Origin: a virus
Lineage: Duplodnaviria; Caudoviricetes
IMG/VR virus record: IMGVR_UViG_3300025801_000014
Coordinates: 1 to 34,073 of that record
Reading direction: 5' to 3' (one strand)
DNA length: 34,073 bases
The notes below the pieces were generated by a model, which made no database searches, was not told the DNA's origin, and saw only the letters and a list, made by a program, of their open reading frames with translations. A program made the position numbers and the translations under genes. Below, piece by piece: positions 1-34,073 of the stretch. Within the stretch, counting starts at the first letter, position 1. Each line of letters opens with the position of its first letter.

Positions 1-162
1 CCTCCCCTATTTTTGACCCCCACGCTGAGTCATGTTGATCGTGGCGACGTCACGGAGAGGGTTGCCGAGCGTCACGACGAGATGGTTACGCTCCGCGTGC
101 GGCATACCTCAGAGATCCTTGTCACGGAAAGTAACATATGGGTTGAGCCGGTCGGGTTGGAC

Positions 163-246
163 ATGCTGCCGATCGCGATCGTCGGAGGAGCACTGGTAGC
201 GGCCTCGGGTCTGTACGCGATCGTCGCTTCTGGGATATGGCTGTGA
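163..246 (+). CDS. Possible 27-aa hydrophobic peptide
   Basis: MLPIAIVGGALVAASGLYAIVASGIWL at the end of ORF 13..246 looks like a single TM helix; no clear RBS. Confidence 0.25.
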   Translation: MLPIAIVGGALVAASGLYAIVASGIWL

Positions 247-295
247 GTACAGGGACGCAGGAAACCAAGCACCAGGGAAAGGAGAGTGACCAGTC

Positions 296-619
296 GTGGC
301 CACGAGGCGAGCATCGTTGCTGACTGTCGCTCGGCGTGGCGATTCGACAGCTACCCTTAAGCGGCTACGTGACCAGCTGGCCGAGCAGCTAGACGCGCAG
401 TACGTCTCCCACGCGGAAGGTTGCCCGTGTAAGTGCGGCCGGCCAGCTGGTGATCCGCGACAGATCGCGACCCTGGTCAAGGCGCTGTCGGGCATCCTTG
501 GGCTGATCGACAAGAGGATGCCGGTGTCCCGGCCAGCTGTTGACGCGCCGATCGCTCCGGACCCGGTTGCGGTCGATGATGAGCTCAGGAGGCGACGGGA
601 TGCCCGGCGGTCGGGATGA
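296..619 (+). CDS. Terminase small subunit (putative)
   Basis: 107 aa, helical, directly upstream of terL; C-terminal DDELRRRRDARR is typical of actinophage small terminases; AGGAGAG upstream. Confidence 0.7.
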   Translation: MATRRASLLTVARRGDSTATLKRLRDQLAEQLDAQYVSHAEGCPCKCGRPAGDPRQIATLVKALSGILGLIDKRMPVSRPAVDAPIAPDPVAVDDELRRRRDARRSG

Positions 620-2285
620 GCCCAGGGTCCGGATCGTTCCGGCGGCGGTTGGCTCATCGGGGACGGAGGCGATCGAGCTTGCGGAGTCGACTGGGGTATT
701 GGTCTTGCAGCCGTATCAGCGTGCCCACCTGGTCGATGCCCTCGGTGAGCAGGTGTCGGCTGATGGGCAGCGTCGGTGGGCCGCTTTCGAAGTCGCGTTG
801 TGGGCTGTCCGACAGATGGGTAAGGGTGGTGTTCTTGAGGCCCGTGCGCTTGCGGGTGTGCACTTGTTCGGGGAGAAACGGATCGTCTGGACTGCGACCA
901 GGTTAAAGACCGTGACTGATGCCCAGGAACGGATGATGTTGTATTACGACTCGTCTGATGACCTTCGTAGGCAGGTCAAGAGGGTGTTGACCAGCCACGT
1001 CAACATGGCGATCGAGTTGTACGGCGAGAGCCGAGAGAAGCTGACGGGTCTTAGGAGAATCGAGTTCCACACGAGGACCAAGCATGCGGCTCGTGGTCTT
1101 GCTGGTGACTGCGTGTTTCTGGATGAGGCGTATGGGTTGACCCGTACGTTCTGTGGGGCACTCGTTCCGATCATGGGAACACGTAATGATCCACAGCTGT
1201 GGTACACGTCGTCGCCGCCTCTACCGGACTCGATAGATGAGATGCGGGTGGATCCGGAGACAGCCACCGGCCAGGTGATGTACGACCTACGGGCACGCGC
1301 CGAGGACCCTGATGTGCTGACCGATGATGAGCTCTGCTACCTGGATTGGGGTCCCGAGTGGTGGGTTGACGACGCCGAGCGGGTAGACGCAGACCGTAAG
1401 CGCGACGGGTTGCTACCGATCCGGAAGGACCCGGAACTGTGGCAGAGGCACAATCCGGCGATCGGCCGGCTCCAACGGATTGAGCAGGTAGCGAGGGAAG
1501 CTCGGGCGATGTCGCTACGCACGTTCACTTTAGAAAAGCTCGGCGCATGGCCCAAACCGCCGTACCGGACCAGGAAGTCAAAACCGATCCCGGACGCTGC
1601 GTGGGAGGCCTGTGCGGCGCCGGAAGCGCGTGGTAACGAGTCGCTGGCGCCGGTCGATGTCGCGATCGGGGCCGATGCTGCGCCGGGCCGGGCATGGGCC
1701 TCGATCACTGTCTACGGGGTTAGGTCGGACGGAGTCGGCCAGGCCGAAGTCGTTGACCGGCGCGCCGGAGTGACATGGGTGCCTGAGCGGCTCGCGGAAC
1801 TCCGCAAGTCACACAATCCGCTGGTCATCGTCGTTTCGTCACGTGGTCCTCTGGCATCCACGATCGACGCGATCAAGCAGGCCGGGATCCCGGACCCGGG
1901 CGATCGGCCGGCAGGGGAACAGCAGCCACGCCGTGGTGACCTGCTCGTCACGGGGTTACCGCAGGATGCTTCGGCAACTGCTCAGCTGATTGATGCCGTC
2001 AAGGTGACCGCGTCCCGGAGAGGAGTGGCGGTAGACGGGGTTGACGACGATTCCGAGGTCGAGGAGTTCGCGCATCTCGATGACCCCCGCTTGAACGCGG
2101 CGGTAGGCATCGCGGTCCTCCGGGACGTTGGAGACGGAGCTCAGTCCTGGGGACGGCGGTCCTCACCTGATGACATCAGTTCGTTGTTCGGCGCGAGTCT
2201 GGCCCGGTGGGGATGGCATCAGCGCCGGGCGCTGCTTGACGAGCATCCGCTGACAGCTGAGCAGATCGTTGGGTCGATCCGGTAG
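600..2285 (+). CDS. terL: Terminase large subunit
   Basis: Walker A-like VRQMGKG, Walker B VFLDEA, coupling motif YTSS, nuclease motifs IGADAAP and DDISSL; start placed at ATG 600 (AGGAGG at 588-593). Confidence 0.95.
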   Translation: MPGGRDEPRVRIVPAAVGSSGTEAIELAESTGVLVLQPYQRAHLVDALGEQVSADGQRRWAAFEVALWAVRQMGKGGVLEARALAGVHLFGEKRIVWTATRLKTVTDAQERMMLYYDSSDDLRRQVKRVLTSHVNMAIELYGESREKLTGLRRIEFHTRTKHAARGLAGDCVFLDEAYGLTRTFCGALVPIMGTRNDPQLWYTSSPPLPDSIDEMRVDPETATGQVMYDLRARAEDPDVLTDDELCYLDWGPEWWVDDAERVDADRKRDGLLPIRKDPELWQRHNPAIGRLQRIEQVAREARAMSLRTFTLEKLGAWPKPPYRTRKSKPIPDAAWEACAAPEARGNESLAPVDVAIGADAAPGRAWASITVYGVRSDGVGQAEVVDRRAGVTWVPERLAELRKSHNPLVIVVSSRGPLASTIDAIKQAGIPDPGDRPAGEQQPRRGDLLVTGLPQDASATAQLIDAVKVTASRRGVAVDGVDDDSEVEEFAHLDDPRLNAAVGIAVLRDVGDGAQSWGRRSSPDDISSLFGASLARWGWHQRRALLDEHPLTAEQIVGSIR

Positions 2286-2342
2286 AGGTGGGCAGGGTAC
2301 ACGTCCTCGACCCAGCGTAGAAGACCGCCGTACGCTGTCGTC

Positions 2343-2594
2343 ATGGATCCAAAGCGATTGGCTGGTAGCGGGGCGTATGTTGCTGGGCGGGTGGTTGCCG
2401 TGGTCCGGCAGTACGGTCCCGGAGTCTCCGGGCCGGTCGTGGTCGTGGCCGGCGTTGCCCAGTGGTCTAGGCCCGCAGCAACGATAGTTGCCGGGGTCGC
2501 GCTGTTGGCATACGACATCGCCCGGGGCATGCAGGAACGTGCAGCATCCCGGCCGGCCAGGGACGAAACGATGGTTGAGGGTGGTCCGCGGTGA
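2343..2594 (+). CDS. Small membrane protein between terL and portal
   Basis: Two hydrophobic segments; GTGA overlap with the portal start. Confidence 0.65.
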   Translation: MDPKRLAGSGAYVAGRVVAVVRQYGPGVSGPVVVVAGVAQWSRPAATIVAGVALLAYDIARGMQERAASRPARDETMVEGGPR

Positions 2595-3802
2595 GTTTCT
2601 GGGTCCGCAGTGCATCCCCTGGTGGTGAGCGGCGCCAGACAATCGCCGGACAGCTGTCGTTGTCTGAGTACCTGTCTGGTGGCAGCACGTATGACACGAT
2701 TAGCGTTTCGACGATCGGCGATGCGCTTCGGTCAATCGCTGTCGGGTCTGCCTCCGATCTATTCGCTTCGCTGTCCTCCGAGCTTCCGCTTGGTGTGTTC
2801 AGCGGTGTTGGAGCAGATCGGCGTCAACGGCAGGCCCCGGGATACCTTGATGACCCTGGTGGTGACCAGGTAGGTAGGGAGGACTGGGCTTATCGGATCA
2901 TGATGTCGTGGCTGATGCGCGGCAACATGATGGGTGACGTTCTTGATCGGCGTGGTGGTGTCCCGGTTCAGGTTGATGTCTGGCACCCGGACTCGTGCAT
3001 GCCGATGATTGACTACTCCAATGGTGGGGTTGTCTGGACCCACAACGGCCGGCCGGTGGACATGGAGACCTTCGTTCACCGGAGAGTCAACCCGCTACCA
3101 GAGACGGTCCTCGGGCAATCTGTGATCTCCCGGCACGCATCACAGATTGCCTTGCCGCTGATGGCACAGAGGTACGGGGTCCAGTGGTTCACGGAAGGAG
3201 CGCACCCGTCAGGGATCCTGAGCTCTGACGCGGTGGACGTATGGGCACTGACGGACGACCAGGTCAAGCAGATCAAGAACCGGTTCATGGCCGGGTTGCG
3301 GGGAAGCCGCGAACCGGCGCTGGTAGGTAAGCAGTGGTCTTTCAAGGCGCTGCAGGTTGTGCCGGAGGAGAGTCAGTTCTTGGAAACTCTCGGCGCGAGC
3401 GAGGCCCAGTGCTGCCGGATGTTCGGCCCTGGCGTGGCCGAGGTCCTTGGGTATCAATCAGGTGGCTCGCTGACCTACGCGAACGTTGAGTCTCGGATGA
3501 CACATCTGCTTGTCTTGTCGCTGGGTAAGTGGATCCGCCGGTTGGAGCGCATGTTCTCATGGATGCTGCCGGTCGGTCAGTACGTGATCCTTGACCGGGA
3601 TGCGTTGCTTGAGTCGACGACGCTTGCCAGGTTCCAAGCGCATGCGTCGGCGCTGCAGAACAGGTGGAAGGTTGTCAATGAGGTCCGTGCGATCGAGGGG
3701 CTTCCACCGGTGACGTGGGGAGACGAGCCGAACAGCGGCGGAGTACAGAGCGACCCGACGACGAACCCAGCCGGAAACGAAGCACCCGGAGGTACGAAGT
3801 GA
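2591..3802 (+). CDS. Portal protein (HK97 family)
   Basis: WLMRGN, WFTEGAHPSGIL, SQFLET, LTYANVE, NEVRAIEGLPP motifs; position after terL. Confidence 0.95.
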   Translation: MSFWVRSASPGGERRQTIAGQLSLSEYLSGGSTYDTISVSTIGDALRSIAVGSASDLFASLSSELPLGVFSGVGADRRQRQAPGYLDDPGGDQVGREDWAYRIMMSWLMRGNMMGDVLDRRGGVPVQVDVWHPDSCMPMIDYSNGGVVWTHNGRPVDMETFVHRRVNPLPETVLGQSVISRHASQIALPLMAQRYGVQWFTEGAHPSGILSSDAVDVWALTDDQVKQIKNRFMAGLRGSREPALVGKQWSFKALQVVPEESQFLETLGASEAQCCRMFGPGVAEVLGYQSGGSLTYANVESRMTHLLVLSLGKWIRRLERMFSWMLPVGQYVILDRDALLESTTLARFQAHASALQNRWKVVNEVRAIEGLPPVTWGDEPNSGGVQSDPTTNPAGNEAPGGTK

Positions 3803-4632
3803 ATACAGACAGTGCTGTTGTCCCGGCTGTGGAGATGCCGGAGCTTGTCGTGGTCCGGTCGCTACCGACCCGAGCAGGAACCGATGGTGAGACGGCAGAC
3901 GGAACGCTCGGCCGGATGGTGGTGAGATTCTCACGGTTCGACAACTGGTATGAGATCAATTCCTGGTGGGAGGGAAGGTTCCTGGAACGGACCTCTAGGG
4001 GTGCGTTCCGCAAGACCATGAAGGAGCGGGGACCGAAGGGAACCGGGCAGATCGTCTCACTGTTCGACCACGGATACGACTTCTATGTCGGAGACAAGCC
4101 GCTCGGTCGGGTTGACGTGCTCCGCGAAGACAGCGACTATGCGGTGCTCGAAGCGGACCTGTTTGACACGACCTACAACCGGGACTTGGCACCGGGCCTC
4201 CGCGAGGGTGTATATGGATCATCATTCATGTTCAACGTAGTAAAGGACGAATGGAACCACGACCCGGGCGCATCCGACAGCAACCCGGATGGGTTGCCCG
4301 AGCGGACGATCCGGGAGGTCCGGTTGTTCGAGGCGGGTCCGGTGACGTGGCCGGCCAACCCGGAGGCCACGAGTGAGCTCAACAGTTGCCGGTCGGACAC
4401 TGATCGGTTGTATGAGCGGATGGCGCACCGGGATCCGGCTTCCATTGACGCGCTCCGGAAGCGCATTATGGATCTACGCACCAGCACTGCGGGGCCGGCC
4501 GGCAAGGCCACCGGCGAGCAGGAGCGGGCCGCGTCGGGCAAGCCGAACGAGCCGGCCGGAGGCCGCTCGGAGGTAGCGGGACGCGCGGCGCGTGCCCGCA
4601 GGATCCGAGAGGCAAGCCTTGCATCTCGGTAG
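3799..4632 (+). CDS. Prohead maturation protease (HK97 family)
   Basis: FLERTSRGAF, LFDHG, GSSFMF, LFEAGPVTWPA motifs; GTG 3799 overlaps the portal stop, GGAGG upstream. Confidence 0.92.
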   Translation: MNTDSAVVPAVEMPELVVVRSLPTRAGTDGETADGTLGRMVVRFSRFDNWYEINSWWEGRFLERTSRGAFRKTMKERGPKGTGQIVSLFDHGYDFYVGDKPLGRVDVLREDSDYAVLEADLFDTTYNRDLAPGLREGVYGSSFMFNVVKDEWNHDPGASDSNPDGLPERTIREVRLFEAGPVTWPANPEATSELNSCRSDTDRLYERMAHRDPASIDALRKRIMDLRTSTAGPAGKATGEQERAASGKPNEPAGGRSEVAGRAARARRIREASLASR

Positions 4633-4647
4633 GCCAGGGAGTGACCA

Positions 4648-6204
4648 GTGACGATCGCCGAACTACGGGCCGCGCTCCGGGATGCGCGGGACCGGGCCGA
4701 AGCGGCCAGGGCCAGGAACGAAGAGATCGTTGCCAGCCTCCGCAATCTTGATGCGGAAGCCGGGGATGAACTCACTGAAGAGCAGCGAAACCAATGGGAC
4801 AAACTAGACGCAGACCAGCGTAGTGCGCAGACCGAACGCGACGAGGCAGACAAGGCCGAGGCCGAAGCGCGAAGCGCACTGGAGACCGCGGAGGTCGAGC
4901 AGGACTCGGCCGAGCGATCCCAACGAGTGAAGGACTCCCGTAAGAAGTGGCGATCGCTGCATCTCGGGAATCCGTCTGGGTCGGATCGTTTCACGCGGGC
5001 TCGTGAGCTTGTTCAGCGCGGAGTGCATCAGGGCTGGGACGGCCGTAACGTCGTCGGCGAATTGCTGCGCATGAACGATGGCCGGGTCGATCTGCTCCGG
5101 AGCGAAGACGAGAAGCACATCGAGAGGGTGCTTAGGCGACACCTGACCAGGCAGAGCGACTCTCCGGAATGGAACCAGGCAGCTACCCGCGCATGGGGGC
5201 ATCAGCTTCTGATGCGGAGCCTGCCCGAGTACACGTCTGCCTTCAACAAGATCGTCAGGTCTGGTCCGATGGCCGCAGTGACGCTCAACGCTGAAGAGCG
5301 TGCGGCAATCGCGGTCGGTACCTCTACCTCTGGTGGGTTCCTGGTCCCTCTGTACCTGGACCCGACGATCATGCTGTCGAGCGATGGATCGGCGAACGTG
5401 GTCCGCCAGATCGCTCGGGTAGTGACGCTGGACCCGGGGCAGGGCAACACTTGGAAGGGCATCGTCTCCGCTGGCATGACGGCATCGACGGATGCCGAGT
5501 ACGCGGAAATCTCCGATGACAGCCCGTCATTCTCGGAGCCGGAGGTTCCGCTCTTCACGAACCGAACATTCGCGAAGGCCACCTACCAGGCGGTAGAGGA
5601 CATCCCGGATCTTGCCGGTGAGCTCTTGATGCTGTTCGCGGACTCGCGGGACGTCCTCGAGGGCGACAAGCATTGCAACGGCGCCGGAACAACCGAGGCA
5701 ACCGGGATCGTGACCGCGCTTGATGCGAACACGAACGTCGAGGTTACGTCGACCACCGCGGCAACGATCGGTGTCGTCGACATCAACGGCCTGCTCAGGG
5801 CGGTCCCTCAACGCTTCCGACGTAACGCGCAATGGCTGATGAACGACGTATGGGCTGACGGAATTCAGCAGCTTGGGACGGCGGTTGGCTCGTCGTACAC
5901 CGGGACCCTGGCCGAGGCCTTGGCCCCGACGCTCAAGGGCAAGCCATGGCACACCAGCGACGACATGCCTGCGGACGTGACGACCACGGTCCGGGACAAT
6001 GAGGTCGTTGTCGGCGACTGGTCGAAGTTCGTGATCGTCGACCGGCCGGCCGGTATGGCGGTTGAGTTCATTCAGAACTTGACCTCGCAGACCACCGGCG
6101 GGATGCCGACCGGTGAACGGGGTTGGGTGTGCTGGTGGCGTAACGGCTCGGATTCGGTGCTTGACGTGGCGTTCCGGATGCTGCAGGACAAGACCTCTGC
6201 GTAA
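4648..6204 (+). CDS. Major capsid protein (HK97 fold) with N-terminal coiled-coil scaffold (delta) domain
   Basis: Acidic coiled-coil N-terminus, GGFLVP, AQWLMN, LKGKP, VVGDWSKF motifs. Confidence 0.95.
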   Translation: MTIAELRAALRDARDRAEAARARNEEIVASLRNLDAEAGDELTEEQRNQWDKLDADQRSAQTERDEADKAEAEARSALETAEVEQDSAERSQRVKDSRKKWRSLHLGNPSGSDRFTRARELVQRGVHQGWDGRNVVGELLRMNDGRVDLLRSEDEKHIERVLRRHLTRQSDSPEWNQAATRAWGHQLLMRSLPEYTSAFNKIVRSGPMAAVTLNAEERAAIAVGTSTSGGFLVPLYLDPTIMLSSDGSANVVRQIARVVTLDPGQGNTWKGIVSAGMTASTDAEYAEISDDSPSFSEPEVPLFTNRTFAKATYQAVEDIPDLAGELLMLFADSRDVLEGDKHCNGAGTTEATGIVTALDANTNVEVTSTTAATIGVVDINGLLRAVPQRFRRNAQWLMNDVWADGIQQLGTAVGSSYTGTLAEALAPTLKGKPWHTSDDMPADVTTTVRDNEVVVGDWSKFVIVDRPAGMAVEFIQNLTSQTTGGMPTGERGWVCWWRNGSDSVLDVAFRMLQDKTSA

Positions 6205-6228
6205 GGATCAAGGCGTACGCTGGCAATC

Positions 6229-6262
6229 GGGCCGGTCGGGTTCCCACGGGGCCGACCGGCCC
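6229..6262 (+). terminator. Stem-loop after capsid gene
   Basis: GGGCCGGTCGG (6229-6239) pairs with CCGACCGGCCC (6252-6262), followed by ATCTCGTTTC. Confidence 0.6.
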
Positions 6263-6291
6263 ATCTCGTTTCATGGGGTTAGGGAGAGGTC

Positions 6292-6537
6292 ATGAGCGAC
6301 AAGAAGTACTACCGGGTCTCCTATCCGGGACAGCACGCTGTGTACTTCAAGGCAACTGGACAGATGGAAGTACCGAACCCGGTGGTCTCGTACCCGGAGG
6401 ATCACTACATGGTGCAAGAAGCGGCGTGGCTGTTCGATCAGATCGGTCTTGCCGTTGACTCACCTAAGATCGATTCGGTCCAGATCGAGGACGCATCGGC
6501 CCGTCCGGGAACCCGGCGTGGTGGGAGGACCAAGTGA
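6292..6537 (+). CDS. Small head-associated hypothetical protein
   Basis: Strong RBS GGAGAGG; C-terminal EDASARPGTRR resembles the ATAxPGxxR tails of post-capsid actinophage genes. Confidence 0.75.
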   Translation: MSDKKYYRVSYPGQHAVYFKATGQMEVPNPVVSYPEDHYMVQEAAWLFDQIGLAVDSPKIDSVQIEDASARPGTRRGGRTK

Positions 6538-7937
6538 ACGATCAGACCAGCGGGGGAGTCGCGCTCGCCATAATCGACGGCGGCACCTGGTCATCGGTGT
6601 TCGGCCGATCTCTAACCAATCTGCAGCTTTGGGATATTGGGCACGAGGCCAGGATGATCCGCGAGGGTTGCGGGTATCTGCATGTTGAGGCCGGGGTCGG
6701 TGAGGTCGCGCACGGACGCAACAAGCTGATCGAACGGTTCCTGGCTGACACGAAAGCCGACTGGATGCTGACGATCGATACCGATATGGGGTTCGCTCCG
6801 GATCTCCTCGACAATCTCCTGCTTGTTGCCGACGAGGAGCAACGGCCGATGGTCGGCGCGTTGTGCTTCCGCCAGAAGTGGGACCCGAGCGTCCCTGCTG
6901 ATCTAGGGGCGAGGCGTTGGCGCATCGAACCGACACTCTTCAAGTACGGGAGGGTTGACTCGACCCAGGAGGAAGGCTTCGCGCCGATCCTGGACTACCC
7001 CCGGAACGAGCTTATCCAGGTGGACGCCACCGGGGCCGCGTGCCTACTCATCCACCGGGGGCTGCTTGAGCGAATCAAGAAAGAGATCGGACCGGTCTGG
7101 TTCGAGCCGTTGAAGCACCCGTCGGCCGCGCCGGAAGGCAAACCACGCTGGTTCAGCGAGGACCTCTCGTTCTGCGCCAGGGTTGCGGCGGTCGGTGATC
7201 AGATCCACGTAGACACCGGTGTGCAGACCACCCATCACCGCGATGGGTTGTTTCTGGACGAGGTGACCTATGACCAGGAACGGAACGCCCGGGAATCCAG
7301 AAGCCCCCGGCCGATGTCGGAGCAACCGAGCGAGGACGTCTTCCCTTTGCATCCCGAATCGCGCTGGACCGCCCGCAGACCAGAATGCCCGCACCCTGAG
7401 CTGTGGCACTCTCCCGATGCCCAGTCGACCGAGATTGAGGTCACGGAGCTTGTCGCGAGATTCGTCCGGGCACTTCAGCCAAGTCTCGTCGTCGAGACGG
7501 GTGCGTGCATCGGGCAGACATCAAACGCGATCGGCCGGGCGTTGGTCGCCAACGGGCATGGTCGGTTGCTGTCGCTGGAACCGGTTAGTCAGCTATGGCA
7601 GATCGCGTCAGGTCGATGCTCCGGTCTCCCTGTTGACATCGTGCAGTCTGAGAGCCTGCCGTATCTGACGGTCCCGGTAGAGCGTAGGGGAGAGATGTCC
7701 ATCGGGACTGTGGGGTTCGCGTGGCTGGACTCCTTGACTGAGCTTCGGATCCCGGAGTTGGTCGCGTTGCGTGACTTCGGGTGGTTGGCTCCGGGCGCGA
7801 TCATCGGCGTCCATGACACTGGGCCGCAACACAACCCGCTCGGAGATCAGCTTCGGGCGTTGCCGTGGATCCGGTACCTGGATCTCCTCACCCCGCGGGG
7901 AGTCGTCTTCCTGCAAGTAGAAGATGACGATGAGTAG
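6534..7937 (+). CDS. GT-A (GT2-like) glycosyltransferase fused to class I SAM-dependent methyltransferase
   Basis: N-half: GRN, WMLTIDTD (DxD), TGAACLLIHR, SEDLSFC; C-half: VVETGACIG, SLEP, WLDS, APGAIIGVHDT. Confidence 0.85.
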   Translation: MNDQTSGGVALAIIDGGTWSSVFGRSLTNLQLWDIGHEARMIREGCGYLHVEAGVGEVAHGRNKLIERFLADTKADWMLTIDTDMGFAPDLLDNLLLVADEEQRPMVGALCFRQKWDPSVPADLGARRWRIEPTLFKYGRVDSTQEEGFAPILDYPRNELIQVDATGAACLLIHRGLLERIKKEIGPVWFEPLKHPSAAPEGKPRWFSEDLSFCARVAAVGDQIHVDTGVQTTHHRDGLFLDEVTYDQERNARESRSPRPMSEQPSEDVFPLHPESRWTARRPECPHPELWHSPDAQSTEIEVTELVARFVRALQPSLVVETGACIGQTSNAIGRALVANGHGRLLSLEPVSQLWQIASGRCSGLPVDIVQSESLPYLTVPVERRGEMSIGTVGFAWLDSLTELRIPELVALRDFGWLAPGAIIGVHDTGPQHNPLGDQLRALPWIRYLDLLTPRGVVFLQVEDDDE

Positions 7938-8802
7938 CGTCACTGTTCAGGCTGGCACTGATGCCGCGCTGATATGGGCTATGGATGCCGATCTGGATGC
8001 CGGCACCGCGAGCCTGACCATCACGGACTCAGACAGTGCCGTGGTCGTCGGGCCGACCGCGGTCGGGATAGGTGCCGGAGGATCCGGCCGGTACACCTAC
8101 GTGTGGTCAACCAGCACGTCTCTCGCGGACGGGATATACACAGCGACCCTGTCCGGGGAGATCGCTGCCGAGGCTGTGACCGAGGCAGTCACGGTATACG
8201 TGACCTCGACCCTGGTCTACGAGACCTTGGCCAATGTCAAAGATGAGCTTGACCTGACCGGCACCGAGCATGATCGTAAGCTGCTACGGGCATTGGTCGG
8301 TGCGTCCCGTGCCGTCGAGACAGCGTGCGGTGGACGTGTGTTCAGCCGCGACCTGGTAGCGACAGAGCGAATGTACGAGACGTCTCAGCGGGTGTACCGG
8401 CGTAGGGCTGGTGGGACTGTCCGGTCGTGGCTGCTTGTCGACGACATCTCAACGAGCGAAGCTCTGACCATCACGGTCGATGGTGTTGAGTTGACGGGCA
8501 CCGTGTTGACGGCCCCGGACAACGCGATTGCGCGGGGCCACGCGATCGAGGCGATAGCGATCGATGGTGGGTCTTGGGATGCCTACCGGCGGGTCGGCGT
8601 GACCACACAGTGGGGATGGCCGGTCAGGTACCCGGATGGTGTCGTGACCGCTACCAGGCTGCAGTCGTTGCGGCTGTTCGATCGGCGGTTGTCGCCGTCC
8701 GGGGTCAAGGGTTCCGCGGATTGGGGTATCGCGCAGATCCCTCGCCTTGATCCGGATCTTGTTCCGCTGGTCGCTAACTTCGTCAAGTACTCGGGGGGAT
8801 GA
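7930..8802 (+). CDS. Head-to-tail adaptor with N-terminal Ig-like/beta-rich extension
   Basis: YETLANVKDEL...ASRAVETACG...TTQWGWP...RLDPDL adaptor pattern; first ~95 aa are Ser/Thr-rich beta sequence; start 7924 or 7930. Confidence 0.8.
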   Translation: MSSVTVQAGTDAALIWAMDADLDAGTASLTITDSDSAVVVGPTAVGIGAGGSGRYTYVWSTSTSLADGIYTATLSGEIAAEAVTEAVTVYVTSTLVYETLANVKDELDLTGTEHDRKLLRALVGASRAVETACGGRVFSRDLVATERMYETSQRVYRRRAGGTVRSWLLVDDISTSEALTITVDGVELTGTVLTAPDNAIARGHAIEAIAIDGGSWDAYRRVGVTTQWGWPVRYPDGVVTATRLQSLRLFDRRLSPSGVKGSADWGIAQIPRLDPDLVPLVANFVKYSGG

Positions 8803-8805
8803 CAC

Positions 8806-9225
8806 GTGCAGATCAGCGACGTGAAGACGGCGATCGCGGTAGGGGTTGCCTCCCGAGTCACGGGGTTGGAGTGCCGGAGTTACCTCCCTGACCTGGTAGT
8901 TCCCCCGTGCTTCTGTGTTGCTGGGGTTGTGATCCAGCCGAGGATCACCTTCCGTGGTCGGCAAAAGGCAGTGATCGAGACCTACGTGTTCGTGTCGGAT
9001 AGCGACCCGATGGCCGGACAGCAGGCTCTCGACGCGTACCTTGCTGAGTCCGGATCCGGGTCCGTGCTGGCCGCGCTGTACGACATGCGGGCGGTGCCGG
9101 GCACGTTGCCGCTTGATGGAGCCGCGAACACCCTCGTTGTGTCAGCAATCAACGGATACCGTAAGTACCCGTTCGGTAGCTCTGACCCTTACGGTGCAAT
9201 GATCGAGATCGAGGTGACGGGATGA
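8806..9225 (+). CDS. Tail terminator / neck protein
   Basis: 139 aa, position between adaptor and tail tube, PDLVVPP and GQQALDAYL motifs. Confidence 0.65.
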   Translation: MQISDVKTAIAVGVASRVTGLECRSYLPDLVVPPCFCVAGVVIQPRITFRGRQKAVIETYVFVSDSDPMAGQQALDAYLAESGSGSVLAALYDMRAVPGTLPLDGAANTLVVSAINGYRKYPFGSSDPYGAMIEIEVTG

Positions 9226-9971
9226 GCACAGGCAACACCGAGACGCTGATTGACACGAGGCTATTCGTCCTTGGGTGTGATCTGTCGGGGCAGTCCAACG
9301 AGGTCTCCATGGCAGCTGACCGGGAGGTGCTCGACAAGACCTCGTTCCGAAGCGCCGGGTGGAAGGAGGTCCGCGGTGGCCTCCCGAAGGCTGCGATCAC
9401 CGCATCTGGGCTGGTCGAGATGGGAAGCTCCGGGACCGTCGAGTACGACGCATGGGCGAGGCTCGGCGAGGTAGATCCCTGGACCATCGGCCCGGACGAG
9501 GCGACAGAGGGCAACCTGGCGTACCTAACGAAGGTCTTCCGCGGAAGCTACAAGACCCTGGGTAAGGTCGGTGCGCTGGACCCCTGGGAGATCGAGTGCA
9601 TGTCGTCATGGCCGGTGGCACGCGGCATGTTCCTGGTTGGCTCTGGGGCGGCCCTGGCTTCCGATGGTGTCGGGTCGGCGTTTGAGCTCGGCGCACTCGC
9701 GGCCGGCCAGCGGCTGTACGCGACCCTTCACGTCCTCAGCGTTGCTGGGGCTGCCCCGACGCTTGACGTCACGATCACTTCAGATTCGGTTGAGGACTTC
9801 ACCGGATCACCGGAGACTCGGATCACGTTCGCTCAAGAGTCCGTGGTGGGCGGCGAGGCCCTTCGGTCCGCTGCCGGCGTCCACGCTGACACCTGGTATC
9901 GAGCAGAGTGGGATCTGTCGGCCGTTGGTGATGAGAGCTTCCTGGCTGTAGTCGCAGCTGGGATCTACTAA
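9222..9971 (+). CDS. Tail-tube-like protein with extra C-terminal beta domain
   Basis: N-terminal ~135 aa align by eye with the next gene (DKTSFRSAGWKEVRGG vs DKTTFASGGWKEVRGG). Confidence 0.7.
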   Translation: MSTGNTETLIDTRLFVLGCDLSGQSNEVSMAADREVLDKTSFRSAGWKEVRGGLPKAAITASGLVEMGSSGTVEYDAWARLGEVDPWTIGPDEATEGNLAYLTKVFRGSYKTLGKVGALDPWEIECMSSWPVARGMFLVGSGAALASDGVGSAFELGALAAGQRLYATLHVLSVAGAAPTLDVTITSDSVEDFTGSPETRITFAQESVVGGEALRSAAGVHADTWYRAEWDLSAVGDESFLAVVAAGIY

Positions 9972-9986
9972 CAGGAGGACCGCGCG

Positions 9987-10412
9987 ATGGCTACCGGGAC
10001 AACGATGGTGCTTGAGGCTGCGACCTTGAGTATCGACAGCAACGATCTCACCTCGTGGACTACGGAATGCGAGGTCAGCGTCAAGGTCGACGAGAAGGAC
10101 AAGACAACCTTCGCTTCTGGTGGTTGGAAGGAGGTCCGTGGTGGTCGCAAGGAAGGTGGCGTGAAGGTCAAGTTCCTCAATGACTTCACGGACAACAGTC
10201 TCGATGAGATCATGTGGGATCTGTTCGTGGCTGGCGCCGCTGTCGCCTTTGTCGTCAAGGCTGACGATGCGGCGGTCAGCGCATCCAACCCGTCATGGAC
10301 GGGCAGCCTGCTCGTCAACGCGTGGACTCCGATCAAGGGCAAGCCCGGGGACCTGGTCGAGGTCGACTGCGACTTCCCGTCAAGTGGCGCGATCGCCCGG
10401 AACGTTGCCTGA
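9987..10412 (+). CDS. Major tail (tube) protein
   Basis: AGGAGG RBS, 141 aa, SASNPSWTG and GDLVEVDCDF motifs, followed by a hairpin and the chaperone gene. Confidence 0.85.
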   Translation: MATGTTMVLEAATLSIDSNDLTSWTTECEVSVKVDEKDKTTFASGGWKEVRGGRKEGGVKVKFLNDFTDNSLDEIMWDLFVAGAAVAFVVKADDAAVSASNPSWTGSLLVNAWTPIKGKPGDLVEVDCDFPSSGAIARNVA

Positions 10413-10441
10413 CAGCCGGCCTGTCCGGTAGCTCATCCACG

Positions 10442-10469
10442 GGCCACGTCCTACCTGTAGGGCGTGGCC
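10442..10469 (+). terminator. Stem-loop after major tail gene
   Basis: GGCCACGTCCTAC / GTAGGGCGTGGCC inverted repeat with one G-U pair. Confidence 0.5.
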
Positions 10470-10485
10470 TCTTGCTGGGCCTACG

Positions 10486-10896
10486 ATGAGGGACATGATC
10501 GTTACCTATCGGAAGGCCGGGGCCGACGAGCCCCAAACGTGGGAGTTCGATCCCAAGGATGTCTCGCTGTCTGCCGCGGACGTGATCGAGCGCCGGTACG
10601 ACGTAGACAAGCCAAGCTATTCCCGGTTCCTGGCGGCTGTTCAGGCTGGGTCGGCACGAGCACGCAGGGTGCTGCTGTGGTACCTGCTGTGGCGTGACCA
10701 CCCGATGATCAGGTTTGAGGACGTTGACCCGCGGCTTGATGAGATCGAAGTCGAATACACCAAAGCTGAAGTCTCCGCGATTATCGACGAGGTCAACGCA
10801 CGTAGACGGCAGGACCCAGCCGAGAAGGCAGAGATCATCGAAGCGTTGCACGAGCAGCTTGATTCGGCTCCGGAAGGTCAGGGAAAAGCCGAGTAG
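10486..10896 (+). CDS. Tail assembly chaperone (gpG-like)
   Basis: Follows the tail tube gene; ends in the G GGA AAA slippery site. Confidence 0.85.
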   Translation: MRDMIVTYRKAGADEPQTWEFDPKDVSLSAADVIERRYDVDKPSYSRFLAAVQAGSARARRVLLWYLLWRDHPMIRFEDVDPRLDEIEVEYTKAEVSAIIDEVNARRRQDPAEKAEIIEALHEQLDSAPEGQGKAE

Positions 10897-11039
10897 ACGA
10901 CGAGGTGGACGAGTACTGGATTGACGTCGCGTCGTTGCTGCACATCGCTCCGTGGGACGTGCGCCGGCTGACGGTAAGCCAGTGGGAGGACGCCAAGAGC
11001 GTTGTCGACAATGCCCGGAAGGATGCGAAGAAAAGGTAG
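10881..11039 (+). CDS. -1 programmed frameshift extension of the chaperone (gpGT-like)
   Basis: GGGAAAA at 10881-10887 in X XXY YYZ phase; the -1 frame reads SRVDDEVDEYWIDVASLLHIAPWDVRRLTVSQWEDAKSVVDNARKDAKKR to TAG 11037-11039. Confidence 0.85.
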   Translation, partial: GKSRVDDEVDEYWIDVASLLHIAPWDVRRLTVSQWEDAKSVVDNARKDAKKR

Positions 11040-11041
11040 CC

Positions 11042-11539
11042 ATGGCTGGGCAGTTGATAGAGGCAGACGTGAAGGACCTCCGCGAGGTAGCGAAACGGCT
11101 CCGGAAGATCTCCGATGGGAAGACGCTCCGCAAGGAGCTTGTCGCCGCGCTGAAGTCAGCTGCCGAGCCCGCTGCCGCTCGGGCCAGGGGCCGAGTCCGG
11201 GCGATCCCGCACCGGTCTGCGCAGCGGTCGGTTGGCGGCTCGCTCGGCGCTAAGGTAGCCAGCCAAGTCCGGGTCAAGGCCGCGACCGGCGGGAAGAGTG
11301 CTGGCGTGCGGGTGAGCGTCAGGAAGCGGTCTGGGCTGCCGCGTGGGTTCGTCAACGCCCCGAATCGGCTTAACCGCCCGGCCGGCTGGCGGCACCCGGT
11401 GTATGGCGGTAACGCCTGGGTCTCTCAGATCGGGGAGCCTGGCTGGTTCGATGAGCCGATGCGAGAGGCCCAACCGCAGGCACGTCGTGAGGCTGCCGAG
11501 GTCCTGGCAGAGACCATACGGAAGGCAGCGAGAGGATAG
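11042..11539 (+). CDS. HK97 gp10-like neck / tail-completion protein
   Basis: Basic 165-aa protein with WRHPVYG and PGWFD motifs; ATG 11042 follows the frameshift stop. Confidence 0.7.
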   Translation: MAGQLIEADVKDLREVAKRLRKISDGKTLRKELVAALKSAAEPAAARARGRVRAIPHRSAQRSVGGSLGAKVASQVRVKAATGGKSAGVRVSVRKRSGLPRGFVNAPNRLNRPAGWRHPVYGGNAWVSQIGEPGWFDEPMREAQPQARREAAEVLAETIRKAARG

Positions 11540-11541
11540 CC

Positions 11542-13983
11542 ATGTCCGATACGAGCCTGCTCTTCAACCTGCTGGGTAACCCGGCTGGTGCCCTTGCTGC
11601 AACACGCGCGGTCGGCACCGGGATGTCGGCTGTCGGAGATGCGACCGAGGAAGCGATGAGCCGAGCGTCCGGGACGATGGACCGGGCAACGGGCAAGTGG
11701 AAGGGCAAACTCCAGACTGCGGGTTTGGCTGTCGGTGCTGCCGCTGGTGCGGCCATCATGACGAGCCTCGCGGGTGCCATCGAGAAGGGCAACGCACAGC
11801 TGAAGGTGCAAGCCCAACTCGGCGTCGACAAGGCGACAGCGGCCGGGATCGGGGCAGCCGCGGGGAAGGCCTACGCGTCGGGGTTCGGCACATCGGTGTC
11901 GGAGAACATGAACACCGCGCGGGTGGCCATTCAGGCGGGGCTTGCGGAGGCAACGGATACCGCTGGGGTCCAGCGAGCGGTTCAGTCCGCCGAAACCCTG
12001 GCGACTGCATATGAGGTGGATGTGACGCGTGGCGCCCGAGCCGCTGGACAGATGCTCAAGACGGGGATGGCTGCTTCAGCGGAGGAAGCCTACGACATCA
12101 TCTACGCCGGCTTGCGGGGGACCGGTGATCTCGCTGACGATCTGCTCGATACATGGAGTGAGTACTCGACCAAGTTCCGCGACCTTGGTCTTGATGGGGC
12201 CACGTCGATGGGGATGCTCCAGCAAGGCGCTAAGGCTGGCGCGCGGGATCTTGATGTTGTCGCTGATGCCATGAAGGAATTCTCGATTAGATCGATCGAT
12301 GGGTCGAAGGCTACAGCGACGGGCTTCGAGTTGATCGGGTTGTCGTCTACGACGATGGCGGCCGAGGTCGGCAAGGGAGGATCAAGCGCGTCAGCTGCGC
12401 TGGACCTGACGTTGGACAGGCTCCGGTCGATGACCGACCCGGTTGCTCGGGCATCGGCTGCTGTGGCGTTGTTCGGCCCGAAGGCTGAGGACCTCGGGCA
12501 GGCCTTGTACGCGATCGATCCATCCACCGCGGTTGCTGCGATGGGACAGATCTCCGGATCGGTCAAGGCCGCGGGAGACACCCTGCAGGAGTCCGGGACG
12601 GCCCGTGCTCAGAAGTTCAAGGCCGCTCTGCAGACCGGACTGACGAACGCGATGTCAGCAGCACTGCCGTACGCGAACAGTCTCTCTGATGCGATCACGA
12701 AGCATGGTGATGCTCTGCAGAAGGCGATGCCGTGGATCGTCGGGGTAGGTGCTGCTATCGGTGTCGTGTCTGCAGCGACGAAGGCATGGGCTGCTGTGCA
12801 GGGTGTCATGGCTGCAGCGGAGGCTGTCGGGACGGCGGCTACTTGGGCTTTCGGCTTGTCGCTCTGGGCTCTCCCGATTACGTGGATTGTGGCCGGCGTC
12901 CTGCTGTTGATCGGCGTGATCGTGTTGATCGCGACGAAGACGACGTGGTTTCAGACAGCTTGGAAGGCTTCGTGGGGTGCGATCAAGGGTGCTGCTTCAG
13001 CGGTGGGGAGTTGGTTCTCTGGTCCGTTCGTGGGGTTCTTCGTCGGGGTCTGGGACAAGATCAAGTCAGCGTGGAATGCTGCGGTCGGATGGGTGACCGG
13101 GCTGCCGGCCCGGATCGGTGCCGCGCTTCAGGCGTTGCCGACGATGCTATGGAACCTGATCACCTCGGCATTCACGCAAGCTGCGTTCGCTGCTGGCTAC
13201 GTCCTTGGACAGATCGTTCAAGCCGTGATGCGGTTCCCCGCACAGGCTGTCGCCGCACTTCAGGCGTTGCCTGGTTTGGTCTCCGGGGTCTTCACCTGGG
13301 CATGGAACACGGCGATGAGCGTCACGTCCTCGGTCGCTACGTGGATCGTCGGGTTCGTCTTCGGGTTGCCCGGGAGGATCATCGGCGCGTTGCTGTCCCT
13401 GCGGGGGTCGCTGATGGGTGTGATGAGCTCGGCCTGGTCGTCGGCCGCATCGGCTGTTTCCACCGGAGTCGGGTGGGCAATGAGTCACGTCGCAGCTCTT
13501 CCCGGAAGGGTGTGGAGTGCCCTGTCTGGCTTGCCCGGGAGGCTGCTTGGGTTAGGAGGCGACATCATAGGGGGGCTGGTCAACGGCATCCAGCGTGCGG
13601 CCGGCCGACTGGAATCCCTGGCAAGAAGCATGGCGAGCAACTTCCTGGCCGGGTTCAAGCGATCGATGGGCATCGCATCTCGATCTAAGGTGATGTATCA
13701 CCTCGCGACGACCGGGATCGTTGCAGGGCTAGTCGGCGGGATGAGTGCCGGAAGCCGCCAGGTCGAGGCGGCCGGAAAGGGCCTGTACGGACCGTTGACG
13801 TCCGGTGCTGGTGGTCGGTCTGCCAGCCGGTCGCTAGTCGGCAGCGGGTCAAGCCAGAAGATCGTCCTTGAGATCCGGTCGGTTGGTAACCGAATGTCAG
13901 ACATGATCGTTGAGGTGATCCGGGATGCCGTGAGCGTGGTCGGTGGCAACGGCAACAGCATCGTCTCCGTAGCGAAAAGGTAG
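11542..13983 (+). CDS. Tape measure protein
   Basis: 813 aa, Ala/Gly-rich, DVVADAMKEFSIR and LFGPKAEDLG motifs, Trp/Phe-spaced helical repeats, MGIASRSKV end motif. Confidence 0.95.
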   Translation: MSDTSLLFNLLGNPAGALAATRAVGTGMSAVGDATEEAMSRASGTMDRATGKWKGKLQTAGLAVGAAAGAAIMTSLAGAIEKGNAQLKVQAQLGVDKATAAGIGAAAGKAYASGFGTSVSENMNTARVAIQAGLAEATDTAGVQRAVQSAETLATAYEVDVTRGARAAGQMLKTGMAASAEEAYDIIYAGLRGTGDLADDLLDTWSEYSTKFRDLGLDGATSMGMLQQGAKAGARDLDVVADAMKEFSIRSIDGSKATATGFELIGLSSTTMAAEVGKGGSSASAALDLTLDRLRSMTDPVARASAAVALFGPKAEDLGQALYAIDPSTAVAAMGQISGSVKAAGDTLQESGTARAQKFKAALQTGLTNAMSAALPYANSLSDAITKHGDALQKAMPWIVGVGAAIGVVSAATKAWAAVQGVMAAAEAVGTAATWAFGLSLWALPITWIVAGVLLLIGVIVLIATKTTWFQTAWKASWGAIKGAASAVGSWFSGPFVGFFVGVWDKIKSAWNAAVGWVTGLPARIGAALQALPTMLWNLITSAFTQAAFAAGYVLGQIVQAVMRFPAQAVAALQALPGLVSGVFTWAWNTAMSVTSSVATWIVGFVFGLPGRIIGALLSLRGSLMGVMSSAWSSAASAVSTGVGWAMSHVAALPGRVWSALSGLPGRLLGLGGDIIGGLVNGIQRAAGRLESLARSMASNFLAGFKRSMGIASRSKVMYHLATTGIVAGLVGGMSAGSRQVEAAGKGLYGPLTSGAGGRSASRSLVGSGSSQKIVLEIRSVGNRMSDMIVEVIRDAVSVVGGNGNSIVSVAKR

Positions 13984-13989
13984 ATAGAC

Positions 13990-16116
13990 ATGGGCTTCCC
14001 TGCCGATCCGGTACTTGTCGAGATGGTGATCGTTTTCGATGGGACGCATCTCACGGACGTGAGTGCCTACGTCCGGGCTGAGGATGGGATCAACCGGACC
14101 TTCGCCAGGTCGGGTCCGTCCGCTACCAGTTCCGATCCGGGGCGGGTTACGTTCACACTGCAGACCGTGGGTGCTGGTGGTGAGCCGGACCTCCCCGCTG
14201 GGGTCTGGAACCCATGGGATCCGTCCGGCGAGTACTGGGAACGCGATGGGTGGTTGGGCTCGATCGTCGCAATCAACGTCGAGGACGAGCCCTGGTTCTA
14301 TGGTCGGTTGTCTCGGATCGAAGCTAGGTGGGATACGGACGGAACAGGGTATGCCGACTTGGAAGCGTCATCGGCTCTCCGGTGGATGGAATGGAAAGAC
14401 AAGATCAGATCCCCGTTGGAGCGCATCATCACCGCGGAAGCACCGGTGCTGTACCTTCCGCTGACAGACGGCGCGATAGCCTCTCGGGCTGCCACGCCGA
14501 TAGCTGGTCTTACCCCGCTGGATGTTGCTGGTATCAAGTTCGCGCAGATCACCGGGCCGATCGGGGATCCGCGGAGCCTCCCGGAGTTCGTGCGGGACGG
14601 TGTCGGCGGAACCACCGCGTGGGAGATTCCGCTCGACACCGCGACGGGTACCGGCTGGACCGTTGAGTTCATGGTTCGGGCCGAGCGGCTGACGGACACA
14701 TACACCGACTACGTTCCGATCACGTGGTACACCGGGGCAGACTCGACCGCTGCCACCTGGACCATTGACCTCGGGTGGGATGGTGGGAGCGCAGACCCTG
14801 ATGTGCTTCGGCTTGTCGGTGTGGAGGTCGTTGGTGGTGGGTTTGTTGTCTTGGACATGGATACCAAGCTGGTGTTGGACGGAGAGTGGCATCACGTCCA
14901 GGTGAGGGTTCAGCCGTCTGGTGGGTCTACCCGGGTCGACATGACCTTAGATGGGGGCAATACCGTAAACGACACAGACACAACCATCTCCGCTGGCGGA
15001 ATAACCAAGCTTGAGCTCATGTCCGTGTCGACGACGACTCTGAAGTCCGGGTCTGTTGGGCATGTGGTTGTTCACAACACCTACACGCCGGGAGAGACCT
15101 ACCTCGGGTCGCAGGGATTCGCCGAGGACAACGCGTACACCCGCCTGTACCGGGCGATCACTCAGGATGAGACGACGATCGACATCGTCACCGGGTATGC
15201 AGAGACAACGCTGCTCGGGCCTCAGCCAACGGTACGTCTGATCGACGTCCTCCGGGACGTCGAAGACGCCGACTTCGGGCGGCTCGTCGAACGCGTCGAC
15301 GCGCATACGTTGAGGTATGCCACGAGGGCATCTCGGTACGGGGCAGCCCCGATCCTGACGATCAAACCTGAGCATCAGACCAGCAGCCCGGTTCCGGCAC
15401 AGAAGGTCGGCGAGACCATCGGCGGAATCCAGGTCAGCCGAACTAACGGCAGTAGCGTCACTGTCACCTATGACGAGGTGTTGGCCAAGGGGGGTGTCGA
15501 GTCAACCGCCGATGTCAACGTGTTCAGCGACGACACGCTTACCAGCATCGCGCAGTGGATTGCGGCCCAGTTGCCTCCCGATGTCCCTGGGGTAAGCAAG
15601 GTAGACCTTGATCTGTCCACGGACGGCGGATCTCTCGTGGCTCCCTGGTTGGCTGCAATCGCGACCCAACCCATCCGGGCGGCTGTGGAGGGTGTTGCCG
15701 GGATGCCGGAAGGTCTGGACGTCTTCGTCGAGGGGTGGACAGAGACCTTGACAGACGTCGACTGGACTGCGTCCCTGGTGGTTTCCTCCGCGCGGCCGTA
15801 CGACGCGTTCACCCGGGGCAGCAACACTCTCGGCCGGTCGGAGGCCGAGTACTCGACTGTCGTCGGAGCGTCGACGTCGACCAGCACGGCGCTGTCGGTG
15901 GCGACAAGTAGCGGCCCGTTGTGGACCACGGAGACGACGCACTTGCCGGTTGACCTGGACATCGACGGTGAGCGGGTTACCGCTACCAGCATCCTGGACC
16001 GGTTCCATGACCGGTTCGACCGGGTCGAGACGGGCGGTTGGGGGACGGCGAGTACCGGCGAGACCTGGACCTGTACGGGTGGTTCGGCCAGCGACTTCTA
16101 TACGATCACCACGTAG
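13990..16116 (+). CDS. Tail tip / baseplate protein with LamG-like (concanavalin) domain
   Basis: Follows TMP; LTDVSAYVR N-terminus, LYLPLTDG, WTVEFMV, DGEWHHV, VEGWTETL motifs. Confidence 0.8.
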   Translation: MGFPADPVLVEMVIVFDGTHLTDVSAYVRAEDGINRTFARSGPSATSSDPGRVTFTLQTVGAGGEPDLPAGVWNPWDPSGEYWERDGWLGSIVAINVEDEPWFYGRLSRIEARWDTDGTGYADLEASSALRWMEWKDKIRSPLERIITAEAPVLYLPLTDGAIASRAATPIAGLTPLDVAGIKFAQITGPIGDPRSLPEFVRDGVGGTTAWEIPLDTATGTGWTVEFMVRAERLTDTYTDYVPITWYTGADSTAATWTIDLGWDGGSADPDVLRLVGVEVVGGGFVVLDMDTKLVLDGEWHHVQVRVQPSGGSTRVDMTLDGGNTVNDTDTTISAGGITKLELMSVSTTTLKSGSVGHVVVHNTYTPGETYLGSQGFAEDNAYTRLYRAITQDETTIDIVTGYAETTLLGPQPTVRLIDVLRDVEDADFGRLVERVDAHTLRYATRASRYGAAPILTIKPEHQTSSPVPAQKVGETIGGIQVSRTNGSSVTVTYDEVLAKGGVESTADVNVFSDDTLTSIAQWIAAQLPPDVPGVSKVDLDLSTDGGSLVAPWLAAIATQPIRAAVEGVAGMPEGLDVFVEGWTETLTDVDWTASLVVSSARPYDAFTRGSNTLGRSEAEYSTVVGASTSTSTALSVATSSGPLWTTETTHLPVDLDIDGERVTATSILDRFHDRFDRVETGGWGTASTGETWTCTGGSASDFYTITT

Positions 16117-16127
16117 GGGGATAGATC

Positions 16128-17348
16128 ATGGCTGACACGTATGCCGACTACGCGGCGCTTGCAGCGGCGGAGACTGAAGGGGTCGACTACCAGATCTTGT
16201 CTGGTACTCCGGCTGGTGCAACGTGGGCTTCTATCGCGATCCACGCTGGGGGGATCGAGCCCGGCTCCGGGGAGATGGCTCGGGAAGTCGCCGGAGAGAG
16301 CATGGATTGGTACAAGTTCGAGGGCATCAAGGCAACCGGGAATTCGGTTCTGCACATCACGGCGACTAACTTCGACGAACCGACCGCCGTTGCCCTGGTC
16401 GCCGCGTCATCTCGGACAGTGTCCTTTCACGGGTACGTCGGGACGGCCGGCCTCCCGGAGACCGCGGTCGGTGGTCTCGATCCACTGCTGACCGGTGCGG
16501 TGATAGCGGCTCTTGGCCGGGCTGGTTACGCGGCCGGGGCAGCACCCTACGAGATCGCGGGGACTGATGCTGGGAACATCTGCAACGCCAACCTGATCTC
16601 TGGTGGGGTCCAGTTGGAGATGTCTCAGGCGCTCAGGGAGTCGTTCTTCCCGGGCGGAGACTACGGGTCGGCGGCTCGGGCGGCTGGAATCTTCACCGAT
16701 GACTTCTACCGGTATGCCTCCGTGGTCCAGGGTGCCCTCTCGGGGTTCGGTGCGATCTCTTCCGGTTCGGCGAACGTCTCAAGATACTGTCTGGCTCCGG
16801 CCCCGGGGGCTGACGTTGACCTGGTGGTGTCGGTCGCTACCGATCATCTTGCCGTGGGTGGCAGCGAGTACATGCACCTGCTTGCCAGGGTGGCTGACAC
16901 GAGCAACTGGTACTCGGCGCGGTTGGCTTTCACGACAGCACAAGCTGTTGAGCTCACGGTTCGGAAGCGGGTAGCTGGCACGGAATCTGCGATCTCCTCG
17001 ACCGTGACCACGGATCTCGTTCATGCAGCCGGAAGTCGAGTAGCGCTCCGGTTCCAGGTGGCTGGTACGACGCTCCGGGCGAAGGCTTGGGCGGATGGGT
17101 TCAGCGAACCCCAATGGATGGCGGAGGTGACGGATGCTTCGCTGGCTGCAGCTGGGTCGGTAGGTGTACGAGCGATCTTGTCGAGTGGCTACTCTGGCAG
17201 CCTGCCGGTGGAGTGCACATTCGGGGAGTTCCGGGATGCGACGAGCCCACAGGCCTTCGTCGTCACTCGGAGCGTTAACGGTGTCGTCAAGACGCATGCT
17301 GACGGGGCTGATGTGCGGTTGTGGCGCCCGGGTCTCCGGGTCTTGTAA
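16128..17348 (+). CDS. Poly-gamma-glutamate hydrolase (PghP-like) domain fused to a tail beta-sandwich C-terminus
   Basis: AIHAGGIEPGSGE, LHITATNFDEP, SFHG, NICN and GVQLEMS match the phage gamma-PGA hydrolase zinc motifs; C-terminus TRSVNGVVKTH...DVRL is a tail-protein ending. Confidence 0.85.
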   Translation: MADTYADYAALAAAETEGVDYQILSGTPAGATWASIAIHAGGIEPGSGEMAREVAGESMDWYKFEGIKATGNSVLHITATNFDEPTAVALVAASSRTVSFHGYVGTAGLPETAVGGLDPLLTGAVIAALGRAGYAAGAAPYEIAGTDAGNICNANLISGGVQLEMSQALRESFFPGGDYGSAARAAGIFTDDFYRYASVVQGALSGFGAISSGSANVSRYCLAPAPGADVDLVVSVATDHLAVGGSEYMHLLARVADTSNWYSARLAFTTAQAVELTVRKRVAGTESAISSTVTTDLVHAAGSRVALRFQVAGTTLRAKAWADGFSEPQWMAEVTDASLAAAGSVGVRAILSSGYSGSLPVECTFGEFRDATSPQAFVVTRSVNGVVKTHADGADVRLWRPGLRVL

Positions 17349-17363
17349 GAGGAGAGGATCAAC

Positions 17364-17780
17364 ATGGTGACATCGCCTCCGGTCGGCTCGCCCGTCGGAT
17401 CATGGTTCGATGAGGTGAGTAAGGCTCTCGAATACGATTCGTTCCATAACTTCGCGATCGAGAGTCCATTTGCTAACCGGGCTTCTGGTTGGTTGCCAAG
17501 TCAGTACACGATGTACCTGCTCAACGGGACCGAGTTCATTCGGTTCTATCTGGTGTTCACGGGGACGCCGGCCGGTAATGGTCAGTTGATCGCTACGTTT
17601 CCGGATGGGTACAAGCCGACGTACAAGCAGGACTTCAACTGCTCGGGCCTCGGGAGTACCACGACGATCACTCCTGTGGTCGAGGCGAGTACGGATGGGA
17701 CCTTGAAGCTCTACGATTGCGCCACGTCTGACAGCAATTGGCATGTCGGGTGGCAAGATCTCAAGGGGCCGTTCGCGTGA
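17364..17780 (+). CDS. Minor tail / fibre-tip-like protein
   Basis: AGGAGAGG RBS; IATFPDGYKP...TDGTLKL resembles a fibre C-terminal beta domain. Confidence 0.6.
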   Translation: MVTSPPVGSPVGSWFDEVSKALEYDSFHNFAIESPFANRASGWLPSQYTMYLLNGTEFIRFYLVFTGTPAGNGQLIATFPDGYKPTYKQDFNCSGLGSTTTITPVVEASTDGTLKLYDCATSDSNWHVGWQDLKGPFA

Positions 17781-18013
17781 CCGAGGAGATCGGGCCGGTC
17801 GTGATCGGCCTCCGCGAAGTGTATGACCAGGTGGTCTCGTTGAGGGTGGCGGTTGATCGGATGGCGGTCGCGACGGAGGAAACGACCCGGTCACGGACTG
17901 ATCACGAGACCAGGATCCGGGTGCTTGAGCGTGCTCGGTGGCCACTTCCCGCGATCGCGGTCTTGATTGCTCTCGCTGCTCTGATTGTGCCTATCGTTGA
18001 GGCGGTCAAGTAG
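17777..18013 (+). CDS. Holin-like membrane protein
   Basis: GTGA overlap start; coiled coil DHETRIRVLE followed by one TM helix; lies before the endolysin. Confidence 0.65.
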   Translation: MTEEIGPVVIGLREVYDQVVSLRVAVDRMAVATEETTRSRTDHETRIRVLERARWPLPAIAVLIALAALIVPIVEAVK

Positions 18014-18044
18014 CGATGATGGTGGGATTGGATGGTGGTCCAGG

Positions 18045-18869
18045 ATGACATGGCGAGTGTCCTATGGGCTCGACAAGCTACTTCAGCAGATCAATGCGGT
18101 CGCGCCATGGCGCGACAAGGCCTCGGACGGGAGCATCGGGGATGCTTCCCACCAGGGCACGGTGAGTGACCACAACCCGGATGCTCAGGGGATCGTCCGG
18201 GCGAGGGACTACACACAGGATCCCGGTCATGGCGCAGACATGGCGATCATCAGCGAGGCGATTCGGAGGTCACGTGACCCGAGGGTCGCCTACGTGATCT
18301 TTAACCGGCGGATCTTCAGCGCCACGAATGCCCCCTGGACATGGCGCTCATACTCTGGGTCCGATCCGCACACGGGCCACATGCACGTGTCGACCGTCAA
18401 GGACAACCGGGTCGCGGACGGAACCCAGCCATGGGCGATCGCGCTTCCCAGCGACACGCCAACCGAGCCAGCACACGAGATGGGAGACACCATGCAGAGC
18501 TTCATTCGATGGACCGGGTCGAACGCTGTGATCTTCACCGACGGAGTTCAGGGACGATGGGTCAAGAGCGAGGCCGAGATGGCAGACATCAAAACCCTCG
18601 CGGCCGAGGGCACCCTGAGCCTCGGATACGGCGGGTCGGTTCGGGTGGTCGGCAACCGTGATCTCGTTGGTCAGATCATCGGGGATCGGCCGGCCGAGTG
18701 GGCTAACGTCGCTCCGGCCGGGATCGTCTCCGTCGAGCTTGACGACGCTGCGGTGACCAGGATCGCGGAGGCCTTAGTTGCCTGTCCGGATACCCCGCTC
18801 GGTGATGCCGACAAGCCAGTGATCATTGCCGCTGTGCAGGATGCAATCCGCGGCATGATCTCTAGCTGA
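18045..18869 (+). CDS. Endolysin (M15-like zinc peptidase domain plus C-terminal domain)
   Basis: SDGSIGDASH, SDHNPD, RARD, YVIFNRRI, HTGHMHVS motifs; last gene of the late operon. Confidence 0.85.
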   Translation: MTWRVSYGLDKLLQQINAVAPWRDKASDGSIGDASHQGTVSDHNPDAQGIVRARDYTQDPGHGADMAIISEAIRRSRDPRVAYVIFNRRIFSATNAPWTWRSYSGSDPHTGHMHVSTVKDNRVADGTQPWAIALPSDTPTEPAHEMGDTMQSFIRWTGSNAVIFTDGVQGRWVKSEAEMADIKTLAAEGTLSLGYGGSVRVVGNRDLVGQIIGDRPAEWANVAPAGIVSVELDDAAVTRIAEALVACPDTPLGDADKPVIIAAVQDAIRGMISS

Positions 18870-18881
18870 CCTGGAACAAGG

Positions 18882-18918
18882 GGAGGCCCGGTAGCGCTCA
18901 TGGCGCTACCGGGCCTCC
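18882..18918. terminator. Probable bidirectional terminator between convergent operons
   Basis: Perfect 16-bp stem GGAGGCCCGGTAGCGC / GCGCTACCGGGCCTCC with a 5-nt loop. Confidence 0.85.
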
Positions 18919-18995
18919 TTGCTCGGGTGGTCACGGGGGATGAGGGACCAGCCGAGCAGCACTTGCTCTGCTGATGCTACGGCCTTCCGGCCAGA

Positions 18996-19313
18996 TCAGC
19001 CTCCCATCAGCGCGATCTTGTACTTTCGGGCTTCGTCTCCGATGACCTTCGCCGACTCAAAGTGCCGGGAAAGTACCGGGAGTGCCTGCGAAACGGTCGT
19101 GGTGACAGACCCTGCCCGCTGGTTGATCGCGAGCAATGCTTTCGGCTTTACCCCGGTACCGTCTGTGATCTGTCGCGTCATCCCCTCGATCTGTCGGGAT
19201 GTTTCGCTGACGCTCCGAAGGGCCTCTCTGGCCATTTGGAGTTGTCGTGTCAGTAGATCAGATTGCCGCTCGATGGCATTGAGCTGCCCAACGATTTGCG
19301 CGAGCGTTGCCAT
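18996..19313 (-). CDS. Helical coiled-coil hypothetical protein (105 aa; may extend to GTG 19484)
   Basis: AGGAGG RBS before ATG 19313; amphipathic heptads. Confidence 0.7.
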   Translation of the reverse strand: MATLAQIVGQLNAIERQSDLLTRQLQMAREALRSVSETSRQIEGMTRQITDGTGVKPKALLAINQRAGSVTTTVSQALPVLSRHFESAKVIGDEARKYKIALMGG

Positions 19314-19529
19314 TTCTGTCCTCCTAGGTGTGCATGCTATGTCCGTGAAATCGCGGAGTGCTGGACTAGCACTCTGTCCCATTCGCTCGCTTAGCGGACG
19401 GGTATCGATTAAAGTATCGAATTCGTTTCTCAGGCCATCTATCGCGTTCGCGAAAGCGGCGAATGCCTGATCTGGGTCATGCACTGGATGCCCTTCTTGG
19501 AGCCCGGCTCGGGCTATCCACCGCTGGCC

Positions 19530-19557
19530 AGGCAGCCGATCCTAGGGTCGGCTGCCT
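19530..19557 (-). terminator. Hairpin centred on the pentapeptide gene stop codon
   Basis: AGGCAGCCGATC / GGTCGGCTGCCT inverted repeat around the TAG. Confidence 0.5.
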
Positions 19558-20168
19558 GCCGGCCAGATAGTTGTGTCGTCCCACCTGGCCAAGGTCAGGT
19601 CTGCCCGGGTCAGGTCCGCCCGGGTCAGGTCTGCCCCGGTCAGGTCTGCCCCGGTCAGGTCTGCCCGGGTCAGGTTCGCCCCGGTCAGGTCTGCCTCGGT
19701 CAGGTCCGCCCAGGTCAGGTCAGCTCCGGTCATGGTCGCCCGGGCCAGGTCTGCCCGGGTCAGGTTCGCCCAGGTCAGGTCTGCCCGGGTCAGGTTCGCC
19801 TCGGCCATGGTCGCCTCGGTCAGGTTCGCCCGGGCCAGGTCTGCCCGGGTCAGGGTCGCCTCGGTCAGGTTCGCCTCGGCCAGGTTCGCCCGGGCCAGGT
19901 TCGCCCCGGCCATGGTCGCCTCGGTCAGGGTCGCCTCGGTCATGGTCGCCCGGGCCAGGTTCGCCCCGGCCAGGTTCGCCTCGGTCATGGTTGCCTCGGC
20001 CAGGTCCGCCCCGGCCAGGTCCGCCCCGGCCAGGTTCGCCTCGGTCATGGTTGCCTCGGCCAGGTCCGCCCCGGCCAGGTCCGCCCCGGCCAGGTTCGCC
20101 CCGGCCAGGTCCGCCCGGGTCAGGTCCGCCCCGGCCAGGTCAGCGCCTGGTTTGATGATGTAGCTCAT
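19542..20168 (-). CDS. Pentapeptide repeat protein (208 aa)
   Basis: About 38 consecutive A[DNT][LM]xx repeats between MSYIIKPG and TTIWPAGSRP; RBS AGGAGAGAAGAAAGG. Confidence 0.93.
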   Translation of the reverse strand: MSYIIKPGADLAGADLTRADLAGANLAGADLAGADLAEATMTEANLAGADLAGADLAEATMTEANLAGANLARATMTEATLTEATMAGANLARANLAEANLTEATLTRADLARANLTEATMAEANLTRADLTWANLTRADLARATMTGADLTWADLTEADLTGANLTRADLTGADLTGADLTRADLTRADLTLARWDDTTIWPAGSRP

Positions 20169-20201
20169 GGTTTGCCTTTCTTCTCTCCTGCACGTTGTTA
20201 C

Positions 20202-20353
20202 GGTGCCCGCCCGCCCGGTGCCCGCCCGGTGCCCGCCCGGTGCCCGCCCGCCCGGTGCCCGCCCGGTGCCCGCCCGGTGCCCGCCCGCCCGGTGCCCGCC
20301 CGGTGCCCGCCCGCCCGGTGCCCGCCCGCCCGGTGCCCGCCCGGTGCCCGCCC
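20202..20353. repeat. Tandem array of 12 units: GGTGCCCGCCC (11 bp, x7) and GGTGCCCGCCCGCCC (15 bp, x5)
   Basis: Unit starts at 20202, 20217, 20228, 20239, 20254, 20265, 20276, 20291, 20302, 20317, 20332, 20343; one inverted GCGGGCACC at 20359-20367. Confidence 0.97.
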
Positions 20354-20378
20354 GGTGAGCGGGCACCCGGGCACGGAG

Positions 20379-21326
20379 CTACCCGCGGTGGTACTCGGCG
20401 TGCACGGTAGGCACCTGGACCTGAGACCGCAGAATCTCAACCTGGCTACTGGTCAACGTCTCCAGATCAGGACCCAGCATCTCGGCGTGCTCTACGAGGA
20501 CCAGGACCAGACGACCAGTGCTGACCAGCCGTCCGATGGCATCCGCGTACGGCAACGAAGCGGACAACCCTTCCTCGTCGTCGTCATCCTCGGGCGTGAA
20601 ACCCGGACGTGCCGAGGTGGCAGGCACCGTGATGAAGTGGACTTGCTCCCACGCACAGCTGAACCGGAGATCTGAGTATCCGGTGTGCCGCTGGACGACG
20701 TACCGGGTCTCTCCGTCCGACATCACGATCTTCGTGAAGTCGTACAGGCGTCCGTTGATTACCCTTCGCCACCAGGTCATCTGAGCACCGCTCGGAAGCT
20801 CAGCCGGGTAGGCCACGAACCCGCGATCGTGGGTCCCGGGGAGCGAACGGCACGTTTCGATCCCGGTGTCGAGGCATGTCTCAAACACGGCACCGGGCGT
20901 TGAAGTCTCCTTGATAAGCCTCTGGACGGGCTGCCCGTACCGCCCAACGCCGGAGGTCTTCAGGGTGGTGTACCGGTCAATGTCTTGCCCGGTCGCCTTG
21001 CGCTCTACGGCATCCGCGTAGCTGTCGTTGCATCCGGAGTCCTGTGCGTCCAGATGCCTGCGGTGGTTGCCTTCGCAGGAGAGGCAGGGGATGTTTACCC
21101 TGGTGCCGGGGCGGTGGTGGAGCCTGATGCCGTGGGGATCGAGGACTACGTTCACGTATCCGCTGGATACGTTCGTTCCGTCCGTCTTGTCGATCACGGT
21201 CCCTTCGATCATCACTCTTCCGTTGCTGGCCGGGTTGGTCCAGCGGACGTTCATCCGGTAGGGAGCGTGCCGGTAGTGGTCGCTTCCGGCCGGGATGTCG
21301 ATGATGTCGCCGGTCTTGATCTCCAT
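20379..21326 (-). CDS. Hypothetical protein (315 aa)
   Basis: Long ORF with AGAGAGG RBS; first gene of the leftward operon; contains CLSC/His cluster and acidic EDDDDEE stretch; no recognisable family. Confidence 0.75.
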   Translation of the reverse strand: MEIKTGDIIDIPAGSDHYRHAPYRMNVRWTNPASNGRVMIEGTVIDKTDGTNVSSGYVNVVLDPHGIRLHHRPGTRVNIPCLSCEGNHRRHLDAQDSGCNDSYADAVERKATGQDIDRYTTLKTSGVGRYGQPVQRLIKETSTPGAVFETCLDTGIETCRSLPGTHDRGFVAYPAELPSGAQMTWWRRVINGRLYDFTKIVMSDGETRYVVQRHTGYSDLRFSCAWEQVHFITVPATSARPGFTPEDDDDEEGLSASLPYADAIGRLVSTGRLVLVLVEHAEMLGPDLETLTSSQVEILRSQVQVPTVHAEYHRG

Positions 21327-21523
21327 TTCAGTGCCTCTCTGCTCGGGTTGCGAGCACCCAACGTATCACTTCGCAAGTCATGTAACACTCGACTGTGTAT
21401 CGGACTAATTAGCCCAACTGGTCTCCATAGGTAGTACGTTCGGTGGATGCCAAAGTGACCACAAGAGTGAGACGTTATTAGCTCAAGCCGGACAACCGGT
21501 AACACGCGTAACAGGGAGACAAC
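21327..21523. promoter_or_regulatory. Divergent promoter region
   Basis: AT-richer 197-bp gap between divergent operons; TACGTT -10-like hexamers on both strands (21360-21365 minus, 21435-21440 plus); hairpin TGCTCG/CGAGCA at 21340-21356. Confidence 0.6.
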
Positions 21524-22705
21524 ATGCCAACCGATCAACTACGCAGGGTAGATCTTGAGAACATCGCGGAAGCGCTGAGGTCACAACGGACCCGGGCAAC
21601 GGACGTCGTTGTCAGCGGGACTCAGGTACGAGCAAGCGGCGGGATCCTGACCGTTGCCGGGAGCAGCTACCGGCCGAACAGCATCGCCGACGAGGGGATC
21701 TCAACCAAGCTCGACATCCCCCGCGCCTATCTCCGGCGCATGCACGACAGTCACCTGGACCTGTACGACGCCAACATCAATGGATGGCTTGACCGGTACC
21801 CCGGCAAGCTACTCCTACGGCTGCTCGGAGAAGGCCCCTGCAGCGTCTGCCTCGGGTCCGGCGAGATCTGCAAAGACGGCAACTGGAGTTCCTGCCCCGG
21901 ATGCGATGGACCGGGCACGGTCGGGATCGTCCGGGCGGTCCTATCAGACCGCTACCGGGCAATTGACAACTTGGACGTGCTGCTCGCTGCCCTCAGCGGG
22001 ATCCGCCGGGCAGGGGTCACCGGGATCGAAGTCGACGCCGACCTGACCGAGCGGCGTATGTACGTCCGGGTCACCGCACCGAGCATCGCGGCGAACGCCA
22101 GCGGGTTGGTCGCGGAATACAGGGACCCGTACACCGGGCGTCGTGGCTCCCAGCTTCCCCACATGTGGGCCGGCCTGGTCATCACCAACTCGGAGACCGG
22201 AAACGGATCATTTGCGATCACCCCGCGGGTCGTGCTGCAGGTCTGCCGCAACGGGCAGACCATCACCGCGGACGCCATGAGGTCAGTTCACCTCGGCGGA
22301 AGGCTGGACGAGGGGGAAGTGCAGTGGAGCAATGAGACTCTCCAGCGGAATCTTGCGCTGATCACCTCGCAGACCAGCGATGCGGTGGCGAAGTTCCTGA
22401 GTGTCGGATACGTCGAGAAGCAGGTCAAGAAGATCGCTGAGCTTTCCGGCGTTGACCTTCCCGAGCCGGCACCGGTGGTAGAGATGGTCTCGAAGCGGCT
22501 CGGGTTCAACGAGGTTCAGGCAAGCGAGATCCTCAGCGCGTTCGTGCGGGGCGGATCCCCGACCGCTGGCGGAGTGATGCACGCGGTTACCGCGGTGGCC
22601 CAGCGGCAGGACAGCGGGGATACCGCCAGCGAGATGGAGGACAAGGCGCTCAACGCGTTGATGCTTGCGGCCGCGGGGTCCCGTCACCAGCAGATCCGAG
22701 GCTGA
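21524..22705 (+). CDS. DUF932-like protein with inserted zinc-finger-like loop
   Basis: KLDIPRAYLRR, VRAVLSDRYRAIDN, ITNSETGNGS, QVCRNG, VHLGG motifs; RBS GGGAG. Confidence 0.75.
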   Translation: MPTDQLRRVDLENIAEALRSQRTRATDVVVSGTQVRASGGILTVAGSSYRPNSIADEGISTKLDIPRAYLRRMHDSHLDLYDANINGWLDRYPGKLLLRLLGEGPCSVCLGSGEICKDGNWSSCPGCDGPGTVGIVRAVLSDRYRAIDNLDVLLAALSGIRRAGVTGIEVDADLTERRMYVRVTAPSIAANASGLVAEYRDPYTGRRGSQLPHMWAGLVITNSETGNGSFAITPRVVLQVCRNGQTITADAMRSVHLGGRLDEGEVQWSNETLQRNLALITSQTSDAVAKFLSVGYVEKQVKKIAELSGVDLPEPAPVVEMVSKRLGFNEVQASEILSAFVRGGSPTAGGVMHAVTAVAQRQDSGDTASEMEDKALNALMLAAAGSRHQQIRG

Positions 22706-22741
22706 TCGGACAAGGCCTCAACGCGTTGATGCTTGCGGCCG
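22639..22741 (+). repeat. Direct repeat 35/34 bp flanking a 34-bp insert
   Basis: GGACAAGGC(G)CTCAACGCGTTGATGCTTGCGGCCG at 22639-22673 and 22708-22741. Confidence 0.92.
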
Positions 22742-22764
22742 GCAAGAAGTAACAGGACTGGACC

Positions 22765-22804
22765 CCGGGTGCCCGTCGCAGCCTCAGGCGCGGCGGGCAC
22801 CCGG
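22765..22804 (+). terminator. GC-rich intergenic hairpin
   Basis: CCGGGTGCCCGTCGC / GCGGCGGGCACCCGG. Confidence 0.6.
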
Positions 22805-22826
22805 CCGGGTAAGAGAGGGTTGTCTC

Positions 22827-23036
22827 ATGGACAAGGTCTACACGGTGCGTGAAGTCGCCGATCTGATACGGGTAGATCACAGGACGGTGTCCCGATGGTG
22901 CCGCCTTGGGTTGCTGAAGTCGTACCGAACCCCAGGAGGCCACTACCGGATCCGAGACGAAGACGTCATCGGATCCTTCCGAGAGGACAACTCGAAGACC
23001 GGCGCGCAGACGCGCGCCGTAACAGAGAGGTCATGA
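22827..23036 (+). CDS. MerR-like HTH, BldC/excisionase family
   Basis: YTVREVADLIRVDHRTVSRW...SYRTPGGHYRIR; RBS GAGAGGG. Confidence 0.85.
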   Translation: MDKVYTVREVADLIRVDHRTVSRWCRLGLLKSYRTPGGHYRIRDEDVIGSFREDNSKTGAQTRAVTERS

Positions 23037-23037
23037 G

Positions 23038-23847
23038 ATGAGTAGTTTCCTCGCGCCGATCCGGCGGTACGAGACCGCCAAGGGTCACTACTACAAGGAC
23101 GCGGCCGGGCAGAGGGTGCCTGGCGTAACCACGATCATCGGAGACGGATTGCCGAAACCCGCCCTGATCAACTGGGCCGCTAACGCTACCGCTGAACATG
23201 CGGTGGATCAGTGGGATGCGCTGTCAGACCTTCCGCCAGCGAAGCGGCTAAAGCGCTTGCAGGGTGCCCGGTACGAGGAGCGGGATGCGGCCGGTCGGCG
23301 GGGCACCGAGGTGCACCAGGCGGCCGAGAAGCTATCTGCCGGCGAGACGGTCCAGGTCCCGGACGTGATCGCCGGGCACGTCGAGTCGTACGCGCGGTTC
23401 ATGGATGAATTCATGATCGAACCCGTGCATGTTGAGTTCGGGTGCGTGTCCTACCGATGGGGGTACGCCGGGACCGCGGACCTCTGCGCGTGGATGAATA
23501 TCCCGGGCAAGGGCCGCAAGCTTGTCCTCGTTGACCTGAAGACGACGCGGTCAGGGATCTTCGAGGACATCGTATTGCAGCTTGCCGCTTACCGGCTCGC
23601 GGACAAGTGGCTCGTCGAGGGGGAAGAGATCAAACCGGTCAAGGTCGACTACTGTGCTGGTCTGCATATCCGGGCCGATGGCTACGACCTGATCCCGGTG
23701 GAAGCCGGTGAACAGCAGCACAAGCAGTTCCTGTACGTCAAGCAGGTAGGTCGGTTCGTGGCCGGGTTCCGGGATTTGGTTGGCGCTCCGATCGTGCCAC
23801 CGACCACCAGCACCTTCCGGCTGGTCAGAGAGGATCAGAATCGATGA
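23038..23847 (+). CDS. PD-(D/E)XK exonuclease (RecE/Cas4-like phage family)
   Basis: PGVTTI, RGTEVH, YAGTADL, VDLKT, LQLAAY motifs. Confidence 0.88.
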   Translation: MSSFLAPIRRYETAKGHYYKDAAGQRVPGVTTIIGDGLPKPALINWAANATAEHAVDQWDALSDLPPAKRLKRLQGARYEERDAAGRRGTEVHQAAEKLSAGETVQVPDVIAGHVESYARFMDEFMIEPVHVEFGCVSYRWGYAGTADLCAWMNIPGKGRKLVLVDLKTTRSGIFEDIVLQLAAYRLADKWLVEGEEIKPVKVDYCAGLHIRADGYDLIPVEAGEQQHKQFLYVKQVGRFVAGFRDLVGAPIVPPTTSTFRLVREDQNR

Positions 23848-24944
23848 GCATGGACATCGTCCCGACCGATCCGGTCGGACAACTCACACAGCAGCCAGCA
23901 CCCGCGTACTTCCCGGCCGACGCGACAACGGAAGCTCTGGGCCGGCTCAAGGACTGGGTTGTTGCTGCAAGCTCGGCAAGCGCGCTCGTTGCCCCACTGA
24001 TCGATACGCCGTTCATTCCGGCGACGTTCAAGCCGAAGCTCGACCCGCGGGCAACCCCGGAGGATGTCGAACGGGCTCGGAGAGTAGCGATCGCTAACGC
24101 CACCGGCGCCGTGCTTCAGGGCATCACGCTCGGGTTGGATCCGTTGACCAGCTTGCAACAGATCTACGTCGTGCACGGTCGTCCCGGGATGTACGCCAAG
24201 ATGATGGTGGCTCTTGTGCAATCCAAGGGGCATGAGGTATGGACCGAGGACCTCACAGACACCCGGGCCGTTGTCTGCGGCCGGAGGAAGGGCACACAGC
24301 ATCCCGAACGTGTCACTGTGACGATGGATCAGGCACGCCGGGCAGGCTGGGTATCAGCCAACAAGTCGTATGGGACCGTGCCACAGGACATGTTGTGGGC
24401 TCGTGCGGCCGGCCGGGTGTGTGACCGCATCGCGTCGGACGTCATCAAGGGGATAGCAACGGTCGAGCAGCTCAGCGATACGTCCGGCCAGCGGTCGGCA
24501 ACCAGGACGGTGCGTTCACCGAAACAGAAGCCGATCATGGTTGACGCGGAGGAGCCGGACCTTGAATTCGACCAGGACCATCCCGCTGTCTCCGCCAGCA
24601 ACCAGGAAGACAACCCAGCACCGGTGGTCCAGACGCCGGACATCAGCCAGAAACAACGAACCAAAATCATCGCGATGCTGAGGGATCTCAGCATCGGCAA
24701 ACGCAAGGAATGCTTGACTGAGATCAGTTTGATCATCGGCCGTGACATCGCCAGCACGACTGAGCTGTCCGCGAGCGAGGGCATCCGGATCATCGACGAG
24801 CTTGATCGGAGGCTGGCGAAGCTGCAGGAACCGGAGGCTGCGCCAGAACCGGTGCTTACCGAGGAACCGGCCGGAGACCAGCCATACGAGGTAGGCCCGG
24901 AGGAGTGGCCCGTCGTGGCCGAAGTCCCTACCGAGGACAGCTGA
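23844..24944 (+). CDS. RecT-like ssDNA annealing protein
   Basis: Follows the exonuclease; LGLDPLTSLQQIYVVHGRP, TMDQARRAGW, PQDMLWARA, ASDVIKG motifs; acidic tail. Confidence 0.8.
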   Translation: MSMDIVPTDPVGQLTQQPAPAYFPADATTEALGRLKDWVVAASSASALVAPLIDTPFIPATFKPKLDPRATPEDVERARRVAIANATGAVLQGITLGLDPLTSLQQIYVVHGRPGMYAKMMVALVQSKGHEVWTEDLTDTRAVVCGRRKGTQHPERVTVTMDQARRAGWVSANKSYGTVPQDMLWARAAGRVCDRIASDVIKGIATVEQLSDTSGQRSATRTVRSPKQKPIMVDAEEPDLEFDQDHPAVSASNQEDNPAPVVQTPDISQKQRTKIIAMLRDLSIGKRKECLTEISLIIGRDIASTTELSASEGIRIIDELDRRLAKLQEPEAAPEPVLTEEPAGDQPYEVGPEEWPVVAEVPTEDS

Positions 24945-25129
24945 TGGGCACGAAAGGGAGAGCCTGCGACGGGAAGACCAAGTACACAACCCATGAGGCA
25001 GCCATCGCGGCGATCGACCGGATGGTCACGCAAGGGGCAGCCGAGGCCGCACAGCAGGCCTACCGGTGCAAGCACTGCGGGTCTTGGCACACCGGCCACA
25101 TCAGCCCGAGGAGAAGGAAGACCCGATGA
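24944..25129 (+). CDS. Small zinc-binding protein
   Basis: CDGKTKY...AYRCKHCGSWH; TGATG coupling to the upstream gene. Confidence 0.75.
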   Translation: MGTKGRACDGKTKYTTHEAAIAAIDRMVTQGAAEAAQQAYRCKHCGSWHTGHISPRRRKTR

Positions 25130-25704
25130 CTACCTTCATCGCGATCGACCACTCGTTGACCGCTACCGGCCTCGCCGTGTGGCGCAACCGCCGCATCTGG
25201 GTAACAACCATCAAGACAACCAAACCGAGGGAAGACGCGCACGGTTGGGGCAACGCACCCCGGCACCAGAAGATCGCGGCTGAGGTCCTCTCGTATGTCG
25301 AGCCAGGGGATACCTGCTCGGCGATCGAAGGCCAGATCAAGTATCAGGGGCACGGGACCGCTGACCTGGACCTCGCGGCCCTACGGGCAGTGCTGGTCTA
25401 CCGGCTCGCGGCCCGTCGGGTACCCGTCGCCTCGCCGCACCTTACCCATGTCAAGGTGTACGCCACCGGAAAAGGCAACGCCAGCAAGGACGACGTCGTC
25501 AGCGCAGCGCGCACGCATGGTTTCGCGCCTAAGAACGACAACGAGGCTGACGCAGTGTGGATCCTGACGATGATGCTCGACGCCTACCGGAAGCCCATAG
25601 TCAGGATGCCAGACCGCAACCGGGCCGCTATCGCCAAGACAACATGGCCCGTGTTCATCCCGGAGCCGAGCGGCGCCGGGACCGAAGAGAAGGGTGATCA
25701 CTGA
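25126..25704 (+). CDS. ruvC: RuvC-like Holliday junction resolvase
   Basis: IAIDHSLTATG, AIEG, VKVYATGKGNASKDDV, DNEADA motifs. Confidence 0.9.
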   Translation: MTTFIAIDHSLTATGLAVWRNRRIWVTTIKTTKPREDAHGWGNAPRHQKIAAEVLSYVEPGDTCSAIEGQIKYQGHGTADLDLAALRAVLVYRLAARRVPVASPHLTHVKVYATGKGNASKDDVVSAARTHGFAPKNDNEADAVWILTMMLDAYRKPIVRMPDRNRAAIAKTTWPVFIPEPSGAGTEEKGDH

Positions 25705-26081
25705 TGGTTGTCAACATCTCAGGAACGTTCCGGAAGGACGAGAGGGAGTCCAACGGCCTTGAGGCCATCCGTCTTGACCTGGTGGAGCACGGCCTAGCCC
25801 GGAGAGTCGTGGTGGGCCTGGTCGAGACCAAGTTCGTGAAGACGGATGTCCAGGACGGCGGCACCAGGGTGCCAACGGTCAAGTTCGTGGCCATCGAACC
25901 ACTCACCGGGGCATCCGCAGACAAGGCCCGGGAGATGCTTGACGAGGCACGCCGGGAACGCACCGGACAGATGACCCAACCATCGCTGATGGATGAGGTC
26001 TACGAAGACGACCAGGACGAAATGGACCTCGACGAGGAAAGCCGGATCGGAAGCCCAGACTTCAGCGAACCGGAACTGTAG
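25704..26081 (+). CDS. Hypothetical protein with acidic tail
   Basis: TGATG coupling; 125-aa ORF in operon. Confidence 0.75.
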   Translation: MVVNISGTFRKDERESNGLEAIRLDLVEHGLARRVVVGLVETKFVKTDVQDGGTRVPTVKFVAIEPLTGASADKAREMLDEARRERTGQMTQPSLMDEVYEDDQDEMDLDEESRIGSPDFSEPEL

Positions 26082-26088
26082 ATCACCT

Positions 26089-26123
26089 CGGGTGCCGCCC
26101 CGCAGTGGACGGGGCGGCACCCG
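26089..26123 (+). terminator. GC-rich intergenic hairpin
   Basis: Perfect 14-bp stem CGGGTGCCGCCCCG / CGGGGCGGCACCCG. Confidence 0.65.
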
Positions 26124-26143
26124 GCCCGGGAAAGGGAGCCACC

Positions 26144-26512
26144 ATGGAAGCCCCTCAACCAACCGCACTTATCAAAAGCGCAAGGCACGAAGGATTATAC
26201 AAGACGATTATCGACCGGTCTGGATACTGGGTCAACGATGCCGCTTGGCTACGCGCCAGGGCCGCTGATGAGGTGATCGGAACCTGCCGACAGTGCGGAG
26301 AGGGGTACCTGACCCCAGACCCTACCCCGCCGGTTAACCACGAAACCGGCGAAGAATTGAAACTCTCGTGGTATTCGGCGACGTGCCAGACGTGCGGGCA
26401 TGAGGTCGCGCTACCGAACGGGAAGGTCCTCCGGGAATCCAGCCGTAATCGCGAGATACCTGGCGGATGGTGGAAAGCCCGCAATACCACGCTCAAGGGC
26501 CGTGATAGTTGA
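26144..26512 (+). CDS. Zinc-ribbon hypothetical protein
   Basis: CRQCG and CQTCG pairs; AAGGGAG RBS. Confidence 0.7.
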   Translation: MEAPQPTALIKSARHEGLYKTIIDRSGYWVNDAAWLRARAADEVIGTCRQCGEGYLTPDPTPPVNHETGEELKLSWYSATCQTCGHEVALPNGKVLRESSRNREIPGGWWKARNTTLKGRDS

Positions 26513-27399
26513 TGACCTGGTTCCGTATCGATGATGACTTTTACGATCATCCCAAGGTCAAGAGGATTCCGAAAAGGTATCGGCTGGCTGCCGTAGGCCT
26601 CTGGGCAGCGGTCGGGATGTATTGCACGAGGCACCTTACGGACGGGCGTTTCACCGAGCAGGACGCCCTAGATCAACTGGGCACGCCGACGCTCGTCCGG
26701 TGGCTCGTGGACGTCGGGCTCTGGTCGCGCGAGGCGGATGGAAGCCTCGCGTACCACGATTGGACCCACTATCAGGAGTCACGCGCGAAGGTCCTGGGGC
26801 GACGCCAAGGCAACCGCGAACGCGTCGCGAAGTGGAGAGAGAAACGCTCTGACCAGGACAAAGACGATCCTGTAACGCCGTTACAAAATAGTACTCGCGT
26901 ACGTGCCCGCGCGCCGGCTGGCACGCGGGCACACTCCCGACCCGACCCAATAAGTACTAGTGGTACCTCTAGTAGGTCTCCTCAAGGTCAAGAGCGCGCG
27001 GGCGAACCGAGCGAGCCAACCAGGGTCGAATCTCTCCTCGCCGAATACCGAAACAACTCACCGAGAGGCATACCCACGAAGCAAGCCGAAAGGCTCGCAG
27101 CCGAAATACATCAGCTCACCAAGGACGGATACACCGACGATGAGATCAGGGCCGGAATGTCGCAACTAAGGACCCGGGGAGTCGGACCATCGGTACTCCC
27201 CTCGCTCGTCGACGAATACGCCAACAAGACGCCAAACCAAAACAAACAAACAAACGGAAAGCCACTCAATGGTCAGTCAACGACCGACCTACGAATAGCA
27301 CAGGCCCTGGCGGCCGGAGAGAAAGTAAGCCGAGAAGAACGAATGAAACAACTAAACGATAGTGCCCGCCCAGCAATAGAAGATGGAATGTCAGCGTGA
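26512..27399 (+). CDS. Phage replication initiator (RepA / replisome-organiser-like)
   Basis: WFRIDDDFYDHPK, AVGLW, TDG, LVDVGLW, YHDW, RERVAKWR, SRPDP motifs. Confidence 0.8.
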   Translation: MTWFRIDDDFYDHPKVKRIPKRYRLAAVGLWAAVGMYCTRHLTDGRFTEQDALDQLGTPTLVRWLVDVGLWSREADGSLAYHDWTHYQESRAKVLGRRQGNRERVAKWREKRSDQDKDDPVTPLQNSTRVRARAPAGTRAHSRPDPISTSGTSSRSPQGQERAGEPSEPTRVESLLAEYRNNSPRGIPTKQAERLAAEIHQLTKDGYTDDEIRAGMSQLRTRGVGPSVLPSLVDEYANKTPNQNKQTNGKPLNGQSTTDLRIAQALAAGEKVSREERMKQLNDSARPAIEDGMSA

Positions 27400-27989
27400 T
27401 TACATTTGATGAGGTAGCACGGATCCTGGCGAAGTGCGCCGCGTACGACCAACGGACCGTCGGCGAGGGAGACATCCGGGCCTGGCACGAAGCGCTCAAT
27501 GTCGCAGAGCCTCCAATCGAAATCGAAGATGCACTCATTTCGGTAGCACGCTTTTACGCAGAACGCACCGAGGGGAGGATCCGTCCGGCCCACGTCATCG
27601 AGGCGTCCCATGCGATGGACCTCGATCGTCGGCAAAGGGCGCGGGACGAGATCCGTGATCGGGCATTGGAGCGGGCGACCGAGGCTCGGGCTGTGGAGGT
27701 CGTCGGGACCCGGGACCGCGCGGACGAGGTGAACCAGCTCCTCGACGATCTCCGTCGCCGAATCGGTCCGCGAGCGAGGCCGGAAGTGTTCCGTCGGCCG
27801 GAGTGGTTGCGCTCCGACCGGGCCAGGGATGCAGCTTCGGTGCGTCGTCGCGTGGATCCGTCGGGGCTGGGCTGGTGCGTGGAGTGCCATCGGGCCGGGC
27901 GGATGGTGCTTGCCGTTGACCCCGATGCCGGATCGGAATGCCGTGAGCATTCCACGGATGCCCCGCCCGGACCGCGAGAGCAACGCTGA
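27396..27989 (+). CDS. Helicase loader/inhibitor-like protein
   Basis: ILAKCAAYDQRTVGEGDIRAWHEAL...IRPAHV N-domain typical of the gene after the initiator; C-terminal CVEC...C..H. Confidence 0.65.
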   Translation: MITFDEVARILAKCAAYDQRTVGEGDIRAWHEALNVAEPPIEIEDALISVARFYAERTEGRIRPAHVIEASHAMDLDRRQRARDEIRDRALERATEARAVEVVGTRDRADEVNQLLDDLRRRIGPRARPEVFRRPEWLRSDRARDAASVRRRVDPSGLGWCVECHRAGRMVLAVDPDAGSECREHSTDAPPGPREQR

Positions 27990-28196
27990 GGGCCTAACGG
28001 GCGCCGTTGGTACCCTCGTCTAGGGTACGAGATTCCATCGCCTTAGAGGGGATCTCAGCGGGTTTCCGGGTGGTCGGCCACGAAGCGACCACCCGGACAC
28101 CGGACACGCCACCCGCACAGATCGATGTAGATCACCGCAACGGCCGATGCCGAATAGCTAGACATCTAGTCATCCGACGAGATAGAGTCAGCCGCC

Positions 28197-28550
28197 GTGA
28201 GCGACCTACGGATGACACCACAAGTAGTGGTGATCCTGACCACACTCCTCCGGGCGACCACCGGAGAGCTGGGCGACGAGCCCATGAAGCACGGGATGTA
28301 CGCCTACGAACTAAGCAACGCCACCGGAATACCGACCGGCACCATCCACCCGATCTTGAAGCGGCTCGTTAAGAGAGGGTACGCACATGACACATGGAGG
28401 GAGATCCAGTCCAGGAGGAGAAGGTACTACCGCCTGAGCAACCAAGGACGAATGCAAGCAACCGCAGCGAAGCAGATCTACCGATACGTAGTGCCCTCCA
28501 AGACACGCTCCGTGCCAGCCGAGGTGACCCAACTCATCATCGACGCCTAA
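28197..28550 (+). CDS. PadR-family winged-helix regulator
   Basis: YAYELSNATGIPTGTIHPILKRL...RRRYYRLS motifs; start 28197 or 28212. Confidence 0.85.
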   Translation: MSDLRMTPQVVVILTTLLRATTGELGDEPMKHGMYAYELSNATGIPTGTIHPILKRLVKRGYAHDTWREIQSRRRRYYRLSNQGRMQATAAKQIYRYVVPSKTRSVPAEVTQLIIDA

Positions 28551-28579
28551 TCACGCACCGTGACCAAAGGGACAGACCG

Positions 28580-28975
28580 TTGACCAACTGGAAAGCCATA
28601 GCCAAAGCAATATCGATCCTGGCCTCAGACCACCGAATCGCGGCCATGAACGCATTCGCCACCGGATCAGACGACGAATGGAACCACGAATCAGACACAG
28701 CTGAAAGATGGTCGACCGCAGCAAGGCAGGCGAGGACCGCCGAAGCACGGGCAGGCAGGAAGAGCAACCTCACGGACGGCGAGGCCCTGGCCGAGGACCG
28801 GGTCGACCTGGTCCTAAGGCTCCTCGCCGACCCGGGCAAACGGAGCGCATCCGAGATTACCGAAATCACCGAAGTCCTCATCGACGAGCTGTCACGGGCA
28901 ACCCGGATAGACGAGAAGCAGAGAGCGGATTGCATCAAGAATCTCAAGGCAACCCAACAGGAAAAGTCACAATGA
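28580..28975 (+). CDS. Hypothetical protein
   Basis: TTG start after AAAGGGA; ATGA overlap with the next gene. Confidence 0.6.
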   Translation: MTNWKAIAKAISILASDHRIAAMNAFATGSDDEWNHESDTAERWSTAARQARTAEARAGRKSNLTDGEALAEDRVDLVLRLLADPGKRSASEITEITEVLIDELSRATRIDEKQRADCIKNLKATQQEKSQ

Positions 28976-29250
28976 CCACCGAAGACGACCCAGTGACCGC
29001 AGCATGGAACGCATACGTCGAGGCCGTTATCAACGCAGAAAACGCCCAACGCGTTTCCATCGCAGCCGCACAAGCGGCAGTCAAGGCATCAATCGCCTAC
29101 TCCGAAGCTATCAACGCCGACGAAGATGCCAAGCACCACACCGTCTACGCGTGGTCTGGACCTCCCACCATGTGTCGTGTCCTCAACGCCGACGAAGATG
29201 CCAAGCACCACACCGACCCATCAACACCCCAGGAAGACAACCCATCATGA
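28972..29250 (+). CDS. Ala-rich hypothetical protein with internal duplication
   Basis: ATGA overlaps at both ends; NADEDAKHHT occurs twice. Confidence 0.7.
   Translation: MTTEDDPVTAAWNAYVEAVINAENAQRVSIAAAQAAVKASIAYSEAINADEDAKHHTVYAWSGPPTMCRVLNADEDAKHHTDPSTPQEDNPS
29111..29215 (+). repeat. Perfect 33-bp direct repeat flanking a 39-bp insert
   Basis: TCAACGCCGACGAAGATGCCAAGCACCACACCG at 29111-29143 and 29183-29215. Confidence 0.95.
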
Positions 29251-29564
29251 CCACCTACCAGAGCCAACACCTAACAACCGAAGACAAGAAGCAAACAGCC
29301 ATCGACACAGCCAACACAGCCCACGACGCGGCCATCGAGGCCGAAGCAGCTGCACGCGAGGCCGTCACGGCGGATGACATCGCCAGAGAAGCCGAAGCCC
29401 GAGCCTTCATCCTGCGAGCCAGGGCAAAGTCAGCCGCAACCCGAGCAGCCGAGTACCACCAGGCCGCAGACACCGCAGCTGACATCGCTGCGAAAGCCGC
29501 TGAAGTCGCCGATCTCGCCTACTACCAGGACTTCAAGGAACTCCGGGTGAGGGGCGGACAGTGA
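29247..29564 (+). CDS. Ala-rich coiled-coil hypothetical protein
   Basis: Overlapping start/stop coupling on both sides. Confidence 0.7.
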   Translation: MTTYQSQHLTTEDKKQTAIDTANTAHDAAIEAEAAAREAVTADDIAREAEARAFILRARAKSAATRAAEYHQAADTAADIAAKAAEVADLAYYQDFKELRVRGGQ

Positions 29565-30007
29565 CCCACTACGATGCGGCGGTCGAAGCCCAAGACGACC
29601 CAGTCATCGCTGCAGTCAACCTAATCGGGAGGACCGGAGCAACCAATCTCGAGATCGGATACCTACACGACAACGTCCCACCAGAGGAAGCCGGCTGGTA
29701 TGCCTACGCGCAGTACCAAGGGGCAAGGGTCACCATCAGCGACCAGCGAAGCCCCGACGATGCCGTGCAAGGACTTGCCATCGAGCTACTCACCGGAGCC
29801 AAATGCATGCTATGTGGGCGACTGGTCTCCCTCAACCCAGAAGGCACCTACGCGAAAGACACCATCCTGATGGACGGCACACCATGGCTCGCGGAACAAC
29901 AAGCAGCCGCAGGCATATGCGTGTGGCGTCGAGACGGACCCGAATGGAAGGCGGGATGCAAGGACGACAAGAAACAACGACGGGGGCGCCACAAGCGACG
30001 CCGGTAA
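29561..30007 (+). CDS. Hypothetical protein with Cys motifs
   Basis: GTGA overlap; CMLCG...CVW...GC. Confidence 0.75.
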   Translation: MTHYDAAVEAQDDPVIAAVNLIGRTGATNLEIGYLHDNVPPEEAGWYAYAQYQGARVTISDQRSPDDAVQGLAIELLTGAKCMLCGRLVSLNPEGTYAKDTILMDGTPWLAEQQAAAGICVWRRDGPEWKAGCKDDKKQRRGRHKRRR

Positions 30008-30042
30008 CCACAACCCGACACCATCACAACCAGGGAGCAACC

Positions 30043-30519
30043 ATGAAGAAGATCACCGCAGTACTCGCAGGGATCACCGCTGCCGGAACCCTCGCGATCG
30101 CCACACCCGCAGTCGCGGAAACCAGCACCTACCGGCCATCGCCGACCGCAACCCCGGACCACGCGGCAACGCACTACACCTGCTACGCGCAAGACCCGCG
30201 AGACTCCGACAAGACGGTGCACTGGACCGCCATCCAGCCCTGCCCGACCCGCTTCACCTCACCTCCCCCGCAGACCAGCACCGAACCGGCCGGCGAGACC
30301 ACGACCACGACCACTGCCATGGTCGACGAGACCAGCACCCCGGCAGGCGTCACGACAGCGCCATCGGCCACAAACAGCACCACGGCTGCTGAAGACCAGC
30401 TCCCGGTGACCGGCAACAACATGGTGGTGCTGCTGATGGTCGGGGCCGCACTGATGATCGCCGGACTTGTCGCGATCGCCATCAGCCGCAAACGGGGAAA
30501 CACCAGGTTCGAAGCCTGA
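30043..30519 (+). CDS. Secreted LPXTG cell-wall-anchored protein
   Basis: Signal peptide MKKITAVLAG...PAVA, Thr/Pro-rich stalk, LPVTG, TM helix, RKR tail. Confidence 0.88.
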   Translation: MKKITAVLAGITAAGTLAIATPAVAETSTYRPSPTATPDHAATHYTCYAQDPRDSDKTVHWTAIQPCPTRFTSPPPQTSTEPAGETTTTTTAMVDETSTPAGVTTAPSATNSTTAAEDQLPVTGNNMVVLLMVGAALMIAGLVAIAISRKRGNTRFEA

Positions 30520-30520
30520 C

Positions 30521-30574
30521 CATCTAGTGACCGTGCCCGCCCGGCTCCGGCCGGGCGAGTGCGGCCACTAGATG
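30521..30574 (+). terminator. Long hairpin after the LPXTG gene
   Basis: CATCTAGTG...GCCCGGC / GCCGGGC...CACTAGATG. Confidence 0.65.
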
Positions 30575-30632
30575 ACCAGGATGAGGACTGGTCAGCGAAT
30601 TAAAATCGATCAACGAGAAGGGAAGGTGACCC

Positions 30633-30872
30633 ATGAACATCAAGAACCTGGACCGCTGGCGCAACGCAGCATTCCTCACCGGAACCGGCCTCGTCGTCGC
30701 AGCAGAGATCGTGCATGCCTTCGACGACGACCCAGGAACCCGACCCTGGACTGACTACCTCTCCCGCCTGCCCATGCCACTACTAGCACCTGCAGCCGCA
30801 TCGTTTTCGACCTGGCTAGTGCTCCACCTGATCTCAGCCAGACGGAAACGAGAAGCTGCAGCCGGCAAGTGA
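30633..30872 (+). CDS. Small two-TM membrane protein
   Basis: GGGAAGG RBS, two hydrophobic segments, basic tail. Confidence 0.7.
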   Translation: MNIKNLDRWRNAAFLTGTGLVVAAEIVHAFDDDPGTRPWTDYLSRLPMPLLAPAAASFSTWLVLHLISARRKREAAAGK

Positions 30873-31000
30873 TCGCCCGGTGGTGGCGTGCGCTGACCAC
30901 GGCCCACGCCAGGCGACCACGCCACGACGGCACCCAACCACGGGTCCCCGCAACCTGGTCTCCCCTCTACCCGCTCGACGTGTTCGGAGCCGCCGCATGA
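30869..31000 (+). CDS. 43-aa hypothetical protein (not in ORF track)
   Basis: GTGA overlap with the upstream stop and ATGA overlap with the MTase start; reads VIARWWRALTTAHARRP...VFGAAA. Confidence 0.5.
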   Translation: MIARWWRALTTAHARRPRHDGTQPRVPATWSPLYPLDVFGAAA

Positions 31001-31755
31001 ACGCTCCGTACTACGCCGACGACACGGTGACCCTCTACTGCGGCGACTGCCGGGAGATCCTGCCGGCCCTCGACGCCCACCCGGACTGCGTGATCGCAGA
31101 TCCTCCCTACCAGGAGACCTCGCTGGCCTGGGACCGGTGGCCAGACGGGTGGCCGGCCGTCGTCGCGGGGATCGCGTCGTCGCTGTGGTGTTTCGGCACC
31201 CTTCGGATGTTCATGGGCCGCGCCGCCGAGTTCGCCCCGTGGAAGCTGAGCCACGACACGATCTGGCGCAAGCACAACGCGTCCGGGCCGAACGCCGACC
31301 GCTTTCGGCGCATCCACGAGCAGGTCGGCCACTTCTACCGTGGCCGCTGGTCGGACCTCTACCGCTGCCCGCAGCGAGTCACCACGGGAGTGGTGGAGCG
31401 GGGCCGGATCGTCAAGCAGGGGCCCAAGGAAATCTCCCAGCGCGGCGTGTACCGCACCGGTGCCTGGACCGATGACGGCACGCGCCTGATGACCTCGGTG
31501 ATCGACGCACCGTCGATGCACCGACGCGGGGCGGTCCACCCATGCGAGAAGCCGGTCAGCCTGCTCGCGGTTCTGATCGGGTACGCCTGCCCACCCGGCG
31601 GGTTGGTTCTCGATCCGTTCGCGGGTTCCGGTGCGACTGCAGTCGCCGCTGGCCTGTCCGGACGCCGAGCGGTCCTGATCGAGGCCGACGAACGCTACTG
31701 CGAGGCCATCGCCCATCGCCTGCAGGACGCCCTTCCGATCGGAGCGGCATCATGA
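30997..31755 (+). CDS. DNA N4-cytosine/N6-adenine methyltransferase (beta class)
   Basis: LYCGDC, ADPPY, HPCEKP, VLDPFAGSGAT motifs in beta order. Confidence 0.93.
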   Translation: MNAPYYADDTVTLYCGDCREILPALDAHPDCVIADPPYQETSLAWDRWPDGWPAVVAGIASSLWCFGTLRMFMGRAAEFAPWKLSHDTIWRKHNASGPNADRFRRIHEQVGHFYRGRWSDLYRCPQRVTTGVVERGRIVKQGPKEISQRGVYRTGAWTDDGTRLMTSVIDAPSMHRRGAVHPCEKPVSLLAVLIGYACPPGGLVLDPFAGSGATAVAAGLSGRRAVLIEADERYCEAIAHRLQDALPIGAAS

Positions 31756-32774
31756 CGCTCACCGACGCTGGGGCCGTCCCCACGATCCGCCTGCTGTCGC
31801 TCGGCGCCGGGGTGCAGTCCACCATCCTCGCCCTGATGGCCGCCAGCGGCGAGCTTCCCCGTCTCGACGGGGCCGTGTTCGCCGACACCGGCTGGGAACC
31901 CCAGCGGGTCTACGCCCACTTGCTGCGCCTGCGCGACGTCCTCACCGACGCGGGGATCCCGCTGTACATCGTCTCCAGCGGCAACCTCCGCGCCGACTCC
32001 CTCAACCCCGCCCACCGGTACGCCTCGGTGCCCTACTTCGTCCAGAACCCGCCGGGACCGTGTGATCCGTGCGGAGCCACCGGACGAGTCGACGACCCCG
32101 AAGGCCCCGGCCAGGTCGCATGCCGGCGCTGCCGGGGCACCGGTTGGGACGACGGCAAGGGCATGGGCCGCCGGCAGTGCACCTCGGAGTACAAGCTGGC
32201 GCCGATCGGTCGGAAGGTCCGCGAACTCCTCGGCGCCACGCCCCCCGACTTCAAACGGGTCCCCAAGGGCCGGATCTGCGAGCAGTGGATCGGGTTCTCC
32301 ACCGATGAGATCACCCGGGTCTCCGACAAGGACACCGTCTCCTACATCACCAAGCGGTACCCGCTGCTCGACCTGGGCATGAGCCGCGCCGACTGCCAGC
32401 GGTGGCTACGCCGGGCAGGCTGGGACACGGTCGCGAAAAGCGCCTGTGTCGGCTGCCCCTACCACGGCAACCGGCAGTGGCGAGATATTCGCGACAACGA
32501 CCCCGACGAGTGGGCCGACGCTGTGGCCTTCGACGAGGCCATCCGCAAAGGCGGCGCCCGGGAGATCCCGCTCGGCGGCCAGGCGTTCCTGCACTCATCC
32601 CGCGTGCCGCTGGCGATCGCCCCCATCGACCGGGTGACCTCCCGCGAGTGGGCCGAGCGGCAGGGCGACATCTTCGACGCGATCGCCGACCAGGACCTCG
32701 AAGACGGCGACCCGGACGGGTGCTCGCCCTACGGATGCCGATCCGGTGCAGTCGTCGCAGGCGGTGACGCATGA
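31752..32774 (+). CDS. PAPS-reductase-like / PP-loop adenine nucleotide alpha-hydrolase
   Basis: LSLGAGVQS, FADTGWE, RQCTSEYK, WIGFSTDE, YPL, KSACVGCPYH motifs. Confidence 0.85.
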   Translation: MTLTDAGAVPTIRLLSLGAGVQSTILALMAASGELPRLDGAVFADTGWEPQRVYAHLLRLRDVLTDAGIPLYIVSSGNLRADSLNPAHRYASVPYFVQNPPGPCDPCGATGRVDDPEGPGQVACRRCRGTGWDDGKGMGRRQCTSEYKLAPIGRKVRELLGATPPDFKRVPKGRICEQWIGFSTDEITRVSDKDTVSYITKRYPLLDLGMSRADCQRWLRRAGWDTVAKSACVGCPYHGNRQWRDIRDNDPDEWADAVAFDEAIRKGGAREIPLGGQAFLHSSRVPLAIAPIDRVTSREWAERQGDIFDAIADQDLEDGDPDGCSPYGCRSGAVVAGGDA

Positions 32775-32798
32775 CCGCGTATCCCGGGCACGGCCACG

Positions 32799-33155
32799 AT
32801 GAGTAAGCCCGGAGACCCCCGCAAAGGCCGCGCCTACCGAGAAGCCGTGCAGCTCATGTGGATCCGCTGGCAAGAAGCCGGCAACGGCACCATGTGCCAC
32901 ATCTGCGGACACCAGGGAGCCACCGAAGCAGACCACATAGTCACGATCGCGGATGACCCAGACCAGGTCCCGCACTGGAGTCGATTCAGACCATCCCACG
33001 GCGTCAACCCCCGTGGAGGACACCCGGGACCATGCCGGCATCCAGACTGCATCGCGATCAACAACGGCGCACCCCGACCCTGCAACCAACAACGAGGCAA
33101 GAGCAGCCTCGCCGAACAACCAACACCCACCATGTACACCACCAAACGGTGGTAG
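32799..33155 (+). CDS. HNH endonuclease (packaging-associated, gp74-like)
   Basis: CHICGH, ADHIV, RPSHG, CNQQRG; near the genome end upstream of the terminases. Confidence 0.8.
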   Translation: MSKPGDPRKGRAYREAVQLMWIRWQEAGNGTMCHICGHQGATEADHIVTIADDPDQVPHWSRFRPSHGVNPRGGHPGPCRHPDCIAINNGAPRPCNQQRGKSSLAEQPTPTMYTTKRW

Positions 33156-33186
33156 AGAACCACAGCAACGCAAGGGGGAAAGCACC

Positions 33187-33621
33187 ATGGACTCGATCAC
33201 CATCCAAAACGTGATCATCGAGATCGGCGACGTCGGATTCACCGGGAACCTCACCATCACGAAAGGCACACTCGGTCTTCTCTCCTGGACCGTCAAGACA
33301 TCCATCCACATCGGCCAAGGACCTATCGCGCTCCTGCCCCACCTATCCGGTGGACATGTCATCGAGATCTTCCAAGAGATGAAAGACCAAAGAATCGTCG
33401 AGGACATCCGGATCACAGACGGTGATGTCGTCTGCGACGGTCTCTTCCGGGTATCGAAGATCAACCAGAACGTAGACACGCTAGACACCACCCTCCTCGG
33501 CGAAGGCACCCTGATCTTCACCCGAGACAAGAACACACCACCCGACGTCCACACCCTCAACGGGCCAACCATCCGAACCGCCTGCCAGCACTACGGCATC
33601 GAGATCATGGAGGAGTCATGA
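33187..33621 (+). CDS. Hypothetical protein
   Basis: AAGGGGG RBS before ATG 33187; beta-rich. Confidence 0.7.
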   Translation: MDSITIQNVIIEIGDVGFTGNLTITKGTLGLLSWTVKTSIHIGQGPIALLPHLSGGHVIEIFQEMKDQRIVEDIRITDGDVVCDGLFRVSKINQNVDTLDTTLLGEGTLIFTRDKNTPPDVHTLNGPTIRTACQHYGIEIMEES

Positions 33622-33854
33622 CCGAGAAAGAACAACCCGCCAACCCCACTGAACTCACCCTCGCCCTGACCTACAGCGACGGGACCACCCGAAGAGTCAC
33701 CATCTACCAGCCATCACTCTCCCTAACCCTCGACCAACCCCCAGTCAGGGACGAGGACGAGACGCAGAGGCAGGGATGGATGGTCTACCGGGCGGGACCC
33801 GAGATGCACATCAAGCTGACCGCACACGGACTCGTGAAGGATCCGAACGGCTAG
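33618..33854 (+). CDS. Hypothetical protein
   Basis: GGAGGAG RBS, ATGA overlap. Confidence 0.7.
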   Translation: MTEKEQPANPTELTLALTYSDGTTRRVTIYQPSLSLTLDQPPVRDEDETQRQGWMVYRAGPEMHIKLTAHGLVKDPNG

Positions 33855-33899
33855 ATGACGGACATGGGTCGGCCTGGCATTCAAGGTAGCAATAAGTAA

Positions 33900-33940
33900 C
33901 CATGGAGGGGGGGTGCGGGTATACCACCCCCCCCTTATGG
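33900..33940. other. G-run/C-run inverted repeat, candidate packaging (cos) region element
   Basis: CCATGGAGGGGGGGTG / CACCCCCCCCTTATGG in the non-coding gap between the HNH region and the terminases. Confidence 0.45.
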
Positions 33941-34073
33941 TGACAGAGAGCTACACGTATTGAGTCACTCATTGTGATGATGAATAGGATCATGTCATGA
34001 ATACAGCGAAAAGCCACCGCAAACATGCAGGTCAGGTCCATGATCTTTTTTTGAAAAGCGACGGCCTGGCGTC

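Follow-up and report, generated by a model that had tools for sequence, protein, structure and literature searches.

Two spacer-sized inserts between duplicated coding sequences in a phage genome as probable scars of off-target Cas1-Cas2 integration

Closest described systems and the geometry of the two units

Off-target integration by Cas1-Cas2 has been described for E. coli in vivo (Nivala 2018, via 10.1101/148544, PMC11788318 and PMC7054753), and in vitro full-site integration has been reported at non-CRISPR sites one repeat length apart, the off-target sites tending to have features in common with the cognate repeat (PMC6698737); for these and the sources below, statements hold for the accessible portions of the papers. 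The "neo-CRISPR" units of Nivala, Shipman and Church (2018) consist of a spacer-sized insert between repeat-length non-CRISPR copies with no cas genes on site, and the same layout is found in two units of the phage DNA studied here, a stretch of 34,073 nucleotides referred to in full as the window. Unlike the neo-CRISPR units, these are natural, lie in a phage in which no integrase was found, amount to two events per genome and occur in several strains, with a donor that is probably related to the carrier and with targets unlike the sampled host repeats. The mini-arrays of SPV1 and SPV2 (PMC6858448) likewise hold one spacer and two repeats and no cas genes, and their spacer fits a close relative better than self, as we infer for insert 2 below. 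Mini-array repeats, however, resemble host CRISPR repeats and follow a leader in SPV1/2, whereas the repeats here are the phage's own coding sequence, differ between the units and lack a hairpin. Phage CRISPR-like regulatory RNAs (10.1101/2024.10.29.618823) are also short repeat-spacer-like elements in phages, but their CRISPR-like repeats load into host Cas proteins and they target host genes, whereas here there is no likeness to host repeats and the insert matches phage genes. The literature covered, with most subscription journals outside its scope, gave in its accessible portions no account of natural scars like these in phage genomes.

Both units are real. Unit 1 consists of a 35-base copy (22639-22673), a 34-base insert (22674-22707) and a second copy of 34 bases, one base short (22708-22741), and unit 2 of two identical 33-base copies (29111-29143 and 29183-29215) around a 39-base insert (29144-29182), which confirms the exact 35/34/34 and 33/39/33 geometry given in an earlier note. 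The 35-base duplication of unit 1 can be taken as 33 bases plus two chance matches. When the window was scanned for direct repeats, with a repeat tract at 19.45-20.4 kb excluded, the two units were the only ones scoring above 17 at a spacing of 15-399 bases, and both of these long short-range repeats (2/2) fall within repeat-plus-spacer dimensions. The repeats had been called unrelated and host-gene-derived; by reading the sequence they have nothing in common beyond one 7-mer, and the second description holds only if "host" means the resident phage gene that was interrupted.

Among 50 arrays lying beside actinobacterial cas1 genes, eight have 33-base repeats and none has 35-base repeats. Insert lengths of 34-36 and 39 bases are inside the overall range of these arrays; spacers in the eight 33-base arrays measure 32-37 bases, which leaves the 39-base insert 2 outside. 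The targets showed no likeness above chance to the repeats of the 50 arrays, as random pieces of the window did equally well in 46% and 68% of cases. Folding of the units' repeats was no stronger than that of shuffled sequences (z -0.04 to 0.88), with no hairpin for processing, and the repeats matched no Rfam family, CRISPR families included. No sigma-70-type promoter was detected near either unit in a scan for that type, and no leader was identified, both units being inside coding sequence. Virus-borne CRISPR mini-arrays were rejected on the missing leader and because the repeats have no hairpins and are unlike the sampled host repeats. The units are likely inert, as they come with neither a leader nor a repeat hairpin and share no repeat on which Cas6 could act.

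The interrupted genes and the candidate sources of the inserts

Unit 1 lies at the end of a DUF932-like gene (phrog_1362; 21524..22705, + strand). Copy 1 (+ strand) holds the in-frame final codons (EDKALNALMLAA) of this gene, insert 1 provides on the + strand its new stop codon, and the C-terminus is changed from GKK to AGSRHQQIRG. Beyond copy 2 (+ strand), with its missing base, stands the original end of the gene, GKK-stop. The sister protein P0002 (76% identical) has the C-terminus LALAAGKTR, in agreement with the sequence downstream of copy 2, which shows that unit 1 arose by insertion and duplicated its target. The target was single-copy, as the C-terminus of the homolog agrees with the predicted empty allele, and the empty allele that the earlier note had proposed to look for in relatives was thus found at the protein level for unit 1. 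Repeat 1 is conserved protein-coding sequence, and the unit has since decayed by at least one deletion.

Insert 1 (22674..22707, - strand) has 34 bases, or 36 if the duplication is 33, and its reverse complement encodes DQPR and DLLVTGP. Its best ungapped match in the phage's own genome is 21/34, equal to the shuffle median, and its protein score, 37, is one that shuffles commonly reach. A weak alignment to a segment of the phage's own terminase (QQPRRGDLLVTGL; 1920..1960, + strand) appears once a 7-base gap is allowed and scoring is codon-aware; one as good was obtained with 1/150 shuffles, and its score was equalled by 1/450 and 6/250 real 34-mers at two gap costs. Insert 1 may possibly be a piece of a related phage's terminase minus 7 bases, with this segment marking the candidate source in the relative. 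If the gap is real, the original insert would have had 41-43 bases. A source in the portal gene (SASDL) was rejected, as about 19/34 bases agreed by manual count, under the chance level. Under plain nucleotide scoring the terminase match is gone, 184/250 real 34-mers reaching its score, and this, with the differing duplication lengths of the two units, would suit separate causes, for example with unit 2 a foreign capture and unit 1 an unrelated duplication on either side of a fragment that is random or from the host. Counted together with an assembly artefact, against which the contig evidence below speaks, such an explanation is one to which we give very little weight.

Unit 2 is located in an orphan 92-aa ORF (28972-29250, + strand) for which no homolog was found, an Atlas search giving only leads below 0.8. 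Copy 1 (29111..29143, + strand) encodes NADEDAKHHT, copy 2 (29183..29215, + strand) is identical to it, and the unit adds 72 bases in all while keeping the ORF in frame; from this in-frame duplication we infer an empty allele for unit 2 as well. Insert 2 (29144..29182, - strand) reads GHDTWWEVQTTRR in reverse complement, a diverged padR-like piece, and matches in antisense 31/39 bases (79%) of the phage's own padR-like segment (28383..28421, + strand, in gene 28197-28550). The best of 1000 shuffles reached 27, and 31/39 was reached by 1/600 real phage 39-mers. Insert 2 scores 55 against the PadR cluster of the phage itself, and none of 149 other PadR-like proteins gives more than 24, which argues for a donor among close kin. 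The eight differences from padR comprise three synonymous base changes and five amino-acid changes, I/V and S/T among them, and a self copy ageing at the same rate as the repeat copies, which are 33/33 identical, has P ~5e-4. The 79% match and the coding-type substitution pattern suggest a closer fit of insert 2 to a related virus than to the phage itself. That both inserts are antisense to the phage's own genes, as first proposed, stands for insert 2; for insert 1, with its gapped, codon-aware terminase match, it is only suggestive.

Searches for the donor and the host covered several collections. Blastn of both units against GenBank phages gave best E values of 0.9 and 0.05 with no full-insert match, plasmids held no donor of either unit, and degenerate patterns found 0 matches for insert 1 and 0 for insert 2 in viral contigs, where a pattern for the phage's own terminase found only a 99.7% identical strain. 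The insert 1 pattern, with three mismatches permitted, was absent from 401 Actinomycetes genomes (0/401), and loose contigs of four runs contained no padR donor at 80% likeness. With the phage's own homologs standing in for donors, the 5' flanks are TAC and GAA, with no motif in common, and the junctions have no clear microhomology, with perhaps up to 3-4 bases at one unit 2 junction. A single-protein scan found no close relatives; a metagenome scan returned this contig and eight distant loci, and a genome scan one 27% match. The sister phage encodes P0002/P0123, on contigs of 33.6-34.4 kb, the longest with 34,427 bases. When 401 genomes were scanned for the host by lysin, the top match, at 47%, was a gene around which the listed ORFs gave no evident phage neighbours, and a host DNA search, scoring two candidates per genome, gave gene-level homologies and short weak matches.

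Strain variation, the exonuclease-annealase pair and control loci

Contigs from three wetland runs cover both units. Unit 1 is bridged by contigs of three runs with no gaps or joints listed, all three also contain a 99-base contig piece in which insert 2 is unaltered, and the protein of the in-frame unit 2 ORF was found on five contigs. The repeat piece has about twice the depth of the insert 2 piece (160 vs 76.5 in X1, 40.3 vs 18.4 in X2). With contigs bridging in three runs and a repeat-to-insert depth ratio of about 2, an assembly artefact is unlikely. In X2, the contig depth is 18.4 for insert 2 and about 29 for its flanks, and a minority of empty copies is possible. Strains carrying both units differ from one another outside them, by a few changes in a thousand. 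Two rearrangements segregate among them, an inversion of 22 bases flanked by 6-base inverted repeats (24819-24843) and an indel of 48 bases that has 5 bases of microhomology, so ordinary short-homology rearrangement is active in the lineage; a 43-base piece inside the indel matched nothing beyond chance (26/43, the control mean being 25).

These polymorphisms favour an origin by replication template switching or annealase-aided illegitimate recombination, under which the CRISPR-like sizes would be coincidental: a nascent strand would have copied 34-41 bases of the opposite strand, from a relative or a since-replaced local allele, and re-primed 33-35 bases back. This route predicts inverted inserts, which are seen, and the source paralog of insert 2 is only about 720 bases away. 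Target 1 contains a 12-base palindrome (22650-22661, inside copy 1), as do 1.6% of window 35-mers, a RecT-like annealase is present, and the unit sizes match no single sampled array exactly. Yet it gives no reason for duplications of 33-35 bases with inserts of 34-39 bases in 2/2 events, the stand-in junctions have no clear microhomology, and units are missing from the annealase and exonuclease relatives described next. We regard this origin as possible but doubtful.

The RecE-like exonuclease and RecT-like annealase (23038-24944, + strand) are bystanders on present evidence. They form one of the RecE/RecT-like pairs of actinophages, in which homologs are annotated as RecE-like, exonuclease VIII or "Cas4 family exonuclease". 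Cas4 nucleases have conserved iron-sulfur cysteines. The exonuclease (23038-23847), which the earlier note had called Cas4-like, has no match to PF01930 and no NCBIfam or Pfam hit, and no cysteine is invariant among six aligned homologs, so a Cas4 identity is not supported. No Cas1 was found in the contig, as the same note had said, nor was any Cas4, integrase or reverse transcriptase. No tie of such pairs to the units was found: in the scan of related genomes that had been proposed, no unit was seen in 80 loci with a member of this annealase family at their centre (0/80; 1.34 Mb) or in nine whole records with related exonucleases (0/9; 0.40 Mb, overlapping the 80 loci), about 62-74% identical in eight and 39% in one. 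This absence argues against a phage capture system, and the idea of a candidate system driven by a phage recombinase is weakened by it and by the lack of Cas4 features. By the same rule, 160 control viral loci (2.80 Mb) contained two units as compared to two in this 34 kb window, a density with a Poisson P of ~3e-4 that is overstated, as the window was chosen for these units. Both control units, one 28/46 and one a low-complexity 28/41, are in one locus; the 28/46 unit is isolated and its insert looks local.

The units could also be a selected phage trait, with competitor gene pieces captured or kept, with or without a capture enzyme, to yield antisense RNA against terminase and PadR messages. 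Both inserts are antisense relative to rightward transcription, a strong hairpin (z -5.2) directly follows insert 1, and the units are kept in differing strains even though direct repeats near an annealase should favour loss. Antisense orientation in 2/2 is, however, a 1-in-4 chance, the repeats fold at shuffle level without an Rfam family, a common repeat or an identified leader, unit 1 is decaying, none of the four enzymes named above was found, and relatives with the same exonuclease-annealase pair have no units. The antisense function suggested earlier thus finds no support, and we consider a selected trait improbable. We hold it improbable, too, that host integrases naturally shuttle 35-40-base pieces between competing phages and that the lineage keeps its two misplaced spacers as a Cas-free antisense weapon, arising from CRISPR errors, which when transcribed within early messages would lower the output of terminase and PadR in a rival.

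Proposed origin and its meaning for phage genomes

Both units are probably scars of off-target integration, by a host Cas1-Cas2, of DNA that likely came from a related phage. Of the origins put forward in the earlier note, ectopic integration by host enzymes is the one that remains the best reading, unproven as it is with no host, donor or PAM found. The host would have been an actinobacterium in which adaptation was active; prespacers would have been cut there from a phage whose padR and terminase differed by about 20% from the present alleles, and Cas1-Cas2 would have joined them at staggered positions one repeat length apart, in the simplest case 33 bases (33/36 and 33/39), with fill-in producing the duplicated target. 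The donor may have been a relative infecting the same cell. Alternatively, it may have been the genome resident at the time, that of an ancestor in which padR and terminase have since been replaced by other alleles. The scars could survive as the effect of one is confined to the C-terminal residues of its protein and the other leaves the reading frame of a small ORF intact; drift or hitchhiking would have carried them through the lineage.

Several observations count against Cas1-Cas2 integration. No 35-base repeat was sampled, the 39 bases of insert 2 exceed 32-37, the targets are unlike the sampled repeats, and with no donor found there is no PAM; short-homology rearrangement is active in the lineage, and the 28/46 control unit looks local. 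Whether off-target integration is common beyond engineered E. coli is posed as an open question in the accessible portion of 10.1101/148544; a single case bears on its frequency and, with host, donor and PAM missing, cannot settle it. If Cas1-Cas2 integration is the true origin, misfired CRISPR adaptation would mark wild phage genomes lastingly, and each scar would be a record of a past host's repeat length together with a piece of a past competitor. Such scars would then offer a new clue for host assignment and would supply phage genes with small in-frame novelties.

Two repeat-flanked units in an actinophage-like genome

The earlier note described two units of CRISPR-like dimensions, and both exist exactly as described. 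Unit 1 (22639-22741, at the end of a DUF932-like gene) measures 35/34/34 bases, its second copy being one base short, while unit 2 (29111-29215, within the orphan ORF 28972-29250) measures 33/39/33 with identical copies. Above a score of 17 and at spacings of 15-399 bases, these are the sole direct repeats outside 19.45-20.4 kb, a pentapeptide and GC tract that was excluded from the scan. An assembly artefact is an unlikely origin, as contigs of three wetland metagenome runs carry both units (X1, X2 and X3; X1 is perhaps the source sample and the three perhaps one campaign). Unit 1 is bridged in all three, with no gap or joint listed. Insert 2, the piece between the copies of unit 2, is unchanged on a 99-base contig piece in each, whose depth compared with its flanks is 76.5 versus 66.8/95.3 in X1, 18.4 versus 28.6/29.2 in X2 and 239.9 versus 264.4/236.1 in X3; such contig comparison loses joints at repeats, and rare empty alleles could escape it. 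The units are real and unusual.

The window spans all 34,073 bases of the record and encodes a tailed phage; its genes cover terminase, portal, protease, capsid, a lysin-like protein, exonuclease, annealase, RuvC and replication functions. Named DUF932 homologs come from Micromonospora, Nonomuraea and kin, the best terminase matches are actinophages, and these homologs point to the Actinomycetes. Matches to Cas1, Cas4, tyrosine integrase or reverse transcriptase families were not found in the window, in line with the reported lack of cas1; these absences are uncertain because CheckV rates the contig 45% complete. Despite that value the window may be a near-complete genome, given sister contigs of 33.6-34.4 kb and a gene content reaching from the region of the small terminase as far as an HNH gene. 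It contains an excisionase-like HTH gene, yet no tyrosine integrase. A glycosyltransferase-like gene (6534-7937) lies between the head and tail genes, a tail-region gene (16128-17348) carries a poly-gamma-glutamate hydrolase domain, and 30043-30519 encodes a small secreted protein that carries an LPXTG sortase anchor (LPVTG) and may, as a guess, act in surface exclusion.

Strains also differ elsewhere. Inside the annealase gene, a 22-base inversion (24819-24843) lies between 6-base inverted repeats (CTGGCG/CGCCAG); strains from X2 and X3 have 10 mismatches to the window that together make it up. At the end of padR (28510-28557), a 48-base indel that has 5 shared bases is polymorphic: present in X1, mixed in X2 and absent in X3. 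When these 48 bases are missing, the stop codon of padR overlaps the start codon that follows, suggesting that the window carries an insertion. The pentapeptide-repeat gene (19542-20168, minus strand), heavily reshuffled in its units in another strain, holds 98 of 128 strain differences over 9.5 kb; after it comes a (CGGTGCCCGCC)n tract (20201-20357).

Duplicated targets and the inserts between them

The repeats of both units are target duplications, as the C-terminus of a homolog indicates for unit 1. Repeat 1 codes for the final helix of the DUF932-like protein, which is conserved among the 120 homolog ends compared. Copy 1 reads on into insert 1, giving the new C-terminus AGSRHQQIRG, and the nearest homolog (76% identical) ends in ALALAAGKTR, which fits the GKK-stop after copy 2 and agrees with the empty single-copy allele that had been proposed as a check. 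Unit 2 added 72 bases to its ORF with the reading frame kept; we infer its empty allele, since no homolog of the ORF was found. Neither repeat folds better than shuffles, matches Rfam, or resembles the repeats of the 50 arrays that 60 actinobacterial cas1 loci yielded. Just 3' of unit 1 lies a very stable hairpin (22758-22808, z -5.2) that probably serves the DUF932-like message as a terminator or processing signal.

Both inserts had been read as antisense to diverged copies of the phage's own genes, which held for insert 2 and is less secure for insert 1. The reverse complement of insert 2 matches the phage's own padR (28383-28421) at 31 of 39 positions, a value reached by 1 of 600 real 39-mers (best of 1000 shuffles, 27), and its peptide scores 55 against the phage's own PadR cluster and at most 24 against 149 other PadR-like proteins. 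Because its differences from padR resemble protein-level divergence while the repeat copies show none, simple ageing of a self copy is improbable (P ~5e-4 under equal rates). Without gaps, no match of insert 1 rises above chance. With a 7-base gap allowed it aligns to the terminase gene at 1920-1960, across the motif PRRGDL.VT conserved in sister terminases, and the first six mismatches all fall at third codon positions. Codon-aware scores, selected after the match had been noticed, were equalled in 1/150, 1/450 and 6/250 controls, and plain scores in 184/250. Insert 1 is likely, on this alignment, a terminase-derived piece, though unproven.

The searches made found no donor DNA for either insert. 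With the phage's own homologs as stand-ins for donors, their flanks share no PAM and the junctions have no clear microhomology. A diverged insert need not have come from a competitor. The pattern would be the same had an ancestor or relative captured its own DNA and the scarred genes, or padR and terminase, been exchanged later.

Distribution and function of the units

The exonuclease of the exonuclease-annealase pair between the units (23038-24944), previously called Cas4-like, is RecE-like; it matches no Cas4 family and lacks an invariant cysteine, though some homologs are labelled 'Cas4 family' by depositors. Units were counted as isolated repeats of at least 24 bases, at least 90% alike, with a period (repeat plus insert) of 58-80. 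The window holds 2, as do 80 DUF932 loci (1.46 Mb), both in one locus (L019) and one of them low-complexity; none occurred in 80 annealase loci (1.34 Mb), nor in 9 records scanned in full that carry related exonucleases (0.40 Mb, in part shared with the annealase set). Density is far higher in the window than in controls (P ~3e-4, inflated since the window was chosen for its units). The isolated unit at L019:1655-1756, on a different viral contig with a DUF932 gene, measures 28/46/28 and lies in non-coding DNA. The units do not accompany the DUF932 or annealase families, and on present evidence they are not a new phage system.

True virus-borne mini-arrays have host-like repeats, plus a leader in SPV1/2 (PMC6858448); the units of this phage do not fit that pattern, and processing into guide RNA is not plausible for them. 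A selected antisense trait is a highly improbable explanation: antisense orientation in 2 of 2 is a 1-in-4 event, unit 1 is decaying, and persistence across strains, the only hint of selection, is accounted for equally well by benign placement.

Candidate origins

We favor, with some reserve, off-target misintegration by host Cas1-Cas2. A 33-base ruler would set the duplication, exactly in unit 2 (33/39, duplication/insert) and, provided that two terminal bases agree by chance, as 33/36 in unit 1. Repeats in the 50 arrays measured 29-30 (18), 32-33 (15), 36-38 (16) or 42 (1) bases, and of four cas1 genes typed, two were nearest I-C, one I-B and one I-E; the 32-33-base repeats we take to be type I-C, with a TTC PAM. 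The ectopic footprint that the earlier note proposed is compatible with such a ruler, but the searches gave no donor, the flanks of the phage's own homologs share no PAM, and insert 2, at 39, exceeds the 32-37-base spacers of the sampled arrays with 33-base repeats. Also against Cas1-Cas2, a genuine 7-base loss in insert 1 would make the original longer still. Replication template switching or annealase capture is a possible but rather unlikely source. Template switching would be expected to invert inserts and is visibly at work in the lineage, where a micro-inversion is polymorphic and an indel is flanked by microhomology, but the narrow unit sizes do not follow from it. The slightest chance falls to mixed or other causes.

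Cas1-Cas2 full-site integration at non-CRISPR sites one repeat length apart is possible (PMC6698737). In vivo, off-target integration has been reported in E. coli that over-expresses the enzymes, and its natural frequency is called unclear (10.1101/148544, PMC11788318, PMC7054753, citing Nivala 2018). In the literature listings and passages searched, scars of this kind were not described for wild phages. As the units are dense here yet do not accompany the neighboring gene families, they point to the history of this lineage rather than a module carried by the phage, and the most probable reading is that an experimentally known reaction occurred here naturally, on a phage.
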